From: Verrucomicrobiota bacterium
GTDB taxonomy: Bacteria > Verrucomicrobiota > Verrucomicrobiia > Limisphaerales > CANJXF01
Assembly: GCA_038214755.1 (NCBI GenBank)
Contig: JBBQRQ010000036.1
Span: forward strand, 1-45,104
Direction: 5' to 3'
Length of the DNA: 45,104 nt
Positions 1 to 45,104 of the stretch are shown piece by piece. Numbering within the stretch: position 1 is the first letter of the stretch; every line of letters begins with the position of its first letter. Made by a program: the position numbers and the translations under genes. The notes under the pieces are model-generated. The model did not search any database. It had not been told where the DNA came from and saw only the letters and a list, made by a program, of their open reading frames with translations.

Positions 1-67
1 CGCGGACTTTTATGTTCGCTTTGCTATGGATGTATAAACTCCTTAAAACGGGCTGCCGGCAGAACTA

Positions 68-155
68 TGGGAGGGCGCACTTACGCGGCCGGTTTTTAAA
101 AACATAAATTTGCGTACGTTACGGCCCGCGCTCCTGAAACGAAGCCGCGCCTCCA
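68..155. repeat. Degenerate REP-like palindromic element downstream of mfd
   Basis: tgggagggcgc...gcgcctcca imperfect inverted ends with GC-rich internal hairpins; resembles the ggagcgc...gcgctcc family elsewhere in the window. Confidence 0.35.
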
Positions 156-191
156 TGCCGAACACTATTGGCGAGACGCGGGTGTTACCCA

Positions 192-3100
192 TCAGAGCGC
201 AAGCAGCAACCTTTTAATTTCCTTCAAACGCGCGCCCGCTTCTTTTTTCGTGAGACGCGGAAATTTTCCGCCGACCATCAGCAGATCGTTGTTGCGCGTG
301 AGCATCAATTTATCTTCCTTCGTTTCGATGAGGCTCACGTGTTTTTCAGAGGCCAAGACTTTCAATTCGCCCACTTGCAAAAGCAACTCCACCGCAGGCG
401 GCAGCAGTCCGAATCGATCTCGCAATTCCTTGCGTAAAGTTTCGAGCGCCGCTTTGTCCTCGACCTGCGCGAGCTTCCGATAAATTTCGATGCGATGTTG
501 CGCTTCGGGGATATAGTTCAACGGAACGTAAGCGGGAGACTTTCGGATATTTTCGATTTTCGATTTGCGATTTGCGACGTCTTCACGGGCAGCAAAGGTT
601 CCAACTTCACGCGGAATGTTTATTTCAAGATCCGCCTTCTGATTTCGGATTTCGGATTTCTGGTTTCTTCTTTCCATTTCCTCCCCCGGACTCATCGCCA
701 GAAAATCAATTCGCACCTGAACCTCCAAGCGCGGTTTCACCTTCTCACCCTTCAGCGCGCTGATGCTTTGCTTGAGCAACTGGCAATAAAGCTCAAAACC
801 GACCGCGGTAATGTGACCGCTTTGCTGCGCGCCAAGCAGATTTCCCCCGCCGCGGATTTCCAGATCGCGCATGGCAATTTTAAAACCGCTGCCGAGCGTC
901 GAATATTGTTTGATCGCGCTGATTCTTTTTCGCGCATCCGCAAGCAACCCGGCGTGGCGCGGCAAAAGCAGATAAGCGTAGGCCTGATGTTTGTAACGGC
1001 CCACGCGACCGCGCAATTGATATAAATCGCTCAGACCAAATCGGTCCGCGCGATCGATGATGATCGTGTTGGCGTTTGGAATATCGAGACCGCTTTCAAT
1101 GATCGTGGTTGAGAGCAGCACGTCCGCTTCGCCATTCACAAATTTCGCCATCACTTCTTCCAAATCGTCGGCGTGCATCTGGCCGTGGCCGACAACGATG
1201 CGCGCGTTGGGCAAAAGCGTCCGCAATTTCATCGCGACGGATTCGATGTCCAACACGCGATTGTGCAAATAAAAAACCTGACCGCCGCGATTGATCTCGC
1301 GCTGGATCGCATCGCGAATCGTGCGCTCGTCGTATTGCGCGACGATGGTCTCCACGGGCAAGCGATCCTGCGGCGGCGTTTCAATCGTGCTCATGTCGCG
1401 CGCACCCGTTAGCGCCAGATAAAGCGTGCGCGGAATCGGCGTAGCGCTGAGGGTGAGAACATCGACGAGCCGCCGCAGCATTTTGAATTTTTCTTTGTGC
1501 AAAACGCCGAACCGTTGCTCTTCGTCGATCACGACCAGACCCAAATCTTTGAACGCGATGTCTGATTGCACGAGCCGATGCGTGCCGATGACGATGTCCA
1601 CCGCGCCTTCGCCCAAACCGCGAATCGTTTTTTCCTGTTCGCCTCGCGTACGAAAGCGGGAGAGCAATTCGATTCGCACTGGATAATCCGCCATGCGCTC
1701 GCGAAAAGTGTTGAAATGTTGCTGCGCCAAAACCGTGGTCGGAACAAGAATCGCAACCTGCTTTCCGCCCATCACACATTTGAACGCGGCGCGAATGGCG
1801 ATTTCCGTTTTTCCAAAACCGACATCGCCGCAAATCAATCGATCCATCGGCCGCGCGGTTTCCATATCGGTTTTCGTGGCGACGATGGCCTTCATCTGGT
1901 CGGGGGTTTCTTCGTAGATGAACGAACTTTCAAACTCACGTTGCCAATTGTTATCGAGCGGAAACACATGGCCGGGTTGGGAGGCGCGCGCCGCCTGGAT
2001 AGAAAGAAAATCGCTCGCGACATCGCGCACCGCTCGTTCGGCTTGAGCCTTCGTGTTTTTCCAACGCGCTCCGCCAAGTGTGTTCAGGGTCGGACGCGCC
2101 TTGCCCGCGCCGACATATTTGCTGACGAGATGGGACTCGGTCACGGGCACGTAAAGTTTGGGCGGCGGTTCGTTGGGATCCGAGGGCGCGTATTCAATCG
2201 TCAAACATTCCTGGCCGGAGTCGGATTTGGCGGTGTCCTCCCTGCCTTTCAAACCTTGCGCCGACGGAATCGTTTGCAAACCGAGATAACGACCGATGCC
2301 GTATTGCAGATGCACGACATAATCGCCTTCCTCCAAATCGGCGAAATCGATGTCGAGCAACGAGCGAGTGGTTTGAGCGTGCGGAGATTTGAGGCGGCGG
2401 GGGCGTTGCACTTTGTAGCGGCCAAAAATTTCAGCGTCAGTGACGACGACGATCTTTGCCGGCTCAAAAATAAATCCGCGCGCTAACGTGCCGAGGTGTA
2501 AATACAAATCATTCGTGTTGCCAAAACCGTATTCCCACCAGATTTCCCCGAAGCGTTGGCGCTCGCCGTCATTATTGCAGAAAACGTGGACGGAATAGTT
2601 TTGCCGCGACCAGCGATGCAATTGCGCGAAAAATTCTTTGCGTTGCGCCTCGGCGATTTGCGCTTCCGGCGGGCGATTTCCAATGGGCCGAAAAACTTCA
2701 AGACTCTGAAACTGCAACGGAACGCCGATCTCCCGATCGGCAAGTTGTGTGGAATTTTCCGATAACTCCGGCAGCGCAATAACAGAACTTCCATCCCCAT
2801 TTTCCAAGACCGAAACCAAGCTCATTTTTCTCTCAGCGATTTGCTCCTGAAATTTTTCCCACGAAATAAAAAACGGATCGTCCGCCGGAACTTGTTCCGC
2901 ATATCGCGCCGCCGATTCGTCGAGCAATTCCGGCTCGCAAAAAACAAAAATCGTTTCGCGCGGAAGATAATCGAGGAGCGTGGCGAGGTTTTCATTTCCG
3001 CGTTCCGCGTTCTGCGTTCCGCGTTTCAAAATTCCCAACTCGCCGCCGGGCGGAATCGTCAAACTGGAAATTTCGTCGCGGGAAATTTGCGTGAATGGAT

Positions 3101-3824
3101 CGAAGTGACGGAGCGATTCTAATTCGTCTCCGAAAAATTCCAATCGCACCGGCCAGGGATTCGTCAGCGGCCACAAATCCAGAATGCCGCCGCGCAAAGA
3201 AATTTCCCCGCGCTGCGAAACTTGCGCCTCAGGTTCGTAGCCTTGTTCCTCCAGCCATTCGATCAAATCGAGCGGCTCAATTTTGTCGCCGCGTTTTAAC
3301 GAGCGTGTCCGCTTTTGAATTTCGTCTGACAAAAAAGTTTTTTGCAAAAGCGCCGTGACGTTCGTGACGACCATTGCCGATTGCCGATTGCCCATAGCCG
3401 ATTGACCGGACAACGCCACCAAAGTTTGCAATCGATCACTGATGACATCCGCGTGAGGCAGCTTCGATTCGTGCGGAAAAATTTCCCAAGCGGGAAAGAA
3501 AAGCGGAGAGGATGGAGGATGGAGGATGGAGGATGGACTGCCTTGAACTTTGAACTTTGAACTTTGAACCTTGAACCACGTCTCAATGTCCTGCTGAAAA
3601 CTTTCCTGCGTTTTCAAATTTTCCGTGACGACGACGATTGGCCGTTGCGGAAAAAGTTGCGCGAGCAACGCGCCGAAAAACGGTTGCGCAGCTAACGTGA
3701 TTTCGGAAAAGGACAATGCGCTGCCCGACTCCAATCGCTGAAGCAGGTCTTGCACGGCGGGAGTTGACGAAACGGCGGCGAATAAATCACCGGCCGTTGC
3801 TGACCGGTCTTGCACCAAACGCAC
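192..3824 (-). CDS. mfd: Transcription-repair coupling factor Mfd, with several repeat-derived insertions
   Basis: UvrB-homology region (GEISLRGGILDLWP), CarD/RID (GDYVVHLQYGIGRY), Walker A GDVGFGKT, DEEQRFG, SATPIPRT, QLRGRVGR, C-terminal TRCF domain. Confidence 0.97.
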   Translation of the reverse strand: MRLVQDRSATAGDLFAAVSSTPAVQDLLQRLESGSALSFSEITLAAQPFFGALLAQLFPQRPIVVVTENLKTQESFQQDIETWFKVQSSKFKVQGSPSSILHPPSSPLFFPAWEIFPHESKLPHADVISDRLQTLVALSGQSAMGNRQSAMVVTNVTALLQKTFLSDEIQKRTRSLKRGDKIEPLDLIEWLEEQGYEPEAQVSQRGEISLRGGILDLWPLTNPWPVRLEFFGDELESLRHFDPFTQISRDEISSLTIPPGGELGILKRGTQNAERGNENLATLLDYLPRETIFVFCEPELLDESAARYAEQVPADDPFFISWEKFQEQIAERKMSLVSVLENGDGSSVIALPELSENSTQLADREIGVPLQFQSLEVFRPIGNRPPEAQIAEAQRKEFFAQLHRWSRQNYSVHVFCNNDGERQRFGEIWWEYGFGNTNDLYLHLGTLARGFIFEPAKIVVVTDAEIFGRYKVQRPRRLKSPHAQTTRSLLDIDFADLEEGDYVVHLQYGIGRYLGLQTIPSAQGLKGREDTAKSDSGQECLTIEYAPSDPNEPPPKLYVPVTESHLVSKYVGAGKARPTLNTLGGARWKNTKAQAERAVRDVASDFLSIQAARASQPGHVFPLDNNWQREFESSFIYEETPDQMKAIVATKTDMETARPMDRLICGDVGFGKTEIAIRAAFKCVMGGKQVAILVPTTVLAQQHFNTFRERMADYPVRIELLSRFRTRGEQEKTIRGLGEGAVDIVIGTHRLVQSDIAFKDLGLVVIDEEQRFGVLHKEKFKMLRRLVDVLTLSATPIPRTLYLALTGARDMSTIETPPQDRLPVETIVAQYDERTIRDAIQREINRGGQVFYLHNRVLDIESVAMKLRTLLPNARIVVGHGQMHADDLEEVMAKFVNGEADVLLSTTIIESGLDIPNANTIIIDRADRFGLSDLYQLRGRVGRYKHQAYAYLLLPRHAGLLADARKRISAIKQYSTLGSGFKIAMRDLEIRGGGNLLGAQQSGHITAVGFELYCQLLKQSISALKGEKVKPRLEVQVRIDFLAMSPGEEMERRNQKSEIRNQKADLEINIPREVGTFAAREDVANRKSKIENIRKSPAYVPLNYIPEAQHRIEIYRKLAQVEDKAALETLRKELRDRFGLLPPAVELLLQVGELKVLASEKHVSLIETKEDKLMLTRNNDLLMVGGKFPRLTKKEAGARLKEIKRLLLAL
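550..668. repeat. Heptamer tandem arrays inside mfd 3' region
   Basis: ttttcga ttttcga tttgcga tttgcga (550-577) and gatttcg/gatttct units (641-668); encode NRKSKIEN and RNQKSEIRNQK. Confidence 0.8.
2719..2741. repeat. REP-like hairpin in-frame in mfd (ADREIGVP)
   Basis: ggaacgccgatctcccgatcggc; near-identical to 19939-19961 ggaacgccgatttcccaatcggc. Confidence 0.7.
2995..3577. repeat. Four heptamer tandem arrays inside mfd 5' region
   Basis: ttccgcg x4 (~2996-3025), cgattgc-type x4-5 (~3371-3405), ggatgga x4 (~3510-3537), ttgaact/ttgaacc x5 (3543-3577). Confidence 0.85.
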
Positions 3825-4152
3825 GGAAAGTCGCTGCGGAATGAACGCGCGTCAAGGTGAGACGCTTTCGCGTCGTGCTCCTGACAAGACAGTAGGCATC
3901 CAGCCATGCGCTAACGTGGCGAACTACTTGCGACGTTGAGAATGAACGGATGGGTTCAACGGTTTCTTTCCCACTGGTACGGTGGATTTCTGAGGCGCGG
4001 TTTTTTTCACGGAAGAAACCACGGGAATGGACAACTTTTTCTTTGCCATGCCGCACAATCGCCCAAGCCAAGAGGAAAAAGAAATTAAATTTCAAACTGA
4101 CCCATTACCTTTCTTTCTTGCCGAAGCGGGAGCTGGAACTTCTAATCCACTC

Positions 4153-4881
4153 ATGCGCACGCCAAAAATTTATTTCACTATTTTGCTTTGTGTAATTGCT
4201 ACGACGGGCTGCGTTTCATCCAAAAAACAAAACATCGTTCACCTGTTGCAGCCGGAGAATTTTTATTCCTATGTGCAGGGATTCGGCGTGAACAAGGATC
4301 CCGATAAAGTCTTTACCTGGAAAAATGGAGTTCTCCGCGCCAGCGGCGAGCACTATGGCTTCCTAGCGACCAAACAAACCAATTTCGCGAATTACAAGTT
4401 GGTCGCCGAATTTCGCTGGGGCGAAAAGACGTGGCCGCCGCGGGAAAACAATGCGCGCGACAGCGGCGTGCTGGTGCATTGCTTGGGCAACGATCCCAAG
4501 CCCGACGCCAATTGGATCTGGCCCACGTGCATCGAAGGACAAATTATCGAAGGCGGCACCGGCGACATCCTGGTGGTGAGCGGCGCGTCTCTCACGGTTG
4601 ATGGAAAAACGCTCGGCCCCAAGACAGCGCGATTTGATCGCCCGGGCCGAAATCCTTGGAAAGACGAAAAAGGTTTTCGTGGCCCAAACGAAATCGAAAA
4701 GCCCACCGGCCAATGGAACAGAATGGAAATCCTTTGCGACGGCGGCCTCGTTCGCGTGAGCGTCAATGGCCACAAAACAATTGAAGGAACAAACGCGAGT
4801 CCGCAGATGGGAAAAATTCTTCTGCAATCGGAAGGCGCGGAAATTTTCTTCCGGCGATTGGATTTATATCCGCTGAAATAA
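4153..4881 (+). CDS. DUF1080 (3-keto-disaccharide hydrolase-like) lipoprotein
   Basis: Signal/lipobox ATTGC; motifs NYKLVAEFRWG, RDSGV, IEGQI, GQWNRMEI, GKILLQSEGAEIFFR; start set at ATG 4153 after TTGCCG-17-TCTAAT. Confidence 0.85.
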   Translation: MRTPKIYFTILLCVIATTGCVSSKKQNIVHLLQPENFYSYVQGFGVNKDPDKVFTWKNGVLRASGEHYGFLATKQTNFANYKLVAEFRWGEKTWPPRENNARDSGVLVHCLGNDPKPDANWIWPTCIEGQIIEGGTGDILVVSGASLTVDGKTLGPKTARFDRPGRNPWKDEKGFRGPNEIEKPTGQWNRMEILCDGGLVRVSVNGHKTIEGTNASPQMGKILLQSEGAEIFFRRLDLYPLK

Positions 4882-5874
4882 TTATCCCCCTTTCAACCGC
4901 TGCATCGCCGTGGCGAAATCATTGGGATGAGGCGCTTCGAAACTTTGTTTCTTGCCCGCGCGCGGATGAACAAAACCCAAACGGTGCGAATGCAACATCT
5001 GCCGCGGCGCAACCAAATTCGTTAATTCCTCGCAACGCTTGCTTTGTTTCGCGCCGTAAGTGGTGTCGCCCAGCACTGGAAATCCCAAGTGCTGAAAATG
5101 GACGCGAATCTGGTGCGTGCGCCCGGTGTGAATGGTGGCTTCGACCAAGGTTGCGCCACGCAATTTTTCGAGCACGCGAAAACTTGTGCGCGCCTCGCGC
5201 CCTTTGCCAACAGGCACGACGGCCATTTTTTTTCGTTGGGTCGCATGGCGTGCAATCGCGCCGCGAATTTCGCCGGAAGTTTTTGTCAATTCGCCGCAAA
5301 CGATCGCGTGATAAATTTTTTCCACGCTGCGGCCGGCGAATTGTTTGGCGAGCGATTGGTGCGCGAAATCATTCTTGGCCACGACCAGACAACCGCTGGT
5401 GTCTTTGTCCAAACGATGAACGATACCGGGCCGCGCCACACCGCCAATGCCGCTCAAATTTCCGGCGCAATGATGAAGCAGCGCGTTGACCAGAGTGTGT
5501 TGCTCGTTGCCCGCGGCCGGATGCACCACGAGCCCCGGCGGTTTGTTGAGCACGAGCAAGTCGTCGTCTTCAAATAAAATATCGAGCGGAATTTTTTCCG
5601 GTTGCGCCTCGGGGATTTTCGCTTCAGGCCAAAAAATTGAAATCGTTTCGCCGGAGCGCGGATGATGCGTCGCTTTTACTTTTTCGCCGTTGACTCGAAT
5701 ATGCCCTTCCGCAATGAGCCGCTGGAGAGTGCCGCGCGAGATGGATGGAAATCGCGAGCGCAAAAAAGTGTCGAACCGGTCGTGAGGCAGAGAGTGTTCG
5801 ACCGTGAAGATTTCGGTGCGACCGAAAGTAGGGCAGTGCTTCCAGCCTGCCTTCTCCAGATTTTGGTGATTCAT
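4882..5874 (-). CDS. rluD: RluA-family 23S rRNA pseudouridine synthase (RluD-like)
   Basis: S4 domain, NKPPGLVVHP, GIVHRLDKDTSG catalytic motif, TGRTHQIRVH; start ATG lies inside a REP element. Confidence 0.9.
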   Translation of the reverse strand: MNHQNLEKAGWKHCPTFGRTEIFTVEHSLPHDRFDTFLRSRFPSISRGTLQRLIAEGHIRVNGEKVKATHHPRSGETISIFWPEAKIPEAQPEKIPLDILFEDDDLLVLNKPPGLVVHPAAGNEQHTLVNALLHHCAGNLSGIGGVARPGIVHRLDKDTSGCLVVAKNDFAHQSLAKQFAGRSVEKIYHAIVCGELTKTSGEIRGAIARHATQRKKMAVVPVGKGREARTSFRVLEKLRGATLVEATIHTGRTHQIRVHFQHLGFPVLGDTTYGAKQSKRCEELTNLVAPRQMLHSHRLGFVHPRAGKKQSFEAPHPNDFATAMQRLKGG

Positions 5875-5909
5875 AGAGAACAAGAGGCAGGCTGGAAGCG
5901 CTGCCCTAC
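5828..5909. repeat. GTAG-type REP element overlapping the rluD start
   Basis: gtagggcagtgcttccagcctgcct ... aggcaggctggaagcgctgccctac, 25-bp arms with one mismatch. Confidence 0.85.
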
Positions 5910-5913
5910 CACC

Positions 5914-6429
5914 TTAAATCCTCGCTTCGGTCGGGGGCGCAGCCACGTTTTCATTTCTCCAGGATAAAATAAAGAGCAGCCCCACTCCGACGCAGATGGC
6001 GCTATCCGCGATATTGAATGCGGGAAAACCAATTTCACCGCCGCCCCGTCGCTCGATGTAGAAGCGTAAAAAATCAATCACGTGCTGTCTGGCGGGATGG
6101 ATGCGATCAAATAAATTTCCGAGGATTCCGCCGAAGATAAGTCCGAGCGACACTTGGCCCAGAATCGTTTTTGTATCGAAATGATTTCGCCAGAAGAGAA
6201 GTCCGATTAGCGCGAGAAAAGAAACGACAGCCAAAATGGCGTTGTTGTCATGGAACAAACTCCAGGCCGCTCCGGTGTTGACCCAATGCACGAATTTGAA
6301 AAAGCCCGGAATGATAATTCGTTCCTGCGAGGAGTGGAGGAATTTCAGCACCGCCATTTTCGAGAGTTGGTCCGCTGCGAAAATAAGCCCGGCGATCAGC
6401 GCCATGCGACGATTGGCGGTGAGAGTCAT
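5914..6429 (-). CDS. lspA: Lipoprotein signal peptidase II
   Basis: DQLSK, NTGAAWS, GNLFDR, VIDF, FNIAD motifs. Confidence 0.95.
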   Translation of the reverse strand: MTLTANRRMALIAGLIFAADQLSKMAVLKFLHSSQERIIIPGFFKFVHWVNTGAAWSLFHDNNAILAVVSFLALIGLLFWRNHFDTKTILGQVSLGLIFGGILGNLFDRIHPARQHVIDFLRFYIERRGGGEIGFPAFNIADSAICVGVGLLFILSWRNENVAAPPTEARI

Positions 6430-7091
6430 CGCTTATAAACCACGCGGGTCCGGGCGATCAAATCATGCAAGCCACGTTTGTCTTCGCGGAATGCGACGAT
6501 GAGATATCCGATGTAGCAGGTGAAATCGCTGACGATCTTGGCGAGGAAACGAAAAAATGCGAATGAAAATCCCAGCGGCGAACCATCCATTCGAACGATC
6601 CTGGCGCCGATAATCATTTTGCCCAAAGTCGCGCCGAATTTCCCCGTCATGAACACTTCGTAAATAAGACGGAGCAAGAACGAGACTCCCGCCTGTTTGG
6701 CGCTCGCGATGAAAAATGGCATCAAATCTTCGATTCGATGAAAGGTGGTGCCGGGAGACATTTTATAATTCAGCGGCCAGCCCATCACTTTGGCCACCGC
6801 AAAAAAAACGAGATAAAGCAAAAGGCTGTCGATGATCATCGCGCCGACTCGCGGCCAAAAGCCAACCGATTCAAATTCCCCTTCCGTCCCGGTGGCCGAC
6901 GGAGCAAGCACTGCAATTTCCGATTGCAGTTCCTGAAACTGGGCCGCCGCAAGCCAGCTTCCCATGTCGCTTCGCAAAATTTGGGTTTGCCGGCCCACGC
7001 GCCCGTCACGAACCCAGCCTTTCAGTTCCTCCAGCGTCACGGGTCCATATTCGCGTCCGTCGCCGCCGATCATTTTGTAAGTTATTTCCAT
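6426..7091 (-). CDS. RDD-family membrane protein with N-terminal GYF_2-like domain
   Basis: YKMIGGDGREYGPV...WVRDGR N-terminus; FWPRVGAMIID, GATLGK, KRGLHDLIARTRV RDD motifs. Confidence 0.85.
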   Translation of the reverse strand: MEITYKMIGGDGREYGPVTLEELKGWVRDGRVGRQTQILRSDMGSWLAAAQFQELQSEIAVLAPSATGTEGEFESVGFWPRVGAMIIDSLLLYLVFFAVAKVMGWPLNYKMSPGTTFHRIEDLMPFFIASAKQAGVSFLLRLIYEVFMTGKFGATLGKMIIGARIVRMDGSPLGFSFAFFRFLAKIVSDFTCYIGYLIVAFREDKRGLHDLIARTRVVYKR

Positions 7092-7300
7092 GAAGATGCG
7101 CGCTGGTTTAAACGTTGGACGCGCAAAAGACAAGATAGGAGATGGGTGCGTTTGCACGAAAGAATTCCGCGTCGGTCTTTGTCTGGGAACTCCACTTCAA
7201 TGTCAGTGCGGGTAGTACTATTAAGCGCGGATAAATCCCTGTTGCAATTTGGATAGACTTATAATTGAAATTTATAAATCCATAACCCCCCTCAAATCTT

Positions 7301-9721
7301 ATGAATAACATCTCTCCATTCAAAAAGGCCGGATCCCTCTTCCGTTTTGCCGTGGTGCTGTCCGCAATTCTCTTTTATGGCGGACGGGCGTTCGCCCAAC
7401 CCTCTGATGAGCCGCTCCAGCAATTTTGGCGGACGGACGGCTCGGTTCAAGCCGTCTTGGTTACCAACGGCGTGACCTATCTTGGTGGAGCGTTCACCTA
7501 TGTGGGCCCGGACTCTGGCAGCGCCGGAGTGATTGATTTGACCACTGCCCAAGCGCGCCGAGGATTTCCAAAAATTGACGGCACCGTTTTCGCTGCGACA
7601 CCGGATGGCTTCGGGGGATGGTTTATCGGTGGCTCGTTCACAAATGTCGGGAATTTGGTTCGCACCAACCTCGCGCACATCAATGCAGACAACTCAGTCG
7701 ATCCTCTTTGGATTGCGCACCTCAACGGTGTCTGCCAGACGATGATATTGGCAGGTGGGCAACTCTATATTGGCGGAGGTTTTACTCGCGTCGGGGCACT
7801 CACTCGAAACCGCATCGCCGCCGTAAATTCCGTTACCGCCGCCGTGGCAAGTTGGAATCCCAACGCGGGCAATGTCGTCAATACTTTAATACTTGATGCG
7901 AGTGCCACGACGCTTTATGTGGGTGGCAATTTCACCACCATTGGCAGTTCGAATCGGACTCGTATTGCCGCCTTAAATTTGGCTACGGGCTTTGCCACAA
8001 GCTGGGATCCCGTCGCGAATTCATTGGTTACCAGCATCGCCATAGTGGGCAACACGGTTTATGCGGGCGGTAACTTCACCACCATCGGCACGCAACCGCG
8101 CAATCGAATTGCCGCATTGGACGCGACCGCTGCCAACGGCCTGGCGTCTGCGTGGAATCCAAATATCCTCGGCGGCGGCGTCAGCAATCTCGTAGTCAGC
8201 GGCAGCGTGGCGTATGTGGCCGGTTCCTTCACGACGGTGGCAGGAATTAGCCGCAATGGTTTGGCGGCGATTGATGTGGTCACAGCCTTGCCGACGGTTT
8301 GGAATCCGAATCCGAATACAACAAACGTAAATACGATTTTGCTGACGGGCGGAGCTCTCTACGCTGGCGGGTCGTTCACCAGTATCAGCGGAACGCCACG
8401 TAGATTCGTCGCCGCGCTGGATCCAACCACCGGGGCCGCGTTGCCTTGGGCACCCGCAATTTCTGAATTGGATCAAGGCATACCTTCCGTCGTTTATTCT
8501 TTAAGCGCTTCCAATAATCAAATTCTGGTGGGCGGAACATTTGTCAGCATCGGCGGTTCGCTCCGCAATAACATCGCCGCGGTGAACAATGCCAATGGCG
8601 AGGCGACCGCTTGGGACGCGAACTCCAGCGGAACTGTTTCCGCCCTTGCCTTCGCAACTAATGCTATTTACGCAGGGGGAAGTTTCACCAACATCGGCGG
8701 ACAACTACGCAACAGTCTGGCTGCCCTCTCCGAAACCAACGGCGCTGCTCTGGGGTGGAATCCAGATGTCCGAGGTCGCGCCGGCGTTGCCGTCCTGGCT
8801 CTGGCCGTGTCCTCTAATCTTCTTTACGTCGGCGGCATCAACACGACGAACGTTGGCGGATCGACACGGACTAATTTGTTCGCGGTCAACTTGGGCACCG
8901 GCAACCCCACCGCTTGGAATCCCGCCACTTTTCGCACCGCTACGGTCGGTTCGGTCAATGCGCTCGCCATTGATCGCGATACTATTCTGGCGGGCGGCGA
9001 TTTCGTTTCGGTGGGCGGCCAGGCTCGCACCAATCTCGCCGCGATCGGAGCGAATGGCACGGTGGAAAGCTGGAGTCCCAACCCAAATAATATTGTTTAT
9101 GCCGTGGCGGTTTCGAGCAACACGGTTTATGCGGGCGGGACTTTTACCACGATTGGCACCGTGCTTCGCAATCGCATCGCCGCCGTTGACCGAACGACCG
9201 GCTTGGGCATTCTGACTTGGAACCCGGACGCCAGTGGAACAACTCCGCGAGTCAACACGCTGGCAATCGAAGGGCCGGTGGTTTATGTGGGTGGGCAATT
9301 CAACATCATCGGGGGAACATTTCGCACGAATGGGGCTGCCATTCTTCTTTCCAATGGCCAAGCCGCCGCCTGGCAACCGCGGTTCGGCGCGATGGTTCGT
9401 AGCCTCGTCGTGGCGGAAGCGGGTGTGTTCGCCGGTGGCGATTTTCTCTCCGTCGCCGGAAAGCCCCATTCCTACTTCGCCGTCTTCACCGCCGGCCCGG
9501 AAATAATTCTGGAGTCGCTGGCAGTAACGGCAGGGCATTTTGGATTTCAGGTTCGCTCCGGTCAAGGCACTCAGGTCGTCATCCAGCGCACTGCCGGGTT
9601 GGAAACGCCCAACTGGATTCCAATAAGCACCAATACCGTCACTGGATCACCGATCGTCTTCAGCGACCCGGAATTTCTAAGTCCTGATCGGCGCTTTTAT
9701 CGCGCCGTCCTGATCCCTTGA
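7301..9721 (+). CDS. Secreted beta-propeller repeat protein with C-terminal 'FYR' domain
   Basis: Signal peptide ending AFA; about 13 repeats of ~55 aa (LYVGGxFTxxGxxxRNRIAA...WNP); C-terminus ...NWIPISTNT...RRFYRAVLIP. Confidence 0.8.
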   Translation: MNNISPFKKAGSLFRFAVVLSAILFYGGRAFAQPSDEPLQQFWRTDGSVQAVLVTNGVTYLGGAFTYVGPDSGSAGVIDLTTAQARRGFPKIDGTVFAATPDGFGGWFIGGSFTNVGNLVRTNLAHINADNSVDPLWIAHLNGVCQTMILAGGQLYIGGGFTRVGALTRNRIAAVNSVTAAVASWNPNAGNVVNTLILDASATTLYVGGNFTTIGSSNRTRIAALNLATGFATSWDPVANSLVTSIAIVGNTVYAGGNFTTIGTQPRNRIAALDATAANGLASAWNPNILGGGVSNLVVSGSVAYVAGSFTTVAGISRNGLAAIDVVTALPTVWNPNPNTTNVNTILLTGGALYAGGSFTSISGTPRRFVAALDPTTGAALPWAPAISELDQGIPSVVYSLSASNNQILVGGTFVSIGGSLRNNIAAVNNANGEATAWDANSSGTVSALAFATNAIYAGGSFTNIGGQLRNSLAALSETNGAALGWNPDVRGRAGVAVLALAVSSNLLYVGGINTTNVGGSTRTNLFAVNLGTGNPTAWNPATFRTATVGSVNALAIDRDTILAGGDFVSVGGQARTNLAAIGANGTVESWSPNPNNIVYAVAVSSNTVYAGGTFTTIGTVLRNRIAAVDRTTGLGILTWNPDASGTTPRVNTLAIEGPVVYVGGQFNIIGGTFRTNGAAILLSNGQAAAWQPRFGAMVRSLVVAEAGVFAGGDFLSVAGKPHSYFAVFTAGPEIILESLAVTAGHFGFQVRSGQGTQVVIQRTAGLETPNWIPISTNTVTGSPIVFSDPEFLSPDRRFYRAVLIP

Positions 9722-9831
9722 AAAAATTTTAAATTTTAAGTTCTCAGTACTTCAAACTCACTAAAAAAGTTTTGAGTTTTAAGTTCTAAGTTTTGAGTTA
9801 GGGAAAAATGGAAACTTGAAATTCAAAACTG
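9722..9831. repeat. AT-rich heptamer tandem repeats between convergent genes
   Basis: ttttgag ttttaag ttctaag ttttgag and related units. Confidence 0.6.
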
Positions 9832-9839
9832 GTTTTTAA

Positions 9840-11213
9840 TTATTCGTAACGCAGCGCTTGAATCGGGTCGAGCTTGGCGGCTTTGAACGCGGGAAATAAT
9901 CCGGCCAGCACGCCAACTCCCGCGCTGTAGGCAAAGGCCACGGCCATGGCATCGACCGTAATGATCGGCGAATTTTCCGTCGGCGAAATCAGCACGAGAA
10001 TTTTCACGATGCCATAAGAGGCCAGCAATCCTGCCACCGCTCCGATCAACGCGATGACCACGCTCTCAACGAGGATTTGAATAAACACATCGCTGAACGT
10101 AGCGCCGACCGCTTTGCGAATCCCGATTTCCCGGATGCGCTCCGTGATGCTCGCGAGCATGATGTTCATGATGCCAATCCCGCCGACCAACAAACTGATC
10201 GCGGCGATAAATCCACCGCTCAAGCGCGCGTTGCGAATTGAAGTGTTGATTTGGTCCGCCCAATTTTCCTGGGTTTGAAATGAAAAATCTTCGATGCCGC
10301 GATGGGTGATGCTCAAAACATTTTTGGCCTGTTGCAACGCGGGTTCCAATTCGTCGATGTCGCGGATTTTCATCGAGAGACCAGTTAGATGTTGATCGGG
10401 AATATTATTTGTCCCGGTGGCTGAACGAAATTTCAGCCACATCGTGTTGAGCGGAATATAGACCGTCATATTTTTATAATAAAAAATTCCGCTGCTGCCA
10501 CGGCCACTTCGGCTGCTGCCGCCATAACCTTTGCTGCGCGCCGGACCGGAGTTTTCTTCGGGCGGCTGGTTTTTCGCCAACGCTCTTTTTTTTGCGTCCT
10601 GTTCGCTCTCGTAATGTTTGAACATGCCGATGATGGTGAAGAGTTGGCCTTTGACGTTGATCTGTTCGCCGAGCGGAATGATTTCACGACCGACCTCCTC
10701 GGGTGAACCGAACAACGCGTCGCGGCACGCCGTCCCGATGACGCAAACATTGCGCGCGTTTTCGTTGTCGATCTCGTTGAACATTCGGCCGTACTCGATT
10801 TCGTGTTCGTTCATTTCCAGGGCGCTCGGCCAGGTGCCGGAAAAATTCCACGAGCTAAAAGATTTTCCGCCACGCGTCATCGTGATGTCGCGCGACCTCA
10901 TTTCTGGAGTGACGAGCCGGATCATCGACGCGCTTTTTTCCAATGCATAAACGTCGGCAATCGTCGTGCCCACGGCCTGATCGGCGAGGTGTTGTTGGAA
11001 GACGGGAATGTCCTGATCTTCGAGGCGAACTTTTTCCAAACCGCCGATGGCCACCAGCGCCTCGCGCATTCCGTTTTCCATTCCTTTGATCAAGGCGGAC
11101 ATGGCGATCAAACTCGCCACGCCGAGAATGATGCCGAGCATGGTCAACGCAGAACGAAATTTGTGCGCCCAAATTTCTTTGAGGCCGGTGGCGATGGCGT
11201 TGAAAAAATTCAT
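9840..11213 (-). CDS. MacB/FtsX-like ABC transporter permease
   Basis: RSALTMLGIILGVAS, GGIGIMNIMLASITERIREIGIRKAVGA, PAFKAAKLDPIQALRYE. Confidence 0.93.
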   Translation of the reverse strand: MNFFNAIATGLKEIWAHKFRSALTMLGIILGVASLIAMSALIKGMENGMREALVAIGGLEKVRLEDQDIPVFQQHLADQAVGTTIADVYALEKSASMIRLVTPEMRSRDITMTRGGKSFSSWNFSGTWPSALEMNEHEIEYGRMFNEIDNENARNVCVIGTACRDALFGSPEEVGREIIPLGEQINVKGQLFTIIGMFKHYESEQDAKKRALAKNQPPEENSGPARSKGYGGSSRSGRGSSGIFYYKNMTVYIPLNTMWLKFRSATGTNNIPDQHLTGLSMKIRDIDELEPALQQAKNVLSITHRGIEDFSFQTQENWADQINTSIRNARLSGGFIAAISLLVGGIGIMNIMLASITERIREIGIRKAVGATFSDVFIQILVESVVIALIGAVAGLLASYGIVKILVLISPTENSPIITVDAMAVAFAYSAGVGVLAGLFPAFKAAKLDPIQALRYE

Positions 11214-11266
11214 TTTTTAAACGCGGAACGGAGATTAAAACCGACGTATTGAAATGGCGAAACGAC

Positions 11267-11334
11267 CGGAGCGCAGAGCATTGCTCTGCTCGTTTTGTTT
11301 TTGAGATTCGCACCGAGCAATGCTCCGCGCTCCG
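11267..11334. repeat. REP-like element (ggagcgc family), intergenic
   Basis: cggagcgcagagcattgctc ... gagcaatgctccgcgctccg inverted arms. Confidence 0.8.
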
Positions 11335-11363
11335 TTGTGGCAATGTGCAATTCGCAATTCATT

Positions 11364-12065
11364 TTAATTTTTTGCGCCCGCTAATTTTGCATCCAACTGT
11401 TTCGCAATCTTTCCATCCCGGATTTCAATTTTCCGCGGGGTGCGGGCGGCGATTTCAGGGTCGTGCGTGACGATGGCGATGGTTCTGCCCTCGCTGCTCA
11501 GTTTTCGAAACAATTCCAAGATCGCTTCGCCGGTGTGCGAATCCAAATTGCCCGTGGGTTCATCTGCGAAAATAATTTTCGGGCTGTTGACGAGCGCGCG
11601 GGCTATGGCCACCCGCTGTTGTTGTCCGCCGGAAAGTTGCATCGGCCGATGCTTCACCCGATTTTCCAAGCCGACCATTTTCAGCGCCGCCAGGGAACGG
11701 TCCCGGCGCTCACGCGAATTTTTTCCGCTGTAAATCATCGGTAACTCGACGTTCTGCAGCACGTTTAATTTTGGGAGCAAATTGAAAAACTGAAAAACAA
11801 AACCGATTTTCTGATTGCGAATGGTCGAGAGTTGGCGCGTGGAAGCTTTTTCAATCATCGTGCCATCGAGCTTGATCGTGCCGCGCGTGGGCGAATCCAG
11901 GCAGCCGAGGATGTGCATCAAGGTGGATTTGCCGCTGCCCGACGGACCGATGATGGAGATAAATTCGCCACTCTCGATGTCGAGGGTTACATCGTCAAGC
12001 GCGCGAATTTCTTCGCCGCCCAAATGATAAAGTTTGCTGACATTGCGTAATTCGACGAGCGACAT
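11364..12065 (-). CDS. ABC transporter ATP-binding protein (LolD/MacB type)
   Basis: GPSGSGKST, LSGGQQQRV, ADEPTGNLD, VTHD. Confidence 0.95.
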   Translation of the reverse strand: MSLVELRNVSKLYHLGGEEIRALDDVTLDIESGEFISIIGPSGSGKSTLMHILGCLDSPTRGTIKLDGTMIEKASTRQLSTIRNQKIGFVFQFFNLLPKLNVLQNVELPMIYSGKNSRERRDRSLAALKMVGLENRVKHRPMQLSGGQQQRVAIARALVNSPKIIFADEPTGNLDSHTGEAILELFRKLSSEGRTIAIVTHDPEIAARTPRKIEIRDGKIAKQLDAKLAGAKN

Positions 12066-12068
12066 AAA

Positions 12069-13277
12069 TCAAACTCCCGGACGTCGGGAAGCGCCGCTGG
12101 ATGGAGGACTCGCCGCGCCCGCCGGGCTATTGGTTCCGCCTGCTCGCCTCGCGCTGGAACGTTTTTCGCCGGCTTTGCGTTCACCGCCCGTTGCCGAATT
12201 TTTTCCGGTTTCCGCGGGTTGTTCCAGAGAAACAATTTCCCCAGCCGCCAGGCCGCCCGTGATTTCGGCATAACTGTAATCGGTCACGCCGAGCTGAATG
12301 GCGCGTCGCTCCATCGCATCACCTTTCTTGACATAAGCAAATCGTTCCCCGCTCTCCGTGAAAACCGCCGCGAGCGGAATCGTCAAAACATCCGTGGCTG
12401 TCGCGACCGGGATGGAAAGATTGGCCGTCATTCCGGGACGAACGCGCGGGTCAATTTTTTTCAAAGCGATGCGCGCGGAAAATCCTTTCAAATTATTTTT
12501 CACGGTGGCTTGCGGCGCGATGCGCTCGACAACTCCTTCCATTTTCAAACCGGGAACCGAATCGATTTCCACATCGACTTTTTGATCGGTGCCCAGCCGG
12601 GTGACGTCGGCCTGATTGATGTGAGCCATGATCACCATGTCGTTCAAGTTGGCGATGCTCATCACTTCGGTGCCGCTATTAAATCCGCCTGAACCGGAAA
12701 CCGCCTGGCCGACCGAGACGGGCCGCGTCAAAACCGTGCAATCAAACGGCGCGACGATTTTGGTTTTGGATAATCGATCATCCACCGCCCGCAACGCCTG
12801 ATCGGCGCGCGCCAGGGCATTTTTCGCCAGATCGAATTCCGTGCGCGCGTCGTCGTAAACTTCCTGGGAAATCAATTTGTCCACCGAAAGTTTTTGCACG
12901 CGTTCGAAATTCCGCTTCGCTTTTTCCAGTTGCAATTTCGCGCCCTCAATTTGCGTCAAGGTCGAAACGCGGTCGGTTTGTAAATCGGTGTCATCCAAAG
13001 TGAAAAGCAGATCGCCTTTTTTTACATGGTCGCCGATGTCCACCGGAAGCTGCGCGATTTTTCCGTTAACCTCCGGTCGAACCGAAACCTGATCGGCGGG
13101 GCCGATGTCGCCCGCGGCGTTGATGGCGAAACGAATATCGCGCGCTTCGACTTTGGCGGTGGTGGCGCGCTTGGGAGTTTTCGCCGCGCGATTTTGCGCC
13201 TGCCATTTTTTCCAAAAATGAAAACCGCCGTAGCCCGCGACTAAAAGGATCGCCACGATTAAAATCAATTTCTTCAT
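12069..13277 (-). CDS. Efflux periplasmic adaptor (MacA/HlyD-like membrane fusion protein)
   Basis: N-terminal anchor, lipoyl-like halves (GKIAQLPVDIGDHVKKGD; APFDCTV), RPGMTA. Confidence 0.92.
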   Translation of the reverse strand: MKKLILIVAILLVAGYGGFHFWKKWQAQNRAAKTPKRATTAKVEARDIRFAINAAGDIGPADQVSVRPEVNGKIAQLPVDIGDHVKKGDLLFTLDDTDLQTDRVSTLTQIEGAKLQLEKAKRNFERVQKLSVDKLISQEVYDDARTEFDLAKNALARADQALRAVDDRLSKTKIVAPFDCTVLTRPVSVGQAVSGSGGFNSGTEVMSIANLNDMVIMAHINQADVTRLGTDQKVDVEIDSVPGLKMEGVVERIAPQATVKNNLKGFSARIALKKIDPRVRPGMTANLSIPVATATDVLTIPLAAVFTESGERFAYVKKGDAMERRAIQLGVTDYSYAEITGGLAAGEIVSLEQPAETGKNSATGGERKAGEKRSSARRAGGTNSPAGAASPPSSGASRRPGV

Positions 13278-13340
13278 CTGAGAGCGCAGAAGTTAAACGA
13301 AAAGTTAGCCGGAGCAAATGGGAACTTCAGGAGCGCGAAA

Positions 13341-13613
13341 GGAGCGCGGACGTTCTCGTCCGCGAGTTGTTTCGAAATAATGTTGCGTACCGTTTTCCAG
13401 CAATGCAACTCGCTGCCGAGAACGGGGCGTGATTTAAACTGGCGGTCAGAACACGAGCGCCAGAGGGCTGGCGCACTCCAAGACGCTTCGCGCCATTCAT
13501 GCGCCATCGAAATTCGCGCGAGCGTCTTGGAGTGCGGCGGCCCTCCGCCGCTTTTAACAGCACCGATAACGAGCGCCGCTTGAAAATCACGCCCTGAGAA
13601 ACGTCCGCGCTCC
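13341..13613. repeat. Nested REP-like elements (outer ggagcgcggac family, inner gcactccaa/ttggagtgc family at ~13455-13554)
   Basis: Outer ggagcgcggacgttctc ... gagaaacgtccgcgctcc; inner gcactccaagacgct ... agcgtcttggagtgc. Confidence 0.8.
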
Positions 13614-13628
13614 GGCATTTCTCAATCG

Positions 13629-15032
13629 TCATTCAAACGCCGAGCGGATCGGGCCGGTGACAATTTTGTTGGTGGACGCCGGAAAAAATTCAACGCGCTC
13701 GAAAGTATCCGGAGCAAATATCGCGCTGCCAAAATTTGGACTCGTCCCGCTAACGCCTTGATCGTTCCAGCGGTCGAGGCGAAACGTCACTCTTCCTCCA
13801 TCGGCGAAAAATGCGCGAATGGATGAAACCGTTTCGCCACTTTTCTCTTCTGCCCTGGGGCCCAGGTTGATTTCCGTAACCCGCGCAAACGGTATGTTCA
13901 GTTTTCGGTTTCCCGTTGAAATAGTGAATTGCCCCTCGCGAAAAAAATCCAGCGTCCCGGAAACTTTGTCGCCATTGAAAAGCCGGGCCAAATCTTCTTG
14001 GCCGACAAAGTCGTTGGTGGAATTTGGCGGCAATTTTCCGTTCCACTCGGCAATCCGCAAACTGCTCAACTTCAGCGCGCCCATGCCTTGATGGACAAAA
14101 CGCATTCCAGTGCCAGTGCCGGCAAATCCGTCGGGATCAACCCATTCTTTGAGGGGCGCGCCATCGACAAACAGCGCGATGCTGGCGCGGGATTTGTTGG
14201 CGAGAATTTCAATGTGGGCGCGATTCTTTCTGCTGAATTGCTGCACCGGAATTTGCCCAAGAGGAATCAAAGGAGCGTTTTTTTTGACGGGCATCAGTGT
14301 CGCCACAAAGCTGTTGATTTGCAGACTGTAAAATCCGCCGAAGTCCGGCTCGAGATCTTTGCTCGCCAAATTGATCGGCTGCATGTGACTGGTGTAAAGT
14401 GCGACCGCGGCCTGCAACGTCTCCTTCCACGCCAGATCAAATTGAATGCTCGCCATGTCGGGCAATTTCAAATCGCGCGCAATCGAGGCGGAGCGCGCCG
14501 CGTAAAAGGCGCCGTTGGTATATTTCCACTGGCCCGCTTCGCCAAGCCCGACGGCTGTCACTTTGCCCATCGTCCATCCTTCCAAGCTACTCGGTCCGCT
14601 GAACAGCAATTGGCCTTCGGCGGGCAGCGCCTCCAGCGCCTGGACTGCAACGCGGGGAAAAATCATTTTGCCCGCGAAAGTGGTTTCCAAAATAATTTTC
14701 TCCGAATCGACCGACGCCAATTTTCCTTCGAGCCAATCGCCGTTGCGCAAACGAATCCGGCAAGCGTTGGTGGTGGGCGAATTGGATTTCGTTTCCGCCG
14801 AAAATTTAATTTCAAAAATATTTGTCCCAGAGAAATAAATGGGCTGCAGCAAGTCATTGCGCCGCCAGACCACGGATTTGTCGGCCTCAATGGATTCCAG
14901 ATTGCCGAGGAGAATATCTCCGTTGCGAAAGCGCAGCGCGTGTTTCGCGGACAATTCCGCGACGCAAAAGGAATTGCTCAACCATGCCACGCAGAACGCG
15001 CCGAAAATGTTTCGCGACAAATTATTTTTCAT
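13629..15032 (-). CDS. Exported hypothetical protein, paralog of 15022-16551
   Basis: Signal peptide; repeated LxxxNGDxxxG modules around a lectin/LamG-like beta core; shared GPxxxEGW, WxYxxGAF, RDLxLPD motifs. Confidence 0.75.
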   Translation of the reverse strand: MKNNLSRNIFGAFCVAWLSNSFCVAELSAKHALRFRNGDILLGNLESIEADKSVVWRRNDLLQPIYFSGTNIFEIKFSAETKSNSPTTNACRIRLRNGDWLEGKLASVDSEKIILETTFAGKMIFPRVAVQALEALPAEGQLLFSGPSSLEGWTMGKVTAVGLGEAGQWKYTNGAFYAARSASIARDLKLPDMASIQFDLAWKETLQAAVALYTSHMQPINLASKDLEPDFGGFYSLQINSFVATLMPVKKNAPLIPLGQIPVQQFSRKNRAHIEILANKSRASIALFVDGAPLKEWVDPDGFAGTGTGMRFVHQGMGALKLSSLRIAEWNGKLPPNSTNDFVGQEDLARLFNGDKVSGTLDFFREGQFTISTGNRKLNIPFARVTEINLGPRAEEKSGETVSSIRAFFADGGRVTFRLDRWNDQGVSGTSPNFGSAIFAPDTFERVEFFPASTNKIVTGPIRSAFE

Positions 15033-16551
15033 CGATCTCCCACAGAATGTCGTTGGCGGAATCGGTCTCGCCTGGTTTTGCTTTGTCGGGATTGAATTGG
15101 ATCTGGCGAATGGAACGCGAGTTCAGCGAAACGATTCCAAAAGTTTTGTTCCGGCCCAAAACTTTTTCGTCGTCCCATTTTTCCAGGGCGAACGAAATCG
15201 TTCCGCCCCCCGCAACGGAGGCCTGGATTTCCCACGGACCGCGCGCGAGGACATTTGTGTCGGCATTGGAAAATAGAATTTGCGTGACGCGTTGCAGCGG
15301 AATTTCCAAAGAGCCGGCGGTGGCGGACAAAACGATTTTTCCGTCACGCAAGCTCATCACTTTGCCGGAGACTTTGTCGCGGTTGACGAGATAAAGTTCG
15401 TCCTGGCCGCCCAGCGCGTTCGTCGAACTTTGAGAGCCGGGCCGGCCGTCCCATTCCGAAACTTTGAGATTGCTGATTTTGACCGCCGCGCCCTCGCTCT
15501 GGGTGTAAAAAAGAATGCCTGAACCTTTTCCGGCCCAACCGGCATTGTCCTTCCATTGGTTGACGGATTTTCCATCGACCAACACTTCCAAAAAATTTTC
15601 TTCTTTGCTCCCGCGAAATTCCAGATGGGCTTTCTTTTTTGTCAGCATCGGCAAAATGGCGTCACTGCGGCCGAGGGAGGCGGAGCCGTTGCTGGTGTTG
15701 ATTCGTTGCAAGGAAATATTTCCCGGCGAAATAAAAAACATGTAGCAACTGGTGTTGTAATTGAAGCCGTCGAAAACTCCGGTGTAGAAGGAAAACAAAA
15801 GGCTGAACGGCGCGCTCCAGTTGAGATCGAATTCGACGCGGCTGGCATCGGGCAGGTTCAGATCGCGACCCAGTGTGCCGGGCGAGTTGCCGAGGAAAGC
15901 CCCGTCCCGATATTGCCATGACGATGCGGAATTTGGATTCTTTCCAAGCTGCCATCCTTCCATGCCGGTTGGTCCTTCATAAATTGTCCCGGCTCCTTTT
16001 GGAAAAAAACGGATCGAGCGCGCCATCGTCCGAGGCGTTTTGAATTTTCCGCCGAACCAGGTTTGCAATTCCAATTCGCTTTCGTTCAAGGCGAGAAGTT
16101 TGCCAAAAAACTCATCGCCGTTGGCGAATTGAAATTGGCAGGTCGCATCCGAATTGGTGGCGTGCGGAGTTGTCCTCGGGAAACGGAGCCACGCTAAGTT
16201 TTCCGGCTTGAATTCCAGCGGCTGTTTCGCGCCGTCATATTCCCAGCGCAAACCTTTTTTCGAATCAATGGCGCGCAACGTTCCATGCAGCGCGGAGCCG
16301 TCGAGAAATTCGAGCACAGTGGAATTTTCTGGAGAATCTATTGTCGCATCGGAGGCGAGGATTACTTGAAGGAACGCGAAACATAAAAGTCCACCGAACA
16401 AAAGGAGCGCGGACAGCCATGTCCGCGAGTAGGATTTGCGACGAAAGTTTTTTGAGCGTCTCCCCTTTTCCGATCCTCGCGGACATGGCTGTCCGCGCTC
16501 CATTTGTTGGAAAAAAAATCTATTGAGCAACGCGCGCATTGTTCCATTCAT
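15022..16551 (-). CDS. Exported hypothetical protein, paralog of 13629-15032; REP inserted in its signal-peptide n-region
   Basis: Same domain layout as the downstream gene; overlaps both neighbours (operon coupling). Confidence 0.75.
   Translation of the reverse strand: MNGTMRALLNRFFFQQMERGQPCPRGSEKGRRSKNFRRKSYSRTWLSALLLFGGLLCFAFLQVILASDATIDSPENSTVLEFLDGSALHGTLRAIDSKKGLRWEYDGAKQPLEFKPENLAWLRFPRTTPHATNSDATCQFQFANGDEFFGKLLALNESELELQTWFGGKFKTPRTMARSIRFFPKGAGTIYEGPTGMEGWQLGKNPNSASSWQYRDGAFLGNSPGTLGRDLNLPDASRVEFDLNWSAPFSLLFSFYTGVFDGFNYNTSCYMFFISPGNISLQRINTSNGSASLGRSDAILPMLTKKKAHLEFRGSKEENFLEVLVDGKSVNQWKDNAGWAGKGSGILFYTQSEGAAVKISNLKVSEWDGRPGSQSSTNALGGQDELYLVNRDKVSGKVMSLRDGKIVLSATAGSLEIPLQRVTQILFSNADTNVLARGPWEIQASVAGGGTISFALEKWDDEKVLGRNKTFGIVSLNSRSIRQIQFNPDKAKPGETDSANDILWEIDEK
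16404..16501. repeat. REP-like element (ggagcgcggac family), in-frame in CDS
   Basis: Perfect 26-bp inverted arms ggagcgcggacagccatgtccgcgag / ctcgcggacatggctgtccgcgctcc. Confidence 0.9.
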
Positions 16552-17846
16552 CGTTCGTAAATCGGCAGGAACCGATAATTCAACGCCAGCGAAAGCAGCG
16601 AAGCGGACGTGGCGAAGGTCGATCCGAATTGCCCCTCCCAGTTTCCTTCGGCGCTTTGCGATGCTTTTAGTGTCGCAATATTTTTACGGTTCCAAACCTG
16701 CCACGCTTGCGGTGATCCCTGGAAAAACGCCTGCGACGCGTAATACAAATAATATTGTCCGTAATTTTGGTCGGGCGGAGTTTTTTTCAAATACTCAAAA
16801 GCGGTTTGAAATGATTTGGAATTTTTTTCTTTGGCGAGCGACAAAACCAGACAACCGATCGCCGCGCGCGCGGCGTTCGGTCCCGCAGGAGAACTGTAGC
16901 CGAACCCGCCCTCCGCCGTTTGCATTCTGGCAAAAAACTTCAGCCCTTTTTCGATGGCATCTTCCGGCACGGCAATGCCCGCGTTGCGCGCGGCGAAGAG
17001 CGCGACCATTTGCGCGCCGCTGACCGTCGTGTCGGCGTCAGGGCTTTCCGGCGCGTAACGCCAGGCACCCAGTGGGTTGTTCGCTTGCGAAGTCAAAATC
17101 AATTGCACCGCCTTGAGCAAAGCCGGCCCAATCCGCGCGTCATCGACCATCCCGTACGCTTCCGCCAAAGCGAGGGTGGCGAAGCCGTGGTTGTACATGG
17201 TCTTGCCGATGTAGCCGGTTTTTGGATTGGCCTGCTTGAGTATAAAATCCAGCCCGTGGCGAATCGATTCGCTGTAAGGACCGAAATTGGGATCGTCCCC
17301 GTGCGCCAACATGCTGAGGACAGAAAAACCGACCACGGCTGGCTCGCCGCCGTATGGCAAATCTTTCCAATTGCCTTCGCTCGTTTGATTGCGCATGAGA
17401 AATTGAAGCCCCTTCGTGTAAATGCGCTCGACGTCCTTCGCCGCGATGTCCGATTTTTCAACGAAAAGTTCCTGAGCGTTTGCAGAGAGGAAACCAAAAA
17501 TAAAAATAGAAAGTGTCAGAGAAAAAACGCTCGCCCTCACCCCAGCCCTCTCCCCCAGGAGAGGGAGGGTCCGCCAGCCGCGTTGGTAAATACATAACCG
17601 CAATCTCGCGCTGAATAAATTGGATAGCCGGCATCTCCGGGTTGGGCCGAATAAATTGGATAACTGCAATCTCTGGGTTGCACTGGATAAATTCGATAAC
17701 TGCAATCTCGTGGCTGCGCTGAAAAAACTTCTCCCTCTCCTCGGGGGAGAGGGCTGGGGTGAGGGCGAGCGTTTCATTCCCGCCAACGCTTTTCCTGCCC
17801 ATAAGCTACTGATTAGAAACAAAAAAATTAAACCTGCAAACATCAT
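16548..17846 (-). CDS. Prenyltransferase/squalene-oxidase repeat (alpha/alpha barrel) exported protein
   Basis: QW-like repeats (NQTSEGNW, MQTAEGGFGY, SQSAEGNW), MYNHGFATLALAEAYG, GAWRY..DADTTVS; start may be ATG 17777. Confidence 0.8.
   Translation of the reverse strand: MMFAGLIFLFLISSLWAGKALAGMKRSPSPQPSPPRRGRSFFSAATRLQLSNLSSATQRLQLSNLFGPTRRCRLSNLFSARLRLCIYQRGWRTLPLLGERAGVRASVFSLTLSIFIFGFLSANAQELFVEKSDIAAKDVERIYTKGLQFLMRNQTSEGNWKDLPYGGEPAVVGFSVLSMLAHGDDPNFGPYSESIRHGLDFILKQANPKTGYIGKTMYNHGFATLALAEAYGMVDDARIGPALLKAVQLILTSQANNPLGAWRYAPESPDADTTVSGAQMVALFAARNAGIAVPEDAIEKGLKFFARMQTAEGGFGYSSPAGPNAARAAIGCLVLSLAKEKNSKSFQTAFEYLKKTPPDQNYGQYYLYYASQAFFQGSPQAWQVWNRKNIATLKASQSAEGNWEGQFGSTFATSASLLSLALNYRFLPIYER
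17525..17774. repeat. REP/MITE-like element with internal 36-bp tandem repeats, in-frame in CDS
   Basis: Perfect 32-bp inverted arms (17525-17556, 17743-17774); internal units start at 17613, 17649, 17685, 17721. Confidence 0.9.
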
Positions 17847-20800
17847 CAGTTCGACTCCTGCTCAATCGCTTTAAAATAATTTTCCAGTGTCTCGCGAAAT
17901 TCCGTCGGTAAACTGATCCCCGCCGCGCCGCTCGCTTTTTCCACTCTGCGCCCTTCGCGACCTCGGCCATTTGCATCTCCGTCAGCGGGTCCACCGGCCT
18001 TCTCAGTCGAGCCGCCCGACTGGTTCCAGACGCCGCGCGGATTCAGCGCCATCGCTTCACCCGGTTTATTTTGCGGAGACATCATTTGCATAAGAAACGC
18101 CATTTGTTCCGCCGCGCTTTCGCCTTCGCCGTCCTGCGGAGGCGAGGAAGAATTTTGTCGCTTCGCTTGTTCGTTGATTAAATTGATCAAGTCCGTCAGC
18201 AGATCGACCGACTTCACTTGCGCCGCCCAAGTCGTTTTGTCCGTCTGCGGTTTTTGCAAAAGCAATTCAGCTTCACTCATGGCCTGGCCAGTTTGTTGAT
18301 ACGGTTCAATCAACGGCGGCAATTTATTCTCTTTGGACAAACCGGCCACATCATCTCCCAATTTTTTTTGCGCGCCAGAAAGTGCGCCGGCGCGCTCCTT
18401 GTAATTGGTTTCATCGCCGCGTTGTTCATCGAGCAAACGAGTTTGCTCGCGCAACGTGATTTCCTTTTCGCGCAGCCGGAGCAACGCCACCAAAGTTTTT
18501 GTCATGTCGAGCGGCGGCTCTCCGCTCTGCCCACTTCCTTTTGCGCTGCTCGATTCCTCTTTTGGCGGTTCCAGTTTGTCCGCCCACTTTCCGAAGCGCT
18601 CGGCCCAAGCGCTCAAATTTTTTGTCGCTTCCATCGCAATGTTATCTTTGATGAAACCGCCCAGCCGCTCTAATTCTTCGCTCGTCTTCGCCTCGGAAAT
18701 TTCCTTGCTCACTTCGCCGTAATTTTTCTTCTGCGTCCGCTCGAAGAACCGGTTGATCTCATTCTGCAACTGCTGCGACTCCGTCTGCGTTGCCTCCTGA
18801 CGATTGGCCAAAACCGTCCCGACCTTTCGAAATTTTTCCGGCAATTCCTTGGGCAACATCCCAATGGTTTCAGGAATGATTTTCTGCAACTCGCCGCTGA
18901 TCTCCGTTTCCGTCGAGCCGACTTTCCGCAATCGTTCCGCCAGGGTCAGCGCCTGCAACTCATCCAGGTCCTTGTTCACCTTGCCTTGCATTTTTTCCAG
19001 CGCCTCCAGAATTTCCTGCTCCTTTTTCTGCGCGTCGGCCAAATCTTTTTTCCTCGAACCCGCGCTGGAATTTTTCTGCGCCGACTTCAATTTCTCACCC
19101 GCCGACTTCATCTCCTTTTGCGCGAGGTTCTGCATCTCCTGCAAATTTTTGGCCCACTCTTGCAACGCTTGTTCCGTGAAAACCGGGTTCTTCAACCCTT
19201 CCTGCAACGTTCGCATTCCTTCCTTCGCCAGTTGTTCAAGGTTCTTCGCATTGCGCTCCTGCTCTTCATTCACTTTGCCGATGCGATCGGTTTTTTGTTG
19301 TTCGGAAAGTTTTTCGTTTTCCTGAAGCTCACTCGTATTCGCCATCACTTTTTCTTCGAGCCGCGACACTTCCTCGACTCGCGCCAAAAGCGATTCCAGC
19401 CTTTGCCGAACCAGCTCGGAATGTTTTTCTTTGCCGAGAACGTGAATGCGATGAACGGAGGATTCGGTCCGTTCGCGCTCAGGAAAATAGTCGCGGGCAA
19501 AGGCGATCAGTTCAACGGAACTGTCTTCTGGAACCTGGAAAATGGCGGGACTCCAGCGAAATATTTTCTCGAAAAGTCTTTCGTGCCGCGCTCTCGGCTC
19601 AATTTTTATTTCCGTGGTCATGCTGCCCGACGGGCGAATCGAATCGCTTTCAAAATTCCAACTCAATCCCAAATCGCGCACGCCGAAGTCGTCTTTGCCG
19701 GCCGCCCGGATTTCCAAAACATCGCTGTCGAGCATCGCGACATCGCTCGGCAAATCCGGCAGCGCGGGCGTCGGCGGCAAATCTTTTTGACGTTGAATCG
19801 AGAGTTTCCACAGCGCGGCGTTGCTCAAACCGAATCGATCGCGCCAAAGAAATGAAAGTTGCGCGGTTTGATCATCGAATGTCCTGGTGGAAAATTCATC
19901 GCCGGAAATCTGCAACGGCTCCGAAAGATCTGTGGACAGGAACGCCGATTTCCCAATCGGCATCACGGCGAGGGGTGGGCCGACACGAGTCGAACTGGAG
20001 TTCGGCGTTCCGTTTGTGGTGATAAAAACGCGCGCCGTTTCCAGCTCGCGACTGATCTTTCCGCGCAAAACAAATTTGCTTCCTTCGAGCAAATTCAAAT
20101 TTCCATTGGCGAGAACCTGATTGGTGGGGAGCGTTTGCAAATAGTCGGGCAACTGCACCGCTGCCGAAATTTGTTTCAACGCCGGACGATGCGTTGGAAT
20201 AATCGCCACGTCGCGCGTTGCATCGCCCAGCTTGATTCGCAAAATTCCATTTTGAATTTGCGCGGGAACTTCAAGGTGGATTTCGCTTCCATGAACCTTT
20301 GCAGAAACAGACGTTTGCATCGCGATTTTTGCATTCGCCCGCGCTGGTTTCCAAAAGGAGCGATACGCCACTTGCGCGTTGAGCGAAAAGTTTTCTCCAT
20401 GCGGCACGACAAGCTCTTTGGGCAACTCCGCAATTTGCACGAGCGTGTAGCGCGAGATTTCAGCGAGCGGCGCGATCCAACGGTGGAACACATTTTGACC
20501 GAGGGCAGGAACCAGCGCGCACAAAATAAAAACCAAGACGGCCAAGCCAGCGGTCACCGCGATGATTTTTTTTGCCGACGAAGTTTGCACCGCTTCGCGG
20601 AAATCGAATTGGGCGGTTTCATCCGCGACTTGGTTTATGGCGGCGCGGTAAAGTTCAGGAGAGAAATTTGCGTAATGTTTGCTCTCGCTCGACAGTTCAA
20701 CAATGCCGAGCAAGCGGTCGCCGAGGAGTCGAAACTTTTTTTGCACGATCAGCGACAAAGCGCGCCAATCGCGTCGCAGGACAATCCAGCGGAACGACCA

Positions 20801-21043
20801 TCGCATCACCGCAAGAATGATCGTCACCAGTGCGGCAAACAACAGAAGCGCGCGAAACCAAGTTGGAGTTTCCCAAAAGCGATCGGAAAAAAATAGAAGC
20901 GCGTAAGAACAAATCGCTCCCAAAAAGCCGATGCAGACCGCCGTCGTGGTCTCGACTTTCCAAAGGCGTCGTTCCAGCGAAGCGAATTGCTTCTGCAAAC
21001 TTTCCGGCAAAGAAATTTCGTTATTGCTCTTGTTGTTCGACAC
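17846..21043 (-). CDS. Large membrane-anchored coiled-coil protein (DUF4175-like)
   Basis: Three N-terminal TM segments, Ig-like part with D.PP / DDFGV motifs, long Q/E/K coiled coil, C-terminal LPTEFRETLENYFKAI; GTG 21043 chosen from promoter position. Confidence 0.8.
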   Translation of the reverse strand: MSNNKSNNEISLPESLQKQFASLERRLWKVETTTAVCIGFLGAICSYALLFFSDRFWETPTWFRALLLFAALVTIILAVMRWSFRWIVLRRDWRALSLIVQKKFRLLGDRLLGIVELSSESKHYANFSPELYRAAINQVADETAQFDFREAVQTSSAKKIIAVTAGLAVLVFILCALVPALGQNVFHRWIAPLAEISRYTLVQIAELPKELVVPHGENFSLNAQVAYRSFWKPARANAKIAMQTSVSAKVHGSEIHLEVPAQIQNGILRIKLGDATRDVAIIPTHRPALKQISAAVQLPDYLQTLPTNQVLANGNLNLLEGSKFVLRGKISRELETARVFITTNGTPNSSSTRVGPPLAVMPIGKSAFLSTDLSEPLQISGDEFSTRTFDDQTAQLSFLWRDRFGLSNAALWKLSIQRQKDLPPTPALPDLPSDVAMLDSDVLEIRAAGKDDFGVRDLGLSWNFESDSIRPSGSMTTEIKIEPRARHERLFEKIFRWSPAIFQVPEDSSVELIAFARDYFPERERTESSVHRIHVLGKEKHSELVRQRLESLLARVEEVSRLEEKVMANTSELQENEKLSEQQKTDRIGKVNEEQERNAKNLEQLAKEGMRTLQEGLKNPVFTEQALQEWAKNLQEMQNLAQKEMKSAGEKLKSAQKNSSAGSRKKDLADAQKKEQEILEALEKMQGKVNKDLDELQALTLAERLRKVGSTETEISGELQKIIPETIGMLPKELPEKFRKVGTVLANRQEATQTESQQLQNEINRFFERTQKKNYGEVSKEISEAKTSEELERLGGFIKDNIAMEATKNLSAWAERFGKWADKLEPPKEESSSAKGSGQSGEPPLDMTKTLVALLRLREKEITLREQTRLLDEQRGDETNYKERAGALSGAQKKLGDDVAGLSKENKLPPLIEPYQQTGQAMSEAELLLQKPQTDKTTWAAQVKSVDLLTDLINLINEQAKRQNSSSPPQDGEGESAAEQMAFLMQMMSPQNKPGEAMALNPRGVWNQSGGSTEKAGGPADGDANGRGREGRRVEKASGAAGISLPTEFRETLENYFKAIEQESN
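19939..20011. repeat. REP-like element in-frame in the DUF4175-like gene
   Basis: Terminal inverted repeat ggaacgccga / tcggcgttcc; same family as 2719-2741. Confidence 0.7.
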
Positions 21044-21051
21044 GCAGCGAC

Positions 21052-21079
21052 AAAGTAGCAGCGAAGCAAAGTTGGACAA
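21052..21079 (-). promoter_or_regulatory. Putative sigma70 promoter of the DUF4175-like gene
   Basis: TTGTCC-16-TACTTT with extended TG, 8 nt before GTG. Confidence 0.55.
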
Positions 21080-21139
21080 AGTTTTGTTTCGGACGGAACA
21101 AACGTTGGTTTTCGGAAAGAACCCGGCTAAATTGCCCGC

Positions 21140-21370
21140 ATGAAAACTTTAGATCGCGTTACACTAAATCCCAACGTGATGGGCGGACGTCCTTGCCTTC
21201 GCGGGATGCGGGTGACGGTTGGGATGATTGTCGGCCTGATCGGCGCTGGCCATAGCAACGCTGAGATTTTGAGACTTTATCCCTATTTGGAAGGAGAAGA
21301 CATTTCGCAGGCGCTCAAATATGCCGCGTGGCGCGCCGAAGAAATAGAATTGCCGCTCCAGCCGGCATGA
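21140..21370 (+). CDS. DUF433 antitoxin
   Basis: RVTLNPNVMGGRPCLRGMRVTV...YPYLEGEDISQALKYAA; TTGGTT-17-TAAATT-6-ATG. Confidence 0.92.
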   Translation: MKTLDRVTLNPNVMGGRPCLRGMRVTVGMIVGLIGAGHSNAEILRLYPYLEGEDISQALKYAAWRAEEIELPLQPA

Positions 21371-21741
21371 AGTTGGTCGTAGACATGAATTTGTCGCCCG
21401 AGTGGGCCCCGATTTTAATCAAGGCAGGTTGGGAAACTGTTCATTGGTCCACCATCGGAAATCCTCGTGCCGAAGACTCCGAAATTATGAAATGGGCGCT
21501 GGAACACAACCATGTGGTTTTCACTCATGATCTGGATTTTGGAACTCTGCTCGCGCTCACCAATGCCTCTGGCCCCAGCGTGGTTCAAGTCCGCACTGAA
21601 GACGTAACGCCGCAAGCCATCGGATTGCTTGTGATCAATGCGTTGAGGCAGTTTGAAAAACTTCTGGAACAAGGCGCATTGATTGTCATTGATGAAGCGC
21701 GCCTTCGCGCGCGCATTCTTCCATTACGCGAAAAAACGTAG
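21367..21741 (+). CDS. DUF5615 PIN-like toxin
   Basis: MKLVVDMNLSP, EDSEI, VFTHDLDFG; ATGA overlap with DUF433. Confidence 0.9.
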   Translation: MKLVVDMNLSPEWAPILIKAGWETVHWSTIGNPRAEDSEIMKWALEHNHVVFTHDLDFGTLLALTNASGPSVVQVRTEDVTPQAIGLLVINALRQFEKLLEQGALIVIDEARLRARILPLREKT

Positions 21742-21763
21742 TGCCGTTTTTAACCAAGCCTCG

Positions 21764-21964
21764 AAAAAACAGAAACGCATACGAATAAATCGCTCCCGGC
21801 AAGCCGACACAAGCCGCCGCTGCAGTTTCAATCCGCAAAAGCCGTCGTTCGAGCAAAGCAAATTGTCGTTTCAAACTTTCCGGCAGCGAGATTTCGTTAT
21901 GGCTCTTGTGATTCGACACGCAGCGACAAAGTTGCAGCGAAGCAAAGTTGGAGAAAGTTTTGTT
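21764..21964 (-). pseudogene. Truncated duplicate of the promoter and 5' end of the DUF4175-like gene
   Basis: Aligns to 20888-21088 at offset 876; EISLPESLKRQFALLERRL vs EISLPESLQKQFASLERRL. Confidence 0.88.
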
Positions 21965-22053
21965 CGCCGTCGCAAAATTCGCGTTCAAACGCCCTAGGGA
22001 TTTGGTAAAAAACATTCGTGAGTTGGGCAAAAGCTGATAAGCTCATCAAACCA

Positions 22054-23382
22054 ATGGTCACGCGATTCCACCGTTATTTTCTCATTGCTTTGCTCGTTGC
22101 GCTGGCACCGTTGGCGCGTGCCCAAAACGTGGAGGTATTGCATTATTTCGATGTTACGAACGGTGCGGGGCCTAGCATTGATCTCGTCGATAGCCAACCA
22201 GGATTGTTTTTGGGCGGGACGGTCAGTGGAGGGTCATCTGGAATGGGAACCGTTTTTCAAATTGGAACTAATGGGATGATGGTCTTCCCAGTTTCATTTA
22301 ACGGCTCAAATGGCTCTCGCCCTTCTGGGAAACTAGTTCCTGCGGGCAACCATTACTATTACGGGACGACCCAGCAAGGTGGATCCTCGAACGTGGGAAC
22401 AATTTTTAAAACCCAAGGATTTCAGATTATCACTTTGTGGTCGTTCGCTGGAACCAATGGAGGCCGCCCGGAGGGATTAATGTTGGGGTTGGACGGATAT
22501 TTTTATGGAACAACTTTTTTAGGTGGGAGTAGTAATCGCGGAACTATTTTCCAGTTCAAGGATCAATCGTTCGCAGGTTCGGCTACATTGACTGAATTGT
22601 TTAGTTTTCTGGAAGCGAGCGGAACGCATTCGTTGATGCAAGCGGCGGACGGAAATTTCTACGGAACGACATCTTCTGGCGGAATCAGCAACAACGGAAC
22701 AGTTTTCACGTTTTCGACGAACGGCACGTATTCAACTCTGGTTTTTTTTACCGGCACAAACGGTTCGCATCCTGGGTTTCCGTTGATCCAAGCAGATAAC
22801 GGCGATTTTTACGGCACAACACAGGACGGCGGGGCAGAAAATTACGGAACGGTTTTCAAAATGGACGCTGCGGGAAATTTAACCACGTTGGCGTCTTTTA
22901 GTAACACGAATGGCTCGAAGGTGAGAACCTTGATGCAGGCAAGCGATGGAGTTTTTTACGGGACAACTTATGCAAGCATTCAAGGTGTTCCTTCAGGAAC
23001 TGTTTTCAGAATCACTCCGGCTGGAACACTGACGACACTCGCTTTTTTTTCCGGATTAAGCGGAGAAGGTCCTTCGACGAAGTTGTTTGAAAAGAACGGA
23101 TACTTTTATGGAACTACGGTCGCAGGTGGAAATTTTCCGGGAGCAGGAACCTTTTACCGACTCGCAATGCCGGTCACTTTACGTTCGCGGGTGACCGGCA
23201 ACGAAATAATTCTCTTTTGGCCGACAAATCAAATCGGGTTCACATTGCAAGCAGCAGCGGATTTAAATTCTTCCACCAACTGGATTGATTCAACTAATTC
23301 GCCAGCGGTCGTGGGCGCGCAGTTCACCGTCACCAATTCCCTTTCCGCAAATGCACAGTTTTATCGGTTGAAGAAACCCTAA
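22054..23382 (+). CDS. Choice-of-anchor GloVer tandem-repeat secreted protein
   Basis: Signal peptide ending ARA; repeats DGxFYGTTxxGG...GTVFx; C-terminal WP...FTLQ...TNW...FYRL domain. Confidence 0.85.
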   Translation: MVTRFHRYFLIALLVALAPLARAQNVEVLHYFDVTNGAGPSIDLVDSQPGLFLGGTVSGGSSGMGTVFQIGTNGMMVFPVSFNGSNGSRPSGKLVPAGNHYYYGTTQQGGSSNVGTIFKTQGFQIITLWSFAGTNGGRPEGLMLGLDGYFYGTTFLGGSSNRGTIFQFKDQSFAGSATLTELFSFLEASGTHSLMQAADGNFYGTTSSGGISNNGTVFTFSTNGTYSTLVFFTGTNGSHPGFPLIQADNGDFYGTTQDGGAENYGTVFKMDAAGNLTTLASFSNTNGSKVRTLMQASDGVFYGTTYASIQGVPSGTVFRITPAGTLTTLAFFSGLSGEGPSTKLFEKNGYFYGTTVAGGNFPGAGTFYRLAMPVTLRSRVTGNEIILFWPTNQIGFTLQAAADLNSSTNWIDSTNSPAVVGAQFTVTNSLSANAQFYRLKKP

Positions 23383-23573
23383 AGTCCTCGCAACGTCCGT
23401 TGCGTCACATTCCGCGACTTCATCGCGGCGATTAAATACCTAAGCGTATCCGCCGCGTCATCACCGCCCACTCCTACTTCATCCGCGTCCACTTTCAAAA
23501 CATCTTCCTGCCGGTGCGGATCATGTTGCAGCGAAGGCAAACATTCCAGCAACCGTCCGCACCGCCGATGAAT
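23379..23573 (-). pseudogene. C-terminal fragment of a phage terminase large subunit
   Basis: IHRRCGRLLECLPSLQHDPHRQEDVLKVD...GDDAADTLRY resembles the terminase nuclease C-terminus (C..LI..L...D / DDxxDALRY); no N-terminal ATPase present. Confidence 0.65.
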
Positions 23574-23575
23574 GT

Positions 23576-23760
23576 TTATACCATTCCCGCCAACTTGCGA
23601 CCCGTCCAATAAATCACGAGTAAGAACAGAATCAATCCGCCCCACCATGGACTCGACCATAGACGGATTCGTTTTTCGATGGGCTTCGGTTCGGGCAACA
23701 AAGAAATTTTCTGAACGATTTTTTCGAGGTCTTCGTAGGAGACGCTTGCGCCGCCGGTCA
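23576..23760 (-). pseudogene. Displaced duplicate of the 3' end of the vWA gene
   Basis: Aligns to 24502-24686 at offset 926; last ~61 residues differ at only 2 amino acids. Confidence 0.92.
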
Positions 23761-23804
23761 GAAGACCGCTTGTCATCGCTGGTCTTGAAGTTTAGCGTTA
23801 CGAC

Positions 23805-24032
23805 ATGCCGATTTTTTTGCCATTGAAAAAGATGTCGCGGGACGAAAAACTTCGCGTCATGGAGGCGATCTGGACGGATCTTTCGCAGGACGAAAAGCAG
23901 TTCGAATCGCCCGCGTGGCACGAACAAGCACTTCATGAAACCGAACAATTAGTCAAAACGGGCGAGGCGAAATTCTCCGATTGGGATGAGGCAAAAAAAC
24001 GGATGCGTCGAAAAGCTGAAAAGCTGGCGTGA
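23805..24032 (+). CDS. Putative addiction module antitoxin component
   Basis: MSRDEKLRVMEAIWTDLS...SPAWH...FSDWDEAKKR; TTGTCA-17-TAGCGT-6-ATG. Confidence 0.88.
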   Translation: MPIFLPLKKMSRDEKLRVMEAIWTDLSQDEKQFESPAWHEQALHETEQLVKTGEAKFSDWDEAKKRMRRKAEKLA

Positions 24033-24328
24033 ACCTTCAAATCCTCAGTCTGGCGGAAGCGGACTTGCTCGACGGCTTTCAGTTCTACGAGCGCCAGGCA
24101 ACGGGAGTCGGCTGGTATTTTCTCGAAACACTTCATTCAGATATTGAATCACTTCGTCTTTACGCGGGCATTCATTCCTTGATTTTCGGCTACCACCGTT
24201 TGCTGTCCAAGCGTTTTCCATTTGCGATCTACTACGACATCTCCGAGGAAAATATCAGAGTGTGGCGCGTGCTTGATTGTCGGCGCGATCCTCACTGGAT
24301 TCGTAGCCAGCTAAAACCTAAAAACTAA
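24029..24328 (+). CDS. RelE/ParE-family toxin
   Basis: AEADLLDGFQFYERQATGVG.YF, RLLSKRFPFAIYY, VLDCRRDP; GTGA overlap with antitoxin. Confidence 0.9.
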   Translation: MNLQILSLAEADLLDGFQFYERQATGVGWYFLETLHSDIESLRLYAGIHSLIFGYHRLLSKRFPFAIYYDISEENIRVWRVLDCRRDPHWIRSQLKPKN

Positions 24329-24350
24329 ATGTGAAACGCTGCGAATAAAA

Positions 24351-24500
24351 ATGGGGAGCGCACGCCTCCGGCGTGTGGTTTTCGGCGCGTCGCGCCGAAA
24401 ACTGCGTTTCACAAATTATTTAAATTGGGAATGAGGGAGATAGATAACGAGGGTTCGGGCGCGACGCCCGAACCGGCACGCGAGACGCGTGCGCTCCCAT
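24351..24500. repeat. REP-like element (ggagcgc family) directly after the vWA stop
   Basis: gggagcgcacgc ... gcgtgcgctccc ends, each arm with an internal hairpin (gttttcggcgcg..cgcgccgaaaac; gttcgggcg..cgcccgaac). Confidence 0.85.
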
Positions 24501-24501
24501 T

Positions 24502-26757
24502 TCAAACCATCCCCGCCAACTTTCTTCCCGTCCAATAAATCGCGAGCAAGAACAGAATCAATCCGCCCCACCACGGGCTCGACCAAAGGCGGATTCGTTT
24601 TTCGATGGGTTTGGGTTCCGGCAGTAGAGAAATTTTCTGGATGATTTTTTCGAGGTCTTCGTAGGAGACGCTTGCGCCGCCGGTGAGTCCGGCGATTTCG
24701 CGCAAGACCTGGCTGTTCACGGGCTGGCCAATTTTTTCGCGCAAAGGTTGGTTTACTAGAATTTCTGTTTCCAAACTTCGCGAGTTTTTCTCGGCGGCTA
24801 GTTGGATTTTATATTTTCCACCGGCTTGCGCGATGAAGCTCGATTTGAAAACGCCCCAACCGCCTTCGAGCGCGGAAAATTCCAATCGCTCGCTGCGATT
24901 ATTTGGCGAAATAATTTTTCCCGTCACAGTTTCGTTTTCCGCTGGATAACCTGCCGTGTCCAAAACGGTTCCTTGCAGAAAAACGGTGTCGCCGACGTGC
25001 GGCGTTTCGGGACTGTAGCTCAAACGAATTCCTTCCTTCTCCGACAAATGCCGTTGATGCGCCATCCAGCGAACGACCTGGCTCCAGAAGCGATAATGAA
25101 ATTTATCTTCGACGCCGCGACGCCATCGCCACGCGCTGTCGCTGCCCATGAATAAAATTTTTCCAGTTCCAGCGGCGCGAGTGGCGAGTAGCGGCATTCG
25201 GCCAAAAGAATTTCGCAGTGAAGAATGCACCGCCAAGACTTCAGAGCCGGGGCGACTTTTTTCCACAGCAGCCGACCAATAAAATCCGGGAAGAAGTTTC
25301 CACAATTCGTCGTTGTGATTTTCGTCGGAGTCAAAACGCGTCAGCAAATGATGTTTCCCCATCGACGAAAGCAGAAGTTGCGATTCGTTTTGCAAACCGG
25401 TGCCCTGGGGTTTCTTTTCGTCGAGAACGACAGGATAAAGATCGGCCAACGGACTTTTCAAAAAGGTCAATTCACGTCCGCGTCGGCCCGGCAGAAAAAT
25501 CAAGCCGCTCGATTGTTGTTCGACCAAACCTTTGATGAGTTCGGCATCTTTCTCCGTGAGTTCGCCGCTGCCGATGCCGACGTCGCCGAGAAAAATCACG
25601 TCGTAACTGGAAATCTGTTCCTTCGTGCTCGGAAACGCGGGCAGATAATCTTTCCCGCCGCCCATGCCGATTTCGGGATGAAACAAAATGCAGTGCATCT
25701 CGACGCCGGGATCGCGCGCGAGTGCGTTGCGCAGGTAACGATATTCCCAGCGCGGCAACGAATCGACGACGAGCACCTTGAGTTTGTCCTCGCGAATGTT
25801 GATGCGAAAATTTTGCTCGTTGTTCTCCGCGATTCCTTCGTCCGGCTGGCCGGGCAATTTGAGTGTCAACGTCGCTTCGCCCATCGCATGCGGCGACCAC
25901 AAAATCGCATCCTGAACTTCGCCCAGCGGCGGGATGACAATTTCCTTTTTCACTTCGTCCCAATTCGCTTCGCCGAGAGAAATTTCCGTTCGAACTTCAT
26001 GCGGCAAATGACTGCGAATTTTGAATGGAATCGCAATTTGCTCGCCGAACAATCCGTAAGACGGCGCGGAAACATTTTCCAAAACCAGATCGGGAATGGG
26101 CGTCTCGCGTCCAACGGTCACGGCGAAAACGGGAATGTTTTGTTCGCGCAAACGTGTTGCGGCCACGAGCGGAGATTTGCCCTGGTTCCAATCGCCGTCG
26201 GTCAAAAGCAAAACGGCTTTGAGATTTTTCTGCTGTTGCGCGGCGGTTTCGAGAACGCGATTTAGATCCGTGCCGTCGTCGGTCTGCGGAGCATTCGTGT
26301 TTGAAGTTGGCGCGGAAAAATCCGTGAGAACAACTTTGCCCGATTTTTCCAACGGCTTCCAAAATTGCGACCGCCGTTTTTGCTGGAGCCAATCAGCGCG
26401 AGCGACGGCGCGATTCGTTTGCGTAGCAGCCGACGTGAGGAGGCTCTGATTAGTTGTTTGAGGAATTGAAATGAGCCTCCTCACGTCGGCTCCTACGATG
26501 TCACGAGTATTCATGCTTGCGGACGCGTCCATGAGCACGGCGATTTCTGGATTCTCCGTTCGTTTGATTTGCCGAACAAATTCCGGGCGAAGCAAAGTCA
26601 CGACCAGCAGCGTGATGATGAAAAGTCGCAGGCCTTCGAGCGTCGTCACCGCCTTGCGTCCTTCACTGGCCCGCCGATGCGAAACAAAAAGCCAAATCGC
26701 CGCCAGCCATACGATGAGCGCGACGACTGTGACTGGAGTTGAGGCGGCGAAATTCAT
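24502..26757 (-). CDS. vWA-domain plus class-I glutamine-amidotransferase-like membrane protein
   Basis: MIDAS DASASM, T(DL), LLLTDG; PRWEYRYLRNAL, YDVIFLGDV, WRWR, FWSQVVRWMA; TM helices at both ends. Confidence 0.85.
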   Translation of the reverse strand: MNFAASTPVTVVALIVWLAAIWLFVSHRRASEGRKAVTTLEGLRLFIITLLVVTLLRPEFVRQIKRTENPEIAVLMDASASMNTRDIVGADVRRLISIPQTTNQSLLTSAATQTNRAVARADWLQQKRRSQFWKPLEKSGKVVLTDFSAPTSNTNAPQTDDGTDLNRVLETAAQQQKNLKAVLLLTDGDWNQGKSPLVAATRLREQNIPVFAVTVGRETPIPDLVLENVSAPSYGLFGEQIAIPFKIRSHLPHEVRTEISLGEANWDEVKKEIVIPPLGEVQDAILWSPHAMGEATLTLKLPGQPDEGIAENNEQNFRINIREDKLKVLVVDSLPRWEYRYLRNALARDPGVEMHCILFHPEIGMGGGKDYLPAFPSTKEQISSYDVIFLGDVGIGSGELTEKDAELIKGLVEQQSSGLIFLPGRRGRELTFLKSPLADLYPVVLDEKKPQGTGLQNESQLLLSSMGKHHLLTRFDSDENHNDELWKLLPGFYWSAAVEKSRPGSEVLAVHSSLRNSFGRMPLLATRAAGTGKILFMGSDSAWRWRRGVEDKFHYRFWSQVVRWMAHQRHLSEKEGIRLSYSPETPHVGDTVFLQGTVLDTAGYPAENETVTGKIISPNNRSERLEFSALEGGWGVFKSSFIAQAGGKYKIQLAAEKNSRSLETEILVNQPLREKIGQPVNSQVLREIAGLTGGASVSYEDLEKIIQKISLLPEPKPIEKRIRLWSSPWWGGLILFLLAIYWTGRKLAGMV
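26423..26496. repeat. GTAG-type REP element in-frame in the vWA gene
   Basis: gtagcagccgacgtgaggaggctc ... gagcctcctcacgtcggctcctac; encodes VGADVRRL...SLLTSAAT. Confidence 0.88.
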
Positions 26758-26789
26758 CGGCAACTTATTGGCTGGAGTTGGAACTCCAA

Positions 26790-27599
26790 CTAAATTTCAA
26801 TTCTTCCATCAAACACAAATTCGGCCGGCCCGGTCAGACGAACATTCTCATACGCACCGTTCTTTTCATCGAAACTCACTTCCAAAACATCTCCGCCCGC
26901 GACGTGGACCTGCACCGGCGATGTGAAGTTTTTCAGCCGCGCCGAAATCAAGGCGGATGCCGTCACGCCCGTGCCGCACGCAAGCGTTTCGTTTTCCACT
27001 CCGCGCTCGTAAGTGCGAACGCGGATGCCATTCGCGCCGAGCACTTGAACGAAATTCACGTTGGTTCCCCGAGGCGCGAAATGTCGGTGATGGCGGATTT
27101 CCGGGCCGAGTTGTTGCACCATCGCTCGATCGGCGTCCTCCACAAAAATGACCGCGTGCGGCACGCCGGTGTTGAGGGAGTGAAGCGTTTGTTCGCCGGT
27201 GGACAGGGAAATTTTTTCGTTGAGCCGTAAGTTTTTTGGCGCGGTTAAATTTACGGTGACGCGTTCGCCATGAAAATTTGCAGCGATGACCCCCGCCCTG
27301 GTTTCAAATGTGATTTTATTTTTCGCGCCGGTCAGCTTTTGAATGAACCGGGCGAAACAACGCGCGCCGTTGCCGCACATTTCCGCGCGGCTGCCATCGC
27401 TGTTGAAAAAGTCCCAGGCCCAATCGGCTTTTCCGGAGGCGCAAGGGATCAGCAACATCACGCCGTCCGCGCCAACGCCGCGATGACGATCACAAATTTT
27501 CGCAGCTTGTTCAGGCGTGAGTTGAATTTTTCCGAGGCGATTATCCGCAATGACGAAGTCGTTTCCCGCGCCATTCATTTTGGTGAATTCCAAAACCAT
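26790..27599 (-). CDS. dapF: Diaminopimelate epimerase
   Basis: FTKMNGAGNDF, NSDGSRAEMCGNGARC, GVPHAV, ERGVENETLACGTG; TTGCGC-16-TACTTT-6-ATG. Confidence 0.96.
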   Translation of the reverse strand: MVLEFTKMNGAGNDFVIADNRLGKIQLTPEQAAKICDRHRGVGADGVMLLIPCASGKADWAWDFFNSDGSRAEMCGNGARCFARFIQKLTGAKNKITFETRAGVIAANFHGERVTVNLTAPKNLRLNEKISLSTGEQTLHSLNTGVPHAVIFVEDADRAMVQQLGPEIRHHRHFAPRGTNVNFVQVLGANGIRVRTYERGVENETLACGTGVTASALISARLKNFTSPVQVHVAGGDVLEVSFDEKNGAYENVRLTGPAEFVFDGRIEI

Positions 27600-27733
27600 T
27601 TTGAAAAAGTAGCGGCGCGAACTCAAAGCGCAATAAGGTTTGTCTTCGCTATCCGCAGGAACTCTCTTCGCCAAACGAGCTTTGTCTCCTCGAAGTAAGC
27701 GACACGATTACGACGAGGCTGTCACGAATTTAG

Positions 27734-27874
27734 CTCGCCCTCACCCCAGCCCTCTCCCTCAGGAGAGGGAGCCTATTGGGTCAGTCTTTGGAATTTCGAA
27801 TCGCCGCCGAACTTGCCCATCGTCGGAGAACTTTTCTCCCTCTCCTCGGGGGAGAGGGCTGGGGTGAGGGCGAG
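27734..27874. repeat. REP/MITE-like element, same family as 17525-17774
   Basis: ctcgccctcaccccagccctctccc ... gggagagggctggggtgagggcgag. Confidence 0.9.
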
Positions 27875-27957
27875 TGTGAAAATTTTTTAAACTGGGCCGA
27901 GCTTCTCGACGATTGCCTTGCGTCTGAAAAGATCGAGAAAGAGGAAATTTGAATTTT

Positions 27958-29064
27958 CTAAGACAAACGCGCGGCAACGAACGCTCCTGAAACCAGATCG
28001 CGGGTGATGGACTGCACATCGGGACAACCGGCCAGCGCCATGGCTAAATCCAATTCCTGACGGAGCATTTCCAAAACAGTGCGGACGCCCGATTCGCCGC
28101 CGCAGGCCAAGCCCCACAAAACGGGACGACCGATTTGCACGGCGGTTGCGCCGAGAGCGAGCGCTTTTAAAATATCAAGGCCGCGCCGAATTCCTCCGTC
28201 GAGCAACACTGGAATTTTTCCGCCAATGGCCTCGACGATCCGCGGGAGAACTTCAATCGTCGCAGGCGCAGTGTCCATTTGCCGCGCGCCGTGATTGGAG
28301 ACGACTAAACCGGCGGCCCCATGTTGCAGCGAACGCTCGGCGTCATCAGGGCGGCAAATTCCTTTGAGGACGACGGGAAGTTTTGTCAGCGAACAAAGCC
28401 AATCGACATCTTTCCAGGTCGCGGAAGGATCAAGCATCCAGGTAAAAGCCTGACCCATGCCCGCGCCGGTTTGACCGATGACTTCGCCGCTCGCATTGGA
28501 GGGAATTAAATTGATCGCGCTCAAGCCTTCTGGGAGATGAAAAGAATTCCGCACGTCACGCTCGCGCCTGCCCCACTCTGGCGTATCGACCGTGAGCATA
28601 AGAATTTTACAACCGGATTTCTCGACTCGCGCCACGAGGTCGCGGGTGAAGCCGCGATCTTTGTTGATATAAAGTTGAAACCAAACCGGTGCGGTGGCGG
28701 CCGCCAAAACGTCTTCGACAGGCGTCGTGGAAAGACTGCTGAGCACCATTGGAATTCCCGCGTCGCCCGCGGCGCGAACGGTGGCGAGTTCTCCATCGGG
28801 ATGAGCCAGACAATGAAACGCGGTGGGCGCAATAAGCAGAGGCATCGACAGCGTTTGACCAAAAAGTGTCGTCGAAAGATTTCGCCGGCTCACGTCAATC
28901 AGGACGCGATAGTGGATAAGAATTTCATTGTACGCTTCACGGTTTCGTTTGAGTGTGACCTCATCCCATGCGCCGCTGGAAAAATAATCGTAAGCGAGAG
29001 GCGGGAGTTTTTCCTTCGCCAATTGTTCGACTTCAAAAAGGTTGAGCGGTTCCATCGCGGTCAT
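27958..29064 (-). CDS. FMN-dependent alpha-hydroxy-acid oxidase/dehydrogenase
   Basis: APTA, WFQLY, LTVDTP, VSNHGARQMD, DGGIRRG.D, IGRP. Confidence 0.93.
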   Translation of the reverse strand: MTAMEPLNLFEVEQLAKEKLPPLAYDYFSSGAWDEVTLKRNREAYNEILIHYRVLIDVSRRNLSTTLFGQTLSMPLLIAPTAFHCLAHPDGELATVRAAGDAGIPMVLSSLSTTPVEDVLAAATAPVWFQLYINKDRGFTRDLVARVEKSGCKILMLTVDTPEWGRRERDVRNSFHLPEGLSAINLIPSNASGEVIGQTGAGMGQAFTWMLDPSATWKDVDWLCSLTKLPVVLKGICRPDDAERSLQHGAAGLVVSNHGARQMDTAPATIEVLPRIVEAIGGKIPVLLDGGIRRGLDILKALALGATAVQIGRPVLWGLACGGESGVRTVLEMLRQELDLAMALAGCPDVQSITRDLVSGAFVAARLS

Positions 29065-29990
29065 TTGCTGACAGCCAATTTTTTCATCCGCTTCAAAAGC
29101 ATTGGCACCTCAGTCCATGGGTCTTCCTTTTCCTCAAACTCCAATGCGACGTAGCCCTGATAATTCGCGTCGCGCAAAATTTCAAACAGCCGTTTGAGAT
29201 CCGCAGGCTTTCGGACATTTTCGTCCTCTGTCCGCATGGCGGCTTTCATTTGCACATTGACGGCGTAGGGAGCGCATCGGGCTAAATCCGCGTAGGGATC
29301 GGCGGTGTGAAAATTTCCTGTATCAAGATTTATTCCGAGCCATGGACTTTTCACCGCTTTGACGATCTCCAAAAGTCCATCAGCCTCGGCGACAATTCCG
29401 CCGTGATTTTCCAGACCGAGAAAAATTCCTTTTGTGCCAGCGTAATCGCAAACTTCTTCCAGCGAAGTGATGCACATTTTGCGCGCTTCGGAGTCGGTCA
29501 AACCTTTCGCAGCGGATCCGGCAAAAACACGAATGTGCGGCGCGCCCATAACGGCGGCGTGATCAATCCACTTCTTCACTGAGTTGATTTGCTCGGTGAG
29601 TTTTTCGCCTTTGGGCAGCGCAAAATTATTTCCGCAAGCCGTGCCGCTGACTTCGACGCCGCGAAGAAAACAATGTCGGCGGATTTTAATGAGGTATTCG
29701 GTCGTGATCGGTTGCGGAAAATAATAACTGGTCAATTCCGTTCCTTGACAACCCTGCTCCGCGCAAAAATCGATGAACTGGAACAGATCAATTTTTTTGG
29801 CCGGGTCTTTGGATTTGAAGAAATCGCGAAAAGAATACGCGGCCAGACTGATCAGAAAACGCGGTTTGCCGGCGCGCTGGAAAGGCTCCACGGCGCGGGC
29901 GAAATTTTCCAGCAAGCCCATTCCGGCAAAACTCAAACCCGTTTGAATCGAAGAATTGAGAAAATTACGGCGGGAAATTTTTGAGTGCAT
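29061..29990 (-). CDS. Tat-exported sugar phosphate isomerase/epimerase (xylose isomerase-like TIM barrel)
   Basis: SRRNFL Tat motif; IRVFAG, LENHGG, NLDTGNF, YQGYVALEFE. Confidence 0.88.
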   Translation of the reverse strand: MHSKISRRNFLNSSIQTGLSFAGMGLLENFARAVEPFQRAGKPRFLISLAAYSFRDFFKSKDPAKKIDLFQFIDFCAEQGCQGTELTSYYFPQPITTEYLIKIRRHCFLRGVEVSGTACGNNFALPKGEKLTEQINSVKKWIDHAAVMGAPHIRVFAGSAAKGLTDSEARKMCITSLEEVCDYAGTKGIFLGLENHGGIVAEADGLLEIVKAVKSPWLGINLDTGNFHTADPYADLARCAPYAVNVQMKAAMRTEDENVRKPADLKRLFEILRDANYQGYVALEFEEKEDPWTEVPMLLKRMKKLAVSK

Positions 29991-30082
29991 CCGTCGTGTT
30001 GATAACCATTATTTTTTTGAAAGCAAAGCGAAGAAGGAGTTGGATGTGATTAAAAGGGGGTGAGGTTGGAACCGATCTGATT

Positions 30083-30207
30083 TTGGACTGCGGGGACACG
30101 TCGCCGCTTTGGCTGCACGGTGGAAAAGCCGGGAAAGTTCTTCGTTTTGAGCACTTCCTTCATCGCGAAACGTGCAGGAAAAGCGGCGTCATGCCGCCGC
30201 AGTCCAA
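30083..30207. repeat. REP-like element (ttgga.tgcg family)
   Basis: ttggactgcgg...gccgcttt and aaagcggc...ccgcagtccaa; related to the inner element at 13455-13554. Confidence 0.75.
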
Positions 30208-30342
30208 GGAAACCAAACCCAGCCTCACCCGTTTTTAATCACACCCGAAGGAGATCGGTTTTGAAACTTGCAATCACTTTTTCGGTGACTATCTTCGACG
30301 CTCCGCTGCCGGACAAACCGCAGCGAAAAATTCATTTCAATT

Positions 30343-30900
30343 ATGGCATCAGCAAACGATTTACGAAAAGGAATGGCGATCAATTATAACGGAGACATCG
30401 CCGTGGTTTTGGACACGCAACATCGCACGCCGGGAAACCTGCGCGCGTTTGTGCAGGCGACCATTCGCAGCATTCGCACCGGAAAATCTTCCGACGTGCG
30501 CTTCGGCTCCACCGAGAAAATTGAAGTGGTTCCTATGATGACCCGTAAAATGGAATTCAGTTACAAGGACGGAGAGGATTTTGTTTTTTCCGATCCGGAG
30601 ACTTACGAAACGGTCGCGATCAACGAAACTATTGTTGGGGACGTAAAAAATTTTCTGATCGAAAATGCGATGGTGACGGTGACGCTGGTTCAGGACAAGC
30701 CGGTGCAAATTGAATTGCCGTCAAGTGTCATTCTCACCGTGACCGATGCGCCGGATGGAGTTCGCGGCGACTCCGCCAACAACGTGCAAAAAGCAGTCAC
30801 GATGGAAACTGGCATCACGGTGCAAGCGCCGCTGTTTATCAAAACGGGTGAAAAAATAAAGATCGATACGCGCACGGGAAAATACATGGAGCGCGCCTAA
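30343..30900 (+). CDS. efp: Elongation factor P
   Basis: ANDLRKGM, HRTPGNLRAF loop, GVRGDSA, METGITVQAPLFIKTGEKIKIDTRTGKY. Confidence 0.97.
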   Translation: MASANDLRKGMAINYNGDIAVVLDTQHRTPGNLRAFVQATIRSIRTGKSSDVRFGSTEKIEVVPMMTRKMEFSYKDGEDFVFSDPETYETVAINETIVGDVKNFLIENAMVTVTLVQDKPVQIELPSSVILTVTDAPDGVRGDSANNVQKAVTMETGITVQAPLFIKTGEKIKIDTRTGKYMERA

Positions 30901-30913
30901 AAATTCCAAACGC

Positions 30914-31095
30914 CGGGTAGCATCTGCCTCCGGCGGGTGCGAAACTTCTTCCTTCAAAACCTTCTGCGTGACTTCGGTGTTCGATGTTCAGTGTTCGACG
31001 TTCGATATTAAAATTCCAAAAACATCGAACATCCAACGCTCAACATCGAACATCGAAAGAATGAATTCGCACCCGCCGGAGGCAGATGCTACCCG
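30914..31095. repeat. GTAG REP element enclosing inverted heptamer arrays
   Basis: Perfect 30-bp arms cgggtagcatctgcctccggcgggtgcgaa; internal ttcgatg-type x5 and aacatcg-type x5; followed by attcacg/attcaacg repeats (~31101-31135). Confidence 0.9.
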
Positions 31096-31160
31096 CGTTC
31101 ATTCACGATTCAACGATTCACGATTCAACGATTGATTCCCCATTCACATGGCCCGAGCTT

Positions 31161-31189
31161 TTGACAATTTTTCTCCGCCCCGCTAGCCT
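31161..31189 (+). promoter_or_regulatory. Sigma70 promoter, leaderless, for the HIT gene
   Basis: TTGACA-17-TAGCCT, 6 nt before ATG 31196. Confidence 0.75.
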
Positions 31190-31195
31190 GCACTC

Positions 31196-31687
31196 ATGGA
31201 ATCACTGCACGCGCCCTGGCGAATCAAATACATCCTCGCGCCGAAATTTTCAGAGGAAGAATCGTTGTTTACCCGCCTCGCGCAATCGAGTGATGACGAA
31301 GAAAATTACGTCATCGCGCGCGACCGGACTTGTTACGCCTTGCTCAATCGCTTCCCTTACACGGGCGGGCATCTGCTCGTGGTTCCCTACAAAGAGACGG
31401 CCGATTTCAACGGGTTGACCGACGGCGAAATGCTCGACGTGATGAAGCTGACGCGCCGCTGTCAAAACGCGCTGACCAAAATCATGCAGCCCGATGGATT
31501 CAACCTAGGCATAAATCTCGGCAAAGTTGCGGGCGCGGGAATCCTGGACCATTTGCACATCCACATCGTGCCGCGCTGGAATGGCGACACGAATTTCATG
31601 CCGGTGATTGCGAGCACGACGGTGCTGCCGGAAGCGTTAAAGGATCTCGCGGCAAAACTGCGCGCGGAATTGGCTCTCGGCAAATGA
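31196..31687 (+). CDS. HIT-family hydrolase (Ap4A phosphorylase-like)
   Basis: LHAPWR, NRFPY..GHLLVVP, GINLG..AGAG, HLHIHIVPRW. Confidence 0.93.
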   Translation: MESLHAPWRIKYILAPKFSEEESLFTRLAQSSDDEENYVIARDRTCYALLNRFPYTGGHLLVVPYKETADFNGLTDGEMLDVMKLTRRCQNALTKIMQPDGFNLGINLGKVAGAGILDHLHIHIVPRWNGDTNFMPVIASTTVLPEALKDLAAKLRAELALGK

Positions 31688-31762
31688 ACTCGTCATTCGT
31701 AAATCGTAAATCGTAATTCCAATAGTTTTGCCAAGCGTCTTCCACTCAACTAATTTTCCCCT

Positions 31763-31996
31763 ATGAACTCTTTGCTTGATCGCATCACCATCGACCCGGA
31801 CATTTGTCACGGCAAACCCGTCATCCGACGCTTGCGCTATCCGGTGGAATCGATTTTGGAATATCTGGCGGCAGGAGATTCGTTCGATGAAGTGCTGGCC
31901 GAATTTCCAGATTTGGAGCGGGAGGATTTACTGGCGTGCCTGGAATTCGCGGCGCACTCACTCAAAGTGAAAAGTCAGCATCTTGTTTTGACATGA
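31763..31996 (+). CDS. DUF433 antitoxin
   Basis: RITIDPDICHGKPVIR.LRYPV...FPDLEREDLLACL; TTGCCA-17-TAATTT-6-ATG. Confidence 0.92.
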   Translation: MNSLLDRITIDPDICHGKPVIRRLRYPVESILEYLAAGDSFDEVLAEFPDLEREDLLACLEFAAHSLKVKSQHLVLT

Positions 31997-32346
31997 AGTT
32001 TCTGGTGGATGCGCACCTGCCACCGGGTTTGTGCCAATTATTGCAGGCCACCGGACACGACGCGCGACACACAATTCAACTTGCGGCGCAAAATCGGACT
32101 ACGGACACCGTCATCAACGCTTTGTCTATTTCAGAAGAACTGGTGGTGATTTCAAAAGACACAGATTTTTATTATTCGCATCTATTGCGGCGTGAGCCTT
32201 ACAAACTGGTGCTTGTGCGCACAGGAAATATCGGAGTGCGCGAGCTGCAAGAATTGTTCAGACGGAATCTGCCATCGATTGAACAAGCGTTGCAGAAATA
32301 TTCGTTGGTAGAAATCTATCGCGAGACAGTCCGGGTGATTGTTTAA
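31993..32346 (+). CDS. DUF5615 PIN-like toxin
   Basis: MKFLVDAHLP, TTD..I, VISKDTDF, RTGNI; ATGA overlap. Confidence 0.9.
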   Translation: MKFLVDAHLPPGLCQLLQATGHDARHTIQLAAQNRTTDTVINALSISEELVVISKDTDFYYSHLLRREPYKLVLVRTGNIGVRELQELFRRNLPSIEQALQKYSLVEIYRETVRVIV

Positions 32347-32357
32347 TTCGATTTTCT

Positions 32358-33320
32358 ATGGCTTCCGAAACTCTTCACTTTGAAAACGCGCGGCTGGCGC
32401 AACAGCTTTTCAACAACGACCCAAAAAATTTGCACACGCTCGAAGGCGAATTGAACGTCAAGGCCACCTCGCGGGAAGGCTGGATAAAACTCGACGGCGC
32501 CAACGACGACATCCAACGCGCCAAACAACTCTTTCAGTTGCTCGAAGGTTCAATTAAATCGGGCAGTCCCATTCGCAATCGCGAATTCACTCAAGCGTTG
32601 AACGTGGTGAAAAATGAAGGCGTGGATGCGCTCAAAAGTTTGTATTCAGAAAAGATCCAAACGTCCTCGAAGAAACCCGCCGTCACTCCAAAAACTCTCG
32701 GCCAAAAAAATTATGTCGAAGCCATTCGCAAACACGATGTCACTTTCGGAGTCGGGCCGGCGGGCACGGGCAAAACTTATCTGGCGATGGCCATGGCGGT
32801 GGAAGCATTGCGCGAGGAAAAGGTTTCGCGAATTATTTTGACGCGGCCTGCGGTCGAAGCCGGCGAGGCGCTCGGATTTCTGCCCGGCGATCTACTGGAA
32901 AAAATCACGCCGTATCTTCGCCCACTTTACGACGCGCTCCATGACATGATGCCCGTCGAAGAAATCCAAAAAAACATGGAGCGCGGTGTGATTGAAATCG
33001 CGCCGCTCGCTTACATGCGCGGGCGAACTTTGAATCACGCCTTTATTGTTTTGGACGAGGCGCAAAATTCCACTGCCGAGCAAATGTTCATGTTTCTCAC
33101 TCGCCTCGGCTTTGGTTCCAAAACGGTCATCACCGGCGACCCAACCCAAATCGATTTGGCGCCCCATAAAAAATCCGGGCTGGTCGAGGCGATCCACGCG
33201 CTCAAGCAGGTGGAGGGTATCGCGATTTCAGAATTCACGCGGCGCGATGTGGTGCGCCATCCGCTGGTGCAAAGAATTATCGGCGCCTACGAGGAGCATC
33301 GCGGCAAACGTGAGAAATAA
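32358..33320 (+). CDS. phoH: PhoH-family ATPase (YbeZ-like)
   Basis: GPAGTGKTYLA, RPAVEAGE.LGFLPG, APLAYMRGRT, DEAQN, DVVRHPLV. Confidence 0.95.
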   Translation: MASETLHFENARLAQQLFNNDPKNLHTLEGELNVKATSREGWIKLDGANDDIQRAKQLFQLLEGSIKSGSPIRNREFTQALNVVKNEGVDALKSLYSEKIQTSSKKPAVTPKTLGQKNYVEAIRKHDVTFGVGPAGTGKTYLAMAMAVEALREEKVSRIILTRPAVEAGEALGFLPGDLLEKITPYLRPLYDALHDMMPVEEIQKNMERGVIEIAPLAYMRGRTLNHAFIVLDEAQNSTAEQMFMFLTRLGFGSKTVITGDPTQIDLAPHKKSGLVEAIHALKQVEGIAISEFTRRDVVRHPLVQRIIGAYEEHRGKREK

Positions 33321-33322
33321 CC

Positions 33323-33946
33323 ATGCTGCTTTGTTTTCGCAATCGGCAGCAGACGCGCGCGGTGAACTTGCGTTTGCTCCGAAAAATAACCTTGTGCCTG
33401 GTCCAGGAAATTTTGCGCGAACCAGATTTTGAATTGTGCATTCATCTCGTCGCCGTCCGCGAAATGGCGAAGATCAACGAAACTTTTCTGCAACATCACG
33501 GCTCAACGGATGTGATCACGTTTGATTATTTGGACAAAAATGGCAGCGCGTGTTGCCCGGATGATAAGGAGCGCGGACAGCCTTGTCCGCGCCCACCCGA
33601 AGTGGTGAAAACGCCCGAATTTTTGTTCGTTTCAAAACGCGGGGACAAGGCTGTCCGCGCTCCGCTGGATTTGGACACCACGGCCAGCACATCGCATCCC
33701 GCTTTGCATGGCGAAATTTTTATTTGCATCGAGGATGCAGTGAAGCAAGCGCGAGAATTCGAGACGATGTGGCAATCGGAACTCGTTCGCTACATCGTCC
33801 ACGGAATTCTGCACCTGAAAGGTTTTGACGATTTGATTTTGGCCGAGCGGAAAAAAATGAAGCGCGAGGAGAATCGTTTGCTCAATCACCTTTCGCGGCG
33901 CTTTACCTTGAGCAGCCTCCGTCGCCCAATTAAAACATCAGCATGA
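33323..33946 (+). CDS. ybeY: rRNA maturation RNase YbeY with internal REP insertion
   Basis: TDVITF, GEIFIC, HGILHLKGFDD; ~50-aa insert between TDVITF and GEIFI. Confidence 0.9.
   Translation: MLLCFRNRQQTRAVNLRLLRKITLCLVQEILREPDFELCIHLVAVREMAKINETFLQHHGSTDVITFDYLDKNGSACCPDDKERGQPCPRPPEVVKTPEFLFVSKRGDKAVRAPLDLDTTASTSHPALHGEIFICIEDAVKQAREFETMWQSELVRYIVHGILHLKGFDDLILAERKKMKREENRLLNHLSRRFTLSSLRRPIKTSA
33568..33663. repeat. REP-like element (ggagcgcggac family), in-frame in ybeY
   Basis: ggagcgcggacagccttgtcc ... ggacaaggctgtccgcgctcc, 96 bp. Confidence 0.9.
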
Positions 33947-34635
33947 GCGAAGAAAATGTGTTCAGTCGCTGGCGCGCGAATTTCTTCACGGGGCTTGCCG
34001 TGGTTTTTCCGGCGATCATCTCCATTGCCGTGCTGGTTTGGCTTTTCGGCACCGTTTCAACTGTCACGGACACGCTGCTGTTTTTCCTGCCGAAAACCTG
34101 GACGCATAAAGACAACGGCGCTGGCCCGATGCATTGGTATTGGAGTGTCATCGCGCTGATTTTTGCCGTGGGGCTTATCACGTTGGTGGGGCGGTTTGCC
34201 CGGCATTATTTTGGAAAGAAACTCATTGAATTGACCGACCGCTTTTTATTGCGGGTTCCGTTGCTCAACAAAATTTATGGGACGATCAAACAGGTCAACG
34301 AAGCGTTCTCGAACAACAAATCTTCCTTCAAGCAAGTTGTGTTGGTGAAATTTCCCAACGCCGATTGTAATTCAATCGGGTTTGTCACCGGCGAGCAAAA
34401 ATTTATTCCGTCTCAAACCGGCGAGAAAATTTTTAGCGTCTTTATCCCGACGACGCCAAATCCTACTTCGGGGTTTCTCATTTTTGTCGCCGAAAGTCAG
34501 ATCATGAAACTGGACATGTCCGTTCCCGATGGAATCAAGCTCATCATCAGCGCCGGGTCCATTTCACCAGAGTTAATTATGCGAGGAACCCGCGTCAGGT
34601 CGGATGTCCCGTTTCCGAAACACACCGCTGACTAA
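33943..34635 (+). CDS. DUF502 membrane protein
   Basis: FFTGL..FP, RVPLLNKIY..IKQ, VFIPTTPNPTSGF. Confidence 0.9.
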   Translation: MSEENVFSRWRANFFTGLAVVFPAIISIAVLVWLFGTVSTVTDTLLFFLPKTWTHKDNGAGPMHWYWSVIALIFAVGLITLVGRFARHYFGKKLIELTDRFLLRVPLLNKIYGTIKQVNEAFSNNKSSFKQVVLVKFPNADCNSIGFVTGEQKFIPSQTGEKIFSVFIPTTPNPTSGFLIFVAESQIMKLDMSVPDGIKLIISAGSISPELIMRGTRVRSDVPFPKHTAD

Positions 34636-35270
34636 TGGAGGAACGGACTTCCGGTTTGATCTTGCGCGTTCGTCCTCTGACGGAAACCAGTTTGATTGTC
34701 CAGTGGCTCACGCCGGATTTGGGTCGGGTGGCCACGCTCGCAAAAGGCGCGCGCCGACCCAAATCTCCTTTTCGCGGCAAGCTCGATTTATTTTATCTGG
34801 CCGACTTCAGTTTTCTACGGAGCCGTCGGAGCGAGCTTCATATTTTGCGCGAAGTCGTTTTGCGCGAAACGCACAGCGCGCTCCGCCACGAACTCGGCTA
34901 TTTGCAACAAGCCAGTTATTGTTCCGCGCTGATCGAGCAAACCACCGAAACGGAAACTCCCCTGGGAAATATTTTTCAATTGCTGTCGGGTGTGCTCGCG
35001 CATTTGCCCTCGCAAGCGCCGCAGCCGAAAACCATTTTCGCGTTCGAAATGAAGCTGTTGAACGAACTCGGCTTAAAACCCGATTTCGCAGGAGCAAAAT
35101 TAAGCGCCGGTTCAAAACAAATTCTACGGAGGCTCCTCGAACTCGGCTGGCCGGAATTAGCGCGGTTGAAATTGAGTGAAGTTCAACTTGCGGAAATTCG
35201 GCAATTCCTGGAGGGCTTTCTGATTTTTCATTTGGGAAAATTTCCGAAAGGAAGATTTTCGATTCAATAA
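34635..35270 (+). CDS. recO: DNA repair protein RecO
   Basis: GLILRVRPLTETSLIV..LT...G...LAKGARRPKS.F.GKLDLF; phoH-ybeY-recO context. Confidence 0.9.
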   Translation: MEERTSGLILRVRPLTETSLIVQWLTPDLGRVATLAKGARRPKSPFRGKLDLFYLADFSFLRSRRSELHILREVVLRETHSALRHELGYLQQASYCSALIEQTTETETPLGNIFQLLSGVLAHLPSQAPQPKTIFAFEMKLLNELGLKPDFAGAKLSAGSKQILRRLLELGWPELARLKLSEVQLAEIRQFLEGFLIFHLGKFPKGRFSIQ

Positions 35271-35587
35271 TTTCGCAGACGGAAACACTCAATAAGTTTT
35301 CGGCTGATTTGAATTTGACGTTCCGGGATGACAAAACCTCTGCGTTCCAGAAAACGGTCGCGCTCCAACAAGTGAATCAAATCGCAACGAACCGCCGACT
35401 CCCAATCCAATCCGTCCGCTTGATCCAGCAAAACCTCGTGGAGACTGAGCGGCCTGCCGCGCAAGCTGACGCACAAAAGTCCGTTGACGTTCTTGCGCGT
35501 CGCCGCGCGTTCGTCGATGGAAAGGATGACCACGGGATGGGGTTGCTCCTCGGTGAACGGGAAGAGGAAAATGTCCCACTGCTTCAT
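35264..35587 (-). CDS. PemK/MazF-family toxin
   Basis: MKQWDIFLFPF...HPVVILS, EVLLD..DGL...S.VRCD.I; coupled to the upstream small gene. Confidence 0.8.
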   Translation of the reverse strand: MKQWDIFLFPFTEEQPHPVVILSIDERAATRKNVNGLLCVSLRGRPLSLHEVLLDQADGLDWESAVRCDLIHLLERDRFLERRGFVIPERQIQISRKLIECFRLRNY

Positions 35588-35811
35588 TCCTCGAGCGTGG
35601 GTTTCGAGTCGCGGCAGATGCGTTCTTCAAACGCGGCGTCCTCCGCGTCGCGGTAGCACTCCGCAAAATATCCAGGTGGACGCAGCGGAACTTCCTGCAC
35701 CAGACGCACCATTTCTCCTCCGACTTTGATCGCGACTTCCTCCCCTTTCAAGGCCTTGCGCACTGCATCAGGCAAATTCCGTTGCGCTTCGTCCAATGTC
35801 AGGGCTGTCAT
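35584..35811 (-). CDS. Antitoxin (Phd/YefM-like N-terminus)
   Basis: LTLDEAQRNLPDAVRKALKGEEVAI; ATGA overlap with toxin; TTGCCT-17-TAGGGT-7-ATG. Confidence 0.78.
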   Translation of the reverse strand: MTALTLDEAQRNLPDAVRKALKGEEVAIKVGGEMVRLVQEVPLRPPGYFAECYRDAEDAAFEERICRDSKPTLEE

Positions 35812-35899
35812 GAAATAAACCCTACGGTCTGAAACGGGTTCAGGCAAGATCACAAAGCCCGCCGTAGGGCAGAGAGTGTTGCGGCTAATTTTAATCAAA

Positions 35900-35939
35900 C
35901 AAAAAGCGCAAAGTCATCCGAGAGGCTTTGCGCTTTTTG
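35900..35939. terminator. Intrinsic (bidirectional) terminator after the CHRD gene
   Basis: caaaaagcgcaaag...ctttgcgctttttg stem with A/T tails. Confidence 0.85.
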
Positions 35940-35956
35940 ATACGAACGGGAACGAT

Positions 35957-36562
35957 CTAAGAATTTTCCCCGCGTCTGTTGCGTCTCCAGATTCCTGTTG
36001 CCAGGCCGACCGCGCTCAACCCCATCAGAGCGAGACTCGATGGTTCAGGCACGGGCACAAGAAATCCGCGAATCTCACCTCCGGGAAATGCTCCGGAATG
36101 AAGATTGAGATAAGACGTGCCTCCCGTCAGAGCAGAGGCCAATGCTGATTCTGCGCCGGACGTTGTTCCGCCGTTAGCGGTGATATAAGGCGTGTTCCAG
36201 CTATTGGAGGAAGTCAGGTCCAATGTATTCGAGTACGAACCGCTGAAGACGCTACTCGGAAAGCCAGCGAAAGTTGGGGTCGTTGTCGCCACGCCAGCCA
36301 TTCCGCTGAAAGGGATGGCAGTTGGAGCATGGATGTGAGCAGACGTTACTCCGGTGCCACTGTTGGTTAATCCGCTGAAGGTCACTTGCACCTGAAGGGA
36401 ATGAGTAACGTTGTTGTAATTCACCGATGCGCTCCCCGTTCCCGGCGATGTGTTCACTGGAATTTCATTCGCCCCATTGAGAACCGCGGAATATTGAAAT
36501 ACTGTCGCTTGCGCTGATACCACGCCGCAGGCAGTTAAAACGGAAAGAAGGATTTTTTTCAT
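35957..36562 (-). CDS. CHRD-domain PEP-CTERM protein
   Basis: Signal peptide; LNGANE.P, AHIH, YLNLHS.AFPGGEIRG; VPEPSS + TM + RRNRR tail. Confidence 0.92.
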   Translation of the reverse strand: MKKILLSVLTACGVVSAQATVFQYSAVLNGANEIPVNTSPGTGSASVNYNNVTHSLQVQVTFSGLTNSGTGVTSAHIHAPTAIPFSGMAGVATTTPTFAGFPSSVFSGSYSNTLDLTSSNSWNTPYITANGGTTSGAESALASALTGGTSYLNLHSGAFPGGEIRGFLVPVPEPSSLALMGLSAVGLATGIWRRNRRGENS

Positions 36563-36695
36563 AATCTGCTTTTTGGTTTTACTTGGATTTGGTTTGTTGG
36601 ACTGATCCCGCCCCCCTGTGATGAACGATTTTTGGATTTGTTCCAGCTTTTTCTTTAAATTTTTTTTTGCGGGATTCATGCGCGCGAAAACTGAA

Positions 36696-36766
36696 GTGGC
36701 CGCCGACGTAAGGAAGGCGGATTAGTCGGATGCAAAAAAAATCCACCTCCTCAGGTCGGTGGCTAC
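36696..36766. repeat. Degenerate GTAG REP element (family of 26423 and 37927)
   Basis: gtggccgccgacgtaaggaaggcggat ... atccacctcctcaggtcggtggctac. Confidence 0.8.
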
Positions 36767-36815
36767 GAGGTATCGGGTGAAATTGTGGGGAGCAACGAAT
36801 GCCGCTTCGGCTTCT

Positions 36816-37040
36816 TCAAGCCTTCGACGGCGGAGTCGCCGGTTTGTCCTGCGCCCGCAACCGGAGGAAGCAAGCGCGTTGAGCCTCACGCCGGAATTCC
36901 GCGAAAGGAATTCCCATCCCGTAACGCGCATGAAGATCAGACAACAGATCAAAATATTCCTGTTGGCAACGCTTCCACCCCTTGCTCAACGGATCGAGAT
37001 GATTGGCGAAGCGATCGTAAAGCACAGAAAGCCGCGCCAA
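36816..37040 (-). CDS. Small hypothetical protein, second gene of a two-gene module (start uncertain)
   Basis: The open frame extends upstream into the previous gene (LRLIPAEELARLSVLYDRF); protein-like composition. Confidence 0.55.
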   Translation of the reverse strand: MARLSVLYDRFANHLDPLSKGWKRCQQEYFDLLSDLHARYGMGIPFAEFRREAQRACFLRLRAQDKPATPPSKA

Positions 37041-37054
37041 TTCCTCCGCCGGAA

Positions 37055-37387
37055 TCAGGCGTAGAGGGCCAGCATCTCGGACGCGGCATGGCGAATCTCA
37101 AGGATGCGATCGAGCGAGGGATGCACACCGGGACGCCGCGAGGCCAGGCTTTGAACGCAGCTTGCAGCGCGATCAATCACGTCGAGGGTTTCGCGCCAGA
37201 GGGCTGCGGCGCGGTCCATTTCCTGTTCGCAACGGACCGCCAGGACAGCAAAGCGGTAGATGGAAATCAAAAAGTTTTCGATTTCCGTCAATTGGGAATC
37301 AAACTCTCCTTCGGTCGTGCGGCTGAGTTGGGTCAGCGCCTCTTCATTGGCGCTCCGCAATTCCGACAACTCCAAAGTCAACGTCAT
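37055..37387 (-). CDS. Small alpha-helical hypothetical protein, first gene of a two-gene module
   Basis: 110-aa ORF with ATGA overlap to ispG stop; TTGACA-17-AATGTT-6-ATG upstream. Confidence 0.7.
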   Translation of the reverse strand: MTLTLELSELRSANEEALTQLSRTTEGEFDSQLTEIENFLISIYRFAVLAVRCEQEMDRAAALWRETLDVIDRAASCVQSLASRRPGVHPSLDRILEIRHAASEMLALYA

Positions 37388-39357
37388 GGCAGCAACATTT
37401 CAGCAGCGGTTTGCGGTGTCAAGCGGGGTGCGAGAGCCAGTGCATCGATCTTTGCGCTCGCTTCTGGCTCAACCCATTTTCCGTGTTCGCGAATTAAATC
37501 CACCAGGCGATCGACCGCTTCGGTTTCGGGAATGTTGAATTTGATCGGCGTTTTTCCGACGTAGAGATTTATTTTGTTGGGCGCGCCGCCGACGTAGCCG
37601 AAATCTGCGTCTGCCATTTCGCCGGGGCCGTTCACGATGCAACCCATGATCGCGATCTTCACTCCTTTGAGATGTTCGGTGCGCGCTTTGATCCGCGCGG
37701 TAACGGTTTGCAAATTAAAGAGTGTGCGGCCGCAACTGGGACATGCCACGTAATCCGTCTTGAATGAACGACAGCCCGCCGCTTGCAAAATATTGTAGGC
37801 AAGGCGCAACGATTGTCCTGCGCCGGTTTCGCCGCGAATTAAAATCGCGTCGCCGATTCCGTCTGCCAGCAGCGAGCCAATGACGACGGATGCGCGGAGT
37901 AAAGCGATTTTCGGTTCCAAAACTTCGTAGCCGCCGACGTGAGGAGGCGGATTTTTTTCATTTGCCTGATCCGCCTCCTCACGTCGGCGGCTACCATTAA
38001 AGTTCAAGCAATCCTTGAGCAGAATCGGGTTTTTTGAACCGAGCCGTTTTAGTTTTGCCGCGAGCAAACGGAACGCGGTGATCGCCGGAAGACTCACGCC
38101 ATCTTTGACGGTGACGAGTTGCGTTTCGCAATTCACCGAGAAATCTTGCGTCGGATCGATTTCAAAAATGTTCAGGTCTTCGTAAACGGCTTCAGGTTTG
38201 ACGTCATCTTTCGGGCGAATTCTCGGCGCAACTTTTTCCCACGTCGCGCGCGTGACGACGACACGAACGGTTTGTTCACCGCCGCATTTCGCATTTTCGT
38301 TCAACTCAATTTCCGGCGTAACGCGGCGCTCAAAATGGAACGGGTCGAAGGGAAAAGTTAAATCGTTGAATCGTTGAATCGTTGAATCGTCAGAAGTCTT
38401 TTCCGATTCAACGTTTTCACGATTCAACGGTTTAACGGAATTTAAAGATTCAACGGTCAACACCGGAATCTGCGCCAGCAAATCATTGCAGACCGCAATT
38501 TCGTTTGGCGAATCTTCAGTGAGCGAAACGCGAATCGTATCGCCCAGTCCGTCGCAAAGGAGCGAGCCAATGCCAATCGCGCTTTTGATCCGGCCATCCT
38601 CGCCCTCGCCAGCTTCGGTGACGCCGAGATGAATTGGATAATTCCAATCGGGGCCGAGTTCATCCAGCCGTGCGACGAGCAGGCGATAACATTCAATCAT
38701 CACTTTCGGATTGCTCGACTTCATCGAGAATTTAAAATTGTGAAAATTATTTTTTCGGGCGATGCGCGCGAACTCGAGCGCGCTTTCCACCATGCCCAAC
38801 GGTGAGTCGCCGAAACGATTCATGATGCGGTCGCTGAGCGAGCCGTGATTGGTGCCGATCCGCATGGCGCGGCCAAGTTGTTGGCAAAGCAAAACCAGCG
38901 GCGTGAATTTTTCCTCGATGCGACACAACTCCAAAGCGTATTGATCGTCGCTATATTCTTTGACCGCGAATTTTTTCGAGTCGGCGTAATTACCAGGATT
39001 GACCCGAACCATCTCGACCCATCTGGCGGCTTCCATGGCCGCGTCGGGTTTGAAATGAATGTCGGCGACAATTGGGACGAAACAATTTTTCGCGCGAAGT
39101 TCGGCGGCGATGTTTTTTAGATTCGCGGCGTCCTTCACGGTGGGCGCGGTGATACGAACAATCTGGCAACCGACCGCGACCAACTCCAAAGTTTGCTTCA
39201 CGGACTCAGCGGTATCCATCGTGTCGCAGGTCAACATGGATTGCTTCACGACAGTATGGTCCCCGCCAATAATCACGCCGCCGTTTTTGGGATCGCCGAC
39301 GATGACTTCCCTGGTTTTCCGACGCTGATAACCGTAAGGAGAAGAACAATATTGCAT
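37384..39357 (-). CDS. ispG: (E)-4-hydroxy-3-methylbut-2-enyl-diphosphate synthase (long form)
   Basis: QSM, VADIHF, RVNPGN, RIGTNHGSL, HLGVTEAG, GDTIRVSL, CPSCGR, MGCIVNGPGE. Confidence 0.97.
   Translation of the reverse strand: MQYCSSPYGYQRRKTREVIVGDPKNGGVIIGGDHTVVKQSMLTCDTMDTAESVKQTLELVAVGCQIVRITAPTVKDAANLKNIAAELRAKNCFVPIVADIHFKPDAAMEAARWVEMVRVNPGNYADSKKFAVKEYSDDQYALELCRIEEKFTPLVLLCQQLGRAMRIGTNHGSLSDRIMNRFGDSPLGMVESALEFARIARKNNFHNFKFSMKSSNPKVMIECYRLLVARLDELGPDWNYPIHLGVTEAGEGEDGRIKSAIGIGSLLCDGLGDTIRVSLTEDSPNEIAVCNDLLAQIPVLTVESLNSVKPLNRENVESEKTSDDSTIQRFNDLTFPFDPFHFERRVTPEIELNENAKCGGEQTVRVVVTRATWEKVAPRIRPKDDVKPEAVYEDLNIFEIDPTQDFSVNCETQLVTVKDGVSLPAITAFRLLAAKLKRLGSKNPILLKDCLNFNGSRRREEADQANEKNPPPHVGGYEVLEPKIALLRASVVIGSLLADGIGDAILIRGETGAGQSLRLAYNILQAAGCRSFKTDYVACPSCGRTLFNLQTVTARIKARTEHLKGVKIAIMGCIVNGPGEMADADFGYVGGAPNKINLYVGKTPIKFNIPETEAVDRLVDLIREHGKWVEPEASAKIDALALAPRLTPQTAAEMLLP
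37927..37994. repeat. GTAG REP element in-frame in ispG
   Basis: Perfect 26-bp arms gtagccgccgacgtgaggaggcggat / atccgcctcctcacgtcggcggctac. Confidence 0.92.
38361..38456. repeat. Inverted octamer arrays in-frame in ispG
   Basis: aatcgttg x3 followed by gattcaac-type units; encodes ESLNSVKPLNRENVES...STIQRFND. Confidence 0.75.
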
Positions 39358-39361
39358 GGCA

Positions 39362-40771
39362 TCACCGCGCACGATTGGTGACGGCTGGCTCGGAGGGTGG
39401 TTCGACTTGCTCCACTTGAGTTTGCCGTTTGAACATCATGCGAAAAAGAGGCACGCGGCGGAAATCATAAAACGAAACGTAAAGCATGAACGAAATCAGG
39501 AGCACGGCAAAGGCGGTGGTGGTGTACTCGACCAATCGCACACTCATTTTCCGGCGGGTCACGCCTTCGTAAATCGCCATCAAAATATGTCCGCCATCGA
39601 GAACAGGAATCGGCAACAAATTTAGAAGCGCGAGATTGATGTTGAGCAACACCATGAAGCTGAGAGCGAGGCGATAGTCCGTGTTCACTTGAATGGCGAG
39701 GCTGGAAAGAATTCCAACCGGCCCGCTCAAATCTTTGGCGCCGATGCCGGTTTCTTTGTGATGGAACAGTGCGCTAAAAGTTTTGCCCATCATATCGAGC
39801 ACTCCGAAAATTTGCTCCTTCGGCGTCGGGCCTGGTCTTTGCACCTGGTAAACGGTGACGGTGCTTGGACTCAACGCGACCCCGAGTCGTCCCACTTTGG
39901 TGGCTGGATCAACCTGTGGAACCACGGTGAGTTTTATTTTTTCTTTGCCCCGCTGAATTTCGACGTCGCTGGATTGCCCTGGACGTTTTTTTATCAAATC
40001 AACCAATTGCTGCTGGCCCACAATCGGCACGCCGGCAAAGGAAAGAAAGATGTCGTTCACCTGCAGCCCAACTTTTTCCGCGACGCTGTTTGGGGAAACT
40101 TGCACAATGACCGGATGATCTTTCGGATCGAGATTCAAAATCTTCATGCCGACCAGTTCATTGATTTCCGTTTTGAGATGGTAAGTCGTGCGGACCCCAT
40201 TCCGTTCGACCAGGACCGGCAAAATGTTGGTGCGCGCGATGAAGGTTTCCAATTGCACATCCTGCCACGATTTCACCAGCCGGCCGTTGACTCCGACGAT
40301 CTTGTCTCCCTCGCGAATACCCATTTTGTATTCCGGCGATTCAGGATCGACGTAACCGATGATCGAAGGATTCACCGCGACGGGGAGGCCCACAAAATAA
40401 ATCACGCAAGCGATGGCAATTCCGAAAATCACGTTCATGACTGGCCCGGCGAAGGCGACGAGGATTTTTGAAATGGGCGAGGCTGGCGGAATATTTTCCA
40501 GCGGGTCTTTGGCCGCTCCTTCCAATTGTTGAGAGGTGACCATTTGCGGAAGTTTGACGTAGCCGCCCGCAGGAATCAGCCGCCAGGAATATTCAATGCC
40601 GTCACGCGTCCAGCTAAAAATTTTTGGCCCGAAACCAATGGCAAAGGCTTCAACTTTCAAACCACGCCGGCGCGCGACCCAATAGTGTCCGAATTCGTGA
40701 ATGAAAATCGCCGCGCCGAAAAGAAACACCACGGCTGCTGCGACGTAAAAATAATTTAAAATGTGGGCCAT
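39362..40771 (-). CDS. rseP: RIP metalloprotease RseP with two PDZ domains
   Basis: HEFGH, FAIGFGP, GGYV, AGP..N, NLLPIPVLDGGH; dxr-rseP-ispG synteny. Confidence 0.95.
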   Translation of the reverse strand: MAHILNYFYVAAAVVFLFGAAIFIHEFGHYWVARRRGLKVEAFAIGFGPKIFSWTRDGIEYSWRLIPAGGYVKLPQMVTSQQLEGAAKDPLENIPPASPISKILVAFAGPVMNVIFGIAIACVIYFVGLPVAVNPSIIGYVDPESPEYKMGIREGDKIVGVNGRLVKSWQDVQLETFIARTNILPVLVERNGVRTTYHLKTEINELVGMKILNLDPKDHPVIVQVSPNSVAEKVGLQVNDIFLSFAGVPIVGQQQLVDLIKKRPGQSSDVEIQRGKEKIKLTVVPQVDPATKVGRLGVALSPSTVTVYQVQRPGPTPKEQIFGVLDMMGKTFSALFHHKETGIGAKDLSGPVGILSSLAIQVNTDYRLALSFMVLLNINLALLNLLPIPVLDGGHILMAIYEGVTRRKMSVRLVEYTTTAFAVLLISFMLYVSFYDFRRVPLFRMMFKRQTQVEQVEPPSEPAVTNRAR

Positions 40772-40885
40772 GAATTTTGTTTTACTAGAGCGGGCGAAAT
40801 CTACTGATGGAAACTTGATGTTGCAACTTAGGAAACCTCTCTTTCGAAAAACACCGTTGCGATCCTGGAGAAAAGAAAAACCGAT

Positions 40886-41338
40886 TCAGCGCAAAACCTT
40901 GGGCAACACCGTCAAACCAACTGCGCTTGCCAGCTTTCGCTGGTTTATGTCGAACGACAGAAATCTTTTTGCTCTCAGTTCAGCCGCCAGCGCGACGTGC
41001 AACAAATCCAACGAGCGACACCCGATTTCTTGCGTGTGCTTATTTCCGAATTCTTCGGCCCGCTTCAAAATATTTGTCCATTCCGAAGGGGTGTGCGGCA
41101 AAATCGTTTCTTGGCGGACATCGTCGTCTGCGAGGCGCAAAATCTGACGCGCTTCGCCGGGTTGGATTTTTCGAGTGAAAACAAGCCGACGAATGCTGTT
41201 GCGAAATTCCATTCGGTTCAACGGCGTGAAGGGAAGCGCCTCGCCAATCGAAAATAAAATCGCCAGTGCTTCCTTCGTGTCATCGCTGGCGACATACAGA
41301 GAAACCCAAAAACTGGTGTCGCCGTAAGCGTCCGTCAT
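40886..41338 (-). CDS. VapC-family PIN toxin
   Basis: YGDTSFWVSLY, E..N, RSLDLLHVALA, FLSFD..Q.KLA. Confidence 0.88.
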   Translation of the reverse strand: MTDAYGDTSFWVSLYVASDDTKEALAILFSIGEALPFTPLNRMEFRNSIRRLVFTRKIQPGEARQILRLADDDVRQETILPHTPSEWTNILKRAEEFGNKHTQEIGCRSLDLLHVALAAELRAKRFLSFDINQRKLASAVGLTVLPKVLR

Positions 41339-41724
41339 TTTTCCCGTCCTTGCGTCGCCCCCAAAATTTCGGAGCGCGACAACCGTTTCTGGCCAAAGAT
41401 TTTTTTCAAACGCGCGGCGTGATCGGGGAACTTTTTTTTCGTAGGCGGTGATTCTGCTGGAAAGCGGGCGAACCCCTTTCCGTTGCGCGGGCCCCGCACC
41501 GTCTTGCCCATTTCTACCTGGTCGTAAACCGCATCTCCCGGCGCGTACCCGGCAAGAAATTGTTCGGCAGTAAGACGCGACCAATCCGCGTCCTCGTTTT
41601 CGTCGGAAGGAAACAAAACGATCACGCGCACTTTTTTCGCAGGCGGAAGATTTTTGGCGAGATGACGCGGCACGGGCAGTTCACCTTGCTTGGTGATTTC
41701 AGACATGAATTCGACTGCTTGCAT
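41335..41724 (-). CDS. Antitoxin-like protein, apparently a fusion of two antitoxin fragments
   Basis: N-half ...VRVIVL...DWSRLTAEQFLAGY..GDAVYD; C-half RNGKGFAR...PDHAARLKKIFG; ATGA overlap with toxin; TTGTCA-17-TAGTTT-7-ATG. Confidence 0.65.
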   Translation of the reverse strand: MQAVEFMSEITKQGELPVPRHLAKNLPPAKKVRVIVLFPSDENEDADWSRLTAEQFLAGYAPGDAVYDQVEMGKTVRGPRNGKGFARFPAESPPTKKKFPDHAARLKKIFGQKRLSRSEILGATQGREK

Positions 41725-41840
41725 GGAAACTAAACTACGAGTGCCATTGCCAACTGACAAGCGAGACTGTTTTTCGCTCAATCTCCCATTGTCGAGTAAT
41801 CAACGTGCAGCTCTGCTTCCAAAACAATTTTGATCTGTCT

Positions 41841-42995
41841 TCATCTGCGTGAATCTGTGGTTTCTTTCCGCGCCCACGAATCCGCTTCCAGAATTTCTTC
41901 GAGTGAGGGATGTTCGACCACGCGATGACGCTCCATCACACATCGGACCCTCTCACTAATTTGCGGAAAATTTATTTTGCGATTCACGAAGGCGTCCACG
42001 GCGATTTCATTGGCCGCGTTCAACACGGCGGGCAATGTTCCGCCGACCTCCCCTGCCCTGCGTGCGAGATTCAACGCGGGAAAGCGTTCGAGATCCGGCT
42101 CTTCGAAAGTAAGCGTGCCCAGTTTTGCGAAATTCGTTTGCACACGTTCGCTGCCGACGCGATCTGGATACGTCAGCGCGTATTGAATCGGCAGACACAT
42201 GTCCGGCGTGGACAGTTGCGCAAGGAGCGAGCCGTCGATGAATTCGACCATCGAATGCACGATGCTTTGCGGATGCACAACGACTTTGACGCGGGCCATT
42301 TCGATGTCGAAAAGCCAGCGGGCTTCGATCATTTCCAGTCCCTTGTTGAACAGCGTCGCGGAATCAATCGTGATTTTTTTCCCCATGACCCACGACGGAT
42401 GTTTGAGCGCGCGCTCGACGGTGATTTCAGAAAATTTTTCCTTCGGCCATTGCGCTTTATCGCGAAACGGACCGCCCGATGCGGTCAGCCAAAGAGTGCG
42501 AACGGAACTGGCGGGTTTGTTGTCGAGGCATTGAAAAATGGCGGAGTGCTCGCTGTCCACGGCGAGCACGCGCACGCCATATTTGCGCGCTTCGTTCATC
42601 ACAATTTCGCCCGCCATGACGAGAATTTCTTTTGACGCAACGGCAATATCTTTGCCAGCTCGGATCGCAGCGAGTGCCGGTTGCAATCCCGCCGTGCCAA
42701 CAATCGCGATTAAAACGATGTGAGCTTCGGGCAAGGTGGCGAGTTTCAACAAACCTTCCTCCCCGGAATAAATTTTTGTTTTTGGATCGACGATGGATTC
42801 CAACTGCTTCGCTTTGACTGGATCGAAAATAGAAATCGCTTGCGGTTGATGTTTGCGAGTTTGTTCCGCGAGAAGTTCGATATTGTTTCCAGCCGCGAGG
42901 CCGATCAGCCGAATTTTCTCCGGCAAATCTTCGGCGACTTTGACCGTGGAGGTTCCGATGGAACCGGTCGAGCCCAGTAAAACAACGTTATTCAT
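41841..42995 (-). CDS. dxr: 1-deoxy-D-xylulose-5-phosphate reductoisomerase
   Basis: LGSTGSIGT, AVDSEHSA, LTASGGPF, HPSWVMGKKITIDSATL, NAANE. Confidence 0.97.
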   Translation of the reverse strand: MNNVVLLGSTGSIGTSTVKVAEDLPEKIRLIGLAAGNNIELLAEQTRKHQPQAISIFDPVKAKQLESIVDPKTKIYSGEEGLLKLATLPEAHIVLIAIVGTAGLQPALAAIRAGKDIAVASKEILVMAGEIVMNEARKYGVRVLAVDSEHSAIFQCLDNKPASSVRTLWLTASGGPFRDKAQWPKEKFSEITVERALKHPSWVMGKKITIDSATLFNKGLEMIEARWLFDIEMARVKVVVHPQSIVHSMVEFIDGSLLAQLSTPDMCLPIQYALTYPDRVGSERVQTNFAKLGTLTFEEPDLERFPALNLARRAGEVGGTLPAVLNAANEIAVDAFVNRKINFPQISERVRCVMERHRVVEHPSLEEILEADSWARKETTDSRR

Positions 42996-43014
42996 TTTTG
43001 ATCACGAACAAACA

Positions 43015-43119
43015 CGGGTAGCATCTGCCTCCGGCGGGTGCGTAAAGACTCCTTCATTCGATATTCGATGTTGAGTGTTAGAGGTTCAATTCGCACCCGC
43101 CGGAGGCAGATGCTACCCG
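43015..43119. repeat. GTAG REP element with heptamer core (same arms as 30914-31095)
   Basis: 28-bp arms cgggtagcatctgcctccggcgggtgcg; internal ttcgata ttcgatg ttgagtg. Confidence 0.9.
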
Positions 43120-43131
43120 GCACGCGCAGTT

Positions 43132-44046
43132 TCATCTCGTTAGGACGTGTCGCAAATACAAATACATCAACGGCGCATTGAACAACAAACTATCGAGCAA
43201 GTCGAGAATGCCGCCGATGCCCGGGAAAAATTTCCCCGAATCTTTCACGCCCGCTTCGCGCTTGAAAATCGATTCGATTAAATCGCCCACCACCGCTGAA
43301 CAACTCAAGACAATTCCCAAAATCGTTGCGTGCAGCGGAGTCATGCCGACGAGTTTGGCTCCGGCAAAATGCGCAAAGACCAAACTGACCAACGTTGACA
43401 CAACAATCGCACCGCCAAAACCTTCCCACGTTTTTCCCGGACTGATACGCGGAATCATTTTGTGTTTGCCGATGAGCGAGCCGACGCAATACGCGCCGAG
43501 ATCGCTGAATTTCGTGACGAGAATAAAATACAACACATAAAAATTTCCACGCACTCGCACGTCGGGGAAAAAATTTATCTTTTGAATAAAATTGAGCAGC
43601 CACGGCACGTACATCAAACCGAACAACGTGGTTGAAATGGCAAGGATTCCTGCCGTGTTTGTTTTGGAAACGAATTGCCGCAGACAAAGTCCGAGCACAA
43701 ACAGAATTAAAAAGCTGGTTTCAAAATCATTGACGCGCGCGGGCGTGCCGGAAATTCCCAGTCGCCCCGACACATGCAGAAAGGTGAAAATGATCAGGAG
43801 CAGTCCGGCCGCGATACCCACTTTTGGAAAACAACGGAGATCACGTTTTTCGACAATGCCATAAAATTCAGCCAAACCGAATCCCGCCAGCAGGATCACG
43901 ATCAAAAGAAAAACATAATCGGCGATCAGCCGATTTCCCGAGAAGAGCGCCGAGATGACAACCGTCCACAAAATGATTGAACTAATCAGCCGTCGAAAAA
44001 AGATTTTCGCTTTCGACGGCGGCGGTGATGGCGTTGGCTCGGACAT
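43132..44046 (-). CDS. cdsA: Phosphatidate cytidylyltransferase
   Basis: SD.GAY..G, ISPGKTWEG, GDLIESIFKR.AGVKDSG; upstream of dxr. Confidence 0.95.
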   Translation of the reverse strand: MSEPTPSPPPSKAKIFFRRLISSIILWTVVISALFSGNRLIADYVFLLIVILLAGFGLAEFYGIVEKRDLRCFPKVGIAAGLLLIIFTFLHVSGRLGISGTPARVNDFETSFLILFVLGLCLRQFVSKTNTAGILAISTTLFGLMYVPWLLNFIQKINFFPDVRVRGNFYVLYFILVTKFSDLGAYCVGSLIGKHKMIPRISPGKTWEGFGGAIVVSTLVSLVFAHFAGAKLVGMTPLHATILGIVLSCSAVVGDLIESIFKREAGVKDSGKFFPGIGGILDLLDSLLFNAPLMYLYLRHVLTR

Positions 44047-44140
44047 GATGGAAAACTTAGCGAACTGACTTATTCTGTCTAGCCTTCCGTTTTCTCTTTC
44101 CTCAATGGACAAAAATCGTGCTACACTTCAAAAAAAAATT

Positions 44141-44377
44141 ATGTTCACCGCATCGCAACTAAAAGAACTCATGGAGAATCAGCCGTTCAAACCGTTTCGC
44201 ATCTGCATGTCCGACGGAAAGATGTTTGACATTACCAACCACGACATGGCTCTCATCGGGAAAAATTCTGTCGAAGTCGGAAGAAATATCGACACCGACG
44301 GTTTCGCTGAATACTTCAGCCGCTGCGCCATCATCCACATCACCCGCCTCGAAGATTTGGAAAACCAAAAAGCGTAA
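44141..44377 (+). CDS. Small hypothetical protein (QPFKPFRI.MSDG motif)
   Basis: 78-aa ORF with TG-extended -10 (TGcTACACT) upstream; the motif resembles small uncharacterised PVC proteins. Confidence 0.7.
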   Translation: MFTASQLKELMENQPFKPFRICMSDGKMFDITNHDMALIGKNSVEVGRNIDTDGFAEYFSRCAIIHITRLEDLENQKA

Positions 44378-44466
44378 AATGATTACCTCGTTGAAACGGC
44401 TAAAAGGATGCTGTGACCTAATGTCTCCTAAAAAAATTAGGCCAACATTGATGCGGCATATTTACT

Positions 44467-44473
44467 GTTAGGC
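44467..44473 (+). mobile_element. Integron core site GTTRRRY at the start of the first cassette
   Basis: GTTAGGC 12 nt before the cassette ORF, complementary to GCCTAAC at its end. Confidence 0.7.
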
Positions 44474-44485
44474 ATCATCGCCCCT

Positions 44486-44869
44486 GTGAAATACAGAGCT
44501 TACATCCTTGCGGCTTGTGCAGTGATTTCCGGTTTGTTCACAGAGCTTATTCCATCGTCACTACCCGACCTTCGATATGGAATAAGCTGGGCCGGACTGA
44601 GTATGGGCTTTTTCTTGGTTTTATTCTGCTCTTTGGTCATTTTGCTTTGGGACGGCGCTCCATTCATCAAGAGAGTTGGACTGCTTGTCGGCGCTTTGTT
44701 GCTTGCATACGTAGCTGAGGAGACTGTTGTTGTTTTCAGAAATGGAGCTAGAGAGTTTTTGAATATGAGTCCTGGTTTAATTTTACTGTTGCTGCGTTTT
44801 GGTATTGGCGTTTGTGCTATGAGCTTTGGACTTTTAACATTGAAACTTGTGAGGAGACGGAATGCCTAA
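44486..44869 (+). CDS. Integron gene-cassette ORF, 4-TM hypothetical membrane protein
   Basis: Visibly AT-richer than flanks; stop codon lies within the attC R'' box. Confidence 0.75.
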   Translation: MKYRAYILAACAVISGLFTELIPSSLPDLRYGISWAGLSMGFFLVLFCSLVILLWDGAPFIKRVGLLVGALLLAYVAEETVVVFRNGAREFLNMSPGLILLLLRFGIGVCAMSFGLLTLKLVRRRNA

Positions 44870-44971
44870 CAAATCGCTGGAGCCAACAGCCGCCCCGCTC
44901 TCGGGTTTAGCGCGGCTCCCATTTCGAGCCACTGGTTCATCCGGCTGTGGCTCAGCTTTCATCCGTTAGGC
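44864..44971 (+). mobile_element. Integron attC recombination site (108 bp)
   Basis: R'' GCCTAAC, 5-nt spacer, L'' GCTG(G)AGC, cca(a)cagccg ... cggctgtgg, L' GCTCAGC, R' GTTAGGC; two unpaired extrahelical bases. Confidence 0.92.
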
Positions 44972-44979
44972 TCCGACCT

Positions 44980-45104
44980 GTGTTTAGCGAAATCCCTCTT
45001 TCCATGTTAGCGCGTATGCGTGAGCTTGAGCAGATTGACCAACGCGATCGCTCAGATGGTACTCCTCATTCGGAGCGCCTGCGGCAGGTTTCGCCTGAGG
45101 CGGG
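44980..45104 (+). CDS. Second cassette ORF (partial), probable O-methyltransferase N-terminus
   Basis: GTG 8 nt after attC; reads VFSEIPLSMLARMRELEQIDQRDRSDGTPHSERLRQVSPEA.. to the window end; ..RLRQ.PE.G recalls class I SAM O-methyltransferases. Confidence 0.6.
   Translation, partial: MFSEIPLSMLARMRELEQIDQRDRSDGTPHSERLRQVSPEA

Follow-up and report, generated by a model that had tools for sequence, protein, structure and literature searches.

Gene-end repeats and the toxin-antitoxin insert

The window (the whole stretch of 45,104 nt that was analysed, from the genome called G000 below) carries a gene for a VWA-domain membrane protein whose 3' end is present twice, on either side of a small toxin-antitoxin (TA) insert. 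The following features were assigned:

20888..21088, minus strand: functional head of the 1077-aa gene (17846-21079)
21140..21741, plus strand: second TA-like pair, composed of DUF433 (21140-21370) and DUF5615/PIN (21367-21741) and flanked by the two copies of the gene head
21764..21964, minus strand: head stub, which repeats the 5' end of the gene next in the operon in diverged form (80%)
22018..23382, plus strand: middle cassette, secreted GloVer-repeat protein (TIGR03803, E 9e-76)
23379..23573, minus strand: orphan stub, last 63 codons of a gene for a phage terminase large subunit (identity to the 120 homologues listed, 75-84%)
23575..23761, minus strand: copy B, tail stub with stop TAA, inside an open 66-aa frame from the ATG at 23776
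23770..23798, plus strand: promoter-like site (TTGTCA, 17 nt, TAGCGT), read by eye, 6 nt before the antitoxin ATG
23805..24032, plus strand: antitoxin, 75 aa, putative addiction module component (PF09720, E 1.9e-13, 50.7 bits, cut-off 23.3)
24029..24328, plus strand: putative ParE/RelE-superfamily toxin, 99 aa (PF05016, E 0.0057, below cut-off)
24354..24498, no strand: REP-like multi-copy hairpin element, 145 nt (z -7.2)
24501..24687, minus strand: copy A, in-gene tail, last 61 codons and stop TGA
24502..26763, minus strand: intact host gene, 753-aa VWA-domain membrane protein (PF00092, E 2.6e-6)
24643..24684, minus strand: 42-bp block identical to 23717-23758, containing one allele private to G000

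The two tails form an ungapped direct repeat (23575-23761 and 24501-24687, offset 926, identity 89%) of 182-187 bp with 744 bp between the copies. The repeat has two matches genome-wide and is thus unique to the locus. An earlier note on this DNA had described a tail of ~61 codons occurring twice, 926 bp apart, with a shared 42-bp block at exactly 23717-23758 and 24643-24684, and both observations were reproduced. Its count of 20 substitutions with two amino-acid changes (I/V and A/V) in the distal 141 nt also holds, with the stop codon (TGA/TAA) included. The Nei-Gojobori method applied to the 61 codons gave 17 synonymous and 3 non-synonymous differences (dS 0.56, dN 0.022, omega 0.04, binomial p 1e-8). 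Judging from this pattern, copies A and B have both evolved as functional alleles, as the note had argued before a dN/dS value was available. Because of the synonymous bias, and with copies that are 75-98% identical within the genome, the repeats are better described as two alleles than as a copied target.

Two ORFs only, antitoxin and toxin, were found inside the tail-bracketed insert and no integrase, in agreement with the note. The ORFs overlap, and the family match lies over the cut-off for the antitoxin and under it for the toxin. Comparison of the putative toxin of G000 with that of a relative, G006, indicates purifying selection (dN 0.047, dS 0.73). By sequence, the toxin had no credible match in the PDB, and neither the toxin nor the terminase stub matched PHROGs or NCBIfam. 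The TTGTCA/TAGCGT site may be the promoter of the TA pair; sequence similarity to G006 and G007 stops just upstream of it, and a consensus promoter scanner made no call there. The arms of the REP-like hairpin have 11 and 20 matches in the genome. A tblastn search of the genome with the terminase query P0022 found the stub only (aa 398-460) and no full terminase gene. The second TA pair lies ~2 kb from the first, and the bracket there is a duplicated gene head, not a tail.

To assess the assembly, we used Logan contigs from run X1, possibly the source sample; run X2 contained only 0.05 of the words and was left out. The X1 contigs showed zero differences and were interrupted only at the 42-bp block and the REP-like element. 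Depth was 22.5 on the copy B side, 22.9 in the TA pair, 17 in copy A and 21.1 in the gene body, with no amplification of the insert. The note had named a chimeric assembly of two strains as a finding that would speak against it. Such a chimera would combine a strain carrying the insert with another lacking it. This is a short-read metagenome assembly, and the contigs break off at the 42-bp block without phasing it. However, the even depth of flanks and insert (17-23x) argues against a chimera, G006 independently shows the same arrangement, and broken stubs occur throughout the genome. We therefore regard a chimera as extremely improbable.

The locus in related genomes

The relatives compared are different species with ~85-93% identity. 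In G001 and G004 the site is empty, with the 1077-aa gene directly after the VWA gene and no middle cassette; in G003, G005 and G007 the operon is split. G006 carries the same TA pair with a different junction, and the REP-like hairpin is missing from the equivalent site. Its stub covers more of the gene and has lost an internal segment, and its equivalent of copy B is an open 90-aa frame from the same ATG (66 aa in G000). A different 198-aa ORF takes the place of the middle cassette in G006. G005 has both tail copies and a REP-like sequence, the TA pair is absent between the copies, and the stub carries two stops. The REP-like sequences of G005 and G007 differ from that of G000. Within the VWA gene, the stub starts at nt 2071 in G000, at 2055 or further in in G006 and at 2146 in G005.

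Of 301 genomes in the order, 127 carry the VWA-gene tail. Among the 121 tail-bearing genomes from outside the genus (including the unpublished G009), none has a stub near the tail; ten have a second tail match far off or on another contig, nine of these in long open frames, and in G042 it lies in a 79-aa frame. The TA lineage of G000 occurs in 3 of 61 genomes, each time behind the VWA gene.

The tail copies within a genome have diverged as much as tails between species. The stubs of G000 and G006 differ at 19 of 141 positions and are no closer to each other than to the in-gene tails. Between species, the last 47 codons show about twice the divergence of the gene body (20 versus a mean of 9.4 differences for G000-G006), an excess that is missing for G005-G007 (13 versus 14.7). 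The TA pair has a dS of 0.83, compared to 0.30 for the gene body. The two copies of the 42-bp block are identical in G000 and likewise in G006, with one allele private to each genome's pair; these private alleles were not seen in six other genes of the same genus. Local recombination at the block is therefore likely on the sequences at hand.

Gene-end scars across the genome

A census based on a home-made gene caller revealed duplicated gene ends, 41 tails and 18 heads, spread over 55 host ORFs. The 439 initial repeat pairs were filtered by size (358 left), copy number (187), presence of one copy in a gene (83) and position (41 + 18); some pairs nest at a single gene, and the 55 hosts include one that is itself an ilvD stub. 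The repeat ends within 10 nt of the stop codon in 35 of the 83 gene/stub pairs, where 3 are expected. The stub lies downstream of the gene in 34 of these 35 pairs and upstream in 17 of 19 start-spanning cases. Omega is 0.135 over the tail pairs and 0.141 over the head pairs.

An identical core at the proximal end was tried as a general rule and rejected (sign test 23:18 for tails, 9:8:1 for heads); mismatch in successive quarters of the tail pairs is 0.098, 0.115, 0.107 and 0.135. At deoC, a gene for a type II topoisomerase subunit B, an fdhF-like gene and tkt, relatives have stubs of their own with other start points, and stub starts vary between genomes at all genes compared. For ten genes with relatives, the relation of native to foreign copy is star-like and mixed. 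The last 130 nt of ilvD fit a foreign in-gene copy and a native stub (16% versus 8-12% from relatives), whereas at the VWA gene and several others the stub is more foreign or more decayed than the in-gene copy. Searches of the genome gave one match to ComEC, two to DprA and a PilB-type ATPase; ComEC and DprA are also present in 10 of 14 control genomes, and their presence does not show competence.

Origin of the scars

The sequences show directly that both tails evolved as functional alleles, that such scars recur at dozens of genes with junctions that vary, that the cargo is mixed and free of recombinases, and that relatives have empty sites. We consider it probable (about 60%) that the scars result from homologous recombination with DNA of a related strain or species, with one conserved gene end as the sole homology anchor. 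The incoming DNA would carry the donor allele of the gene end together with a small cassette, placed after the stop codon or ahead of the start codon. One crossover would fall within the gene end, so that the host gene is kept intact. The other side would rejoin the same gene end illegitimately in a first event, and through the stub already on the cassette in later ones. Two gene-end alleles would then surround the cassette, with a short identical tract where crossovers overlapped, and stubs would afterwards erode through deletion. That the process depends on RecA, that the DNA is taken up by transformation and that the events came in this order is our inference. The product would be the same for linear DNA as for a looped-out circle. 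Several points count against this explanation. The mixed polarity, with a stub that is often more foreign or decayed, requires serial events; the tail excess is missing for G005-G007; no common junction motif or microhomology was seen by eye; the relatives are other species only; and ComEC and DprA are common in controls. In addition, the available text of one report describes the illegitimate initial step as rare (PMC5361080).

Three other origins were weighed against recombination at a single gene end. The inserts could be what is left of larger elements that depended on an integrase (prophage, ICE, CIME), came into the ends of protein genes with a replacement tail and later lost all but the addictive TA pair. 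Phage 21 and e14 at icd carry a replacement 3' end with mostly silent differences and displace the old stub downstream, as seen here; they do so with an integrase and one fixed att core. The orphan terminase stub adjoining copy B, the deletion in the G006 stub and five tyrosine-recombinase matches in the genome would fit such a history. Yet no recombinase gene and no fixed shared attachment core were found on the element, the stub starts differing between genomes. None of 107 scanned cargo ORFs (61 without any Pfam match) belongs to an integrase or recombinase family, and none of the five matches, which come from a search for tyrosine recombinases, lies inside a census bracket. With 55 host ORFs, tails and heads alike, and a given gene showing different junctions in different genomes, this origin seems unlikely. 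Somewhat less likely still is an origin through REP-associated HUH nucleases (RAYT), which would cut single-stranded DNA beside REPs and close it into circles that then insert through homology, a route also suggested for ISCR elements. The genome has 17 Y1_Tnp matches, G000, G005 and G007 have a REP-like element behind the stop codon, and the brackets of census pairs C85 and C98 and of G005 contain a REP-like element only. On the other hand, the REP differs in every genome, and G006 has the same TA pair and stub without one. By a crude 16-mer count, high-copy elements are present in 14 of 59 inserts (8/41 tail, 6/18 head) and in 1071 of 2146 ordinary gaps; an enrichment of REPs in inserts was not found.

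A local duplication in one lineage, with the stub selected as a small membrane protein or translation signal, would likewise yield a synonymous bias, and copy B is open from the same ATG in G000 and G006. However, omega is equally low (0.10-0.16) in 24 stubs with stops or frameshifts, the G005 stub has two stops, and the stubs of G000 and G006 are at least as close to in-gene tails as to one another. We give this explanation the least weight of the three.

Recombination of gene ends with relatives' DNA retains part of what the earlier note had proposed, namely that a circle or foreign allele carrying tail, REP and TA pair entered at the 42-bp core. Functional alleles, an insert free of recombinases and likely local recombination at the 42-bp block stand. 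Variable junctions, the REP-less G006 and the TA-less G005 leave a fixed core, a role of the REP and TA specificity unsupported; in addition, high-copy elements are confined to 14/59 inserts and much of the census cargo is non-TA. The note had itself named relatives with both copies but no TA pair as contrary evidence, and G005 is such a genome. A single circle insertion would also leave a native stub, whereas the stub here is more distant from relatives' tails (dS 1.3-1.7) than the in-gene copy (dS 0.66-0.76).

The scar geometry itself is already known. In the available text on restriction-modification genes inserted with long target duplication (Furuta, Abe, Kobayashi 2010, PMC2853133), small inserts without mobile-element genes lie, as here, between long locus-unique direct repeats that often cover the start or stop codon without disrupting the gene, and relatives have empty sites (here G001 and G004). 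Our 744-bp gap and 182-187-bp repeat fall within the limits used there (insert <20 kb, duplication >30 bp), though a REP-like element is present. Unlike in that system, the cargo consists of TA pairs and other small genes (here PF09720 and a ParE-like ORF) instead of R and M homologues, so that self-made DNA breaks are no obvious cause; the copies are 75-98% identical with strong synonymous bias, and ~55 sites occur in a single genome. According to the same text, most cases are from naturally competent species, and the authors' release-and-reinvade cycle was proposed without experimental evidence of release (PMC2853133). Tail displacement of Vibrio T6SS effector and rhs genes, for which homology-facilitated illegitimate recombination was proposed, likewise combines one homologous anchor with one non-homologous joint, moves the old 3' end downstream and stacks serially without an integrase; there, as far as described in the available text, a different toxin domain replaces the end at a dedicated locus, whereas here housekeeping genes receive an allele of the same end and heads are duplicated too (PMC5361080). 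Neisseria minimal mobile elements, in the part of the source available, share variable cassettes between conserved flanks and flank recombination (content varies here among G000, G006, G001 and G004), but a double flank crossover leaves no duplicated gene end, and both flanking gene ends are duplicated here (PMC3787668). In Streptococcus pneumoniae, incoming DNA can pair at two places and duplicate resident sequence between sister chromatids; the duplications in the available text are 100-900 kb and involve IS repeats (PMC3784515).

Our data suggest that small cassettes enter through ordinary recombination with relatives' DNA and that no mobile-element enzyme is needed. It is possible, although doubtful, that the bracketed cassette is itself an enzyme-free mobile element cycling into the same gene end across species of the genus. 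Both arms match one gene end, so it could leave by looping out, or move as linear DNA, and would need only one conserved flank to enter again. The duplication would then be rebuilt at each re-entry, G000 and G006, with their own homogenised cores and unrelated distal tails, would represent two turns of the cycle, and TA addiction would block simple loss by loop-out.

Chromosomal TA pairs can form islets alone, and the available part of a review states that fixation of horizontally acquired TA systems is not understood (PMC2654758). In our literature search, with thin coverage of subscription papers, nothing was found on TA pairs bracketed by allele-diverged gene ends; Fig. S7 of PMC2853133 may show similar allele divergence. 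Long-target-duplication insertion would extend past DNA-cutting cargo. Gene-end scars were found at 9 of 47 antitoxin loci (two families), compared to 9 of 90 random small ORFs (p 0.18) and 3 of 99 control genes (Fisher p 0.002), which points to a concrete entry route for TA pairs. The scars also imply that housekeeping gene ends (gatA, purB, accC, ilvD, mutS, serS, pheT) are mosaic in the genus.

Two alleles of one gene end

The end of the VWA-domain gene occurs twice in an ungapped direct repeat (23575-23761 versus 24501-24687, offset 926), which ends at the stop codon. The in-gene copy is termed A and the detached copy, or stub, B. As an earlier note had described, both share a 42-bp block (23717-23758 and 24643-24684), and the distal part carries 20 differences with only two amino-acid changes, I/V and A/V. 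The dN/dS check proposed there gave an omega of 0.04, and its allele-swap reading, with two working alleles, holds. Between the copies lie an antitoxin gene, a weakly ParE-like putative toxin gene (together the TA pair) and a multi-copy hairpin.

The 42-bp block is identical between A and B in this genome (G000) and likewise within the same-genus relative G006, and differs at 1-6 sites between genomes. Each A/B pair carries one common allele that none of six other same-genus genes has. In comparisons of the gene body between species, 0-4% of windows contain a perfect 42-mer. Distally, all copies are about equally different, and the stubs of G000 and G006 are not sisters (19/141). In most species pairs (exception: G005-G007), divergence in the tail is roughly double that in the gene body, and dS is 0.83 for the TA versus 0.30 for the gene body. 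A single insertion of the kind proposed in the earlier note predicts a native stub; against this polarity, G000's stub lies farther than its in-gene tail from the relatives G004, G005 and G007.

The orthologous tail was recovered in 6 of 8 same-genus genomes. G001 and G004 have an empty site, with the next gene beginning 7-10 nt after the stop, and in G003 the tail is single. G006 carries the same TA (87% nucleotide identity), lacks a REP, and has a middle gene unlike that of G000 as well as a head stub; its own tail stub reaches further into the gene and has an internal deletion. G007 lacks a stub; it carries another REP, the antitoxin and a truncated toxin. The earlier note had named relatives with both copies and no TA insert as a refuting case, and G005 shows this arrangement: it has a REP and a short stub, interrupted by two stops, on a contig that ends about 170 nt further on. 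Among 61 genomes, 3 had this TA lineage, each time behind the VWA gene. Outside the genus, no nearby stub was detected in 121 genomes with the tail, a count that includes the unpublished G009.

Read on the opposite strand, the TA's -35-like box contains an ATG that shares the stub's reading frame in G000 (66 aa, 23576-23776) and G006 (90 aa, locus L031, 1029-1301). Judged from these frames, copy-B-type stubs could encode a small membrane peptide in both genomes.

Further inserts in the operon slot

The gap between the VWA gene and the 1077-aa operon gene (17846-21079) holds further inserts beyond copy B, which had been missed.

Features of the slot
23379-23573: orphan stub (tail, 63 codons) of a phage terminase large-subunit gene, adjoining the copy B side
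Beyond the terminase stub: gene for a GloVer-repeat secreted protein
Beyond the GloVer gene: diverged head copy of the 1077-aa gene
Between head copy and working head: DUF433/DUF5615 pair
20888-21964: second scar (a duplicated gene end around a small insert), the head of the 1077-aa gene duplicated around the DUF433/DUF5615 pair (80% identity, offset 876)

The names of the listed homologues of the terminase stub point to Verrucomicrobiota. The stub's stop overlaps that of the GloVer gene, which runs convergent to it, and no complete terminase gene was found in the G000 genome. This suggests an earlier position of the GloVer-side cassette behind a phage terminase gene. A 79-bp piece related to the stub lies at C1:37201-37278 of G000, and at C119:3813-5683 a PF09720/ParE-like pair follows a paralogous GloVer-like gene that is split into two ORFs, so that the same two cargo types are adjacent elsewhere. 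In G007, the same 1077-aa gene has a head stub of 63 bp, and the small gene pair that it brackets is a different one.

Three further TA-like pairs in the window (31763-32346, DUF433/DUF5615; 35264-35811, Phd-like/PemK; 40886-41724, PIN pair) showed no gene-end repeat of at least 60 bp. At 17540-17846, a hairpin element and short tandem repeats fill the upstream reading frame of a squalene-cyclase-repeat gene, whose true start is probably near 17540.

Gene-end duplications across the genome

The tail duplication belongs to a pattern seen across the genome and does not mark a special site. Self-BLAST of G000 gave 439 nearby direct repeats, of which 83 gene/stub pairs remained after filtering by size, copy number and overlap with genes. 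These include 41 tails whose stub lies downstream and 18 heads whose stub lies upstream, at 55 host ORFs (among them gatA, purB, deoC, pyc, accC, tkt, ilvD, acs, ftsK, mutS, lipA, serS, pheT, nadA and apt). The repeats span 61-612 bp at 75-98% identity, and in 35 of the 83 pairs the repeat ends within 10 nt of the stop, compared to 3 expected. Omega is 0.135 for tails and 0.141 for heads, with pN below pS in 56 of 59 census pairs. Whether the identical tract is proximal, central or distal varies from gene to gene. Relatives carry stubs of their own at four of the other genes compared, and these begin at different points.

The cargo scan covered 107 of 112 ORFs; the other five (four window ORFs and one ilvD stub) were handled separately. 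A Pfam match was obtained for 46 of the 107, 20 of them in TA-type families, counting DUF433 and DUF5615 among these; further matches were sigma factors, efflux, Ig-repeat and HTH proteins. Conversely, 9 of 47 antitoxin loci carry a scar. The last 200 nt of the in-gene ilvD are foreign relative to G003, G005 and G007. At this locus (L062, C26:15370-26225), ilvD has three nested tail stubs of about 510, 125 and 55-75 bp with different cassettes between them. Two tail duplications bracket a REP-like element and no gene (C85:332-609, 144 bp; C98:13540-13879, 178 bp).

Origin of the duplications

The scars combine two working alleles, variable junctions and mixed cargo, with no on-board enzyme and no need for a REP. 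The specific proposal of the earlier note, in which a circle made up of tail, REP and TA recombines in at one fixed core, does not hold. We favour, at a probability of about 0.6, recombination with a relative's DNA in which one gene end serves as anchor. The incoming DNA would pair at that end, and the repeat would stop at the stop codon because donor/recipient homology stops there. The first event would require an illegitimate joint; once a cassette carries a stub, both of its arms would match the recipient's single tail. Overlapping crossovers would then duplicate a short resident tract, which would explain the private alleles in both cores, and a looped-out circle would yield the same product. 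The middle cassette may have come in by ordinary two-flank exchange, which could leave the displaced stub itself foreign. G000 encodes ComEC, DprA and a PilB-type ATPase, whose presence is no proof of competence; given the terminase stub, phage-borne DNA also stays under consideration as a source.

Decayed integrative elements, with phage 21 and e14 at icd as the precedent, are an unlikely source; among the Pfam matches of the 107 scanned cargo ORFs there was no recombinase or transposase. A RAYT/REP route, to which the hairpin between the copies might point, appears somewhat less probable again. That the stub itself is under selection would fit the low omega, but 24 broken stubs keep the same low values (0.10-0.16), so stub selection does not explain the synonymous bias and we consider it improbable. 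An assembly artefact is very hard to sustain: in contigs of sequencing run X1, possibly the source sample, every part of the locus is covered at 17-23x with zero differences. This even coverage argues against the two-strain chimera that the earlier note had raised, although the contigs give no phasing across the 42-bp block.

The closest known system is insertion with long target duplication. Its description reports long unique repeats, often across start or stop codons, without mobility genes and mostly in competent species, and proposes a release-and-reinvade cycle that is unproven (PMC2853133). Our locus falls outside the R+M criterion in that text and thus works like such an insertion without being filed as one. 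For T6SS and rhs ends that have been displaced, homology-facilitated illegitimate recombination was proposed (PMC5361080), and transformation is able to duplicate resident DNA between chromatids (PMC3784515). Minimal mobile elements (PMC3787668) account for the variable slot here but not for the duplication. Literature searches turned up no description of TA pairs flanked by allele-diverged gene ends. The present case adds the scale reached within a single genome, the proportion of TA cargo, and a TA lineage whose junctions are independent in two species.

In G003, G005 and G007 the operon is split at the VWA/1077-aa junction, with other neighbours on different contigs (L034, L035, L114, L115, L123), so the slot may in addition be a site of rearrangement. 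At an unrelated locus of G005 (L033, contig C2, 1071-1328), a VWA tail stub and a head stub of the next gene lie together, adjoining an ORF that by eye resembles ruvA and a small antitoxin-like ORF; the latter is also found close to the split operon of G003 and of G007. Stubs can move together with cassettes.
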